Source: Curvularia clavata (taxonomy: Eukaryota). Taken from it: a DNA stretch of 64,000 nucleotides. Under the pieces are notes generated by a model. The model was not told where the DNA came from and made no database searches. It was given only the letters and a program-made list of their open reading frames with translations. The stretch spans positions 1,488,001 through 1,552,000 of the forward strand of contig CP089279.1 of the NCBI GenBank assembly GCA_023920165.1, read 5' to 3'. Position 1 is the stretch's first letter. Each line of letters begins with the position of its first letter. Made by a program: the position numbers and the translations under genes. Of the stretch, positions 1 to 64,000 are shown one piece after another.

Positions 1-907
1 GTCATTCATCGAGGGCGTGGGAACATGTCTACAGACCTACCTTGGCGGACTAGCTGCTGTCGGTCTCAGTCCTCTTGTTGGAGCAACCGATCTGGGACCC
101 GTTGCACCAGCTGCGTTTGGGAGCATTGTGACTGGAACACTGATTGCGCTGTTCATCTTTGGGGCTGGGCCGGTATCCGGAGCGCATTTCAATCCGACGA
201 TTTCCATGGCAACTTTTACGGCGGGGTTATCTATATTCCCTAGGACGCTGCTCTATGTTTTCTTCCAGTGTGTTGGTGCCCTTGTGGCTGGCGCTCTGCT
301 CCGGGCAAGCTTGGGAATGGAACCGCATGAAATTCCGCCTATACCAGGATGCTACGTTGACACTAGTCTGGTCACACCGGGCGAGGCGTAAGTTCAGCGC
401 TGCTTCTTGTGTATCATTACTGACGTGACAGATACGTTTTGGAGACAATGACGTCGTTTGGATTGATATTCATTGCCTTTGGAGTGGGTCTCGATCCTAG
501 GCAAAGAGAAGTGTTTGGACCGGCTCTGTCGCCGATTCTGGTATGTACTCATATTGCTTGTCAAGTGTATTGCCAAAGAGCTGACAGTGACAAAGGTGGG
601 ACTTGCGCTTGCTGTGGGAACGTTTGCCTCGTCGATAGTAAGGCCTGGATATAGCGGGGCTTGTAGGTGCACTCTGCCGCTATCTGCAAGCAATCAACTG
701 ACAACTCACAGCATGCAATCCGGCACGCTGCCTTGGTCTCATGATGGCTACGAGTGAGTATCTCCAGTTCCTTCAGCTCTTGCCATTGGCTAATGTGCTT
801 CAGACCGCTTTGATTACCATTATATTCATTGGGTTGGGCCGATGACGACGGCGGTATTGAATGGATTATTGTACTGGGCCATTCCGATATACAAACCCGA
901 GAAATAG
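1..907 (+). CDS. Aquaporin (MIP family), X-intrinsic protein (XIP) type; 5' end lies outside the window
   Basis: Spliced model: <1-387, 432-540, 596-662, 712-~753, ~804-907 (GT-AG introns). Loop B GPVSGAHFNPT, loop C PGC, loop E GYSGASCNPARC, then HYIHWVGP; stop TAG 905-907. Confidence 0.88.
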
Positions 908-1215
908 GATGCACGGGTGAGACAGAAATGTTGCGAGTGATTGTACCCAATCTCGCATCTCTGCAGATGCTTCCGGCGTGGTTGTTGTGTCAGGTAGATA
1001 GTAGAATAGAAGATGAGCCAAGCAAACCAGACCCTGGTCTTAGCGAGTTGTGTGGGCCGTAATTGCTGTGTTCTGTTCCGGTCGCAGCGCTCCTTGCAGC
1101 CGGCGATGGTTGGCGCTAAAATAGACTAGCGCCTCGCTTCCAGCCCACGCTTCTTGAAAATCGACCTCGATATCACGAACTTTCAACGACTCCGACTAGA
1201 CATCAAGCCGCCAAA

Positions 1216-2061
1216 ATGTCCGCCAACTCGCTGAACAAGATCGCGCCCAACAGCCCTTCCAGGCAAAACCCCTCTGAGATCGAGACCAGCATCGCCAGCG
1301 CAAGTCATCCCGTTCAATTGTGGGCACTGGTGGCAGCAGTACTAATATGCCCGACAGGCGTTGACTGACCTCGAGAACAATGTTCCCGACCTGAAGGCTT
1401 CTCTGCGCCCTCTGCAGTTTGTCTCTGCTCGCGAGGTATGAAGAACCCGAACTCGTTCACGATGCGCTCTCGAGCGTCGCCTGCACATACACCCATACCC
1501 TACAAATTCGAAGAGGCGGTGGGCACTGGGCAGCAACAAGAGCTGACACCAGGATTCTTAGATCGAGGTTGGCCACGGACGCAAGGCTATTGTCATCTTC
1601 GTCCCAGTTCCCCTTCTCTCCAACTGGCACAAGGCCCAGCAACGGTATGCTTTCTTGCACGTGCGCTAGTATGGCTCTTACTAACAAGCTACAGCCTCAC
1701 CCGTGAGCTCGAGAAGAAGTTCTCTGACCGCCACGTCCTGATCGTTGCTTCCCGCCGCATTCTCCCCCGCCCCAAGCGTTCCAACCGCTCCCGCACTTCC
1801 CAGACCCAGAAGCGTCCCCAGTCGCGAACTCTCACTGCTGTCCACGACGCTATCCTGACCGACCTCGTCTACCCCGTCGAGATTGTTGGCAAGCGTCTCC
1901 GCACCCGTGAGGACGGCAGCAAGATCCTCAAGGTCGTTCTCGACGAGAAGGAGCGCGGCGGTGTTGACTACAGGCTCGACACCTACAGCGAGGTCTACAA
2001 GCGCCTCACTGGCAAGGGTGTCAACTTCGAGTTCCCCCAGAGCCAGCAGACCGACTACTAA
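1216..2061 (+). CDS. RPS7: 40S ribosomal protein S7 (eS7)
   Basis: Exons 1216-1299, 1358-1435, 1562-1644, 1695-2061. Motifs [81 protein letters not shown]. Strong C-ending codon bias. Intron 1 has a GC donor. Confidence 0.97.
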
Positions 2062-2264
2062 GCGTTAGACGGGTTGTTGGGTATGGTCTCGTTATCTCTA
2101 CATGGTTCAGGAGTACGGCAAGGGCTTCGGATATGCATCATGTACCGGCATCAAAAAGGAATGTGAATGAGACGACATGAGCCCGAATTGGGCACCTCTT
2201 CAAGATACCACTGCAATTGATTTTGATTCATGTGATGGTTGCTCTTTGGCCGTGACTGGTGTGT

Positions 2265-3103
2265 CTAAGCCCTGTCGAGCTCCGGGTAGTGTCTGAATAT
2301 GCCCATGCTAAAGGGCAGTCTACGCTTACTTTCTAGGTAATCCTTGATGCCCTTTGTCTGGACGACGTTGTCGTAAAAGGAGCCAAACAACAATGGGTAG
2401 TCTTTCTTTGTCGCTTTGATCTCGTTGGGGAATGCGAATTCGAGGCCGCTCAGGACGTGCCAGAGGGTTGTGTCGGCATAGCTCAGCTTGCCTCCAACGA
2501 GGAACTTACCCTGGCCTTGGTCCTCATTGCTCTTCAAGACACGCTCAAAGAAGCCGAGGAACTTGGGGATGCGGTTCTCACGGAAGTCTGTGGCTTTCTT
2601 GAGGGCCTCGTCCTTTTGGTCCTCGTAGTATTTGCCCGTGGCAATGGGATGATGAGTGTCGTGCGCTTCGTTGTTGAGATCAAGCGCGGTCAAGGTGTGG
2701 GATAGGACTGTCATCTTGTCCACTTCATCCTCACCAGCGAGGTCCAGCTTCTCGCCGAGATAGGACAGGATTGCTGGGGTCTGGTAGATGATGAGTGGAG
2801 CATCGTTCTTGCCTTCGCCGGGCACCTTGAGAGCGGGCGGGGCGAAGACGGGCGGCTTTACGTCTGGCGAGGTGAGGGACACGACGACTTGGGCGCCGGC
2901 TGTTGTTTTCAGAAGCGGTTAGCTGGTATGCAGTGGAGAGGGCTGGAGGCATGCATACGTCCGTCAGGCTCGTTGGCGGGGTCCTTGTAGGAGACGCCTG
3001 CTGCTTCAAACACCAGGCGGACAAACTCGCCGCGGCCGGGGATTCCGGGCCAGTACAGTAGCTCGTAGGGTGGTTGGGTGCGTGCCTTCTTGTTTGTCGC
3101 CAT
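2265..3103 (-). CDS. Glutathione S-transferase
   Basis: Exons 3103-2959 and 2899-2265. N-terminal YELLYWPGIPGRGEFVRL, FAPPAL, YQTPAILSYLG; C-terminal LSYADTTLWH and GIFRHYPELD. Confidence 0.92.
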
Positions 3104-3872
3104 TGTGAGCGTGTAGTGGCGGGGTATAATGAAGCTTTGGAGCTGGGGTCGAGGAAGCTGTCGATAGCTGCACAGAGAGTAGAGAGCTTGGGAATAGGCG
3201 CGAGGCATTCAACTGTCAAAGGATGTTCTTATAGGCACGCCCCAGTCCATGCCCAGTAATATTGTTAGCTTCTTAAGAGGTCCACAAGAGGCAATCGGCG
3301 TCATTGTGGGGAAGTTGGATGGGCGGAGACGTAGACATTGCTGACTACTACAAAACCGAGCAATGCGATAATGATGATGGACTGAATTCTGGGCCCGAAC
3401 AATGGCTGTTTGCATATGCATGTTGGAACCACACGGTGTCGTCTGCAAATAGCGAAGCAAGCATCGCGCAATCCATGCATCCAGCTCCAGAGCATTCTCT
3501 AGCCTTCCAGGCACCTGGCGATACGCTCGCCTGTGCCTCCCCCATTGATTCCCATGGCGCACCACAGCCGCTTTCATGCGTCCAAGAAGCTGCGCCATGC
3601 TTCGAGATACGTTGCACAAAGTTTGCTACATAGGTAGGCGGCCGCCATCTTTGTCAAACAGGCGTGTCTTGCAAGTGCCATAAAAGATCATTCTCTCTCC
3701 CCAAGTCGGCGGTCAATTGGAGCCAACGCCCAAGCGACAGTAGTGGTGTTGTGTAGGGGTGAGCTGTTGCGCTAGTCCCCTTTCCGTTACCGTTACCCAC
3801 AAGGCTGTTGCCTTCCGCATCTGAGCCACGGCTCAGCGTCCATCGTCTACGACCAACCTGAGGCCAGTCAAC

Positions 3873-5987
3873 ATGTCAGGGGAAAACGACTTCAATTTCT
3901 TCAAGGAGCGCATGCAGAGCTTCCGTGCCTCCGACGAAGCCAGAGAGCACTTTGTTAGCGTAAGTCCCCCTTGTGACCTGGTCGCGTGTTTCGGTTCACC
4001 ACTCCGTCTGTGCTAATGGCGGAGGATAGGAAATTCTGGCAAGATATCAACACTTGTTTGAAAAGCACGCAGACTTAAGAAGCGATCATGAGAGCGAAGT
4101 ACTAAACCGCAGAAACTATCAAAGGGATCTCCGCGAGAAAGAGGCCATTGTCGCCGATTATGACCGTCAGCTGGTGCGTGTATTCCCTAGCATGAGTGTG
4201 GTCTTGGCAGCTGGTTTTCTCACTGAAGCAACAGGACGCCGGTTCCTTTGTCTTGGCACTTATTGATGGAGACGGGGCTATTGTAAGTCATTCTCATCTT
4301 CTTCCTCTTATCATTATTGCAATTGCCTCGATTCGACTTGATACCATTACACAATCGAGTCTGTTACCATCTAATTTCACAATCACGCTAATACGGCTCG
4401 AATAGTTCCAAGATGCATTGCTTAAAGCCGCTGATGGTGATGGTGGCTCCGAAGCTGCTTCTCGCTTGTATCATGCCATTCGCGAACATATTGCCTCGCT
4501 CTACAGCAACTCTGGTAGCTGGCCTATTATGGTCCAGGTCTATCTAAGTCTCGATAAGCTTGCTCTGAAGCTGGCCTCGGTTGGCCTTCTACGCTCTCCT
4601 TCCGACCTACGCATCTTTGCCCAACGCTTCAGTGTCAATCAACCCTTGTTTAGCATTATTGATGTTGGCCAAGGCAAGGAGAGGGCCGACCACAAGATGA
4701 AGGGTACTATGCTCACCCTCACCAGCTGCCCCACATGCTAACCGCTCGTCTATAGAAATGCTTCGTACCTTTAGCGATAACCCTACTTGTCGGCATATCG
4801 TCTTCGGCGGATGTCATGATGCTGGCTATCTCCTAAACTTTGAGCCTTTCAAGCACAACTTCGTCAAAGCTAGCCGTATCACCCTCCTCGAGACTACCCC
4901 AGCATACGGAGGTTTCAATGCACTGACCAACTTCAAACGCGCTCGCTTTGACACTGTTTTTAGGGCTGAGCAATTACCTGAATCTGTGCGTCCTTCAAAT
5001 GGTACCGGTTATTCAGCACCACTGCCTACAGCGCAGAATTTCGTTCGACCAATTGCCACCAACACCAGTAGCTCCCCTTCAATGACTCCAAGGGGTTCAG
5101 TGGCTTCCCCTGTGCCTAGTGTCTCCTCAACACCAGCCCCTGAGCCCAAGGAGACGAGCGAAGACTCTTCCTGGGGTAAGTGATTTGTTTTGTATGTGCT
5201 ACGTACGCTTTGCGCTCCCATTCGAGGCTGCCATACTCGTACAAGCATGACTTGACGCTTTTATGAAAGAATGAAAAGGCTAACATGTGCTTTCTAGCTG
5301 CTGTGGGCAAAAACGGCGTTCCTGCGACAGGCAGCATCTCCATTGCGTCTACTGCTAAGAAGAACACTAAGAAAAAATATGCTTATTACAACAAAGATGG
5401 CCATCGCATTGACGAACCCATCCCTCCTAGGGACCCTTCTGCTATCCTTTCGCTCGATGCACGCATGAAGAAGCAGGGCAAGAATATGTGTAATAATTGG
5501 TATGTACAAGCATGATGAAGAACGCCATTGGTGACAAAATTCTAATTCGATACAGGCATCTCGGTGGTGGATGTGTTAATGGAAAGTTTTGCCATTTCCA
5601 ACACGAGCCAAAGCTGCCACCGGCTGAACTGAATGTCTTGCGCCACAAAGCACGTACCCTACCTTGCAAAGACGAATATTGCGAGGATATCAACTGTTGT
5701 AAGTACAAAAAAGCGAGATAACGCTTGCCCCTACCAAGCGGTGTCAACAAACTGTCTATGATGACTTTGGCAACACTAACGCTGCTGCATTAGATTTGGG
5801 TCACCAGTGTCCTCAAGAACGTGACCAAGGCTATTGTGGGTTTGGAGACAAATGTGAGTAATGCTTCACCAAGTACAACTGACCAACGCTGAGTACCCCT
5901 CTAGGTCACTTCCGCTTTACGCACGGTATGGATAGGGTTAAGCATGTTAGGTATGACAAGGATGGCAATGAGGACTATGCTCCTTAG
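3873..5987 (+). CDS. CCCH zinc-finger protein with N-terminal coiled coil and central PIN/NYN-like fungal domain
   Basis: Nine exons: 3873-3959, 4030-4173, 4235-4282, 4406-4703, 4756-5175, 5298-5499, 5556-5698, 5794-5853, 5905-5987; splice phases are consistent. Motifs LALIDGDGAIF, GKERADHKM, CRHIVFGGCHDAGY; finger CNNWHLGGGCVNGKFCHFQH (C-x8-C-x5-C-x3-H) plus two further CCCH-like units. Confidence 0.85.
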
Positions 5988-6505
5988 CAAAAACTCCTTC
6001 TAGCTGAGGGTATCTTCAAGGCCCAGCGCCTACCAATTGTAACTTGAGATGGTGATGGAGGAACAAATTGATCATATCGAATCTGTATAGATTCCCTAGC
6101 TTTGCCTCCAAATTAAATATACTTAACATACAATATAGTTAACTACGATATGGAGATGTACATCTACAGCCACTTCGGGCCAACCTCGGCCTCGACATCC
6201 TCTCACTACCAGTCGCTCGGAGACGTCTCCTTCCCCACACTCCGCACAACGGTCCGTGTAAGGCCGCACCCAACAAGTAACCCGTCTGACTTCATTAAAT
6301 TGCTGCCGTAGCGGAGTACTTACCAGCCCATCATGCGATGCACCAACGATTCAGCCGCGGCAACTAACATCGGCAGTGAAAGTTCGGAGATCCCTGACTC
6401 CACAGTCGGCGGTATTCATTTTGAACGCAGCCCATTGCCGGCTGGCTTGACCTTGACACACATCTTTTCGCCCATTGATTACACTCTTGATATATTTCCA
6501 TTGCC

Positions 6506-7858
6506 ATGCCGTTCCTGCACTCTGATCCGCAACCAAAAATCCTCATTGTAGGTGCCGGTATCGGCGGGTTGACAACGGCGCTAGCGCTCCATTCAGCCGG
6601 CTTCAATGACATCCACATTTTCGAAGCATCTTCGACACTCACGACACTGGGCGTCGGAATCAATGTGCAGCCCTCGGCCGTCTTGATACTACGCAATCTG
6701 GGCCTCCTAGAGGCTTTGGAGAAAACAGGTATCAAGACGCAAGAGCTCAATTTCTACAACCGCCATGGCGACCCTATCCTTAGCGAGCCAAGAGGCATGA
6801 GTGCAGGATATGCGGTACCCCAATTCTCAATTCATCGTGGAGAATTCCAAATGCTACTTCTGAGCGCAGTCAAGGAGCGTCTTGGCGATGATGTGCTGCA
6901 TCTCAACCATGCTTTTACGAGCTTTGAACAGAACAACGAGGGTATCACAGCGCGGTTTTCGCGTAGAAGAGATGGAGAACCAGCAGAGATGTCGAGTGTA
7001 ACTGGTCACATTCTCATCGCTGCAGACGGCATCAACTCCACAGCTCGAAGGCTTCTTTATCCCAATGAGGGACCACCAAGGTTTTCTGGGCGCATGCTCT
7101 GGCGTGGATGCATAGAGCGCGAGCAGTACCTGACAGGCGCAAGCATGGTGTGGGCAGGCCATGCTGACCAAAAGTTTATCGCGTACCCCATCAGCCAGCG
7201 ATCTGCCGACAAGGGCAAGAGTCTTGTGAATTGGATCGCAGAGCTGAGAATACGAGACAAGGACGATGCTGACCTGACGCCGCCCAAGACAGACTGGACC
7301 AAAGCCGTCAAGAAGGACGTTTTCGCAGGACCGTTTGAGGCATGGAGATGTGGAGGGTTGGAGATGAAAGACCTGATTGAAAGCACAGATAAGGTATTTG
7401 AATTCCCCATGTCCGACCGCGATCCAGTCGAAGCGTGGTCATTTGGACGTCTTACGCTTCTTGGTGACGCCGCACACGCCATGTACCCCATTGGCTCCAA
7501 CGGCGCATCCCAAGCCATCATCGACGCTGAATCGCTAGCCAAACACCTATCCACCAACACGTCTGATATCCAGGGTGCCCTCAAGGCGTACGAACTTGAG
7601 CGGCTCCCGCCAACGGCTAAGATTGTCATGGCGAATCGCGCCAATGGCCCGGATCACGTACTGCAGCTTGCAGAGGAAAGAGCGCCAGATGGATTTAAGA
7701 ATGTGTACGATGTTATTCCTAAAGAGGAGCTGGAGGGGATTGGTAGTGCGTATAAGAAGGTTGCCGGTTTTGAGATGGACAGTGTGAACGTAAAGGCGAG
7801 GGCGACGGAGGGGCTGGAGGTGCAGAAGGGATTGAAGAGTCCGAGAGATTGGATATAG
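6506..7858 (+). CDS. Group A FAD-dependent monooxygenase (PhzS / salicylate hydroxylase-like)
   Basis: Intronless 450 aa ORF. Motifs GAGIGG (Rossmann), LGVGINVQP, SIHRGEFQMLL, ADGINS, DRDP, LLGDAAHAMYPIGSNGASQAIID. Confidence 0.93.
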   Translation: MPFLHSDPQPKILIVGAGIGGLTTALALHSAGFNDIHIFEASSTLTTLGVGINVQPSAVLILRNLGLLEALEKTGIKTQELNFYNRHGDPILSEPRGMSAGYAVPQFSIHRGEFQMLLLSAVKERLGDDVLHLNHAFTSFEQNNEGITARFSRRRDGEPAEMSSVTGHILIAADGINSTARRLLYPNEGPPRFSGRMLWRGCIEREQYLTGASMVWAGHADQKFIAYPISQRSADKGKSLVNWIAELRIRDKDDADLTPPKTDWTKAVKKDVFAGPFEAWRCGGLEMKDLIESTDKVFEFPMSDRDPVEAWSFGRLTLLGDAAHAMYPIGSNGASQAIIDAESLAKHLSTNTSDIQGALKAYELERLPPTAKIVMANRANGPDHVLQLAEERAPDGFKNVYDVIPKEELEGIGSAYKKVAGFEMDSVNVKARATEGLEVQKGLKSPRDWI

Positions 7859-8154
7859 CCGTGTCTCGAGGATATATGAATGGGGTATGATAGGTAAGCT
7901 ATCATGAAAAGTGTATGTTCAGGCACGGTTCAGGGTGCATGATCACATGATATGGAAACGAGTAGTATGTATGAACACCAACAGTCTGGACCATCTTCTT
8001 TGAGTAATTTCCATTTTACAAACCCAAGGCTTACTACAGAGGAAGAGAAAAGAGAATACATAATGCTGGTGAGATGTGCGACACGTTACCGCACTTCGGT
8101 CATACCAAGGCGCCAATACTCTTGTTCCGGGCAGTGCACCCGAGCACACCTCCT

Positions 8155-9632
8155 TCATCGGCCTCGTCTCAGGGCCAATCCCACCATGATCATCCGCATT
8201 ACCTTCTCGGCGCCATCCTTCACTAAAGCTTCCGTCTGCACAATTGCCTCATCTAACGACAATGGAGCTCTGAGGATGCTTGTGAATGCTTTTATACCAG
8301 CGCCGTAGCAGCCGTCCGCCCCTTCTCCAATAGTTCCAGCCAATGCGACTACCTGCGCACCATTTCGTCTTGCGCGGCGGGCTATCTCTGTCGTCATCTA
8401 CTACTGTCAGTCAAAGACAAAAGCACGATATGAATATGACCTACCTTTCCATTTGGTGACTGGAAGTCCAGACTCCCCTCGGCTGTAATAACAAAGTCCC
8501 ACTGCTGATCAAGAACACGTTCAATCTCAAAGTACTCATTGATGGCTTCGCCACGCGCGCGTAGTTGGGCGCCAAGTAGCATCAGTCCCGTCCCAAGCCC
8601 GCCGCTTGCACCGCTTCCTGGGCTGTGTGAAATGTCTCTTCCTAGTTTCTCCTGAGCGACGAGTGCCAATTGCTCGAGCGCTGTTGCTAGCAGGTCGACT
8701 TGAGCGGGTGTAGCTCCCTTTTGCGGCCCGTAAACTTGCGCGACACCTTTGGGACCGCACAGCACATTTTTGATATTGCATACGGCTTCTATTTGCACTT
8801 TCGGAGCTGTTAGTGTGTTAGTGTATTCTGTCGTTGTTCAGAGGCTGGAAGACGCACCGGAGTCCTCACACAGGCGGGGATGAATGCCATGCCAGTCGAG
8901 GCTAGCTAGACGGCACAAAGATCGACCACCGCCGGCTATTGGTAGTTCGTTGCCATGGATGTCTAGAAGACGGACGCCTAAAGCCTGGAGCATACCCGCT
9001 CCACCATCAGACGTACCCGAGTCTCCACACCCGATGATGATCTTTGTGGACCCTTCATCGAGTGCTTTCCTAATCAACTCCCCAACACCGAAAGTCGTAG
9101 TCACGGTCGGATCACGCGCGTGTTTGGGGACCAGACGAAGACCTGCTGCAGCTGCAATGTCTAACACAGTTGTCTCCTTGTTCTCCCCAATGAAACCTAA
9201 GTGTGATTCAAGAGGTTCCCCGATGGGTCCCAGAACCGATGTTTCAACAATGGTTCCGTTGTGAGCCGCTACCAGAGCCCTGGCAAAGCCTTCTCCACCA
9301 TCGTGCAAGGGGAGCTTGCGCATTATGACGGAGCTTTTGTCCAAAACTTTGGCAATGCCTGCTTCAATGGCATCGGCAACTTGCTCCGGACCCAGACTCT
9401 CTTTGAATCCCGATGGAGCTATTAAAACTCGAAGCGGATGACCGCTCAAGAGCTCTGAGGTTGGGGTTTGCACTACAGCTGAAGCCGCACGTACCCCGTC
9501 ATTCATTTGCGGTGCTGGTAGGTTGAATGTCTCTGACGTGCGGAGCTGTCGTAATTGTGGCAGAAGTTTCGGCGACGCTACCGAAGCAGCATGAGTATAT
9601 GGGTCCATGGTTGGGTCAGGACTCATGAGCAT
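8155..9632 (-). CDS. Glycerate kinase, class I (GlxK/GarK family)
   Basis: Exons ~9632-8858, 8806-8445, 8397-8155. Motifs LIAPSGFKESL, PLHDGGEG, TTTFGVGELI, GDSGTSDGGAGMLQALG, VYGPQKGA, GSGASGGLG, ITAEGSLDFQS-GK. Start codon uncertain (9632, 9608 or further downstream). Confidence 0.92.
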
Positions 9633-10738
9633 ATTGAGAAGCAGGGAAACAGATATGAAGGTATGAGGAAACCGATAAAAAGAATGGGTGCCTATTAACC
9701 AAGCCAGTAGAACGAGAGTTGGAGTGCGTTAATATAGAGCGAGTGTATTCGATCTCCGTGACTGAATGTCATTGCAGAGTAAGGCATATGGCTTACTTAT
9801 ACCTTTGCCTCTCATCTCGCTCGCCTGGAGTTGCAAAGTTCCAAGTTTCACGCGCAGTAGTCCTACCCCTATTGCACCACATAGTCAACACCCAAGGTAT
9901 CGCTTCAGGCCTCAAGAAGAAAACAGCAACAAGACCCTTGACCGGACCAATCTGCGCCTGAACCCACAAGCCACGCTATAGCTCTGCATCTTCATGTATT
10001 GCAGCACAGCCAGGTATTACGACAACGACATAGCCCTTAAACCAAGATGGCAAGATAGCCCAGTGAGACTACACAAGCCTCTGGGCAGTAGCCTTATGTA
10101 TAGTCTTGCATTGGTCCGCCCACCTGTACCTTGGGTACGTTCAGTCTTCTCGTTTCTTGACTATCGTATGCCGACCAATAGCGAGTTACTCACGTGTCTT
10201 CACCAAGCAACTTAGCGAAATCCCAAGCCGTACCTTCTTGGCACAGTAGTGTGAAACACAGCCTGGATTGCTGACGTCTACAAGAAGGCTGTTTCCATGC
10301 AGTTTTGCATCATTGCCCGGCTTGATGGGAAGTATCTGCAGTAGTCTGATTGGCTGAAGACGATGGCAAGTATGCGGGCTACTATGCGCTCACGCGACAC
10401 GTTTCTATTCTTAATCTCGCTTGCCTTGTTCACAGCCTGAGATTATTAGTACTAATTGTATTGAATACGGCTTTTTTGGAGCGTGGCAATCATACTGAGG
10501 CATTGATGGTGGGGCTTTCTAATAACTTGGGAGCGTGAGTGGCTGATGCTGTGCATGGAACTGCCTCACGTTCTACCAACACTGCCTCAGCGGCGTGGTA
10601 TTGGCAAATTTCCCGGTGACTACACCCAAGGATATTTGCTGTTCATATCATGGGACGATATCAGTACATTTTTCTGGGCCATTCCATCGCCTCAAGGTAA
10701 CATACACTCGTTGTCGTCTTGTCATTCGTTTGGCCCTC

Positions 10739-12566
10739 ATGCATCTCAAAGATCGATTGCTCGGAAGACCTTCCGTTGACGAATGGGAGAGTCGCGATCT
10801 ACAGGTCTTACCAAGGTTCTATTTTGAAAGTAGCAGTCACTCTATCCTCAGTACTGAGCGCCTGTTCCAACAGTGGAGTCGACAGGACGAAGAGACTCAA
10901 TATGACGCTGGAGACTTGAACATGGAAGAAACCAGTATAAAACCCAAAGAGATAATCGTAGGTTTTGGACCTTCTCGTCGATACATAGACACTTATAGTC
11001 CTTACAGATCATCTGGGAAGGACCTAACGATCCAAGCAACCCTCTAAACTGGAGCAACAGACGAAAATGGATCACAACGATACTAGTATCACTCTTTACT
11101 TTCATATCGCCCTTCTCCTCGACAATGGTGACTCCCGCACTACCGGTTATCGGTGATGAATTCAATATACCGGATGGCTTTATGCGCCAGCTCGTCATGA
11201 CCATCTTCTTACTGGGATATGCCCAAGGACCGTTTGTGCTCGCACCTCTGAGCGAAATATACGGTCGCGTTACGGTGCTGCAGTGTGCAAACCTAGTGTA
11301 TCTTTTGTTCAATACGTGCTGTGGGTTTGCGCAGACCAAAGATCAGATGCTAGCGTTTCGGTTTTTGAGTGGACTGGGAGGTGCGGCTCCGCAGGCAGTA
11401 TGTGTCTTCTTCGAAATACAATTGCAAACAAAACACAACTAACAATATCTCTAGCTGTGTAATGGTGTCCTAGCAGATACATGGTCCAAAGAAGAGCGCG
11501 GCAAGGGTCAAGCCATCTACGGCCTACTCACCTGGCTCGCACCCTGCGTAGCGCCCATATGTGGTGCCTACATTTCTACCGGAGCAAACTGGCGCTGGAT
11601 CTTCTTCAGTACCTCCATCTTCACCGTCGGTGTCCAACTCGTCGCCCTCTTCTTCCTCTCCGAGACCTTTGCCCCAGTCATTCTCGCCAAAAAAGCCAAA
11701 GTCGTCAGGAAAGCCACAAACGCTATGCAAACGGAAGACGTAGTTGTACGTACAGAGTCCGAAACTGATGATCGTATGAGCAGAATCTTGAGAAAGAGAC
11801 TCATACTGCCGTTCATCATGATGTTTACACATCCCGCAACACAAGCCCCATCTATCTATCGCGCTTTCCTCTACGGAGTCATGTACCTCATGCTTTCCAC
11901 CTTCCCCGCAGTCTTTGAACAAATGTACAACATGAGCGTAGGCAAAGCGTCACTCAACTACCTCTCTCTATGTGCAGGTTTCATGATCGGACTGCAGATC
12001 TCGCATCCCCTTATTGACGGTGTACGTATCCACCTCTCCTCTCTCTCCCATACACCTGTTCCCTAATCCTCACTTTTTTACCTTCTTCCTAACATAAAAT
12101 CTAGCTCTACGCCCGCCTAAAATCCCACTACTACCTTTCCTCCGGCCTCCCCGAATTCCGCGTTCCCCCCATGCTCATTGCCGGCCTACTCTGTCCCGCT
12201 GGCCTCTTCATCTATGGTTGGACTGCACATCACCATGTCCACTGGATCGCGCCCAACATCGGCGCGGCAATCACTGCCATTGGCCTCATCATCGGGTTTC
12301 AGTGCAGCCAGGCATATACAACGGATGCGTATGAGGCGCGGTATGCGGCTTCAGCAGCTAGCGTAGGCGCATTCTTACGAACCATGTGTGGTTTCAGCTT
12401 TCCGCTTTTTGCGCCGAGGATGTACGAAGTTATGGGGTTGGGGTGGGGAAATAGTTTGCTGGCATTTTTGACGCTGGGGTTGGGCATTGTGGGGCCGTTA
12501 GGATTGTGGGTTTATGGGGAGAGGTTGAGGGCGATGAGTTGGCGGGGGTTGGAGGGGCGAGTATAG
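10739..12566 (+). CDS. MFS multidrug transporter (DHA1 family)
   Basis: Exons ~10739-10957, 11008-11397, 11455-12021, 12105-12566. Motifs WEGPNDPSNPLNWS, APLSEIYGR, FRFLSGLGG, WRWIF, ETFAPVIL, PEFR, GWGNSLL. Start codon uncertain (10739 or 10922). Confidence 0.92.
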
Positions 12567-13439
12567 AGAAGGGAGTGTTGTGGAACGCCTGTATTTTTCT
12601 TTGTTATGGATATAGATGTAGGTGTTGTAATTATGTAGTGTTCTCCATATGTACTATTCGCTTGCGACTAGTGATTCAGTCCGCTTTATGCAACGTCCGT
12701 TATGTTTGGTCTTCTTTGCCGTCATATCTTCCCCTTCACTTCTCTTTCCTCCCCTGCACGCGATTACCTGCTGCCAAAAGCTCATTCTGCGCTTGAATAG
12801 CAGTACTATAACGGTGAATCATTATACCAACAAACACGACGGCTAGAAAAAGTAGAAACAAGACCAGAATGAGCATGTCAATATAGCCTCGAGTCTCCGC
12901 AGAGAGGACGACACGCTGGTCGAAAGAGACCATTATGACTGAAATGATTAGTCTCGGTTTTTTCACAGCCTGGGCGTGTAACTTAATTTATGGTGTAGGA
13001 GTGTTGGGAAAGTGAGGGTGAATAGGCAGTGGAGAGAGTTTAATGTCGGTGTCGTAGCGTGGGAGGTTGAGCTTATAATTGATTGAAGCGCTCTGTAGAT
13101 CTGGTCCTGCAAGCCTCAACGCAATGTCAATTTAAGGTTTGAGATAGTTGGCAATGCAAAGTGTTATGTTGGTGTTTTGCTGTACATGTGCTGTCAAAAT
13201 GGTGCTATACTAGTTCAAGCAAGTGGGTACGTTTCAAGACCCAAGGTTAGATGTGAAGTGTTATGATAATTCATGCAATGTTCTCTATGTATGCTATCCG
13301 CTCACATCTATCGACTCTGAGCACATCACTGCGTCATACGGCTTTGTTTGCGTATGACTTCTGAGTCAGAGCAAACCTCCATCACCCTCTCAATTCTCTT
13401 CACCAACCGCCGCTTTGCTCCCTGCCATCTCAAGGCCAT

Positions 13440-15461
13440 CTAGAGCTCATCATCCTCTCTCTCAACCTTCTGAGGATTCTGAGAAGCTTCAGATGAAATC
13501 TCCTTGGAATCGTACATCTGTTTCCGAAGGGTCATGTTCTCCATAGCAATTGCGTTGTAATCGACCTTCAAGTCCGTATAATGCTGCATGGTTTCGATGG
13601 TATCTTCGCACTCCAGGTCTTCCAAATCCTGGTCGAGCTCATAGCAATCATCCTTGAGGTTATTGTAATCTTTTTCGAGCTCATCGCGCTCTTTTGTGAC
13701 CTGCTCCGACTCTTGAACAACTTTGGAGCTTCTCTCGCTCATATCTTGCCATACGTTCAACTTATCCATGGCGAGCGCTTCTTTTTCTGCTTTGAAGGCT
13801 TCAACAAGCTGCTTGTTTTCTGCACCATGGTTGCTCTTCAGGTCATTCAAAGCCACTTTGTACTGGTCGCACTCTTTCTCAGCCTTCTTTAAAGCTTGCG
13901 AAACCCCAGAGAATTTCTCGTTCATAGCATGTTGCGATTGGATGCTCATAGTCTCTGCGGCAAGCGTGTTCTGCTCTGCCTCCAAACCCACAAGAAGCTG
14001 CTTGTTTGCAGCGACGTCCTCGCCATCTTTTGGTTGCGTCTTTGTAACCTTCTTTGTAGGCGCCGAATTTGAGGATGTTGACGATTGCTGGGCTTCTTTG
14101 AGCTCCGCTTTCAGCGCTTTGATGACTTTGGCTCGCTTTTCAATAGCTACATCGTGCTCCTTGCGCAAGGCTTTCTTCTCTTCGATCCATCGCTGTCTGT
14201 CGGCAATACCTTGGTCTTTCTTCTCCTGCTGCAGAGTCTCAATTTGAGTTGCGGCATCGCTGAGAGCTTGTTTCAGCTCTTGGACCTCTGTTGGCAGAAT
14301 TCGGAGCTGTTTAAGCTCGGCGTCTTTCTCTTCGCAGCGTTGGTGGAGTTCATTTACGGTCGCATTGATGTCGTTGCCAAGGACGGCCTTACGCCAAATA
14401 TTGATCTCGCGCTGCTTTTCGTCGAGAAGTTCTTGAAACTTATCTGGCTTAGACATCTCGCCACGGGGGTTCTTGACATGTTCTTTCGCACTTGTGATCT
14501 CGGCCTCAAGTTCCCTAATCTTCCTGGACTGAGCAGCCTTTTCGGCTTCTATCTGCCGCATCTGTTCCGCAATATTCACCAAATGCGCCTTCCGTTCTCT
14601 CACTTTTTGAGAAAGAATTTCTTCACTAACAAAATAGTCGCCATCTGGAAAGACTCCCAGATGCTCGAGCATGTCGTTTCTTTTCGCAACCCCTTCAAGT
14701 AAATCCTGTACTTCTTGCTCATATGTCTGCAATGCGGCCGAGTATTCGCTAGCCTTGTTCTTCCATTCCTGGTGGGATTTCTTTTCCATCTCGAGAGCCA
14801 ATCTTGCATTTGTCGCTTTGCCTTCAGCTTTGGCGACTTTCTTGCTAACCAGGTCGAGCCTGAAAACCAAGAATGTCGCTCCCAAAGCGACGACAATCAA
14901 ATACAACAGGTTCCAGGCGGTCCATACCACAGGAGACGCAGATATAATCGAGGGGACAGACTCTGCGCTCGAAAATGGTGCGCAAGGCTCGCAAGGTTTG
15001 CAAGGTGCACAACCTGCCTCAGGACATCCGGATATGATTGGGCAAGCAGCTTCTGAGCTAAGAAGTGGTGCGCAAGGTGGACAGGGTGTACAAGTCTGTG
15101 TAGGCAGCGCGTAAGCCTCGGAATGCTCTATGAAAGCCGCACGTGGTGCGGTAGCATCGGTCGGTAAACACCTTCGCTGTGTGACCACTTGCTTCACGAC
15201 GGTGGAGATAGATGTAACGCTTTTTGTGACAGTATCGTAAACTGTTTGTATTTGGCTCAGTGTGACGGGTTCCGGGACTACCGTCACAGTTCGAGTAATT
15301 GGAGCCTCTGAACAAGGTGTATTATGGGGTTGTTCAGGTAGCGAATTCGAGGATGTGGCCGGTTTCCAGTAGTGTCGAACGAAAGGGAGGTTCAAGAAGA
15401 AGCCGATGCCAACGGCGATGAATAGATCATTATGAAGAGCGGCTTGAGCGATATCCAGCAT
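13440..15461 (-). CDS. Hypothetical membrane-anchored coiled-coil protein
   Basis: Intronless 673 aa ORF: N-terminal hydrophobic segment, Thr-rich and Cys/Pro-rich region, transmembrane helix (WNLLYLIVVALGATFLVF), then ~450 aa of E/K/Q/L heptad-like sequence. Confidence 0.75.
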   Translation of the reverse strand: MLDIAQAALHNDLFIAVGIGFFLNLPFVRHYWKPATSSNSLPEQPHNTPCSEAPITRTVTVVPEPVTLSQIQTVYDTVTKSVTSISTVVKQVVTQRRCLPTDATAPRAAFIEHSEAYALPTQTCTPCPPCAPLLSSEAACPIISGCPEAGCAPCKPCEPCAPFSSAESVPSIISASPVVWTAWNLLYLIVVALGATFLVFRLDLVSKKVAKAEGKATNARLALEMEKKSHQEWKNKASEYSAALQTYEQEVQDLLEGVAKRNDMLEHLGVFPDGDYFVSEEILSQKVRERKAHLVNIAEQMRQIEAEKAAQSRKIRELEAEITSAKEHVKNPRGEMSKPDKFQELLDEKQREINIWRKAVLGNDINATVNELHQRCEEKDAELKQLRILPTEVQELKQALSDAATQIETLQQEKKDQGIADRQRWIEEKKALRKEHDVAIEKRAKVIKALKAELKEAQQSSTSSNSAPTKKVTKTQPKDGEDVAANKQLLVGLEAEQNTLAAETMSIQSQHAMNEKFSGVSQALKKAEKECDQYKVALNDLKSNHGAENKQLVEAFKAEKEALAMDKLNVWQDMSERSSKVVQESEQVTKERDELEKDYNNLKDDCYELDQDLEDLECEDTIETMQHYTDLKVDYNAIAMENMTLRKQMYDSKEISSEASQNPQKVEREDDEL

Positions 15462-16054
15462 TATGGGCTCTTCGCGTTGTCGTGGTTATGATTGAAATTC
15501 GATTATGAGGGGTATATAGTGGTTGCTGAGGTAGTTGAGAAGGGTTGCAAATTCCAAGAGAAGAGTTGAGTTGACGTATGTGAAATGGTGCAAATGTTTT
15601 GGTATTCGTTTTGCAAACCGTTTTGGGAAAGTTTGCTGTATTTAACAAAGAAGGGCAAAGAGTACGATGGCGACCTTCTGAACAATGGCGAAAACAATAG
15701 TAGGGGAACAATGAGCGGGTCAATAGGCGCGACGATGAATGAACAAGTGAATGTGGGATGCTTTGGTGCGTGCGTCTTCGTCAATGGCAGCATATATGCA
15801 TTACGATCTTCTACTCCTACCAGCCGTCGGTGAAGCGTTCGTTGAAGCTTTTGACAGGTCAGAGAGTGAGGTATGGCGACCAAGTCTCATACAGTAGCAG
15901 CCACCATGGAGTATTGCCAGTCCCACTTCCTAGCTGAGGTTATATATTTGCACGTCTATTCAGGCTCTGTGTGATCACCAGAGGTAAAGATGCGCGTGAA
16001 GATGAAAGCGGCCAAACGAAAGCTAAGAAATTCTTCTCAAAGCAAGCTGTATCA

Positions 16055-16921
16055 TCACATCCATCCGACTTGACTAAGAAAATTGTGGATATCGTCCATC
16101 TCATCCGGAACTTTGAACCAATGTCCTTCTGCTTCTGCGCCTGAATACTCCTTCCATTCTACTGAGAAGCCAGCCTGAGCGAGAATGCATGCTACGTGTC
16201 TGCCAAGCCTAACATCCACGTACGCATCGTCAACGCCGTGTCCGATGAAAACTGGAGGTAGTCTACAGGTATCTTGAACGATGTCTGTCACGCCAGGGAA
16301 AGTTTTAACAGCTATCATCTGCTCTACGAATTCATCGAACTCCGTCCTCTGGGTTACATCGGGTCCCGGCTCTCTTGCGAATGCCCTCTCGATGTTGGCA
16401 GCAAATGGGAGCCATGTGCTCGCGACCACAAATGCGCCAGGCCTCATTACGGAGCCCTGCTGGCAGAGAAGAGTCCATATAGCGACTGCGCCTCCTTGGC
16501 TGATTCCTCCAAACAACAACTTCTGTGTGTTTCCATCTAGACGTCTGATCTCCTCGCTGAGTATCGCACTGACATAGTCCACAGAATCCCTGATACCGCT
16601 GGCCTGAAGATCCTGGTGTGCAGCAATATCGGTCAAAGAGTGTGCTTCAAACCAGGCCCACATATGTTCTCGAAATGTTGTGCTCCATAATTCTGGAGAC
16701 GATGGGAAAACCCAGCGACATCCAGGCAGCTTGTCGAGTAATGAGGATCCATCAGAGAGTGTTGATTGGAAGAATTCCTCTGCAAAATCCTCCCCAGTGC
16801 TGCCTCGACCATGCAATATTACAGCTGTATGAGTGTGCTCAGACTTGGACTTGATGGCGTGAATTGGGCCAAATGGCCGATCTTTGGTTTCCAAATTCGT
16901 GGTCGTCTCAGCGCTAGTCAT
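16055..16921 (-). CDS. Phospholipase/carboxylesterase (acyl-protein thioesterase-like alpha/beta hydrolase)
   Basis: Motifs ILHGRGS, RWVFP, AWF, nucleophile GISQGG, GHGVDD, EGHW; ATG at 16921. Confidence 0.9.
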   Translation of the reverse strand: MTSAETTTNLETKDRPFGPIHAIKSKSEHTHTAVILHGRGSTGEDFAEEFFQSTLSDGSSLLDKLPGCRWVFPSSPELWSTTFREHMWAWFEAHSLTDIAAHQDLQASGIRDSVDYVSAILSEEIRRLDGNTQKLLFGGISQGGAVAIWTLLCQQGSVMRPGAFVVASTWLPFAANIERAFAREPGPDVTQRTEFDEFVEQMIAVKTFPGVTDIVQDTCRLPPVFIGHGVDDAYVDVRLGRHVACILAQAGFSVEWKEYSGAEAEGHWFKVPDEMDDIHNFLSQVGWM

Positions 16922-16940
16922 TTTGTTCACGGTGTTCGAA

Positions 16941-16971
16941 TTGATATGTGGAGTTGATATGTGGAGTTGAT
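16941..16971. repeat. 13-bp tandem repeat (TTGATATGTGGAG x2.4) just upstream of the esterase start
   Basis: Read directly from the sequence. Confidence 0.8.
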
Positions 16972-18121
16972 CTCGCTGTCAGATATGAGTGAGCCGAGAG
17001 AGTTTCTTATTGCATTGCGGCATGAGAGATGAGAGTGGTATTAGGCACAGTGTACCAGAATCCTCGATTACCGTCTCTGGAAAACGTCCCAGCAAACCGA
17101 ATACGAACAGAAATTGGGCATTTGATAGATTGGAAAATGGAACTTAACATCTGTTCCCTATGATCGTAAATATCAAACCCAATACCTCATAAGAATATAG
17201 CCCTCCTGCACACCGTTTTACTAGACATGTCGGCACTAGCGCAGACAGCTTCTCCACATGGCGCTAGTCCTGCCCTGAACTAGCGTCTAATCACTCACCT
17301 CAGCACCACTCTTGCTAAAAGCATCACACGACACCACACAACTGCACAATGACGGCAAACTCATGATTGGCTTCAAGCTTGCGCAGTTATGTTTCTACCG
17401 CAGAACTGAGCCTCGGTTCTGCCTCATTCTCAAGCGAACTGGGCTCCATCATTTCCCACACCCGGCAACCACACCCGGGCAAAGAAGAAATACGCCTCCA
17501 GGATTCTCCCTCCTCCCAGCGATAATACACACCGCTTCAGCAATCTCTTTTTTACCTTGGAATGTTTCTACTATCATATCTGGGGCTTGCTGGGCCACCT
17601 AGCTACAAAGTTCAGGCTCCTCAGGTTGTCAGTCCACTTCGCATATTGCTTGCCTAATCGGGCTATGTTAACCCGTCCACAAAAAATCTCCCCACAACGG
17701 CACAGTGCATCCGTGGCGAGCCAACTTTTACAAAGTACCAGAACGTGCCACACGCTTTCCCCGTCTTCAAGACCCTTAGTCTGGGGTAGGGCGAGCCCGG
17801 TGCTTGTCGCCGTTTTAGTCCACTTCTGTCTGGAGAATCCGCGGTCCGTTTAATCAGGATTTCGTTGGTTATACAGACCACGGCCTGCTTATCATAAAGA
17901 TAGCTCCTCCCCTGTCTTTTGCTAGATTGACCCTCCGCAAAGCACGTACCAGTCTCTAGTAGTCTAGCGGCGTACCCGATTCCTGGGACGTACTAAAGAG
18001 CTGGGGGGGGGACACGAGACCGCGGCTGTTTTTCGGTCGGCTTTGCTTTCTCTTACTACTTGTGGCCTCTTCATACTTACTTCCTCTACTTTCCATGCTA
18101 ATGTACAATTCATACTCGAAG

Positions 18122-18925
18122 ATGCCGCCAACCGCTTCAGCAACCGCAGCGTTACCCACACTGACCCAAACTGGGGCGCGCGTTGCACTGCAAGCAGCAG
18201 AGCAACATGCGATTGAAGTTGGTGTACCAATGTACGACCCCTCTTTCCAATCAAACCGTTGACCATGGCGGAGTTCCAAAACCTAACATCCTGTCAGGAG
18301 CATCGCAGTGGTCGATGCGCACACTCATCTCTTGTCTTTCACGCGGATGGACGGAGCCAAGATAACCTCCATCAATACTGCCATGGACATGGCTTTCACC
18401 GCCGCTGGAAATCGCATCCCCACCTCCGCATACCAAGAAACGCCATGGCCAGGGAGCGCAACATCTGGAATTGGCAACGCTATCTCAGGCCGCTTCACCA
18501 CACTTGGTGGTGGCGTACCCATTTTATCAGTGGAGGGCGACATACTCGGCGCGATTGGATGTTCGACAGGCACGAGCATGCAGGATGAGGCTGCAGCCAA
18601 AGCGGGGCGAGATGCAGTGCTCGAGCTCATTAGGAAAGAGAAGGAAGCCGAAGAGACAAGATTACATGAGGAGAGGCAAGCCGTACTTGCGCTGTGGAAA
18701 GAAAAGGAAGAAGAGGTTGGCAGTCTAAGAGAGGAACTCGAGGGCATGGACCGCAGCAGCAAGAGGATGAGGTTCGATGGCGGGCGATCGGGCAGCGCGA
18801 GCGTGGCTGGAAGCCATGCCGGCAGGAGATTGAGCATACAAGCTGGGCTGCCACCGGATACTCCGCCTGATGAAATTGAACTGCGTCCCAGTTTTGTCGG
18901 CGAAGTTTCTGTTGGGCGATACTAG
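18122..18925 (+). CDS. GlcG/HbpS (DUF336) heme-binding-fold protein with charged C-terminal extension
   Basis: Exons 18122-18231 and 18298-18925. Motifs LTQTGARVALQAAEQHA, VPMSIAVVDAHTHLLSFTRMDGA, AFTAA, GGGVPI, LGAIGCSTGT, QDEAAAKAG. Confidence 0.85.
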
Positions 18926-21390
18926 GTGGTTTGTCTTTGTTGATGTGCGTTCCGGCGTTTTGGCGATGACGATGTCACGATATCACGACTCTGTTTCGCG
19001 GGGAGTATGGCGTTTCCTTCATCAAGCGCATGTTTGGTCCTGCAGTAATCACCAGCGAAAATAAGGCGGCGGATTGATTTCGATGCTTAGGAGGCACGCT
19101 CTTGCACGCAATTAGTGCACAGTATACATATTGCATACGTTACTAGTTCCTGCATATCGTCTTGTCCTATTCGGTTCACTGATCTGCCCAGGGGTGTCTC
19201 AACACCCTAGTAGTCTCACGTGCTGCATTTCCCTATAGAGTGTTGCCCTCCTCATCCTCGCCTGAACTTCGCGAGACCATTGATCTATAGAGACCTAAGC
19301 ACTACCATTTCCCTCCCAGATTTCGAACGTCTACCAGGGCAGACTTTTCTATCGTAAGGCTGCCGCAAGTTTCCAGAGTTGGCCTGTACGACCGTTTGCA
19401 GCACCAAAATGGGAGACCAAGCAACCCAATATTCACTTTGTAAAGACCCAAGAGAATATCGTTTACATCTCTTCACACATACCAGGACTCTTACGGCGCC
19501 TATATATACTCTAACATTCCTTCTCCTTCCATCAACCAATCCTCACTTGGCTTGGTGGCAGGCACACTGAGCGGGTACTAAACACGAAACATTATAGACT
19601 GCTAATGAGGCCATAGGATTACGGGAAACTACATTGTAATCCACTCAGTGTCCATATATACTAATGGGTTGCTGGCTAGGACGGCGTCCGTTCGAATACG
19701 GACGGTTGCTGGAGCAATAGAATCACTAAGTGAAGTGAGGATTGGTTGGTTTTTTGTCTTTTTTTTTGCACTCACACTCCTCATGCAGAACCCTTCTTTA
19801 TAGTTCATCTCTCCTTTCCGCTACTGTTGCAGTATGCTGTCATGTCAGTCTTCTGGAAACTCGTGTCGGACTGCCGTCTCTTTAGTAACTGTATGCAATT
19901 GATCTGATTCTTTCATAACCATGGACTCGATGCTGTAGTATGTGACTAGAGAAGATACACTAACAGCATAGGGCCTACTCATTAGGGGTGTAGCTCAGAA
20001 TGCGCCGCATGAAGTGAGCGCTCTTGTCAGCGTGTTCGTAATTGCAACTCTCCCTGTCGTATCAAATGACCGGAAGTCGGTTCAGCATTTGCATATATTG
20101 ATGCTGGTGTTGACTCATCAATTAGATGTGCCACGTACTGATCAAGTCTCTTGCCTTCTCTACCATGTTCAAAAGTGCTCATACACCAGTCTTGATCAGA
20201 GAACAGTATGCACGCTGTTAGTCCACCTCTACCACTGATGAGAACTACATCAAGTTCTCTTCATGAAAGCCAACATGCGAAGTCCCTGGGAGTGTGCTGG
20301 ACAACATTATACTGCCCTGTATCTTCACCAAACGCCAGCCACCAGTCACGGGCTTGAATGAGTTCACCTCAAGTGTTTCAAGACTGGAGAGTTAACGGTC
20401 AGTTCCGTATCACCGCCCTGGCTTTTATTCACTGCGAACTCGACCGCGTCGGCCTGGAATGCAATGGCTTTAGCAACTATAGAGTGACCACTTTCAGCTG
20501 CTCTACGCTTGCCACAACCCTTGCCGGAGCAATTTATAAAGAAGTCACTCAAACAGTCCAACAACAAAGAAGCATACGCGTCTCTAAACATCCGAGGGGT
20601 CAGCCACCTAACCAACCTGTCAATCACTGTGAAGTCAGTTCATCACACCATATGTCTTTTTACACCCTTAATTAAACATTTAACGACGGGCGCTACAAAC
20701 ACGTACCACCGCTTACAGCAGCCTCTACAGCGTTTTCCAAAAATCCTGACGCGCGTCATTCGAGCAGCTCGTGCGACGCCGGGGCGCTGGGAAATGAGGC
20801 GCTTACACGCCATCTCTTTCTTTGGCCAACCAGAGGCGGGAGAAATAGCTCATGATTGTGTTTTCTCGCTTAGGTATATGCAGGCAGGTTACAGCAAGAG
20901 GGGAAAAGAAAGGAAAGTGTGGTTTTCGTTGCTTTTGGTAGAAACGTGGCCGCGTGGGGTGAGATGGTATGGCGGGGAAAGAAAAGTGTGGTTTTCGTGA
21001 GCGAGAAATCGTGACGCGAAGAGTGCGCGATCGTTCCGCTGTCAGAAACACTGAGGAATTCACAGTCAAGAGAGCAAGCATATTGGACATGTTTGGGTAA
21101 GAATGAACGTTTCTACTCTATTCCATCATAGCAAATCGTAACAAATCGTGTGCCATCGTGAACCTGAAAAGACCCACCCGTGAGCCAGGGGTATAAAAAA
21201 ATCCAAACCCCGCCCAAGAACCCTAAAGTATGTAACTCGAGAAGCGAAGTAAAAGCAAAGAAGAAGTCCAGAACTCAGATCAGATCCGGTAAAGACAGAA
21301 ATGCATCACTGATGCTTTTGTTTTTGGTACGTCGTGCAGCTTGACCCTCAAGGTCGGCAGCAACAGCAGCAGTTTTCTCAACCCTCAAGG

Positions 21391-21960
21391 TTAATAAGCA
21401 ATGCGTCCAGCAATGCTTCGCTTCTGCGAAGAGGAGTTGCCGGAGCTGCCGGAGCAGACGGTCATGTGCATGTCAACATCGGGGGTAGGGCAGTCAAAGA
21501 CTGGCTCGTTGATGCCGAGCTTGATGAGAGGTTGGTCGACGTAGTAGGCTTGGGTGGGGCAGTAGCTTCCGGCCTCGCAGCTTGCGGCGCTGCAGTCCGA
21601 GTTGCTGCCTTGCATGGAGAGACCTTCGGCGTGTCCAGGGCAGTTTGAGGCAGACTCGCCCTCGGCGCAGTTGACAAAGGAGATGTCGTACCAGATCTTG
21701 CCACCGGCAATGGTGTACTCGAACTGAGTCTGCTCGCCGTTCTTGATGCTGTCGGTCTTGGAGATCTTCAGAGAAGTGCCAGTGGAGTACAGGGTCTCGT
21801 TGTATTGAGAGTGAGCAGCAACACGAGTGCAAGCGGTCTCGTGGCTTCCGCCAACGGAGGAGACCCAGATGTCGTAGTCGCAGTTGTTGGAGAGGATGGC
21901 GTTACCGGCCAGGGCAAGGCCTGCCTGGAGGGCCATGAGGACAGTGGTCTTGGAGAACAT
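21391..21960 (-). CDS. Secreted BYS1-domain / thaumatin-like cysteine-rich protein
   Basis: Signal peptide MFSKTTVLMALQAGLALAG; motifs NNCDYDIWVSSV, SLKIS, TQFEYT, IWYDISFVNC, AYY; about 10 Cys; strong codon bias; intronless. Confidence 0.82.
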   Translation of the reverse strand: MFSKTTVLMALQAGLALAGNAILSNNCDYDIWVSSVGGSHETACTRVAAHSQYNETLYSTGTSLKISKTDSIKNGEQTQFEYTIAGGKIWYDISFVNCAEGESASNCPGHAEGLSMQGSNSDCSAASCEAGSYCPTQAYYVDQPLIKLGINEPVFDCPTPDVDMHMTVCSGSSGNSSSQKRSIAGRIAY

Positions 21961-24900
21961 TTTTGCGGTTGAGTGTGGTTGAGGCACGTGAACTTGGTAG
22001 AGACTGGCTGAGAGGATATCCTGATTCGTATCGAACTGAGGATGAATGAGTGCAGGTGGGGGTCTTCGACGGAAGAGAGTGTGTGATTTTTCTTTTCTCT
22101 TTCAAAGGGAATGTGATGAAGCTCTCAAAGCTCCAAGCGAACAAGGGAATGTGTGTCGAAGGCGACCGAAAAGAGTGAAGAAGCTGATGCTGAGCAGTAT
22201 CGAATCCGAGAGTAACCCTACGGCATGCTCTTCTTTTATAAGATCAGCTTACGGATAACGGCAGAACAAAGCCTAGCCCTAGCCCCCAATACTCCTACCC
22301 CCCGCCTTAGGCAGCGCCGCATATTGCCTGAAACGTTGAGCGCCGAAAAAAAAATTCGTTCAAGTCCGGCGGCAGCGGCAGCGGCAGCGACTTCGCTCCG
22401 CAGTAGTGCTTTCAGCTCTTCAACGTGGTAAGTGGAGACAAACCAGAAGCCATGGTTGGTCAAGGACATGGGTGGGTGGCACTTAGTCTTGACGTATGAT
22501 GTAAGGAGACGCCTTGGTCTAGAATTCTCTCATCCGGTTTGTTGAACTTGCTTTTCTTTTGATGGTACCTTTGTGCTGGTGCCGCGAACTAGAGCAAGGG
22601 ACAACGAAAGGTGCCGTGGCTAGATTCACATTGGCCTTGGGCTTTCCAAACAATGACTTTGTGATGTCAAGGGTCTTTGGAGAGAACTGAAATGTGCATT
22701 CCGGTAAGCTACGTAAGTGTCTGAGTGTGCCTGGCAGTTGGTGGACTAGGATATACGTTGCCGGATTGGTCATAGGCTGGCTAAGTGCAGTGCGTACGCC
22801 TTGCAGCTAGCAACAAGGCTAGAAGCATCCAGGTCATGATGTAGACATGACCGCGGCCCAACCTGTAGCGCCGGCAGCAGGACGTGTCGTATACCAGGCC
22901 GACTGGAACGACGGTCTGGTAGAAATCGGCGGGGTGAAGAGCCAGCCGGGCATGTCCACGTTGCTACCGAAGAGCCCGTGGTGGCAAAGACACTGTGTCA
23001 AGCGAGAAGAGGCAGACCGCGGCAACTCGGCCGAAAATTTGCCACGTACCTGAGTGAGTGAGTTGGTCGCAGCCGTTGGGGATGCAGGATGCGCGAACGG
23101 GTGTCCGGGTACCTGGCGCGGCACACGGTTCCTGGACCAGCCAAGGCTCCAATGCAACTGCAGCGTGCCGTCGTTGCTGATTGGCAAAGAAACCTGTCTT
23201 TCTCTGCAGTCAATTCTTCCTGTCTGCACCCTTATCGCTCGGCTTTCTTCGCTGTCAGGCGCCACGTAGTAGTTGTCTGGCCGCCATTTTTGCACACTGC
23301 AGAATCAGCTTACACCAGAAGCTGTGGCTCGATGCAGCAGCGCACCGGAGCGCATGTACATGCTTATGGATCCCCACGAGAGGCCCATTGGACGATTACT
23401 GAATAACCACGACTCTGCCGAACCGGATGGATAGAAGAGATTTTTCGCGGTCCACGTCCCCAGTCTAGACACTACACACTTACACACTGCACGCGTCATA
23501 GTGCCAGGCTGGGCTGCTCAACGACGCTCGACTGTACGCAACAACTCTTGGCCTTTGACTAGACTCGATGTCACCACATACGGGACAAGTCAGCCAGTCA
23601 AACACGGCACCGCTTCCCCAAGGACCGAATGCGTTGAAACAAGACACGACGAACCTGTCAAACAAGCCGGCGTGCTGTAGGAGCCGTCCGCAGCATCCTT
23701 CCGGCGTGAATGCGCCACTGCGGCCAGCTATCTAATCGATAGGAACATTCTTCTCCGCGTTTGATAGCCCATGGTGTCTGGCGATCACCCAAGCGTCAGC
23801 GTCTTGCATACGCGCGCAAACAACTTGAGACATGTCGTCGGATCCGGCTGCGGGGAAAGGCAGTATGTACCCAGCGGCTACGAATGCAACAACAAGCCGC
23901 ATTCGTCGCCGGGCGAGGGTCCTTGGACAAAGGAATAGGTAGTTGAAGACCAACAAAAAAAGTGATCCATTTCACTAATACTCTTCTGTTTGCACGCTCG
24001 TTATAACAAGTCTGATAAAGAAAAATTGACAGTGGCCATTGTGGGGCGGTGAGGTAACGATGAAGACAGGTTTTGATCCGACTTCGTAATGTTGTGGAAT
24101 GGACGCGCAAGACATGAGGCCTCGAATGCGGCCAGAACACTCAACATTACGTTTCACAGCGTTTTGCGGCCAGAGCAATCGGACACACTTGGTGGCTTCG
24201 CCTGCTGCAGCTCCCGGTTTGAATAGACCGTCTAGTGACGCAAAGCGGGCGAGAAATTAGACGGGGTTGAGACAACTTTCCGTGTTCCCCTCATTCCTTG
24301 CAGCGGTAATCTTGCAGCATGTAGCAAGTACTATGGCCATACTTGCAGCGAGAAATGACGATAAATTTCCACCCCGGCCATGGGATCATTTGCCTACCAT
24401 GCGGCTCATTAAAACCAGCCCGTGCATCATGGTTGAAGTTGACGATCAATGTCGAAAACAGGAAGGCCGTCTCGGGTGGCAGCTGTCTGCGCATGAGACG
24501 ATGGCGGTTGACACAGGGGGACATGGTTCGGAACTCGAGTGCCATGAGGCGCCGACTACGGGTGATGGTTGTCGCCCCCGACCACACGATCCACCGTCAG
24601 GGTGCGAGAATGCTGCGCTGGCGGGAAACCTGCACGTTTCCCCTCTTTCAGGGTCGAGCGTTACAAACGGCATCTCGGATTTTCTTTTTCGCTTCCCGTT
24701 GTTTCGTCACGAGCCTCTCCTCGTCCGTTCATCATCACCCCCTGGAACCGCCCGCCTTAACCAAGTCTCGACGACGCTTGAATTCCCAAATGCAGATGTG
24801 AGCATCATTTTGGCTATTCGCATCGCAAAAAGGCGACCGAGCCAGGACCAGGCCGAGCCCGCCGAGTTTCTACTTCGAGCACAAGGTCAGCAAGCCACAG

Positions 24901-25754
24901 CTTGTACGAGAGGCTAAGAGAACATCTGAAACGTAGCCTGGTAGAGGCACCCCTACCAGCCCAGGGACACGTGCGCACTGGCAGCCATGTTTACGTTTTG
25001 CCGCTCGCAGGCTAGTCTTCGGCCTGGATTGCCATGGCGGGTGGTTTTATGAACAGCCCAGTGCGCGGCAGCCCAATCGCTGTTGGCCTCGACCCCTGAC
25101 ATATGTCATGTCCGCCCGCGACGACGAACACCACGAGGAAGCGCCAGGCGCGCCCAAGAAACACAGCACCACACGGCATTTGGCCGGCGTGTGACGGACG
25201 ACGTGCAGCTGCCGTGGGAAAGCGCTTGCTCGAGTTACCAAGTATGGGCCTGTCAGCCAATACAGGTGGGCAGCGCTACGGACTCCAAAACCCCCGGTCA
25301 CCCGCGTGGTCTTGGACGTTCTAGGGGATGATGAAATGAAAGGATCCGAGCACAACAAAGGCCCGCCCAAGACGCTCTAGCTCCAGGCATTGGCAAATCT
25401 GCGGAGGGACGGGGCCGTGGGCGGACCTGCGATGGCGCTTGTTCTCATTTCCAGACCCATACCCGCTGCACAGCGCCCGTTCACTACTTTAGCGCGGCAT
25501 TGTATAAATGTAGTCTATCCCCTCTTTAAAGCCAGCCCTTCCTTTGATACCCCAGGTCTGCGACTTCCCGGTTCCGACGTCTGTCTTTCAGTCTCTACAT
25601 TGTCAATCTTTGACGCCACGTTCTCTACCGCCCTACGGCATCACACGCTCTCTTCACACAAACCTATAACAAAAGCCTCGACCGTCGAACCTTCGCTGTC
25701 AACCCCCGTCCAGTCCTACCAAGTCAATCAACAAAAACCCGCAAATCCGTAACC

Positions 25755-26489
25755 ATGCGTTCCGCTTTCGCTCTCTCCCTCGCTGCCCTTGCTGGCTCTG
25801 CGCTCGCCGCCCCTGCCTACCAGGCTTACCCAGTTGAGCAGCCCGCTCAGAATGGTGCTGTTGATGTTGTCATCGAGACCGTCCTCCACACCGTCTACGT
25901 CACCGAGGGCACTCCTGAGGCTACTCCATGCGAGAGCTCTGCCACCGCGGCTGCTACCCCCGTCTACGAGGCTAAGCCCCCGGTCTACCAGATCGAGACT
26001 CCCAGCCCTGCTCCCACCTACCCAGCCTACACTCCGGCTCCCGCTCCCCCAACAACCCCTACTCCAACTCCTACTCCTACTCCTACCCCCACTCCTGCGC
26101 CTGCGCCTTCCACTGGAGGCTACATGGACGTTGTCGCCAAGTGGCGCTCCAAGCTCGGCCTCAAGGAGCTCGAGTACTCCTCTCAGCTCGAGAGCAACGC
26201 CCTCAACGTAGTCATTGAGGGCAACGGTGTCATGAAGCACAAGCTCAACCCCGGCACCTACGGCCAGGTCCTTGCCCCCGGAAAGGATGACGAGTTCGAG
26301 CGTGTCTTCGTCGGTGGCTGGCTCTGCGAAATCTCCACCCTCCCTGGTCTCGATGGCGTCTGCTCCCAGTACTCCCAGGGCTGGGACTACCAGGGCCAGA
26401 CCGGCCACGCCGAGATCCTCACCTCGCCCAACTACTCCAAGATTGGTTGCAGCAACCGTGAGGGTATCTGGTGCTGCGATCTTGCTTAA
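25755..26489 (+). CDS. Secreted CAP/SCP (PR-1-like) domain protein with Pro/Thr-rich linker
   Basis: Signal peptide, (TP)n linker, C-terminal domain VAKWRSKLGLKEL...GQVLA...GWLCE...TGHAEILTSPNYSKIGC...WCCDLA; TATAAA near 25503; strong codon bias. Confidence 0.82.
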   Translation: MRSAFALSLAALAGSALAAPAYQAYPVEQPAQNGAVDVVIETVLHTVYVTEGTPEATPCESSATAAATPVYEAKPPVYQIETPSPAPTYPAYTPAPAPPTTPTPTPTPTPTPTPAPAPSTGGYMDVVAKWRSKLGLKELEYSSQLESNALNVVIEGNGVMKHKLNPGTYGQVLAPGKDDEFERVFVGGWLCEISTLPGLDGVCSQYSQGWDYQGQTGHAEILTSPNYSKIGCSNREGIWCCDLA

Positions 26490-29400
26490 GCAGCATCACG
26501 AACATGACCGCTCAACAAGGGAGATAGATGCTTCTCTTGGGTGGCTTTTCGATTCTCTTCTTCTTTAGGTGACAGGGCGGCTTGGAGACCATACAACACG
26601 CGAGGCGTATTTATCAATTGCGCTGGTTCGGAACTATTTTCACTTCTCTTTTGTATCTGTACATGATACTCATATCCTGGTTACATTCCCTGCTCACACT
26701 AGGGCGCAGTACTATAGGATTTTACTATCTCTCTCTCTAAGTTAGTACCACTGCGAATTACAGATTTACGAGTTCATGAGCCAACCCTCTGCTTTTGCCT
26801 ACTATGTCCTTGGTTACCTCACCCCCTTTCCCTTGAGTACTATTATGGTGATGACAGCAATAGATAGCCAGCCGCTCTCGCGACCGATCGACACCTTGTC
26901 TAGCTGTTGAGCGAACCATTTTACATTTCGTGCTACCCTTAGCAGATGGACCCGTCACCCAGACTAACAATAGCCACCAAACCTAAATTGGCACAGCCAC
27001 AAGGACGATCCCTTTCCCAATCAAACGCAGGTCCAACACATTAATACGAGCCGCGACCTAAAGAGGAGGGAGGGGGGCTAAGAATGCATCCAGCTAAAAA
27101 TCCATCCCGGGCTGACTTTCTCGTCAGCAAATTCCAAAATAAAAAAGGAACGGAGATGAGGCCCGCTGTAGGCAATTCGTATGCTGCTTACCGCCCCCCC
27201 TTCTCTCGTATTCCCCTGGGCGGGCGTGGCTGCGCGTTCCTGCCTTAGTGGATTTGCCGCACCGCTTCGCTATGCATCCGGTTGCCTCGTCCAGCCTAGA
27301 TCGGTCTTGGGGGGTGGCCTCTTCTCAAGACGACCCCTAGCCCTACTCGCTGGCTCGTATCTTATTTCTTGCTTGAAGACGGAAAAGTGTCACTTTGGCG
27401 CCTCTTGTCTCCTATACTACTCAGGTACCCGGAGTCACGTTGGAATCATTGTCACAAGCTCAGCTGAAGATGGGAAAGGCTGGCGCGCAAATTAAGGTTT
27501 CCCTTCTTGCGTTGTGGAGGCGAATAGAGCGAGTGAGTGAATGAGTGGCTGCTGCGATGCGCGCACAATGTGCGTGTGCTGTTCGGCATGGTGCAGCGCA
27601 GATACGCAATCTTTCGTAGCCACAATCACATCTAGAATCTATGCCGAGTGATCCGAGATTTTGTGTGCATGGTCGCTACGTACTTTGTGGCCCGGGGAAG
27701 CACAGGGAAGAGGGGCGCGTGTGGGAAGGCAAGGGGGCCAATTCTACGCCCCGTGCGAGGTATGTAACGGTAGGGAAAGGCACACGACAAGCCCACACTT
27801 GGCTGAAAACTTGATCTCGCTTAGCTGTGCTTCCTGGTTGTAAATCAATTTTTCTTCTCTTCATCTGCCTGCGGCGCTCTCTCTATCTTGGCCTTCGTGA
27901 TGAGATAATCTACACTACAATTGGCTGACAGGGAACGGGTAGGTGAAAAATCGTTGGTGTCGGATGTGACGCGCACGTCGCAATTTCCTTTATTCCCTAA
28001 CAACTACCCGATATCGTAATGATGAGTTGTCGGCTCGGTGATTTTGCGGGCCATGGGGGTGTTGCAAGGCAGGCAACCAAACGAGGTTCTGGACCTTTGT
28101 TTATCTCGAAAAGTTTTTTTGCGCGCATATAATAACAAATGGGTGGCCCGGTGGAGACGTACTTTCAGTTGAGGGTCTTGGGTCCTCGATGAGCAAATCT
28201 CAGTGTCGGTTTGGCGAATACCTGTAGCGTAGCGTCTGGGCACACTGTGCGACGGCGGTTGCAAATGCAAGGTACACAAACAAGTTATTAAGAGGATGCC
28301 TGTATGGGCCCACTGCTGGTGCAGTGGGCTGTGGGATGATGTGCTGGAGGAATTGGCGAGAGATCGATCGAGAATCACAGAGCAGAGCGATGGATACGTT
28401 CGCACGTGGAATACTGCTCGTGCTCTGTTTCCACCCTCGACTCGAGGTCTGGAATGCGGCGTTGTATCCGCAGTGGTCTGACAACGCTCCCTTACCTCTT
28501 GGCCCCGACTTTGCTACGCGCCGGCTCATCATCCGCGCTGACTTTCGCGGAATATTCGAAGCAACCGTCTTTGTCTCCATCTAGTCCATGCGCGACGTTT
28601 ACCCGTTACCCAACTATATGCTCTCGAGAAGCAATCATGCATCTGTTCATTTCCAACGCTCATCAACGGACACCAAGAAGCAAATGCCGTACCTAGGTAC
28701 TACTGGCAAAGCCAGCCTGTGAGCCCTCGGACCCCAGAGCCCCGATCTTTGTCCAAAGTCGCAAAGACCTCACCGAGGTGCGAGGCTCCTCTATACGACA
28801 ATGCACCGCCACTGCACCGAGGGCTCGCGTTCAAGAGCGCCTTGATCCGCATCACACTGTAAATAATAGAAACACGCTCCTGGGGCCGCAGCATCGTCTC
28901 GGTCCGTAGAGCTTCTGTATGTCTGAGGGACCTGCGCAACACCCATTCCTGATGCAGATGCATATTCCCCATTTAGGCAATTTTTGGAATCTAAATGGAG
29001 ATACGACGGAGATTCAGTGATCCTCTAATACCCAGGCGGTGTATGAAAGATTATTCAACAGGACTTTTGCTGTTCGGCGTCTCCACTGGAAGTCGGTGTG
29101 CAATGCACATTTGTTGTGCTGTCGACTCGCGCCTTGAGTCGCGAAGACTTGGTCGGGCGGTGTGCGAGAGGTGAAACAAAGACCGAGTGTCTCCGTTTCT
29201 ACGTCTGAGTCGTCTGCTACGTAGGGGTCGAAGCGCCGACTGGGAAAGACGTCATTAGTACTGACTATATACAAGCGCCAACTTGTACTGTTCTCCTAGG
29301 CGAACGTGGTGTCTTCGCAGATTGATGTATATTAGATCGGGTGTTCTTTTGGCTTGTTAATATGAGGCGCATGCGGCATGAAGGTCGACTATATCTTGTA

Positions 29401-29783
29401 AGATGAGTTGAGATGAGAAGAAGAGTACGGGGGCTTGTTGTACAGGCACACCTAGCTACTACCAGCGATAGAGTATGGGGCTCAGGAAATCGAAGAAATA
29501 GGAATTAAAAAACCCAGCGAAACTATTCGCATTCCAGGTATACGTACTTTGGCAAGAATGCGTCGGTTCAAGGTCAGGTGGTCCTCTCCGTGGCAGAAGA
29601 CGATATTTTGTTGGTTTAATATAGTAATATTAACGTGGATAAAAGAATAGTCGAAACACTTCGGTAGCAGAGTGTATAGTTAAGAATAGATGTCATCCAA
29701 AGCAAAGAATATGAAGATATTCAATTGTCGTTGAACTCTAGCACATGAGGGTCACAATTAGTGTTGTCCTCTCCTCAATACAA

Positions 29784-29822
29784 GAGTACCTTGATATCAA
29801 TGTGCAAGCCAACAGGGTACTA
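29784..29822. promoter_or_regulatory. Pair of putative ZafA/Zap1-type zinc-responsive elements upstream of RPS29
   Basis: 29784-29798 on the minus strand reads GATATCAAGGTACTC (14/15 to the recalled A. fumigatus ZafA consensus DYYVYCARGGTVYYY). 29808-29822 on the plus strand reads GCCAACAGGGTACTA (13/15). A third CAAGGT core lies at 29569-29574. Confidence 0.55.
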
Positions 29823-29841
29823 CTACTACTACTACTACTAC
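29818..29841. repeat. (TAC)8 microsatellite in the RPS29 promoter
   Basis: Read directly from the sequence. Confidence 0.9.
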
Positions 29842-29997
29842 AGCCACCACCAACGGCACAAACCAGCAACCACACGCACACAGAAGACCAATATTCGTGC
29901 CGTCTGCCAAAAGGAGAAACAAAAACTTCCCAAACCTACATATATCACACCTCATTTCCACACCTCACATCGACTACATCACGCAGCCAAAGCCACC

Positions 29998-30445
29998 ATG
30001 TCCCACGAATCCGTCTGGTACTCGCGCCCGCGAACCTACGGCAAAGGCTCTCGAGGCTGGTGCGTCTTACCCGCATCCTCACTTCTTTTCTCAGTGCCTC
30101 TCTTTTTATGGCCCATCGCACTTCCCTCTCCATCCGGTTCATCTATCCATTTCACATAGCAACACACATAGCTAACCCGTCACCCAAAACCCAGCGTCGT
30201 CACCGGTGACAAGAAGAAATCCGGTATCATCCGCAAGTATGGGCTTAATATGAGTCGTCAGGCATTTCGGGAGAAGGCGCAGGATATTGGGTTCATCAAG
30301 GTATGTGCGTTTTTTTTTTTCACGGAAGAAAGCGAGAAAGGGAGAGCATGTGTGAGATTGAGAGAGGGTGAGGAGGAAGAGACGGCGGGGTCGTGTACTG
30401 AAAAAAAGGATCAAGGCTAACGGGTTGCTGAAATAGTATCGATAA
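29998..30445 (+). CDS. RPS29: 40S ribosomal protein S29 (uS14), zinc-finger-less variant
   Basis: Exons 29998-30059, 30195-30300, 30437-30445 (canonical GT-AG introns with CTAAC branch points). Spliced protein (58 aa): [58 protein letters not shown]. Confidence 0.95.
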
Positions 30446-31540
30446 AGGCCATTTCGAACGTGTGCGATCGGGCGATGATGATGGTCATGAGTGGTTGCAT
30501 ACATACAGAAACAAGGGCGCTAAATCGATGAAATGGACGGGTAAGGAAAAGAGGAAGTTACTATCTGATGACGGAGGGATCATGCTCTATTCGTATGAGT
30601 CAGATGTACTCTGGAATTATCACCGATCCTGTGTACTCTGAATCCATTCCACCCCTTGGGTATTCCAGTCCTAGTGAAGTTCTTTTCTCACATTCGTTCA
30701 ATTGCATTGATGCACAAGTCCTAGTCAATATGGAGGGTGCCTAAAATCCACGACGTCGTGTCTGCTGTATTCATTAGTGAGGCCGTGGACGGCACGAAAC
30801 TCGCGGAGGGCCGTTGGAGTTTGTTAGGCGAATCGGCTGTTGAGTGGCTGTCTCTGCGATCTTAATGACCTTGGTTGTGACGACGTCTTCATCATCCCTA
30901 TTGATCTGTGCAATGGATATGAGCCTACCAAAATTGCCTGAAATGCTGCTTGGCTCCTCGTACATCTTGAAAAAAAGAGAATACATGTGCTTGGTAAGTC
31001 TTGACATAGCTTTCGTCGGATGTCAAAAGGAAGAAATGAAAAGTGAACAAAGCTAGATGAGCAAGGCAAGCACTAGATGTATCAAATAATAAACAGGGTG
31101 CGAAAGGTGAACGAAAATAGAAGCCGCATGAGAGTGCGTACCATCAGTAGACAAAAGTATGCTCCTGCCGAATACCGTTCTCCCTAATGTACCATGTACA
31201 GATTTTTGTTCTATCACAGTAATCACTTGAGAATAAATGGCACTCCTGCCACTTGGTTCGTTCATGGCAATCGAAAGTCCTGTTCTTTGCTAATCTTTCA
31301 GACTAGAGAGACTGTATTTCTGTATCCAACTATCTGGGTGCAGTCCCCATCTTACGAAGGGTGCATTATCTACAAACACTTTACAAACCTGACTGAGTCG
31401 CAGTCATCTACGTGATCATAGTCTAAACAAAAGCGTCAGCCAAATCAAGTCAACCGTTTACATTAATAAATCTATTTCGATTTTGTATCTACACCCATGC
31501 TATGCAAAAATATATTAATCCAATCCCGCAAGCGAAAAGC

Positions 31541-34500
31541 TTATGCAAGTCCCCTCCGATCATCCTCAACCAGCCTCAAACTCCTCTCACAATCCCCACA
31601 ATACCCCTTCACCCACTCTTCCACATGCTTCTCTTTTCCTTGCTTAGCCGCGCTCTCCAACAGCTTCCCGACCTTGCTGCACTTGTGTGTTTCATCAAGC
31701 AACCAGTTTTCGTATTCTGCCTCTACTACCTCCTTCTCAATGCGGTTGACAACGCGCAGTGCGACAAGCAGGTCGTGTCGGTGCGCGCCAAGACTCTGTC
31801 GTGTACGGTGGAGACGCTGTGTACTTTGTGTTGGGGTCTTGAAGAATGTATGCGCTGGGTTTGTTGAGAAGGGGTCATGAAGAAGTTTGGTAAAGGTTTG
31901 GTGGCTATGTAGAGTTAGTTTCATTTACATGATTGAACCAAAAGAACGGAATCATACCATTTGTTGTCGGTGCTGGCGAGAGACGCCGACAACTCGATCC
32001 TTGTATCGTTCGGGTGAAGGAACGCCTCTTCAATGTCGCGAATATAAATCGAGCGAGTCATTGTTGTTGATGGCCCAACTCCCAATCGCACCATGTATTT
32101 GGCAGCGCCCCGTTCATGCCACCAAGTCCAGCTGTCTCTTGAAGTGTAGAAAAAGTTGACGCCGCCACTAAAGAGCAAAAGACCAAATAGCAAGGTATGT
32201 GCTGAAATCACCTTTCCTAGCCCAGCACCTATCGCCAATATCCAGCTCATAACAGTTGAGACTGCACTGATGACAATGTTGCCAATGTACTGCGCAACGA
32301 ATGAGCCCGTAGTCTGTGGTTGCAGCTTGAACTTTCGGGGACGATTGGGTGGCGGGATGTCTTGTGCATCCAGCTGTACGGCTTGTGTTTGCGCACCAAT
32401 CTGGCCGAATATGTTGACAACCTTGTTCGTGTTCCTGTTGTGACCAAGTCTTGCGACCTGGTCATTAATCACATCCACAAGGTCCTGTGCCTCAAGCTCC
32501 ATGTCTTGGGAAGCTTGACGCTCAATGAGCTTCTTTGCAAAGCGTGGGTTACGCTTCCAATCTACCTTTGTGTGAACGGCGAGCTTGCACCGTGCTTTTG
32601 ATACATGTGTAATGACGATCTTGCTGACGAGTACAAAGCGCTCGTGACCAGGCAGATACCAGGGTGTCTTTCGGTCGGATACGACGTAACAGAGGTGATC
32701 GTTCAGCACCTCTATGACTTGGTAATCGTTTATGACAACAGCCCCATTTTTGCCCGGCTGCGCAATCTCGTACTCGAAGTCTCTTCGCTGGAGAGTCTTG
32801 TCACTTGCGGTCCATGGACCCTGCACAACACGCGACGCCATTCGTTCGCGATATAACAGTTGGAAAACTGCGCTCTTGTCACCAAAGAGGATATGAAACA
32901 AACCCTTTGCACTAATGTCGTATTCTTTCTCCACAGCGACCTGTGTCATGCCAGCAGGAGAAAAGACTACGGGTTGATTTGGCAACTTGAACTTTGTGGC
33001 GTTTCTGCTGACATTTCCGCCAGATGGTCCGAACAAGTTACCATCAATGCGCAAACTAGCTTTGATGTTCTTCCCACCATATCCTGGATCGACAGGCGTG
33101 TCTGGGGCAACATCTTCCCAACCTTCCTCACCAGCCAAATGCTGGCTATCATCGGTTTCCAACTTGATGAGTTTCTTGACTGTTTCCTCAAAGTTGTGTT
33201 CGCCCGAGGCTGCATCACGAACGAGGAAGTTCAAACGTCGCAGGAGCAATCTCAGAGGCTCCAAGAAGGTCTTGACGGTGAGCCTGGTGGCACCGTCTTC
33301 CCTAGCGCCAGATTTGAAATGAAGGAACAAGAAGTCACAATCTTTACCAGGTGCCGCAGTCACTTCATCAATTGAAGACATGCTGATCCCAGTCACGAGA
33401 ACGAGACCAAGGTGATTGCTGTAAAAGTAGATGTTCTTGGTTGTGACGTAGACACGACCCGGAAACTCTTGTAGATCTGTTGGGTTCCACACTGCACGGA
33501 ACACTAGGACCACTTTCTCTGATCGTGGTACGGTAGGGAACAGTATACGGAACTGCGCATCCTGCATACGTAGAGCAAGAGGATAACAGCTTGGGAACTC
33601 CTCATCAGCTGTCTCCTTACTGGCAGCCGACATAAGCCCACCAAGGCTGGCGGACTTACGATGCGCTGCACTGGGGGTGATTTTTGGTACTGCTCCCGTT
33701 TGAGCCTTTTCGTCATCAGGCATCGGGTTGGGAGAAAGAATCACTGGACTTGGGGGGCCCGATTGACTACGGTCACGGGTACTGGGTTCTTCCTGGCCCA
33801 AGATATTGACATACCCCCAGTTCACTGAGCCCCACAAGTTGGCCATGAGTCCTCCAGGCATATTACCTGAGCGGCCGGTACCGAGGCCCCGCTCGCCGCT
33901 CACAGCGACAGCAGCTTTGCTAAGATTTGTCGGTGCTGGTGGACCCGCGAGCGTCGAAGGAGCAAGTGTGGTATAAGGAAGCGTCTGGCCCATGACGAGT
34001 CGAGTATCAGGAAGCCCGGCTGCAGGTGCTGTGATCTGTCCAACCTGTACGATGTTGTGACTGGCTGAAGCAAGGCTGGCAGATATGAGACTAGCAATAC
34101 CGCCACTTGCAGAAGAAGGATTGTTTCCACTAAGTTGGGGACCTAGAGTTGATTTTCGAGTAAGGTCAAGCTTTTCCATGATTCTGGCGGTGTGATCGCG
34201 ACGACTGCTCTCGCCTTCGAGTCCAGTAGCACGCCGTGACACATCAAAACTACCACGTGTTGCAAGGCCATCAGCGCCAGGGGGACCGAGGGTCTCAGCC
34301 CGGTCGAAGTTCGCAGCATCGTCGCCAGGAAGACCTGCGTTGCCTTCCGATGTTTTTGCAGCAAATTCAGGGGCTACAGGCGGACTGATGGAGAATGCAG
34401 CATCGATAGAAGCAGCACCTGACAGATCCTTGGATGTGTCTTCTAGCGCCTTACGCTTAGCGACTTCAAAGGCAGAGATCCATTCAGTTATATCGTTTTG

Positions 34501-35744
34501 TGTCTCAGCCTGAAGGAGGATAGTAGTATCTTTGGTCTTGACTTCGAAGCAGAAGCGTCGTTCCTCTGCAAATGCTGGTCGAATACCACAGAGCAAGACA
34601 CCGATCTTTTCTGATTCTTCAACAGCGCCAGATCGTGTTCCTTGTGTCAGCCAGCCAAAGATGCCATTCTTGACAAAGAACCACCGTCTGACCCAATAAG
34701 TTCTGGCAGGCTTACCTGTGATGGTGCGTTGGAACAGCCAGCCCTGCTTCTCAGCCTTCTCACTTGCTGGGTCCGCTTTAGCTGGTGCTTGCAGATTGGC
34801 AGATGAGGCAGCTGTGCCAAGATAGGGAACAGTCGAGGCAGCGTAGGAGTCCAAGTCTCGCAACGGGCGCGCATTGACTTCGGCAGCGGCCTCGATCTGC
34901 TGTCGCGCAAGGTGCAGTTCTCTCTTGAAGACACGCTCGCCGTTCTCCATCTCTTTGCTCCAGCCGCGCACCCGCTCAACATCCGATGTCCAATTGGAGA
35001 AGCCCTTGGCAGTCGATTCAGTCCCGGACTTCATCTCACGCCACTGCTCATGGACAATCTTGACTAGTAACCTGTCCAATGTCAGGCGCACCTGAGGCGC
35101 TAGCACACAGAAGTTCATGCTGGCTTGGAGATATGCCCTCCGTGCCTCGTGCAGCTGGAACGCATCCTCTCTCAATGACGAGGCCTCCTTGGACTTGATC
35201 TGTCCTGCATATCGGGCGATGGCTCCGTCAAAGATGCGTTGGGTCGAGTCTAGGTTTTTGCGGGCCTCCTTCAACACGCGCAAGTCATTGGAGAGGAAGG
35301 CTCGCAAAGGCTCACACATGGTCGTCTCAGCCCGCTTCATGCATCGCAGTGCGCTGTTCCAGTATTCGCGAGCCCCTTCCCCAAAACGCTTGAGGGCCAG
35401 AACTGTGTAATCATGGTCGACGACAGCTTCAGAGAGCTGTAGCGGTGGGTGTGAGGTTTGAACATAGGTGTCAACAAGAGCCTGCATGTTGCTGCACTCG
35501 GCTGCGAGTCTCGAGGTAGCACGGATGAAGGAGTCGAGCCATCTTTCTATCAGTTCGATCTGGTCGCCATAGTGGACAGCGGTCGCGCGGAAGGTGGGCG
35601 AGTCGAGGGCAGCTTCTTTAATCACTACGGGTCTGAACGCTGTAAGTATAACCGTGAGCCTTTCGAGGCCCTCTGAACATACATCAAGTCCAGTGGCCGC
35701 GACACTGGCTCCACGCTAACGTTCGGGAGCTGTTCTTCAGCCAT
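31541..35744 (-). CDS. SIP3: Sip3/Ysp1 (LAM1/LAM3) family membrane-anchored lipid transfer protein (BAR-PH-GRAM-like-VASt-TM)
   Basis: Exons 35744-35683, 35632-31958, 31904-31541. Motifs KEAALDSPTFR (BAR), EKQGWLF...WVRRWFFVKNGIFGWL (PH), FPGRVYVT (GRAM-like), AKGLFHILFGDKS (VASt), a TM segment, and C-terminal RHDLLVALRVVNRIE. Confidence 0.92.
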
Positions 35745-36048
35745 GCTTGCTGGCGTGTTCGCTAACAAAGGCTATGGGGACGAGCATCTACAAAGAGCCT
35801 CGATACAAGTAGACATGAAGGCTATGGTATATGGCGGAAAGTCATGAGGCGGTCGATGTCGCGTGGTGTTGGCTATCGTTCTAACCGTGCATGGCCTCGA
35901 CCCTAGATTGCGGCGGTCGGTCGTCACTGCCGCGGCGAACGTCAGGGTTCACGCGCTAGCAGCTACTCCACCAAAATTTTGTGACCGGCAGCGCAACCCA
36001 AATCTAGTTCAATCCATCAACGCCAACATCAACGTTGACGCGCGGGAC

Positions 36049-38007
36049 ATGGCGGCCACCAAGGATAAGAGCACCACCAACGGTGTCAAGCGCGAGTTGA
36101 AGAGCGCTACTGAGCCACCGACCAAGAAGGCGAAATTGCTCGACAATACCGACGATGAGGATTCGGACAGCGACAATGGTGAAGCTTCGCTGCAAATCAA
36201 CGAGGAGTATGCGCGCCGATTCGAGCACAACAAGAAGCGCGCAGAGAAGTTCAGGCGTATGTGAAAACCTCGTTTGTTACTGTTTCGCTGCTAACCGTTC
36301 GCAGTCGAGGAAAAGTACGGCAAAGACAAAGCTTTCGCAAATGACGACGACGAATCTGAAGATTCTGAGGAAGGAGTCGAAGAGGACGATGCTGCTGAGC
36401 TACTGGACGAAGACCTGGACGAGCAAGTCAATGCGACTCTCCAGGCTTTGCGCGCAAAGGACCCCCGCATCTACAACAAGGAAGCCAAATTCTACCGCGA
36501 TCCCGAAGAGGAGAACGATGGTACAGATGACAAGAAGAAGGAAAAGCCCATGACACTCAGGGACTACCATACCAAGAACCTGCTCGAGGGCAAACTGATC
36601 GTTGAGGAGGATGAGGATGCGCCACCAAAGACATATGCACAAGAGCAGGAAGAGGCCCGCCAAGAGCTTGTCAAAGCTCTGGATGCTGCTGATGCTGATG
36701 ATGACGACGATTTCATTGTGGCCAAGGAGAAGCCTGAGAAGCCCAAGGACGACCGACCCAAGATCACAGCAGAAGACGTTGAAAAGGCCGATCAAGACCC
36801 AGAAACTTTCTTGTCAAACTTTATGGCTTCTCGCGCCTGGGTACCTACGAAATCTGCTCGGTTCCAACCGCTCGAGTCCGACGACGACGACGAAGACGCC
36901 GCTGCCGACGAATGGGAAAACTCTTACAACCTGTACTTTGAGGATACAACTGGCTCCAATGAGAAGATCATGACATACGCCCGTGACGCTGTCGCAAGCA
37001 CCACAGTCCGTCGAGAGGAGAAGAGCGGCCGGCGAAAAGCTCGCGAGGCTGCACGGGCAAAACGCGAAGCGGAGAGGAGGGAGAAGGAGCAGGAACTTGC
37101 ACGACTGCGCAAGCTCAAGGTCGAAGAGATGGAGGAAAAGGTCAAACAGATTCGCAAGATAGGAGGACTGAGCGGCAGGGATTTCAACATTGAGGAATGG
37201 AAGGACGTACTAGAGGCAGATTGGTCAGACGAGCAGTGGGATGCCGAAATGCAGAAGCGCTTCGGAGATGCATACTACGGAGAAGAAGAGACTGACAAGA
37301 AGGGCAAAAAGCCAAAGAAGCCCAAATTCGACGACGACATCGACATCAAGGATCTGGTCCCTGACTTCAAGGATGACGACGAAGAAGAACGACCCAACCT
37401 TTCCTCGGACGACGAGATGCCCGATGCTGACGATGACGATGACGAAGACGAAGTACAAGACCCAACCACCGGTGACTCCACCAAAAAATCAGCCAAGCAA
37501 CGCAAACAAGAACTCGCAGAAGCAAAATCGACCCAGCGCCGTGACCGCCGCTTGATCGAGAACCTCGTCAACCAAAGCCTCGAATATGAAGCCGCCCTCG
37601 CGGCCAAACCTTCAAAGGCAGCCTCCCGCTTCCGCTACCGCGAGACATCGCCTACGTCTTTCGGTCTCACAGCCCGCGACATCCTCCTTGCAGACGACAA
37701 GGCTCTGAACGAGTTTGCTGGCCTGAAGAAGCTGGCTACGTTCCGTGACCCAGTCAAGAAGAAGAAGGATAAGAAATTTTTGAGCAAGAAGGCGAGGCTC
37801 AGGCAGTGGCGCAAGGATACGTTTGGCGACCCAGATGGTCCAAAGGGTGGCTTTGAGGCGCTGGTTGGTGATGAGCCCCAGGCGCCGGCTGCTGCTGCTG
37901 GTCCGGCCAAGGAGACGAAGGACAAGGACGAGGGAAATATCGTTGAGGGAGAGAAGAAAAAGAAGAAGAGAAGTCGCAAGAGGAAGCTTGCTCCAGTTGA
38001 ACTTTAG
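36049..38007 (+). CDS. KRI1: Kri1, 40S ribosome biogenesis factor
   Basis: Exons 36049-36256 and 36305-38007. Motifs INEEYARRFEHNKKRAE, KDPRIY, FLSNFMASRAW, RFRYRETSPTSFGLTARDILLADDKALNEFAGLKKLATFR. Confidence 0.96.
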
Positions 38008-38516
38008 GCACCCTGCCTCCTTTTTCTTTTCAATCTACGTTGTATGTTGGGGGGTTACTATTTATTAGATGAGTTCTGGGATATATCCAGAAGAGAGAGA
38101 AAAAGTTCTTGTATCAACATCTCACTTTGCTTAACAATCTTGCGCAAGACATGGGACAATGGAATAATTTTCTTCTATCGATGAACTATTACTTTCCGCC
38201 TAGCAAGCGTACACCGGTCCATCTACATGCCACAAAATCAGCAGGCCCGGCTCCTACTCGTACCGCATTTGGAAGGTATCATATATCGTCATGGAAAGCA
38301 GTGGGACGGACTATCGGGAGCCTCAACCCGCGACCCAAGCACTACGGTGGACCGCGTGACGCGAGTCGACTCGAGATGATGTTGTCCAGTTTGGGGAGAG
38401 AGAGAAATTTTTGTGTACCACTGCAATGGTCATAGCAAACCGTGATATCAGTCGGAGAAACGAGGACACCGGGAATAGTAAGGTCGCACAGGCATGGCAC
38501 AAATGTCAAAAGGCCA

Positions 38517-39885
38517 CTACTGGTCAGCGTCATCGTCGGGCTGGTCGAAGAGAAAGTTGGCGGCCAGCTCCTCGTTCTTGTCGCACGCAAAGTATGCCTG
38601 AATAACAAGGTCACGCTCGAACCCGAGGCGGCAGAGGCGCTCGATAGCCTCGCGTTCCTCCTCGGTCACCGAGATGGCTTGAGCGCCCGGCGGCAGTGGC
38701 GCATCCTCGTCTGCGTCTTCAGCGAGCAATTGCAGGAACTGCTCCGGGTTGGATGCGATCATCTGGGCTAGCTGGGGGTTGCCAGCGCCGACCTGTTGCA
38801 GAATAGGCTCAAGCATCTGGGGTTGTTGCTGTACGACCTGTCGTAGCTGCTGGAACTGAGGGTTGTTGCGCAAGAAGTCAAGAGAATTGGCGTTGAGAGC
38901 ACCAGCGCCTGCGCCCCCTCCAGTACCACCGGAGCGAGCACCGCCGGCACCTCCTCGATTTTGGGCAGCCGCGGCGGCCTCGAACAAGTTCATCGGCTCA
39001 TCGCCACCAGACGAAGGGTTTGTGGCAGGTGTTGCACCCGTATTTCCGCCAGCAGGCGTGGGCGAGGTTGGTGCACGGGCTTGTGCTTGTTGGGCCTGCT
39101 CCTGTAGTGCGCTCTCCGGTATGCCCTAGATGGAGATTAGAATGGACTTGACCAGGTTGGAGGTGCCAGTAGTCTTACTGTCAGGAGGTATTCAACCGCG
39201 CGGTCGGGGTTGAAGAAGGCGGCGCGCATGGCCCGGTCAATGTCAGCCCTCGCAAAACCCATGCTCTCCATGTTGGCAATGGCAGCCTCGCGCTCGCCAC
39301 CCATGGTCAGAGCGGAGGGATCGTTGAAGCGCTCGGCCGATGCCTGTACAGGCGCGGGAGAAGGTGTAGCGGGGGCATTTTGCGCGTTGGATGATGGAGC
39401 CGGAGCTGCGGGGGCTGCGGGTGTCTGAACTCGTGGTGGAGCAGGTGTCGAAGGTGCTGCTTTACTTGAGGACGCGGCGGGAGCGGCCTTTGGCTTGGAG
39501 ACCATGCAGACAATGAAGCCCTTCTCCTCAATGTTGTACGACTGGACCGTGTTGGCATCTTGCAGGATCTTGCCTGTTCTTGGTATCAGCGACTGTGGTT
39601 GTGGCAAGGGCGGCGGGTGCAGGAAGCTTACCGGAGTAGATGAGCTTTTGCTGGGCGACTTCCCAGCCCTTTTCTGCTTGGATCTTTGACTTGAGGTCGC
39701 CAATCTGTTGCGCATGTTAGCTGGGCACTGCGGTCGTGTCGGAGGCGTGGCGGGCGCTGCATACCGTTTCTGAAGGCTCGGCCTCGATGACGAACTTGTT
39801 CTGCTTCAGGTCCTGCACCAGCGTCAGTTGGGGCTCTCTTGCACCCGTGGCTCGAGGAGATGGATACCTTGAATGTGATCTTCAT
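38517..39885 (-). CDS. RAD23: UV excision repair / proteasome shuttle protein Rad23
   Basis: Exons 39885-39868, 39812-39765, 39704-39632, 39573-39179, 39125-38517. UBL (MKITFKDLKQNKF), UBA1 (AMRAAFFNPDRAVEYLLTGIP), XPC-binding (LDFLRNNPQFQQLR), UBA2 (QAYFACDKNEELAANFLF). Confidence 0.97.
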
Positions 39886-42090
39886 CTTGGCGGTTGGTGC
39901 GTGGGTGGTTGAAGATGGCGCTGGGTTGGGCGGGGGGTCTTGTAGGTGAGGTGGGGATGATGAAGCTGGTCTTGGCGCGATGGCGCAGTGGAGGCAGAGG
40001 TAGCAGAGGACGGGCAGGGTAGCTTTGAGGAACGAGAGGGAGCGGGCGAGCGGCACTCTTTCTACTGGGCTGCAAGCGTTTGCACAAGCTAAAAAGTGAC
40101 TTGTCGTGTGCTAACGAAGGCAATGGAAATACGCCGTGCTGGTTAGGCAGAACTTCAGTCTTGGACCAGCACTGAAGGCGCCGCCGAGTGGGGACCCTCT
40201 TCGCACCTCGCGCACAGAGAGAGACGCAGAAACGCACCGCCACAGTTTGCGGCCAGTGGCGCACCTGCCGGCGCGCGTGCCTGAGGGGTGTGGCGGTGCT
40301 GTCTTGATCGACGCAGTGCACCCAGAGTCACGGGACTGTTGCTTTTCATCCGAACTGGCCTACCCCGCCGCTTACATACACATGGATGGCTCGCCCGTCT
40401 ACACCTGCATGCATACATACACACGTGCATGCGAGCAAACTTTACCTCAACACCATCCCCCAACGGCCACGACGGCCTGCCCGTCCGGCAGTGACGCAAC
40501 CAGCAGAAGGTCCAGCCCGCGGCTCATCTCGACCCCGGCCTAGTGCTGCACCATCCGTGCTGCCTCCGTTGTTCCCCGGCGCGCATCCACCATGGCACGC
40601 GTCAACACCACTCCAACGAAACTTGCCGTGCTGGTGTCGTCAAACACCGCCTAGCCAGCTGCTGCACGTTTACCGCATCGTCTTTTTTGTTTCAATCGCC
40701 CATGAGTCGTCTTGGACCGTCATGAGGCTAGGACCCTGTTTCACGGCGAGGCCAGACACTGGCCTGGCCACGCTCGCCGTGCGACAGTCGCCTGTTGAAT
40801 CTGCTGCTGTCATGGCTGCACTGCAGGAAGCAGACTATTGACGACGGTCCTACCTCTCCGTATCTCGCACATCGCGGCCTGCTTACTCACGAGTCTGGTG
40901 AGAGCTGGGTCCCCGCAGCTCGTCATCGCAGCAAGACCCATCTTCCCTGCACTGGCCTGCCTTTCAGGGTTGTTTGTTGTGCTTTTGCCGAAAACATGGT
41001 CAAAACAACGCGTGAGGAAATGAAGGGCTAAACTTACCGCAGCTCCACACCCATAAACTTTGACAGGTAGGCCCTGGCACCGTTTCCAGCGTCCTTGGAG
41101 CCTGTCCGCCTTGGCTTCCCATTGGCTGCCCGCCTTCGTGTTTCGAAAAGACAAACCGTTTTTCTTTTATGCTTCATGCGCAACCCCAAGGCCCGGCACT
41201 CTGATTCAGAAGCACCCCATTCTCTTGTCCTCCCACCAGCACTCGACCGAGCTGCTGCAGGTGACCATGCTAAAAAGTCGCGCGGACGTGCTTCGGGTTC
41301 GGGTAAGCATGTGTGCTGGCGGCCTGGCGTCGTGGTCCTGTGTAATGCTTGATACATGCCTGACTTCGCCTAAACATGCTAGTAGGGGTTTCCCAGTCTG
41401 TCCTACGCGTGTTGCAGGCCTGCCCACGAAACAATGGCCCACAGAGCCGTCTGGTGGACGTCTTTTGATTTATTATTACTTCTTGCCCCTCCCCACACCC
41501 TTCCCTACCCTTTTTACATACGCCGCCGTCGTCTTGACCTGCATTTGCGCCTTTGGCTCTCAGCCAGTCCTCGACCTCACACTCGTTACTCTCCTTCGTC
41601 GCATTCTCTAGTCTTCCCCATCTACCGCCCATCCCAACGGACGTATCCCGTATCCGGCTTAGACCCGCGTCAGCCTTCGGCCCATAAACGGTTCGTCCAA
41701 CTATAGTACCTGCAGGTATACAGCCGCATCATTTCCTCGAACGCGTCCATCCCCGCGGCTGCTCAGTTTCGCGCCTCCCTACAGCAACAAGACTGGGGGC
41801 TTTTTGCATTTGATCCGAACTGTCCCACTCACAGTGTCGCATCTTCCTCGCTTCCACCCCGGGGGACCATTGCCAGCCGACAAGCATTTCTTTTTTGGGC
41901 AACCTGGTGCTATATTACCGTCTCGCCTGCAAACATCTTGATATCATCCCTGGCGCAAGATTCTACGACCCCCTTTGTCGACAATTTCCTCAAAGCCTCC
42001 CCGAGGCTGGTTGCCTGTCCGTCGACAGTGCTGGCAAGTACTTCGGGCTAAGGCTTCCACCAGCCAGACATCTCACGCCTTCTATCAACC

Positions 42091-43497
42091 ATGTTGCAGT
42101 TTCGGAAATTCTACCTCTCTCTTGTCGGTGTTGTTGCATGGTCAAGCACAACAGCTGATGCAGTTCTGTCGATACTGGAAGCGGCATCCTTCTCATCCAC
42201 TCACTCTTCCTTGTCCGGCATCGCTGCTGCATCAAGCACATTCAATCTCCTCTCCCTTTTTTGTATTGGCTTCTATTTAATCCATAATGTTGGAAACGTA
42301 CGGGGCGCTATGGAGCGGTCAGGGAAAGCGAGAAAGGCCCTCATTGCCATGAGCATTTTCTTATCAAGTTTGGCACTGGTGCTTTCACTCGCATTGACCA
42401 TCATGATCAGGTCAAAATGGGCAGAGATCACCACCAAGTCTTCTTCAGCACCCATTTCGAATTGGAGTAGCCATTTTTCTGGACAAATCGCGGCATGGAT
42501 CATCTCATGCGCTAGCCAGCTCGCCCTATACACTTCCCCCCTATGGGATCGCAAAGCCCCAAGAGTTCAGACTGTTGTCACATCCGGCCCCCGAGATTCT
42601 GTCATGAGCGAGGTGCGAACACCCCGCCGCAGCAACTTGTACTTGGGCAAATCCACCAAGCCATCATCACCGCTGGCTGTCTACCACCGTCCCGAGGTTC
42701 TGGAATCGCTGCCCTCGCCTACTTTGTCCACCAGGTCGTCAAAGTCACTCAAATCGTTTCGAGAATCACTTCGTCACGTAGTACGGCCGGCCACATCACG
42801 CACTACTCTGGTCAGCCAACGATCATTTACCCGAGATGCAGCGCCCAGCATTTACTCGAACCGACAGTCCATCGACACAATCTCTCATTCGGACGGATTC
42901 GAAAGCTGGGATACCAGTAGTGTAATTATTCCCACACGTGATGTGGTTATGCAGACTGCACCATTCAAGGGCACAACATTGGAACCGATTCCTGGAAGTC
43001 GCCCACACTCACTTGCTCATGCACTAGATGGCCCCTTTCTTTCCGAGCTCCCAGAAGAAGATGACGAGGACCTGGTACCGCCCCCTAGGATGATGCCCGA
43101 CATTCTACGACCACCAAGCCCTGCAGTCAGCGAAGCCCACATTCACCCACTGTTCAGGTCAGAAAGTCCATCAGGACTGCCGCCTCCGACCGCTACACCG
43201 GGTACCAGCATCATGGCTAGCCCTTATTCAACACAGGCTATTGCATGCCCTCCCCGATCATTCAACCGCATGAGATCTAATAGCCAGTTGAGCCAGACCA
43301 ACACGATCCACAGTCTCCACCAAACGAGAAGCTTCTCCAGGGATCGTGCAGCGAGTACAGGGTCCAAGTCAAGGAGTCCTTCGCCTCCAAGCCGTGCAAT
43401 GACGCCTCCGATCCCTGACTTTGTGCTCAACACTTCTCCACGCAGTAGCCTGAGCGGCTCTCGGAGAGTGAACCTACAATATTCTCCCGACCGATAA
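42091..43497 (+). CDS. Hypothetical membrane protein: about four N-terminal TM helices and a long Ser/Pro-rich disordered tail
   Basis: 468 aa intronless ORF with a hydrophobic N-terminal 150 aa. Short motif-like islands DGFESWDTS, LEPIPGSRP, ALDGPF, SEAHIHPLFR, TPPIPDFVL. Confidence 0.8.
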   Translation: MLQFRKFYLSLVGVVAWSSTTADAVLSILEAASFSSTHSSLSGIAAASSTFNLLSLFCIGFYLIHNVGNVRGAMERSGKARKALIAMSIFLSSLALVLSLALTIMIRSKWAEITTKSSSAPISNWSSHFSGQIAAWIISCASQLALYTSPLWDRKAPRVQTVVTSGPRDSVMSEVRTPRRSNLYLGKSTKPSSPLAVYHRPEVLESLPSPTLSTRSSKSLKSFRESLRHVVRPATSRTTLVSQRSFTRDAAPSIYSNRQSIDTISHSDGFESWDTSSVIIPTRDVVMQTAPFKGTTLEPIPGSRPHSLAHALDGPFLSELPEEDDEDLVPPPRMMPDILRPPSPAVSEAHIHPLFRSESPSGLPPPTATPGTSIMASPYSTQAIACPPRSFNRMRSNSQLSQTNTIHSLHQTRSFSRDRAASTGSKSRSPSPPSRAMTPPIPDFVLNTSPRSSLSGSRRVNLQYSPDR

Positions 43498-46079
43498 GGA
43501 AATGGATTTGTTCATCATCTGCTGCCATTATGGTTGTTTTATGTTGTTGATATGATACAGCACATGCTCATGTTTTGCACGTTTGTATGATACGATTCCC
43601 CTTCGTTCTCTGTATGCATGTTCCTTGTTATGTTTCTCCCTATTTTTTCCCGAGCTCTCACCGGAGAGGTTGATCGAGCTTTCAGCGTTTCCTCAATTCA
43701 ACTATTACTAAGGCTCCAGCATACGGACTGTCGAGCAGGGCATACCTTTTTTTGTTATCATAGTATCTATTTACTAGTCATAGTGAAATCGTCGGAAGAC
43801 GAGGAAGACAAAAGCAATAGAGGCACTGCTACGTGCGTAGTCAGGCATTCCAAACATCCCAATTACGCGCCCCACTCATACAAGGTCGATCATTGTATAT
43901 CGTTTACGCCTGACAATTGCCTGTTGTTTTCTGATATTCGCATGTTGTTACACGACACCACCTTGAGTACGGTGATGACACATGTTGTTGCGTTAGGATG
44001 TTTCAATCCCAAAATGGTATACTGGATCACCAGTGGGAACGCGGATGTCGCACCCAAGATGCGGTGAAGCGGATCTATGGCAATTTGACAGAAAGTATAA
44101 TCAAGGGGGCAGGGTGCTTATTGTGACAGGACGTCTTTTGCAGAGCTAAAAAGGAACCCGTCACACTTCGTATATGCATGTCTTTGCACATATGTCGTGT
44201 AGGACTGGAAGAATATCATGTTCTATGCCTGCAGATCATTCCTTTGCTACCATTGCTTTTTGCGATCCAGCCACACCGCACTCGCCGCCCCAAGGGCGGT
44301 CAGGACACGATCAACTACACAAAAAGAACAAGCTCCTTGCGCTATACCGTTAACATAGAGGTGATGCTTAGTGCCCCCCACTGCGGTTTTGTAGACAAAG
44401 AAGGTAGTTCCGAAACACCCCCTTCAAAAGCTACGTGTATTTCTGCACTAAGCAAACATGAGTAGACTCCGAAGTGCCATTAGCAAAATGGTGTGGGAGC
44501 AAGTGAGTGGGTGGAGACGCCTGAACACGTTGTTCCAGCACGCGAGAAGGATGTGTTCCCTGAATAGTAAGCGGGACAAAAGCAAAACCTGGACTCTCGC
44601 ACTCTTTGCCGAACCGAGAGGCGATTTTTTTTTTTCAACTGTGAATCTCGTCACGCAATCTGCTCATAGTGAAAATCTGGCAGGCTGGAGTGACTTTATT
44701 TCCACATGCAAACTCAAAAACGATGCGGTCACAAACTTGGCAAACTTTGCTCTTTGTCATTCTCAATGCCCATTCTAACACGCCCCAATGCATTCAACTT
44801 TGCCATGTACTCGTGTGCAAAAGGGGCGCAGGGGCGACGCTGGTTGGTGACGATTCGGGAGGATCGTCCCGCCTAGCGGCGCGGCTAATGACGTGCGACC
44901 TGAAACCTGTATGAAGCAACTAGGAAAGTTTCCAGAAGCACTGGCAAGATACTTTGCTGAAGTACATGGCTGCGAGCAGATAGTTAAAGCAGGCGGGGGG
45001 CCAGCAGCCGCGAGAGAGAAGCTGAAGGCATGTTCTGCTCATGGCAGGGGGGAAGCATTGCATGCACGTAATCCGGGACATTGCTATCTTTGGTTGATTG
45101 GCTGGCGCTGCATCAGGAGGCTGGTGGCGCCGAAGAAAAATGCTGCTGCTGGAGTCGAAGACGCAGTGGACGCATGGGATAGCAACCGATTCTTGAATTT
45201 CATGTTTACAAGTCTATTCTGCAGCAATAGTAACTGCTCTATTGTACTCTTGCAATGTTGGTTGTGGCGGTTGCAAATGGAGAGGCGCGCTGTCATTCGT
45301 GGGATGCATTCTTAAAGTAGTTAGGCGCGACCAGCCAGACCAAGGATCTCACAAGAGCTTCATCTTCATGCGCCGGAATCAACACCATCTGCCACTCCTT
45401 CGACAGGCTCTGAAATCTGCGGCACAAGCGCTGCTTCTTCCGTCTTTGCTTTGCCTGATATTTTCGTGCCTCTGTTCGTCTGGGTGCTTCGACTCCCAAC
45501 TGGGCCACACGGAGCATTTCATTTTGCAAGGTAGTCTCTACTCTTGCGACCATCTTTGCTCTTCTCGACAAGAGGGTCTCATTCGTCGACTAGGAAGAGG
45601 CCGACATCTTGTCCTGGTACATTTCCATGCATTTCCGGTATAGTGACTTGGCTTTTGCAATACCTTGTTGAGCAAGTCACTGTAGCACACCGGGCGGTCT
45701 GGTACACGGTGAGTACTTTATGTTCACCACGTAACATTTACGAAGAACTCTCATACTCAATCTTCTTTCCTACTTCCCCCCAGCTGTATACGGCGAATCA
45801 CTTTGGTTTGCTCTCTCTTACTCCTGATACTGCTACTACAACAACTATGCTGACACGTCTTGCTTACAGGCCAGACGATCGCCGTGTGACACGCAGGAGA
45901 GAGCAACAACAACAACAACAAAGACAACCAAATATATATTGTAGTAATATACTCGTAAGTTCCAGCTGCTACATTTCAAAGCAGGCTCTTCAGCGTTTAC
46001 TGTTTTTCAGCTATGACATGATCACGGGCTAATGGCTCATCTATCCAAGGTCTCTCCCGTCAAGACCCGCGCGACAGCA

Positions 46080-49000
46080 ATGCCGCCAAAGCGAAAGCTA
46101 CAGACAGCCAAGACCATGCCTGCGGCGTCCTTCAAAGCACCCCGTACGTCCGAATTGCCATTTCCAACGGTGTCCCCATGTTCTCCATAGGGTTATGCTA
46201 ACCTTGGCATAGCCGCTAGCGCATTGTCTAATAAGCGAAGTAGTCTTCAGGGTTCGAGGACATCTCGCCTTGCTCCTTCAGTACCATTCCAAATGACAAC
46301 GCGTCGCGGTGCAAAAGGCACATCTAACCACACAAGCTCCGCGGGCCCATCCAGCGCGAGCTCTGGCAGCCGTCGCAATTCTCTGGATGAGAACGCGCAA
46401 AACGAGGATGCGACAGGCGACCATGAGGATGCGCGCCCGGCCAAGCGCAGCCGAACATCGTCCGATTCTGGTTCGCCGCAAAGATCTAATGGCTCTCCCG
46501 ACAACAACAATAACAACAGCAATACTCCCATGAATGGCACCCAGACCCCGGAGCTGGAGAAACCCGCTTCTGGCGCGACTTCGACAGCTCCAAAAACCAC
46601 TGGTAAAAAAAGGCGCGCATCCGACGGCTCCACCCAGTCAAGCAAAACGCGCCCAAACAGTGTTCTGACCCGAACGCAAAGCGATGTTTCCGAGCAACAA
46701 CCGCGCAAAAAGCGCAAGACAAAAGAAACTGCTGCAGACACCGCCGCCGACCAGCCTCCTGAGTTAACTGATGCTAGCACAGCGCCCAATTCTCCGGAGC
46801 AAATGCCTGATGTTGATGGCAGCCAAAGCCTGCACAACATCCTGCCAACCAGTGGCGATGCCCCTGCAAAGTCCAGCAGGCGCTTGCCTGGTCGTCGGCG
46901 CCAACCGCATCCGGACATCAATGTGGAGACAGACTTACGGCGACAGCTCAACCTTAAGATGAGTTATCGCAGTCTTGCAAAAGTCCAGAAACTTTTATTG
47001 GAAGAATTGGCAAATCGTACTACCAAGAGTTTGGAAGAAGATCCAGAATTCCACAGAAAATGCCCCGAATACGAGGCTGTCATGGCTCAGCTTGACCAGC
47101 GCCGCGACGCGCGTCTAGATCAAGTCAATGCAATGCGCACATATCGACTCGAGCAGATGGAGCGAGTGCGCGTTGCTGAAGAGCATATCCAAAGGGAGCA
47201 GTACATCAACAGGTTCCGAGAGCTGCAAGATGATTTCGTGCTCCAAATCTATTTCCGCGCAAAGCAACTTGAGAGAGAGATGAAGGGCCAAGATGCTAAC
47301 GCAACGGATGATGAGGATAATGTCCTTCCGCCTACGTATAGCGATGAGCCTCATCACAATGACGATGACCGCATTGGATCCAAGTTTGCTTCTCGTAGTA
47401 GAGCGTACGTTGAGGCGGATAGGGAGCTTGAGCATGAGTCGATACGTAAAAGATTCAGTCAGGCACGGGCTGCTTTTGTTGAGAAGGACGAAGAAGCCGA
47501 CGACTCGATAGAAGACGTTGCTGGCGGGTTCGCGAGGTTTGACGGCCCAGACCGTACAGAAGCTATCGCACACTACAACATTAACAGCCTTGCTGATGCC
47601 GCATTCGAGGTCGAGAGGACACCTTCACCACAACCAGAACCACAAAAACCTGAGGTTATTCCAAACGAGCATGCCGATCTGCTCATGATGCTTGCAGATG
47701 TTTCTTCACACCAACCCCGGAGCAGCACTGTACAGAAGCCTCCTCTTCATTATCCACACCCACAACAACAGCCACCTCCCCCACGGAACAGGACACCCGT
47801 GGTTAAACAAGAGGATGCAAAGGAGAAATCGCCCAGGTTTATTCCATCAGCGATTCCACCAGCTGTATCATCTCAAGTTGCGCCAGCTGAGAGCGCACAA
47901 CCAGCAGCAGATGCCGTTCGTGAGGCGGCTCACCATGAGCCACCTGAAAACGCACCAGCAAAGGAATTGGAGGTGCCACCAAAATCGACACCAAGGCTTT
48001 CTACGCATAGGATCATGGATATACTTAACGATGACCGCGAAGTACCTGTGTCCAGAACACGAGAGCAGCAACCACCAGTTCAAGAGAAGAGCACCGCGTC
48101 AACACAAGAGTCGTCAACTCATCGACGCACAACATCTCGGAGCGATGCTCTACGAGTGGACGCTATGGTGAACAAAGAAGAGCCACCTATTGATCAAGCG
48201 CTAATGGATGCATTGAGTGGGCCACGACCACCAAGCAACCCCCCTTCATCGCCGCCTTCATGTACCCAGCCATGGCCACGAACAAGTGTTGTACCACCAA
48301 CTCGGGAATCAGAGGAGTCACTGCGCCGTCGGGATCCTTTGCAAAAGATCAGGGATCTTTTGGATAAGAAGGCACGCGAGCACGGCCGAGAACCGTCGGA
48401 TCGATCTAGCTATGCTAGGCCTCCTGTGTTTCCGAACAGGTCGACTGCTCAACCTCCGGGTGGGCAAGAACGCGGTGAAGTAGCAGGCTACGACCCAACG
48501 CGGCCTTCCACAGGACTATATGATTCGCTACCTGGTGGCTCCTATTCTTATGCATCTCGTCGAGAATCGCATGAGCAAACAACTCAACATTGGGATCACG
48601 ATCGACGGGCGAGTGGGTCACAAGCACCCCAACATTCGGCAGCGTCTCCTTACCAAAGCCATGCCGCACAATCCCACTATAGCGAGCATAGCAGGTCAGG
48701 ACCAACCCCACCAACCCACCAAAGTCCATATGCTCCCCCGCCTGGCTCGTTATCACTACCGCCAAAGCCACCTGGGCCTCCACCTATCAACTACCGCTTC
48801 GCACACTACGATCCCGCTCCAGCACCCCGGCCATATCCGCCTCAATCACCAAGCTTCCCACCTTCATCTCATCCACCGCAGACCACTAGCCAACCCCAGT
48901 ACCCAAACCCGTATGGCAGCGCGCCAGCTTATCAAGGCGGTTACATTCCTCCCCCAGGATCTTTCCAAGCACCGCCCCCTCCCCCATCAAGCGTGGCCTC

Positions 49001-49394
49001 ATACCAACCACTCAAGATCCACCAATACGGTGGCCAACCCATCCTCCCAGCCAACATGGCGCCGCCTCCACCGCAACAACATAACGGACCACCTCCACCA
49101 ACTCTACCTTTCATCGGTCAAGGGGCTCCTCCGCCTCCGCCTCCTCATACTTCGTCACAGCCACAAGGCTCGCAGCAAGCTTATTCCCCGACGCATCCTC
49201 ACCCACCTGCCCTGCAATACGAGCAACAGTCTCAACCACAGCAGCGGGAGGCGCAATCGCAAAACAGCAGCAGTGCCGAGCGTTCTTCAGACTCGCAATC
49301 TCGACCCCGGCGCCCGTATCGAAGCTACCATGCGCCCGGCACGCAATTCAGAAGCTATCAGGGTCCAGGTGAACAGAGGAGGCGAGGTGGGTGA
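46080..49394 (+). CDS. Hypothetical large nuclear protein (NLS-rich N-terminus, central coiled coil, Pro/Gln-rich C-terminus)
   Basis: Exon 46080-46143 (MPPKRK...) splices in frame to 46213-49394. Central helical block GRRRQPHPDINVETDLRRQLNLKMSYRSLAK...; function not recognised. Confidence 0.8.
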
Positions 49395-50463
49395 AAAACA
49401 AGAAAGAGGGGGGAGAAGATGTTGACATTTTTCCTTTCTGTATTGAGATAATGACGGCATGAAGGGTTGTAGGAGAAAAAAAAGGGGAGCAGTGGATTTG
49501 ATCTTTTTTCTTCTTCTTTTGCTATGTATCTTGTCATTTGAGCCTTGTTTATCAGATTTTCACTTCTCTCTTTTTATCATCTGTATTCCTTCACTATATT
49601 TTCTCAGTTACTATTACTCGAATTTATTTATCATTGCTTTTTATCTTTTAAAAATCACAATTATTATTAGGGTTGTTAATAGCATTTGAGTAGTCCCCGC
49701 GAACGTAGCATCGAGATGGATATGCAGTGGCGGAGGGAAAGCGGGAATATATACGTTGTTGTTTTTTTCGTTTTTGTGCGATACAGCAAGCTGCTTTGTG
49801 TCTTCTTACTTGACTTGACTGTGTCTGCTGATCACCACGGAGGGGAGTTTCTAACTCTCACTCGCTCCAACGCTTCTTGCCTTCTCGCGTCCTATGGAAA
49901 AAGGGGTGTGCTATCTATCAATATGCAACTTATCTTTACAATATCTCTTATTGCGTAGAATGCAATCCTTTCACCTACTCAATTTTTTCACCATCCGGCT
50001 GGTCTTCTAGGAAGCTCACTGGAACTGACATTCCCAGGGCATTCTCTTTCCAGAAGCTGTATTCTGAGCTTCTCTACACAGACTAAGATATACAAGAGAA
50101 AATTATGGAACAAGGATTCGAAAATATCAAGTGCGAAAACAAATTTTGGGTAGAAACAAGAGAAGACTGAGTGGAGAAGGAAGGCAAGGGATACGTGTGC
50201 AGCGTTACACTTTGTACTGTCTCGATTCTATCTTGCTCTAGCGTATTCATGGATAAAAGTTGTCTCGTCTGAGGTGATTGCTCTTCACAGCTCTCGTATA
50301 AGAAAGTCTCGTCAGCCAAGGAAATTATACACACGTGTAAATATAAATGTTATCGCATACAGAACCATATCTATTGCATCTTTGAAAAAGAAGGGGGTAT
50401 CACTAGCCAAAAACAAACAAACTCCCTATTCGCACTTCTCCTCCATCATCCTTCCCAACATCT

Positions 50464-51966
50464 CTACGCCTTCCTTCTCTTCACCCTAGGCGTCCACTCA
50501 CTCCCCACGCCATCACTCTTCCTCGCACCAAACCCAGCCGAGCTACTACTACTACCATTATTGATCCTAGGCGTCTGTCCGCCCACTCTCTCAAACAGCC
50601 TTTGTGCTGCAGGCGTCAAATCGCCTTTTCCTTTTCTACCTGGCGTCTGTCCGCCCGCACCGGCAGCAGCATTCCTCAACCGCATTGCCGCCGGCGTAGG
50701 CGCGCTCAAAAATCGAGGTGTTTCCGAAGTAAATATGCCGAGGCCGGAGCCTGTAGGTTTACGAGTGGAAGATGACGTCTTGTCGGTGTTGTGAGAAGAA
50801 CGATTTGCATTAATCTTGTCGACCATTCTGTGCAGCATCTTCTCGCGAGATGAGGACTCGTTGATGGTGAAGGGTGTGGCTTTGCTACTACTACTGTTGG
50901 CTAAGCCGTAGCGTTCGAGGAGATCGGTTGGTGCGTCTTCTTCGTCGGAAGACGAGGAAGGGGAAGGCGGGTGGGCGTCGACAAAGGCATAGCCGTTTAC
51001 GCGGGGGGTTTCGCTGCCAGTGTAGCCGCCCTCGCTGGGATTGAGACGGGGGCGCCCGGCAATGGCATCACGTATGGCAGAAAGGGTGGGACTGGCTGGT
51101 CTTGGGGCTTGCTCAGTGTCTGGGGCCGGTAGACGAGTGTTGTTATATACGACTTGCTTTGGCGGAGCCAGAGACTTGTTTTCTGCCACTTGAGCGCGTG
51201 TAGGTGCCCATTGTTCTACGCTGTCGGGGCCAAACATTAGATTGTTGATGGCTGTGTGTCTGTGTCCGGTTGGTGCTGCGGGTCGCTCATCGAGGTCCTG
51301 GCTAGGCCGTGTGCTGACGACTAGTTCTTTGCCTTTTGATTCTGCGGCTCTCGCTTCGATGACTTTCTGCTGGGCTATGCGTTGTTTACTTGCATACGCG
51401 TTACCCTGTCGTAGCCATACGTTCTTCTCAAACTTGGCCTTGTTCTGCTTGTCGATAATCTGACTGAAACTTTCTTGGTCTTCGCTCGTGTATTTAGCTT
51501 GGAAGGCCCCGAGACTCATGTTCAAATCCACATGGTCCAGCTTGCCCATTTCTTCTTCATCATCATCTTCTCCTGCTTGGCTTTCCGCGACAGTGACCGG
51601 CGTATCTGCTCCCCATACACTCGGCGTCTTGTCCCCAGCACCACCCGCGGTCTCGAACCTCGTCCTTGCTGCCATCTTCCGCTGTCCGCTCGGCACAGGC
51701 GTCATTACCTGTGTGAGTTTTTTGCCAGCCTCTCGTATCCATGTCCGATTCTTGCTTTCGACAGCATTCAGGTATTCGCGCTGTGCATCTGCTTCAGCCA
51801 ACCCAGGAAAGAAGTCGCGACGGACAATGTGAGAAATCGCAGAGACGTAGGTATCTTCGTCAAGAACTATAGAAGGGCGCTTGATTCGCTTCGGCGCAGG
51901 AGGCGGGGGCATGAGTGCATCTGGCGCATTGCGCTTCGAGAGCGCTGTAGTATTGGAGGCGGACAT
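50464..51966 (-). CDS. ESS2: Splicing factor ESS2/DGCR14 (Es2 family)
   Basis: Motifs VLDEDTYVSAISHIVRRDFFPGL, SLGAFQAKYTSEDQESF, NNLMFGP, TPRVNGYAFV, LTPAAQRL; ATG at 51966. Confidence 0.92.
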   Translation of the reverse strand: MSASNTTALSKRNAPDALMPPPPAPKRIKRPSIVLDEDTYVSAISHIVRRDFFPGLAEADAQREYLNAVESKNRTWIREAGKKLTQVMTPVPSGQRKMAARTRFETAGGAGDKTPSVWGADTPVTVAESQAGEDDDEEEMGKLDHVDLNMSLGAFQAKYTSEDQESFSQIIDKQNKAKFEKNVWLRQGNAYASKQRIAQQKVIEARAAESKGKELVVSTRPSQDLDERPAAPTGHRHTAINNLMFGPDSVEQWAPTRAQVAENKSLAPPKQVVYNNTRLPAPDTEQAPRPASPTLSAIRDAIAGRPRLNPSEGGYTGSETPRVNGYAFVDAHPPSPSSSSDEEDAPTDLLERYGLANSSSSKATPFTINESSSREKMLHRMVDKINANRSSHNTDKTSSSTRKPTGSGLGIFTSETPRFLSAPTPAAMRLRNAAAGAGGQTPGRKGKGDLTPAAQRLFERVGGQTPRINNGSSSSSAGFGARKSDGVGSEWTPRVKRRKA

Positions 51967-52631
51967 GGCGCGGACGTGTAGGTTGAAGGCTGTTGAACCG
52001 TGGCGGGAGGTTTTGCTGAGAATTGTAACAGACTGACGACTCAAAGGTCAAGTAGGTATCGTGAAAGGGTCTAGAAATCTCGACATGAGTGTTGCGGTTG
52101 TGTGGATGGCGAGTCTGGATTGTCGCAAAGTGACGTTCTTGGAGGTTGATGTCTTGGCGGTGGCAGATGGCTCCACCGCCTTCAGCCCTACCACCCATGC
52201 ACGTACGGATGAAAGTACCTGCATAAACCTAGTGGGACACAAGTTACACAAATAAGTCTGATGATATTCCGTGGTTCAAAAGAAGATGTATCTGCATAGC
52301 GTTCATTATAAGTCTGAGGCAAGCCTCGCTTACAAGATAACCTATCTGCGGTATCCTATGTAGTATCTACAGTGCAAAGCCATTGCACAGACACTACCCT
52401 GTCCTCGTATAACAACCAATGCTCAAACGTTTCCTGGAAATGAAACTGCTGCTTCTGCTATTTTCTCACAACGGCAACCAATCTCTCTATCCTTGGCGGA
52501 TAACTTTTTTTTTAGCCTTGGATACTTTTATCAAGGACCTCGGCGCTCAAGACGTTGCTATACGCCTTCATCGGACTACTGAAATCATGAATAGTGAAGG
52601 GGCACACCCGGACATGTCCAAAAATCTACTT

Positions 52632-53551
52632 TTAGTAGAACGATTCGACCATGGCATCCTTGTGTGTAGTGTTGATGTTGGCAGGGCCGTTGCCCTCACC
52701 AAGTCTGAAGACGGATTCGACGACTGAGAGCTCAGTAGCAGTGGTATCAAGACCTGTATCGTGTAAGTACATGCCCTCTTGATACTCTATCAACATATGT
52801 ACTTACCAGTAACGGCCATCCAGTCGTTGACAACCATTCCAGCACCAACAACAGCACTACCACGGTTTACACTACCAGCGACAAGCGGAACCTGCAGCAA
52901 ACTTGAAAGTTCGTCTTGGTCTTGGATGCTAGTCTTGGGGTGGACGATGCCGCCCTGGTTGCTCAGCGCCATGTAGCTTCCAGTGAGCACGTTGTCGGCA
53001 ATGGTTTGCCTGAACACCTCCACACCCAACACATCTGCTATTATCTCTTCGGTTTCGCGCTCAATGTCTGGGTGAACGAGGGCAACGTGATCGTTGCAAC
53101 ATATTACGTTGCCGAGGGCAGATAATCGCTCTTCTATTCTTTGGATCTTGACTTCATCGGGTATGGAATTTCGGAGGTGCTGGAGTTCTTGGTCTGTGGT
53201 AGTAGTGGGAACGAGAAGGCCATTCTTGTTGCTATAGATTTATTAGCCGCAAAGCTCGCCATATACTGCGCGTATGACAAGGATATCCACGTACCCAGCA
53301 GTCAACCTGCCAACGATTCTGGTGCCGGCGATGGTGGCGTGGCAAATAGGAATGACGTCCTGTAATTCGGCTTCGAAGACACTGTTTCGTCGATGTAAGT
53401 ATTACTGCTTTGTCAAAGCTGTTTCCATCGCAATGAATGCGCACCTGTAAAAGTTCTCGCTCGCGCCGACAGCGACAATCGCATATGCGTTTGTGAGGGT
53501 AGAAAAGACACCAACTTCGTTGGAGTTTTCGAACTGTGCGCGGACAGCCAT
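52632..53551 (-). CDS. TIF6: Eukaryotic translation initiation factor 6
   Basis: Exons 53551-53445, 53381-53295, 53231-52807, 52753-52632. Motifs [61 protein letters not shown]. Confidence 0.98.
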
Positions 53552-54902
53552 GGTTACTGTTTTCTCGGTGGAGCTTGTTCGCGGAGCTTGTTGAGGTAAA
53601 GGTTTAGGGTAGTAGAGTAAGGCGAGGTATAGAAGTGCGCAGTGGTCGAGCTTGAGGTGTGGTTCTGCAGAGACTGCGAAGAATGCGCAACTATTTTGTA
53701 AAGAGCGACATCATTAGCCCCGCTACTTGATCGGGCTTAGCGTGGCGGGCGCTATTTCGACTCATCCTGAGTGAACCTGGTGAGGGTCCATTCGGCTGCA
53801 TATCTCGCCGCATCTGGATGTACGCCTTGGTCCAGGTATGACTGTGAGCTGCAAAGAGTCATCGACACAGCCGCGGCGGTTGACCAACGCGAAGCAGCCT
53901 GGTCTCGAGAGATGATGTGACGATCCGGCAAATCCAGAGATCACGCTCAGGCCGCCAGCAAAAGCGAGTCAAGGCAGCCCGGTAAGGCTGGCATTCTGGA
54001 AGCCCTCCCCTCTTGGGCGACTGTCGTATGTCATTTCCTTGAACGCCTTCCCGAGAGCCTAACTAAGTCGTCTGCTCGGCCTCCCACGACGCTTACTCTG
54101 CTCGCCCACGTCGCGCTCTGGCTTTAACCTGGCACGCATCATTTCGACATGATTCACGCAGAAGAACCATCGTCGTAGCGTCGCCTTGTCATCACGGATC
54201 TTGATCGATATAGAGCAGATCACTCAAACGACAGACGTCATGCGCTTCCTTAGAATGCCGGTGCCACTGCATTATTCTATTAGGGACCGACGCACGGATA
54301 GACCCTGCGACAGATTTCCAGCCACCAGAGATGGCTATCCTTGCCTCACATCCAGCAGCCCTATCAAGACGAATCCACAAGTGACAGGTGACAAATACAG
54401 TGACAGACACAGAAACAAGTCGAGAATGCAAGGATCATGGTATTTTGGCATGGCAGCATTGCCGAATATCCGATAAAACAAATGGGTAATAGGCTTTCGA
54501 AGAGCACAAACAAGCTGACAACAGGAGCAACGCCCGCTAAACCGCAAGAATGCTGTGTACGATACGCTTCCCAAATGGAAGAAGATAGATCAAATACAAT
54601 AGGGTAGAATTTAAAATAAGAAAAGCACCAAAGGCTGCCCAAACACCAGACAGCAAGCTCAAAGCAACATCCAAAGAGATGACAGACCGAGCGTTTGCGC
54701 CATGTAGCGCGACCAGAAAAACATTAACATGTAGTATGGCATCAATATGTTCGTAAGGCGGTTCGTTATGTAGGGTATCTCGTGCGACAGGTAATGTACA
54801 CGACCAATGTAGCCGCAGGAAGCGACCGATAGATCAAGAGCTTTTTTGCCGACAACTTGTTGGCTGAAATACACATTGTGCAAGTGCTCAAGTGGAGGTC
54901 AC

Positions 54903-57140
54903 TCAAGACATGCGTGATGCGAGAATGGCCAAGGCGATGATGACACCGATGAGAAGGGTGCCGACTCCAGACATGACGCGATTGAGGTTGCGCCACCAAT
55001 GCGCCTTTTGGAAGGCTTTATCGTCTACTGCCGCCATGGTCTGGGCGAATTGTTGTTCCAAGTCAGGCTGGCTCGTGGTGGGAGTCGCCATATGACCCGG
55101 ATTAAGAGGCAGTGGAAGGAACGAAGCAACTATCCAGGCTGTTTTTTTTCTCTTGTTAGTACAATTGTTTATTCTGATGAGCTGAAGAAGAGAAGACTCA
55201 CACAAAGGGCAGAGAAATCCCAAGCAGAAAAGCAGGATTTGTCGATTTTGGCGTCCAAAGAGCGTCATATGGACATCGGCGTCTAGAGATGGGGCGTTCC
55301 ATGCGCTGTAACGTGTCTGTCCTCTGCGATCGGTTCGGAGATGTGGTGTTGAGTAGCCTCTCAGCTGGTACATTTGACGACCGTTGGCTGCATAGCCTGC
55401 ACCATCAATCGACTGAGCGTCGTCGGCAAGGGAGACGGTATCGGTGGTCGAAGCGGCTCGGTTTCGGGGTCGGTTTCGCGGGCGATAGATATTGGGCGGG
55501 TATTGGCTCTCAGAGGGGGTACGTGACCTGCCACTCTGTGACCTCTCCGGCGCGATACTTTCCGCGTACTCTGACTCTGGGGCCGCCATGGAAATGCGTT
55601 CGCCTTTCTGGTAGTAAGCTCTTGCCCAAGCGGGAATGCTGTTGGCCAGAAAAGTGGACACGTTCGACTGTGCGGATCCCGGGCGAGACTCATCCATCGA
55701 CATGCTCTCAACGCTGCTGGCTCTACGTAGATAGCCCGAGTTCTTCATCCGCAGAGGTACCGACGAAGGCAATGGCGAGATGGTATCTAGGTGCTCGCTG
55801 TTGTTATCGTCGAGAGAGCTCTTCGGGACCGGCGAGAAGAGCGGTCGTGGTACCGCTGAGAACTCAGTGTGGGCTTCGGATGAGACATTGTCGATGGAGG
55901 ATTGTGCGCTTGAGACCGTCTGTCCTCTCCGCCTTGGAATGTTGCTTCGGCCACTAGCACTGTAGCTTTCTTGGGAATGCGACCTCGCACCAAACGATCG
56001 TGAACCCCGTGCAATTGAGCGCGAATCACGTTCGGATCCCGAGGGAATTGTTGACAGCTGAGAACTCCATTGGTGTATCAACGAGCGGTCCTGCATCCGG
56101 GACAGGATACTGGGATGGTTCTGGGACTCGGCCCTCAGGTCTCTGGACGACGGCGTACGGACAATAGGGTAATTAATTCGGACACCGCTCGCATAAGAGC
56201 CTGTGCTGGCGTCATGAAGGACAGGTGACGAAGTTGGCTCGATGCTAGTGGATGAAATATCAGAAAAGGTGATCGAATCCGTGCTTTGTTGAGGCTTCAA
56301 TACATGTTGTTGATAGTCAGTGTCACGAGAGATAGCAGAACGCCCTGCTTGGGATTCGGACGAAGGGGCTGGCTTGTCGGCTTGTGGTAGCGGTTGGCCG
56401 AAACTGAGACGCGACGAGTTTCCGACATGGCCAGAAGAAGATGGTTGGGGTGCGAGGATGGTCGAGGCAAAAGATGCAGCAGAGGCCTTTGGGGTCAATG
56501 CACCAGTGCGACTCTCCAACGAATCACCACCAGAAGAGGAGGGAGGAACAGCACGAATGGTTGACCTCGGGATGGGGGCTGCCTCTTGAAGTATGCTGGT
56601 GGTGGTGGTGTCATCGTCGGAGTCTGGTGGGGGCGATGACGGGGCAGTGCTGTCCTGTGAATACCTTACAGATGAAGGGGTGAAGGAAGAAGCCACGAGG
56701 GTGTCTTCCTCTGACGTGCTAGTTGCGGCTGAGTGTCTGATGGCTTTCTTGCGCGACAGGATTGGCTGTGGTGTCTGGACCCGGCTTGCCTCGAACTTTG
56801 CAACGACGCTGGCAACCTGGCTGTTAGTAGATGAAACGCGAGACCCCGGTCTCTCCGGCCTCTCGAACCCATAACCCGGCGCATGAAGGGGTGGAGACAG
56901 AATCTGCGAGGGTTCGCTGGGTACGGGATATTTTTGATAGATGTCATCGGGGGTGTCATTGACTAAGCGTATGGTAGGGCTGGCGTGTTGATTGGCATGT
57001 GAATGCGAACGTTCGTGAAGTGGCTTCCGGACAGGCGAGGAATCCTTGGCGGGAGATTTTGGGGGCGAAAAACGAGGGCCTTGAGGAATTGTGATTGCTG
57101 CTGGTGTGGGTGTTTTGGTGCGACGGCTTGGTGAGGACAT
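54903..57140 (-). CDS. Serine-rich hypothetical protein with C-terminal transmembrane segments
   Basis: Long Ser-rich ORF. C-terminal block RQILLFCLGFLCPL/SWIVASFLPLP...AHWWRNLNRVMSGVGTLLIGVIIALAI. Probable 63-nt intron at 55139-55201. Confidence 0.85.
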   Translation of the reverse strand: MSSPSRRTKTPTPAAITIPQGPRFSPPKSPAKDSSPVRKPLHERSHSHANQHASPTIRLVNDTPDDIYQKYPVPSEPSQILSPPLHAPGYGFERPERPGSRVSSTNSQVASVVAKFEASRVQTPQPILSRKKAIRHSAATSTSEEDTLVASSFTPSSVRYSQDSTAPSSPPPDSDDDTTTTSILQEAAPIPRSTIRAVPPSSSGGDSLESRTGALTPKASAASFASTILAPQPSSSGHVGNSSRLSFGQPLPQADKPAPSSESQAGRSAISRDTDYQQHVLKPQQSTDSITFSDISSTSIEPTSSPVLHDASTGSYASGVRINYPIVRTPSSRDLRAESQNHPSILSRMQDRSLIHQWSSQLSTIPSGSERDSRSIARGSRSFGARSHSQESYSASGRSNIPRRRGQTVSSAQSSIDNVSSEAHTEFSAVPRPLFSPVPKSSLDDNNSEHLDTISPLPSSVPLRMKNSGYLRRASSVESMSMDESRPGSAQSNVSTFLANSIPAWARAYYQKGERISMAAPESEYAESIAPERSQSGRSRTPSESQYPPNIYRPRNRPRNRAASTTDTVSLADDAQSIDGAGYAANGRQMYQLRGYSTPHLRTDRRGQTRYSAWNAPSLDADVHMTLFGRQNRQILLFCLGFLCPLCESSLLQLIRINNCTNKRKKTAWIVASFLPLPLNPGHMATPTTSQPDLEQQFAQTMAAVDDKAFQKAHWWRNLNRVMSGVGTLLIGVIIALAILASRMS

Positions 57141-58175
57141 GCTGCAGTGGAAGCAGCTGCCGTGGTGGTGGTGATGTTGGTGTTGGTGGTACGTGGGTGG
57201 GTCGGATGTCCAACAGTGTCGGGTGCAGGTGTGCGGAGAAGTCGAAACGGAGCATTAAAGATAGGCGCGATGTGAGTAACGATTGTAGTTGGGTAAGGAT
57301 GGTCAAAAGAGCGACAGTAGAGCTAAAAACATGTCAAAAAAAAGAGTGACTTTGCCCGGGGGCGATTAAGGATAGACGTGTTTCGGGGGAGGGAGGGAGA
57401 GAGCGAGAGACTGGTGGTGGAGAGGAAGACGGACGTTGGCAGTTGGCAGACGGGTCGGCCTAAAGAGGGAGCGTGGCTGGCAGCAAATGCAGGTTCGCGC
57501 TGCAGGTGGGATCCAGTTGGCAGCTGCGCCCCGGCACCCGTTCAAGCGGTCAGGTTAAGCAAAGCCAGCGGGCGAGCACGAGCCGTAGCAGTTGAATAGG
57601 ATTTGACGCTGGCGCCGGCCTGCCCTCGCTGCACTGAATGCTCTGGCGACGATGCGAGAGTGACGCTGGGCGCGCAGTCTACTCGTTGCCCCGATGCTCT
57701 CCAGGAACCCTCGTCGACGGCCGTCGCTGGGCAAACGGGCGCAGGGCGACACGAGTCGACGGGTGCAAATGATTAATTAGCCCTGGCCCAGCCAGTGACG
57801 ATGGGCGTGCGCAGGCTGCAGGGGTAACGCGCCGCGGGTTTCAGCAGAAGGATCCAGCCCAGAAGGAGAATGGACTAATAGAGGACAGGCACCGCCGGGT
57901 CAGGCCCTGGCTGGGGGCAGTCAATCAATTGATGGGCGACGGACGGATGCGGATGCGGATGGGCGGATGGATGGTCGTGGTGGTGGTTATCGATAATCCA
58001 ACAGTGGTAGCGACAACAACGGGCGCACTCGAGTCGCTCTCTCGCGCGTCAACGCGGGGAGCGGGTATATAACACTCGACGCTTCTAGTCCACGCCGCTC
58101 GCTGGCTCCAAGGGGGTAGTGTGTTTGACTGCTGCTGTCCAGCTGTTCTTTTTCGTCGCATCGCGCCCTCTCACC

Positions 58176-59536
58176 ATGCCTCCTCCGCCAACGGCCTGGC
58201 GGTCCAGTTTCAGCGCGCTCCAGGCCATGTACGAGCGACACGTCAAGGGCGGTAAGCAGCAATCCATTGGCCTGTGGGCCTTCCTTTGCCACGGCACTCT
58301 GCTTTTGACGCCCATCACCCCGTCTCCAGTTTGTGTCGAAACATGGCCGTCCACTCTAACCCGTCCCCAGTTCCTCAGCCGCCCGTCCTCTCCGCCAATA
58401 CCGCTGCGCTGCTATCGGTACGTTTCACCCATTCCCCACTACTACTACCACTACTACTACCACCGCTTGCCGCCGCCGCGACTGCTACCAATCCTCTCAC
58501 CCTATGGTTTTACACAACCCATACAACCACAGAAACTACTAAAAATACTACTGACGCGTTCAATCCCAGACTGCCTATGTCTTCATCTACGTAATTCCCT
58601 TCTACCTCTCGTCCGCCACTCGCCCCTCCATCACGCTCTCGCGCGATGCTCCCTCGTCGATACGCGCCAGAGTCCGCGCCGTGACCTTTTCCACGCTTCT
58701 GTGCTCCCTCCTCACCGTCCTGCTTCTCCATCGCCATGAAGTGTCCTTCTCCCAAATACTCACCCTGCTCGGCCTGTGGCCTGTGTCCCCCATGGACACT
58801 CTTCGAACCATGCTTCTGGTCGTCATTCTCTTCGCAGGACCTCTGTTTGAGCACGGTCTAGTAGATGGCGAGTGGCGAGACTGGCTAACACTAAACGGCC
58901 TGTATGAGTCGCTGAGCAGCTGGATTGGGTACAGGAACTTTATAGTGGTAGGTTCCCCACCAAACACAACCCCTCCAGTCCGTCGCCTAACTCCGCTAGG
59001 GACCCGTCAGTGAAGAGCTCGTCTGGCGCTCCTTGATCGTACCCCTCCATGTCCTAGCCCGCTTCTCCGGCAAGCAGATCGTCTTCCTAACCCCACTCTA
59101 TTTTGGCATCGCCCATGTCCACCACTTGTACGAGTTCCGCATCACCCACCCACGCGTTCCCTTCATCCTGGCTGTGGCTCGCTCCCTCTTCCAGTTCACC
59201 TACACCTCGCTATTCGGCTTCTTCGCTGCTTTCGTCTTCGTGCGCACTGGCAATGTCTACACTTGTATTCTTGCTCATGCTTTCTGCAATTGGATGGGGC
59301 TCCCCCGCTTCTACGGCCGCGTTGGTGTCGAGGCAGGTGTCCCCATCGGTCCGCCAGACGTTGATAAAAAGGATGATGCCGATCAAAGAACCGCGCCTGC
59401 ATACCAGGGAAAGGGAATCGCTTGGACTGTAGCTTACTACCTCATCTTGGTAGCCGGCGCCGTGGGTTTTTACTACCAGCTGTTTCCGCTGACCGAGAGC
59501 AGCTATGCTCTGCCTGTTGCACTGACCAAGACATAA
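58176..59536 (+). CDS. RCE1: CaaX prenyl protease 2 (Rce1, CPBP/Abi family)
   Basis: Exons 58176-58251, 58371-58417, 58570-58947, 59000-59536. Motifs RNFIVGPVSEELVWR, FGIAHVHH, QFTYTSLFGF, HAFCNWMGLP. Confidence 0.95.
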
Positions 59537-59565
59537 CGGTCCCAAACTTCTTCTCAACAGACAAC

Positions 59566-60876
59566 TCACCGGAGACTAGCTATAGCCCACCAGTTGTCTT
59601 TTTCATATCCAGACTCGAGCACGACTCCGCCTGCCTGCTCGATATCGCCCTCAAGCTCTCCCTTGCGATACAAATGATAGTACCTCAAAAAAGTCTTGTC
59701 CCCCTCGGCCGTCTTGTCCTTCTCGCTGGCTCCATCGGCTTTCCCAACGTCTTCCTTTTTTTTCCGCTTTGCTTCCTTTTCCTTCTTTTGCTTCAGAACC
59801 CATGGAACCATGACATCTTGCTCGTGACCTTCATCCCACCCGCGTCTGCTGTCCTTTTGCTCCAGCGCCCACACGTAAATGAGCGCCCTGCCTCCTCCTG
59901 TGCTTCTATCCTTGTGGCTGGACTCTCCAGGATTCGGCGATGTTGGTCGCTTCAGGAGGTCCAAAACACACTTCACGGCCTCAACTCTCCGCGCTGGCGT
60001 AGACAAGTGGTGCACAACGGCAATGGATATAGCAAAGTCGAAGATGCCGTTTGGATGCGGAAGAGCGAGATTATCGGCCACAACCACATCATGTGGTTCG
60101 TGCTGTCGTGCAATCTTGGCCAAGTTTGTGGATCTAAAGCCGAGTTGAGATGAGGTTGAGAAGACGGTGGGAAAACAAAATATAAAAACGAAGATGGGTA
60201 GAAAAGAAAGGAAAATACAGGGTCCTTCTGGAAATAGAATCAATGCAAAAAAATAAAAATCTTCAAACGGTTGAAAAAGAATAACTGTTCCGCAATGACA
60301 TGTACCGTGCTCAGACAATTTCCACGAGAAAGAAAAAGAAAAAAAGACTTACCGGTCACTACCCACAATCCACACCTTATCGTTCACTGCGAGATACTTT
60401 CCATTGCCACATCCTACATCGGCTCCAATCGCCCCATCGGCTTGTTCCTTGAGGAATCGTTCGACGATAGGCCAGGGCTATGTGTATTACTAAGGTGTTA
60501 GTTGAAACGTTGTCTTCGAACAAAAAAAACAAGGGTTTCAACAGTGGAGATTTGCTTTTTTTTCGATAGTACCGGATAGGATAGGGAAATAGTACACGCG
60601 ACCAATACAAGGAAATGCTTCTTCCAATAATCAAGGTTGAGTGTGGAAGGCACTCAAAGAGTCGAGAGTCGAAAAGGAAGGAATCAATAAGGCGGAAAAT
60701 GGAAGGACATAAGGAAAATTCAAATAATGCAAGAAAGAAAGAAGGCGAACAAGAAGACGTACCTTGTACCTTGTCGAGGAAAAATGCGAGGCAATTTCTT
60801 CATACACTGAGTGCACGTGCGTGCTTTCGTAGTCTTGGGCTGTCGAGCCATCGGGCTTGTGTTCGGGTGCGGTCAT
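59566..60876 (-). CDS. TRM9: tRNA (carboxymethyluridine(34)-5-O)-methyltransferase Trm9
   Basis: Exons 60876-60763, 60477-60353, 60133-59566. Motifs [76 protein letters not shown]. Confidence 0.95.
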
Positions 60877-61237
60877 TTGTGGGAGGTGGGGGATGGTAGA
60901 GAAGGAATGTAGGGAATAAAGGGATGGGATTGGAATTAGTCAAGTAGAGGAGGGCGTACAATATATTTGTGTGCAAGAGTATATGTATGAGCGAAAGGGA
61001 AGGGTGCGAATTAGAGTTCCAATGGAGGGGGAAAAAGGTAAAGAATGGATATGCCAAGACGCTACCTACGCTACAGACAAACGTCTTGTTTTTTTCCCTA
61101 CCTCTTCTTCTTGAACGGTAAATATATGTTCTGTTCAAATAAAAACCTACCTGTTCTTGTAATCGAAAAATGTTACATGTTTTTTTATGCAACTCACCAT
61201 GTACAATTCGTAGACAATAGAAGATATGTATATTGCT

Positions 61238-63320
61238 CTATGTATCAAAACACTGACAATCCCCCACGTTACCACCAATCCGCCATCGACTCACCAATGA
61301 CGGACACTTCCACGCCAGATCCGCACTCGAGCACTGAAACAACATACTCCACAGTCGCTCAACCGTGTACCCGAAATCCGGGGCACTTAGCTCGTCTGGC
61401 CGGCCGTGCAAGAACTTGTCTTGGTGCGCCCAGCTTTTGTCGTCAACAAGCGCCTGCCAGATGCCTTGGTAAATGCCCCTATCGATGCCGCGTATGCGCG
61501 CAGCCGAAGCAGCAAATTGGCCTTTGTAACTGAGAAGGACGTACGAGCACAAACTACTACTGCCGTAGACCTGCTGGTAGGTTTGCGGGATAAGGTGCAT
61601 TTCGTCTGTCCAGAAGAGCCGGTCGCTGCATGTATTGCAGTTGCACACTGTGCCGACCCAGCCGAGATCTAGATACCCCGTGCGTCCGCGAATGTAGTAG
61701 TTGTTGATCCTTGTATAGAACTCGCGTGGATTGTGGATCTCGGCTTGGAGGAAGATGGTTTGTTGCGCTAGGCTATCCCAGCGGTTGAGAATGTGGTTGA
61801 GATAGGTTTCGCCTTCTCGTCCAATGTTCGGTAGAGTGATGACTTGATTGGCTTGGATTTGTGATTTGATGCGATCGTTGTCGGCCCCATTGTCCTTGAG
61901 GTAGATGGTGATGTATGCATCAGAGAAAGCAGGCATGCTCTTGAGGTTACGAATTAGCTTCGCTACGCCCTCGATAGGCTCCTTGTACATGCTGACTACA
62001 ATCTCAACAGGCATGGATGCCACGTAGGTCTGATCAAGAGAGGCTGGCCTGTACGGTTCTTGTCTCTCAGTGAAATTCAAAACACCATAAGTTATCCATA
62101 GTGAGGCAATGCCAACACCAGCCACGTATTTCCAAAATGGCTTGACTTGTCTGTTCACTGGCCACGAAGACGACCTCATACGTCCATGCATGCTTTGAGC
62201 AAGCCGGGTATTGGGCAGCCCTGCATGAGGCATACGAGCGCATGGCCAGCTGCTAATGCACATTATTGCAAGCCAAAAACAGCAGATCTGGTACACATTT
62301 GTGTACGAACGGCGAGTCAAGAGTGTAGAATAGCATCCTGCAAGGCCCGTGAAAACAGCAATAGTCACAGCGTCACAGATGCGATGTACCCGATCATCAA
62401 GAGAATGAAAGGGCGCAGTGACTACCCCGTCGTCCATGGGAAGCACTGCCGACTTTCCCAGCTGTATCGCCATAGCGGTGGACAAGGCGTTCAGACCAAG
62501 CAAGAACCCGTTTCCGGCTTCAAAAGCGAAAATGCGACCGTTCATGCCAAAGACCAGTGCAGACACTACGCCTACTAGCGCTCCTACCATAACTTGCAGG
62601 CTTGCCTGATTCACATTGGCTGTGAGTACATCTGGATGATGTATAACGGCAGTCTTCCAGAGACCTCGAGCGACACCTGCAAACAGCATGGCCAAGATGG
62701 ACATTACCAGGCCTGGTACATTGAGTCGATACTCTGCTATTAAGATTCCAGCGCCCGCAAGTATCACTAGACATGTGCGTGACATGTCGGCGTAAGTGGC
62801 AGACGCGACGCGGAAAATATTAAGGAATAAGTCTTCAGCACACACGGTGATGAGCTATTTGGTGTCAGTCTTGCTTGGTCATGTTTGAAGCAGGCACAGT
62901 TATAACTCTTACAGTAATCATGACCAAGACAGGGAGATTATAGAAATGCAAGACTGCCTGCAGGAAGCATATCGTAGAAACATACATGAAGCACACGGAT
63001 GCCGTGACAAGCGCCGTTCCTCTTGTCATTGATCTCCACGGCCGCAGTTTTCGACGAAACGGCCTTTGGATATGTCCCCACCCCAGACATGGCCGCAATG
63101 CCATGAAGCCGGTGACGGCAAGCTGGTTGAAATAGAGTCGCTGCGGGTAGTGTACATTGCGCTCTATTACCAGATGCCTCGCGCTAAGCAGCGAGATGCA
63201 CGCGCAAACCGTCCATAGTAGCTGTTTTTGGATACGAGCAGCATCATATGTGACGCTAAGCCGCCCGCTCATCGACTCGGCGCGAGCCTTCCTGATATAG
63301 GCGTCTGGCAATGTATTCAT
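61238..63320 (-). CDS. Multi-pass membrane protein (nucleotide-sugar/triose-phosphate transporter-like region) fused to a C-terminal DUF3431-like domain
   Basis: Exons ~63320-62913 and 62854-61238, joined in frame by intron 62855-62912. About 9-10 hydrophobic helices, then EIVVSMYKE, LPNIGREGETYLNHILNRWDSLAQQTIFLQAE, GQFAAS..RIR, GYTVERLW. Start codon uncertain. Confidence 0.8.
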
Positions 63321-64000
63321 TGTGGGGAGGAGCACATTCGCCGGCGAACGAAAGGGGAGCGATGGCTGCAAGGAGGCACGGTTGCGGCGTCGTGGACAAT
63401 CATTCGAGATGTGGCTTCAACGATCGGCTTGGGGTGTTCAGCGCATCGGTCTGGTGAGCAGTGGCGTGTCGTAGGGCTGAGACGAATACGCGTGACGCGA
63501 TATCAATGCAGGGTCGACGATACAACAGGCGGCTTGGACGTGACGGTGCATCGCGTTCATCTTGCTTTGAGCACTGCACGCGTGCTTTTCCTGCATGCTT
63601 GATTCAATCTGGCGAACTAGGCTGCCCCACTCACAATTAAGCTATGAACCGTGCATACCCCGCCAACAGCATCGAACCGTAATGCGGTACCATACAAACG
63701 TAACCATATGAGTCGTGAGTATCACGATGAGATAACGTGGAGAACCAAGAATTGAGAAAAGGGAGCAAACGCATTTCCTCGTCGAACCCAAATAAGAATA
63801 AACCATTATACAAAACGAGCATACCATATATGTCTATCTAAACACCCTGCACTTTGCGATAACTAGGCGGCTTCAACGTCCTTCCCAGCAGCTTGACCGC
63901 ATATGGCGGCACTAAACTGATCGCCGCAATGACTGCAAATTTCCACCAAAATGCTATGCTGCTCACATATGCAAGATCAAAGTACTCGTCCAAAAACGGC

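Follow-up and report, generated by a model that had tools for sequence, protein, structure and literature searches.

A cysteine-poor uS14 paralogue of Dothideomycetes with conserved ZafA/Zap1-type candidate sites: a possible zinc-independent fail-safe for 40S assembly

The bacterial response to zinc starvation is well known from textbooks to include alternative ribosomal proteins that are free of zinc. Pairing of C+ and C- ribosomal proteins was reportedly treated by Makarova et al. in 2001, and RpsNB of Bacillus subtilis (also S14*, formerly YhzA) is one of several Zur-regulated C-minus paralogues, others including members of the mycobacterial AltRP operon. With RpsNB as a zinc-independent S14, ribosome assembly can continue (PMC5007448). 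For eukaryotes, a 2026 survey describes the CxxC motif of uS14 as conserved throughout and, in the parts on which we draw, names a C+/C- pair for bacteria only (PMC13090322). In the microsporidian Encephalitozoon cuniculi, some ribosomal proteins are described as having a zinc-coordinating and a zinc-free version, each with a gene of its own (PMC8807834). The yeast uS14 protein, Rps29, is needed for late processing of 20S pre-rRNA (PMC12397909). The fungal zinc regulator ZafA acts through a 15-bp zinc-response (ZR) motif, DYYVYCARGGTVYYY, whose CARGGT core is essential and which is effective at distances of up to 1.2 kb from the start codon (PMC6070888); ZafA is able to repress as well (PMC6070888, section 3.8).

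The locus compared here with these systems is a uS14/RPS29-like gene in a 64-kb stretch of Curvularia clavata DNA (the window). An intact spliced gene with its key residues in a 106-nt exon had been proposed in a sequence-only reading, and both proposals are confirmed (Table 1): the 58-residue ORF is intact, and the exon joints are crossed as predicted by one contig in each of four RNA runs out of four (three studies), contigs that speak for presence of a transcript rather than for its level or for a growth condition, and whose depth cannot rank expression. The contigs are 517-581 nt long with 0-4 mismatches, and the stretches that they leave out, each bounded by GT..AG, measure exactly 135 and 136 bases. 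Because they skip exactly the predicted introns, the cysteines are not restored by splicing; neither such restoration nor silence of the gene, two of the outcomes that the same reading had raised against itself, is what the RNA contains, namely the spliced Cys-poor transcript in all four runs. Repeats at 29810-29855 are skipped by the contigs and reads seem to be cut there, so that contig 5' ends near 29856-29886 are probably due to the (TAC)8 repeat.

Table 1. Features of the uS14/RPS29-like locus (positions in the 64-kb window)
Feature	Position	Strand	Remarks
ZafA/Zap1-type candidate site 1, GATATCAAGGTACTC	29784-29798	-	1 flank mismatch to DYYVYCARGGTVYYY; -214 from ATG
ZafA/Zap1-type candidate site 2, GCCAACAGGGTACTA	29808-29822	+	2 flank mismatches; -190 from ATG; inverted relative to site 1
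(TAC)8 microsatellite adjoining zinc-response candidate site 2	29818-29841	+	read from sequence
5' UTR, minimum extent	29856-29997	+	RNA contig starts 29856, 29865, 29881, 29886; contigs do not define the true start
uS14/RPS29-like gene	29998-30445	+	three exons; spliced length 177 nt, 58 residues
Exon 1, coding part	29998-30059	+	ATG ... GGC TG; 20 codons + TG of the Cys21 codon
Intron 1	30060-30194	+	135 nt; GTGCGT ... CTAAC (branch site) ... CAG; joint in 4/4 RNA runs
Exon 2	30195-30300	+	106 nt; third base of Cys21, then ligand loop
Exon 2, content	30195-30300	+	T at ligand 2, 2-residue insertion, S at ligand 3, A at ligand 4
Intron 2	30301-30436	+	136 nt; GTATGT ... GCTAAC ... TAG; joint seen in RNA contigs
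Exon 3, coding part	30437-30445	+	TAT CGA TAA = Tyr, Arg, stop
3' UTR as covered by longest RNA contig	30446-30715	+	contig ends 30651-30715

When the window protein is aligned to solved fungal uS14 chains, its four zinc-ligand columns read C, T, S and A, as against four cysteines in 7olc_Sd and 7r81_e2. The Lys-rich loop that follows the second ligand is two residues longer than in the solved 4-Cys fungal uS14. The alignment thus confirms what had first been read from the letters, that the first Cys alone is kept, that the others are changed to T, S and A, and that the Lys-rich loop has gained two residues. (In terms of family definitions, the protein lacks the zinc ribbon, CxxC...CxxC, that marks the short archaeal/eukaryotic form.) Despite this loss the window protein is, judged from its sequence, still a member of the uS14 family. 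A profile search of the PDB leads to fungal uS14 with E 5.5e-28. Pfam PF00253, scanned against exon 2 and full-length orthologues, gives E 9.5e-6 and 25.7 bits for exon 2 alone (slightly below the 27-bit cut-off), 37.9 and 41.8 bits for the full-length orthologues P0015 and P0022, and 45.7 and 42.9 bits for 4-Cys forms; NCBIfam NF004424 scores 50.8 bits, below its cut-off of 54. The AlphaFold2 model, built on an 8-sequence alignment, is of low confidence (mean pLDDT 52, pTM 0.37). A search with a 40-residue window reference, which includes five intron-derived codons, yields 49 close homologues; a chance ORF is excluded because all 49 carry the same Cys-poor exon, with loss at ligands 3 and 4 in every one.

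The premise of the sequence-only reading, that eukaryotic uS14 binds zinc, turns out to be too broad. Sequences with one Cys are present in solved ribosome structures as 3j80_d (17 entries) and 9axt_Aj (3 entries), which we take to be Kluyveromyces lactis and Schizosaccharomyces pombe, respectively, and two groups of marine-eukaryote uS14 genes also keep the first Cys alone. With two such sequences in solved structures, a one-Cys uS14 can evidently sit in the ribosome.

Both candidate sites of the window promoter have a CARGGT core and lie less than 1.2 kb ahead of the start codon, as in the ZafA regulon, the ZR consensus being one that was defined in Aspergillus and that may differ in Dothideomycetes. 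They are the sole pair of ZafA-type sites within 100 bp of each other in the 64-kb window, and the two occurrences of CANGGTACT in the window are both in this promoter. With the RNA contigs cut at (TAC)8, the sites could lie near or inside the transcribed region. Among the scanned ORFs, neither those around the locus nor those in the rest of the window include a zinc transporter or a COG0523 gene.

The element is conserved. Of 15 dereplicated orthologous promoters, 12 have at least one site (with no more than two flank mismatches, at -250..-80). The promoters share a common descent, and site counts are therefore not independent events. The sites lie 100-215 bp upstream of the ATG, mostly as inverted pairs. 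Their density at -250..-80 is 18 in 2550 bp (7.1 per kb) compared with 18 in 53,635 bp (0.34 per kb) for the remaining parts of these loci, a 20-fold enrichment in the promoter. The orthologous promoters are otherwise unalignable (median identity 44%), with two islands in common, AGTACCnTGAT and CCAwCAnGGTACT, and it is there that window sites 1 and 2 align. In an unbiased k-mer count, pieces of ATCAAGGTACT rank first at k = 6, 7 and 8, and CANGGTACT precedes the ATG as a (-,+) pair in 14 fungal loci as against 0 of 50 non-fungal loci. The canonical core is absent from three of the 15 promoters (L001, L010 and L063). In L001 and L010 the islands are present with CACGGT-type variants; the L063 promoter has neither canonical core nor island variant. 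The idea that the gene serves under zinc limitation, put forward in the sequence-only reading, has in this conserved pair of predicted ZafA/Zap1-type sites an independent support.

The gene can be thought of as specifying a zinc-independent uS14 that serves as a fail-safe and is activated by Zap1/ZafA, which would make it a eukaryotic analogue of RpsNB in B. subtilis; we consider this assignment probable, with moderate confidence. In zinc-replete cells the 4-Cys protein would supply the 40S subunits. On a drop in zinc, an activator of the Zap1/ZafA family would occupy the two inverted CARGGT sites some 190-215 bp upstream of the ATG and turn the gene on. The product, with T, S and A for three of the zinc ligands and presumably no longer binding zinc, would fill the uS14 place in new pre-40S particles, where the Lys-rich loop, longer by two residues, may have a role of its own. 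As a fail-safe, it would allow late 40S maturation to proceed without stalling for lack of zinc; it would also spare one zinc atom per new ribosome.

A different reading, which we consider unlikely, is that of a divergent uS14 paralogue whose production is constitutive or tied to a different condition (development, stress, host colonisation), with control independent of zinc; the promoter element would then belong to another factor, and loss of the cysteines would be neutral or would confer redox robustness. Transcripts in all four RNA runs, whose growth conditions are unspecified, are compatible with constitutive expression. Moreover, a zinc-free uS14 need not be conditional, because two yeasts apparently use one in their ordinary ribosomes. 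On the other hand, the most conserved words of the promoter are the ZafA core with its preferred flanks, at the 20-fold enrichment already given, and the eS7 gene of the same window, which, as a negative control, makes up the whole control set (n = 1), is without a proximal site pair. In each of the 55 species pairs compared, conservation is also lower for the Cys-poor protein than for the 4-Cys form (mean identity 77.5% as against 90.7%), as would be expected of a back-up rather than of the main copy. Inside one species the two forms are 63-78% identical (11 species). This weaker constraint fits a conditional back-up.

The Cys-poor form of uS14 is found across Dothideomycetes, a class with many plant-associated fungi. 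It is recorded together with a CxxC..CxxC RPS29 under one species name in 12 species: Pyrenophora tritici-repentis, Parastagonospora nodorum, Paraphaeosphaeria sporulosa, P. minitans, Pleomassaria siparia, Zopfia rhizophila, Lasiodiplodia hormozganensis, Neofusicoccum parvum, Saccharata proteae, Hortaea werneckii, Salinomyces thailandicus and Venturia inaequalis. In these relatives the Cys-poor gene is a paralogue of 4-Cys RPS29. The nearest genera by identity also have 4-Cys genes (Alternaria infectoria, Pyrenophora teres and P. tritici-repentis, Curvularia kusanoi and Exserohilum turcicum). The paralogy with a canonical RPS29 that had been supposed from the window is thus observed in the 12 related species, and by extension the window's own genome presumably carries a 4-Cys gene as well. 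That the Cys-poor gene might instead be the sole uS14 of the window genome, a lineage replacement as seemingly in the two yeasts, is compatible with one-Cys uS14 in solved ribosomes; it is very doubtful in view of the two forms in 12 named species and of the 4-Cys genes in Alternaria, Pyrenophora, Curvularia and Exserohilum.

A fungal origin of the gene, with no bacterial transfer, had been argued from its N-terminus and introns. It is upheld by a fungal N-terminus, by fungal intron positions and by nesting within the fungal uS14 tree. All 15 orthologous loci have the GT of intron 1 after codon 20+2, and of the 14 loci that extend as far as intron 2, 13 have its GT donor at the same place. In the full-alignment tree, Cys-poor uS14 is nested in fungal uS14, and its single origin has SH-aLRT 99. 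The tree made without the trait's own columns (46 columns left) gives no resolution: Cys-poor rows need 7 changes on it, and a single Cys-poor clade is not rejected (p-AU 0.24). The case for a single origin is consequently drawn from the full alignment, the common insertion and the common introns rather than from independent columns. The best explanation is that the Cys-poor gene arose by duplication within fungi and has been kept across Dothideomycetes beside the 4-Cys gene. A duplicate that is heading for loss, or that moonlights outside the ribosome, might evolve faster than the 4-Cys copy, as this one does, and lose even the first Cys on occasion (Y at that position in Zopfia), but is highly improbable for a gene whose orthologous reading frames are intact and under purifying selection (86 pairs give a median dN/dS of 0.098, their synonymous sites being saturated at a median dS of 1.19), whose introns are held in place as above, which is expressed and spliced, and in which the alignments retain every rRNA-facing conserved uS14 block.

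A zinc-free fungal uS14 paralogue does not appear to have been described: a literature search found no publication on one, in agreement with the sequence-only reading, which knew of none in fungi, and the main text of a Fonsecaea zinc-starvation proteome paper makes no mention of ribosomal proteins. The analysis suggests that fungi, like bacteria, may keep a zinc-free spare uS14 for building ribosomes when zinc is short. If so, this would be the first case in eukaryotes of an equivalent to the alternative ribosomal proteins that Zur controls in bacteria, arrived at via a different regulator; the gene would carry metal-driven ribosome remodelling over to fungi, bring a ribosomal target into the fungal zinc regulon, and constitute a clean case of natural ribosome heterogeneity with an obvious selective reason. 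Because hosts withhold zinc from fungi, it could also mark zinc stress during colonisation. A broader proposition, on which we are evenly divided, is that Dothideomycetes may have inherited from an ancient duplication, and kept, a zinc-free uS14 that Zap1/ZafA activates and that safeguards 40S assembly during zinc starvation, one instance of a recurrent eukaryotic loss of the zinc site to C-x-x-T/S-G that includes two yeasts and two abundant marine groups living where zinc is scarce.

Comparison with known systems places the gene among several partial relatives. The chains 3j80_d and 9axt_Aj resemble the window protein in keeping the first ligand and in having S or T, followed by G, at the second; their third ligand is D or S and their fourth S, so that they are likewise poor in zinc ligands. 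They differ in being without the two-residue loop insertion and in being modelled in ordinary ribosomes, apparently as the main form rather than as a copy beside a 4-Cys gene. We know of no link between these one-Cys proteins and zinc regulation. RPS29A and RPS29B of Saccharomyces cerevisiae are likewise duplicate uS14 genes of a fungus (chains 3j6x_29 and 4u3m_D9 are among the PDB matches). In contrast with the pair considered here, both keep the zinc site, being listed as '+Zn' (PMC13090322), and they are 91% identical, whereas the two forms within the 11 species differ more widely. The ZafA regulon of A. fumigatus (zrfA, zrfB, zrfC/aspf2 and zafA) shares the 15-bp ZR motif, which is built on a CARGGT core and frequently repeated several times no more than a few hundred bases from the start codon (PMC6070888), from which Aspergillus consensus the window sites depart by one and two flank mismatches; no ribosomal protein is reported as a member of that regulon in the parts of the account on which we draw (PMC6070888). 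The Microsporidia pairs constitute a eukaryotic precedent, although the pertinent passages name neither protein nor regulation, and the zinc-coordinating isoforms are those seen in the map (PMC8807834).

The closest likeness is to RpsNB. Unlike RpsNB, the window gene encodes the eukaryotic cytosolic 40S short type of uS14 (56-58 residues), has introns and arose inside fungi; its candidate regulator is an activator of the Zap1/ZafA type with CARGGT sites rather than the Zur repressor, and its function is a proposed one. Unlike the bacterial systems, uS14 is the sole protein so far known to have such a copy here. What the two have in common is membership of the uS14 family, loss of zinc ligands in one of two paralogues, and a zinc-regulator site in the promoter (a candidate one in the fungus). 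In both, the zinc-free copy is proposed to sustain ribosome assembly when zinc is scarce (for RpsNB, PMC5007448).

The Cys-poor uS14 gene (C, T, S and A at the four zinc-ligand columns) occupies three exons on the + strand of the window, as read directly from 29500-31000, and joining these by coordinates yields a spliced coding sequence of 177 nt for 58 residues. RNA evidence comes from four public runs in three studies, two of them recorded as metatranscriptomic RNA. Every run contributes one contig (517-581 nt, with 0-4 mismatches to the gene), and in all four contigs exactly 135 + 136 bases, with GT..AG ends, are missing where the junctions were predicted. Transcription and splicing of the gene are thus as proposed in the sequence-only reading, which had described it as intact, with the key residues in a 106-nt exon; among the outcomes named there as contrary, neither splicing that restores the cysteines nor absence of expression is seen. 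(The contigs start at 29856-29886 and end at 30651-30715; since the (TAC)8 repeat cuts them on the 5' side, the start positions give the least extent of the transcript.)

Features of the window, with positions counted from its first nucleotide
Feature	Position	Strand	Remark
eS7 gene	1369-2061	+	Ribosomal_S7e, E 2e-50
ZafA-type site 1	29784-29798	-	one mismatch to ZafA motif
ZafA-type site 2	29808-29822	+	two mismatches to ZafA motif
(TAC)8 microsatellite	29818-29841		
Exon 1	29998-30059	+	sequence reading
Intron 1	30060-30194	+	GTGCGT ... CTAAC ... CAG
Exon 2	30195-30300	+	106 nt
Intron 2	30301-30436	+	GTATGT ... GCTAAC ... TAG
Exon 3	30437-30445	+	two codons + TAA

Exon 2 alone matches Pfam Ribosomal_S14 (PF00253) with E 9.5e-6, just below the curated cut-off; full-length orthologues score 37.9 and 41.8 bits, above the cut-off of 27 bits. 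A profile built from eight Cys-poor proteins (alignment A1) matches eukaryotic uS14 chains of solved ribosomes with E down to 5.5e-28. In these alignments the ligand columns read C,C,C,C in chains 7olc_Sd and 7r81_e2 and C,T,S,A in the query family, which also has, relative to both chains, two extra residues in the Lys-rich loop that follows the second ligand. Alignment to solved fungal chains thus bears out the ligand replacements and the loop insertion originally read from the DNA, and that first description is correct in every detail checkable here. Two other uS14 chains of solved ribosomes, 3j80_d (17 entries) and 9axt_Aj (3 entries), which presumably come from Kluyveromyces lactis and Schizosaccharomyces pombe, retain the first Cys only, with S or T, then G, at the second ligand. 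A one-Cys uS14 can therefore form part of a ribosome, and zinc-free uS14 is already present in structural data, apparently unremarked.

A homology search with the exon returned 49 candidates; the Cys-poor exon is present in all 49 proteins, and their source names are those of Dothideomycetes: Pleosporales (Alternaria, Bipolaris, Pyrenophora, Parastagonospora, Coniothyrium, Paraphoma, Aaosphaeria), Mycosphaerellales (Ramularia, Septoria, Zymoseptoria), Botryosphaeriales (Lasiodiplodia) and Pseudovirgaria. The window protein is 95% identical to the Cys-poor protein of Alternaria alternata over 56 columns; taken with the synonymous divergence given below, this places its source no more narrowly than as a Pleosporales-like fungus. 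Ligand patterns were also read in the best 120 of 917 matches to the Cys-poor profile and the best 120 of 458 matches to a canonical CxxC..CxxC (4-Cys) query, P0147. Among the matches listed, both forms occur under the same species name in at least 12 species (Pyrenophora tritici-repentis, Parastagonospora nodorum, Paraphaeosphaeria sporulosa, Paraphaeosphaeria minitans, Pleomassaria siparia, Zopfia rhizophila, Lasiodiplodia hormozganensis, Neofusicoccum parvum, Saccharata proteae, Hortaea werneckii, Salinomyces thailandicus and Venturia inaequalis), and they coexist at genus level in Alternaria, Plenodomus, Pseudocercospora and Diplodia. In this lineage, therefore, the two forms are a paralogue pair and not a replacement. 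The idea that the gene stands beside a 4-Cys RPS29 accordingly holds for at least 12 related species; for the window's own genome we infer the same pairing.

The Cys-poor clade has variants: a protein of Zopfia rhizophila (P0093) has Tyr even at the first ligand, and those of Venturia inaequalis (P0064/P0072) keep Cys at the third. Cys-poor proteins are on record outside Dothideomycetes for Exophiala spinifera (P0073; Eurotiomycetes, Chaetothyriales) and Xylariales sp. (P0071), which may reflect a duplication older than the class, gene transfer or mixed records. Public Pezizomycotina gene models of both forms very often run on into intron 1 or intron 2 (P0004, P0005, P0013, P0017, P0054, P0078, P0094 and P0151 are examples among many), giving RPS29 wrong C-termini or internal inserts, and this helps to explain why the pair escaped notice. 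In 4-Cys models the read-through begins after the Lys at which intron 2 of the window gene lies, which suggests that the position of intron 2 is common to both paralogues. A protein labelled 30S S14 of a Rhodobacteraceae bacterium (P0110) is a fungal 4-Cys RPS29, its core identical to that of Botrytis fragariae, and records of both fungal forms carry the name of the plant Corymbia citriodora (P0060/P0181); these entries are likely fungal contamination of the assemblies concerned.

A uS14 tree of 118 rows and 56 columns was built from 95 database proteins chosen from the matches listed, the window protein and 22 metagenome-locus translations (P0089, P0097, P0051, P0140 and P0211 were left out). 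With the full alignment, the fungal Cys-poor rows (39/39) form one group (SH-aLRT 99), nested in the fungal uS14 group (SH-aLRT 89) and separate from the marine Cys-poor groups. Removal of the ligand and loop columns leaves no resolution (7 changes are needed, and the test does not reject a single clade, p-AU 0.24), so that a single fungal origin rests on the shared insertion, the introns and the full alignment and not on independent columns. Single origin or not, the N-terminus, the introns and the nearest relatives of the gene are all fungal, which agrees with the earlier proposal that its likeness to bacterial C-minus S14 is convergent.

The marine groups belong to a set of 80 metagenome loci collected with the Cys-poor profile, 29 of which are fungal spliced orthologues. 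Two groups of intronless uS14 genes in this set, from marine and other metagenomes, are without zinc ligands. Group i (L011-L024, L029-L033, L037-L038, L045-L046, L050-L051, L053, L056, L059-L060, L074) has either a single Cys, at the first ligand, or two, at ligands one and four, with T-G at the second, K at the third and a 2-residue loop insertion of its own; group ii (L043, L052, L057-L058, L064, L067, L071, L073, L075-L076, L079) is without loop insertion. A search of 1.84 billion proteins has further group i members within its 150 top-ranked representatives. (Database models give these groups long N-terminal 'extensions', which are unconserved and arise from read-through ahead of an internal Met.) Loss of the uS14 zinc site with C-x-x-T/S-G is thus recurrent in eukaryotes.

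Constraint on the gene was estimated from a 56-codon coding sequence in the window and 14 dereplicated metagenome loci; the 105 pairs among these 15 loci, minus 14 with the truncated L009, leave 91, with usable dS in 86. Median dN/dS is 0.098 (maximum 0.323) at a median dS of 1.19, implying strong purifying selection; the window gene is separated from each metagenome orthologue by a synonymous divergence of at least about 0.9. Intron 1 is at the same place in 15/15 loci, and the GT donor of intron 2 in 13/14. The exception, L041, is a more divergent fungal orthologue without intron 2, in which the last codons come directly; it nevertheless retains a single ZafA-type site, at -180 with 1 mismatch. 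The Cys-poor form is less conserved than its 4-Cys counterpart in all 55 pairs of the 11 species with both forms (Hortaea left out), at a mean identity of 77.5% vs 90.7%, the difference to be expected if a conditional back-up accompanies a housekeeping gene.

The zinc activator ZafA of Aspergillus fumigatus recognizes a 15-bp motif, DYYVYCARGGTVYYY, with an essential CARGGT core, acts at up to 1.2 kb from the start codon and is also able to repress (PMC6070888). The 27 loci with at least 300 bp upstream, the window included (L005, L062 and L070 were left out as too short), fall into 15 groups by upstream similarity. At least one ZafA-type site (at most 2 flank mismatches) lies at -250 to -80 in 12 of these 15 promoters, the motif having been defined in another fungal class. 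In this interval the promoters, which share descent, have 18 sites over 2550 bp, a density of 7.1 per kb; the rest of the same loci has 18 over 53,635 bp (0.34 per kb). The usual arrangement is an inverted pair, a minus-strand site followed 27-65 bp on (start to start) by a plus-strand site; among the 80 metagenome loci, 14 fungal ones have such a pair 5' of the ATG, against 0/50 of the non-fungal ones. The segment from -280 to -60 is unalignable (median pairwise identity 44%) save for two islands, AGTACCnTGAT and CCAwCAnGGTACT, in at least 80% of promoter rows. L001 and L010 have no canonical core, but do have the islands, with CACGGT-type variants; the L063 promoter has neither canonical core nor islands. 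A motif-blind count of all 6-, 7- and 8-mers places pieces of ATCAAGGTACT top at each length (GGTACT in 12/15 promoters, CAAGGT in 11/15, ATCAAGGT in 9/15).

In the window, sites 1 and 2 are the only pair within 100 bp among 16 ZafA-type sites in 64 kb. Both matches to CANGGTACT fall at these two sites; since 37/100 shuffles have two or more matches somewhere, it is their placement that counts, not their number. A proximal pair is absent upstream of the window's eS7 gene, taken as negative control (n=1). The microsatellite directly adjoins the second site, and a short TAC run is seen at the same place of the orthologous promoter alignment in L003 and L072. Farther upstream, a 1076-nt contig of run X6 (one of the four) covers 29400-29512 and continues away from the gene; 27500-29500 contains no convincing ORF or Pfam match, and the contig may represent an unannotated or non-coding transcript sharing the ~340-bp intergenic region in which the zinc-type sites lie.

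In Bacillus subtilis a zinc-free paralogue of S14, RpsNB, comes under derepression at a late stage of zinc starvation and permits new ribosome assembly once zinc-requiring S14 can no longer be made (PMC5007448). In yeast, 18S maturation depends on Rps29 for its final cytoplasmic step (PMC12397909). Together these suggest a low-zinc switch to Cys-poor uS14. Low zinc would lead a Zap1/ZafA orthologue to turn the gene on, and its product would occupy the uS14 place in new pre-40S particles; the benefit would be first an assembly fail-safe and second one zinc saved per ribosome. The longer Lys-rich loop may substitute for the zinc knuckle through extra contacts. The zinc-sparing interpretation of the sequence-only reading is thus upheld in part: the promoter sites strengthen it, and low-zinc induction and entry into ribosomes remain a proposal by analogy.

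Some ribosomal proteins of microsporidia are reported to have zinc-coordinating and zinc-free genes (PMC8807834), the one eukaryotic case found, and the accessible sections of a 2026 survey treat the CxxC motif of uS14 as a conserved eukaryotic feature and mention a C+/C- pair for bacteria only (PMC13090322). Literature searches in the main text of openly available papers turned up neither a zinc-free uS14 paralogue in a fungus nor a ribosomal protein assigned to a fungal zinc regulon. Zur-controlled zinc-free ribosomal paralogues are well known in bacteria. The fungal gene resembles these C-minus systems in protein family and in logic, and differs from them in domain of life, in origin and in regulator, the candidate being Zap1/ZafA in place of Zur.
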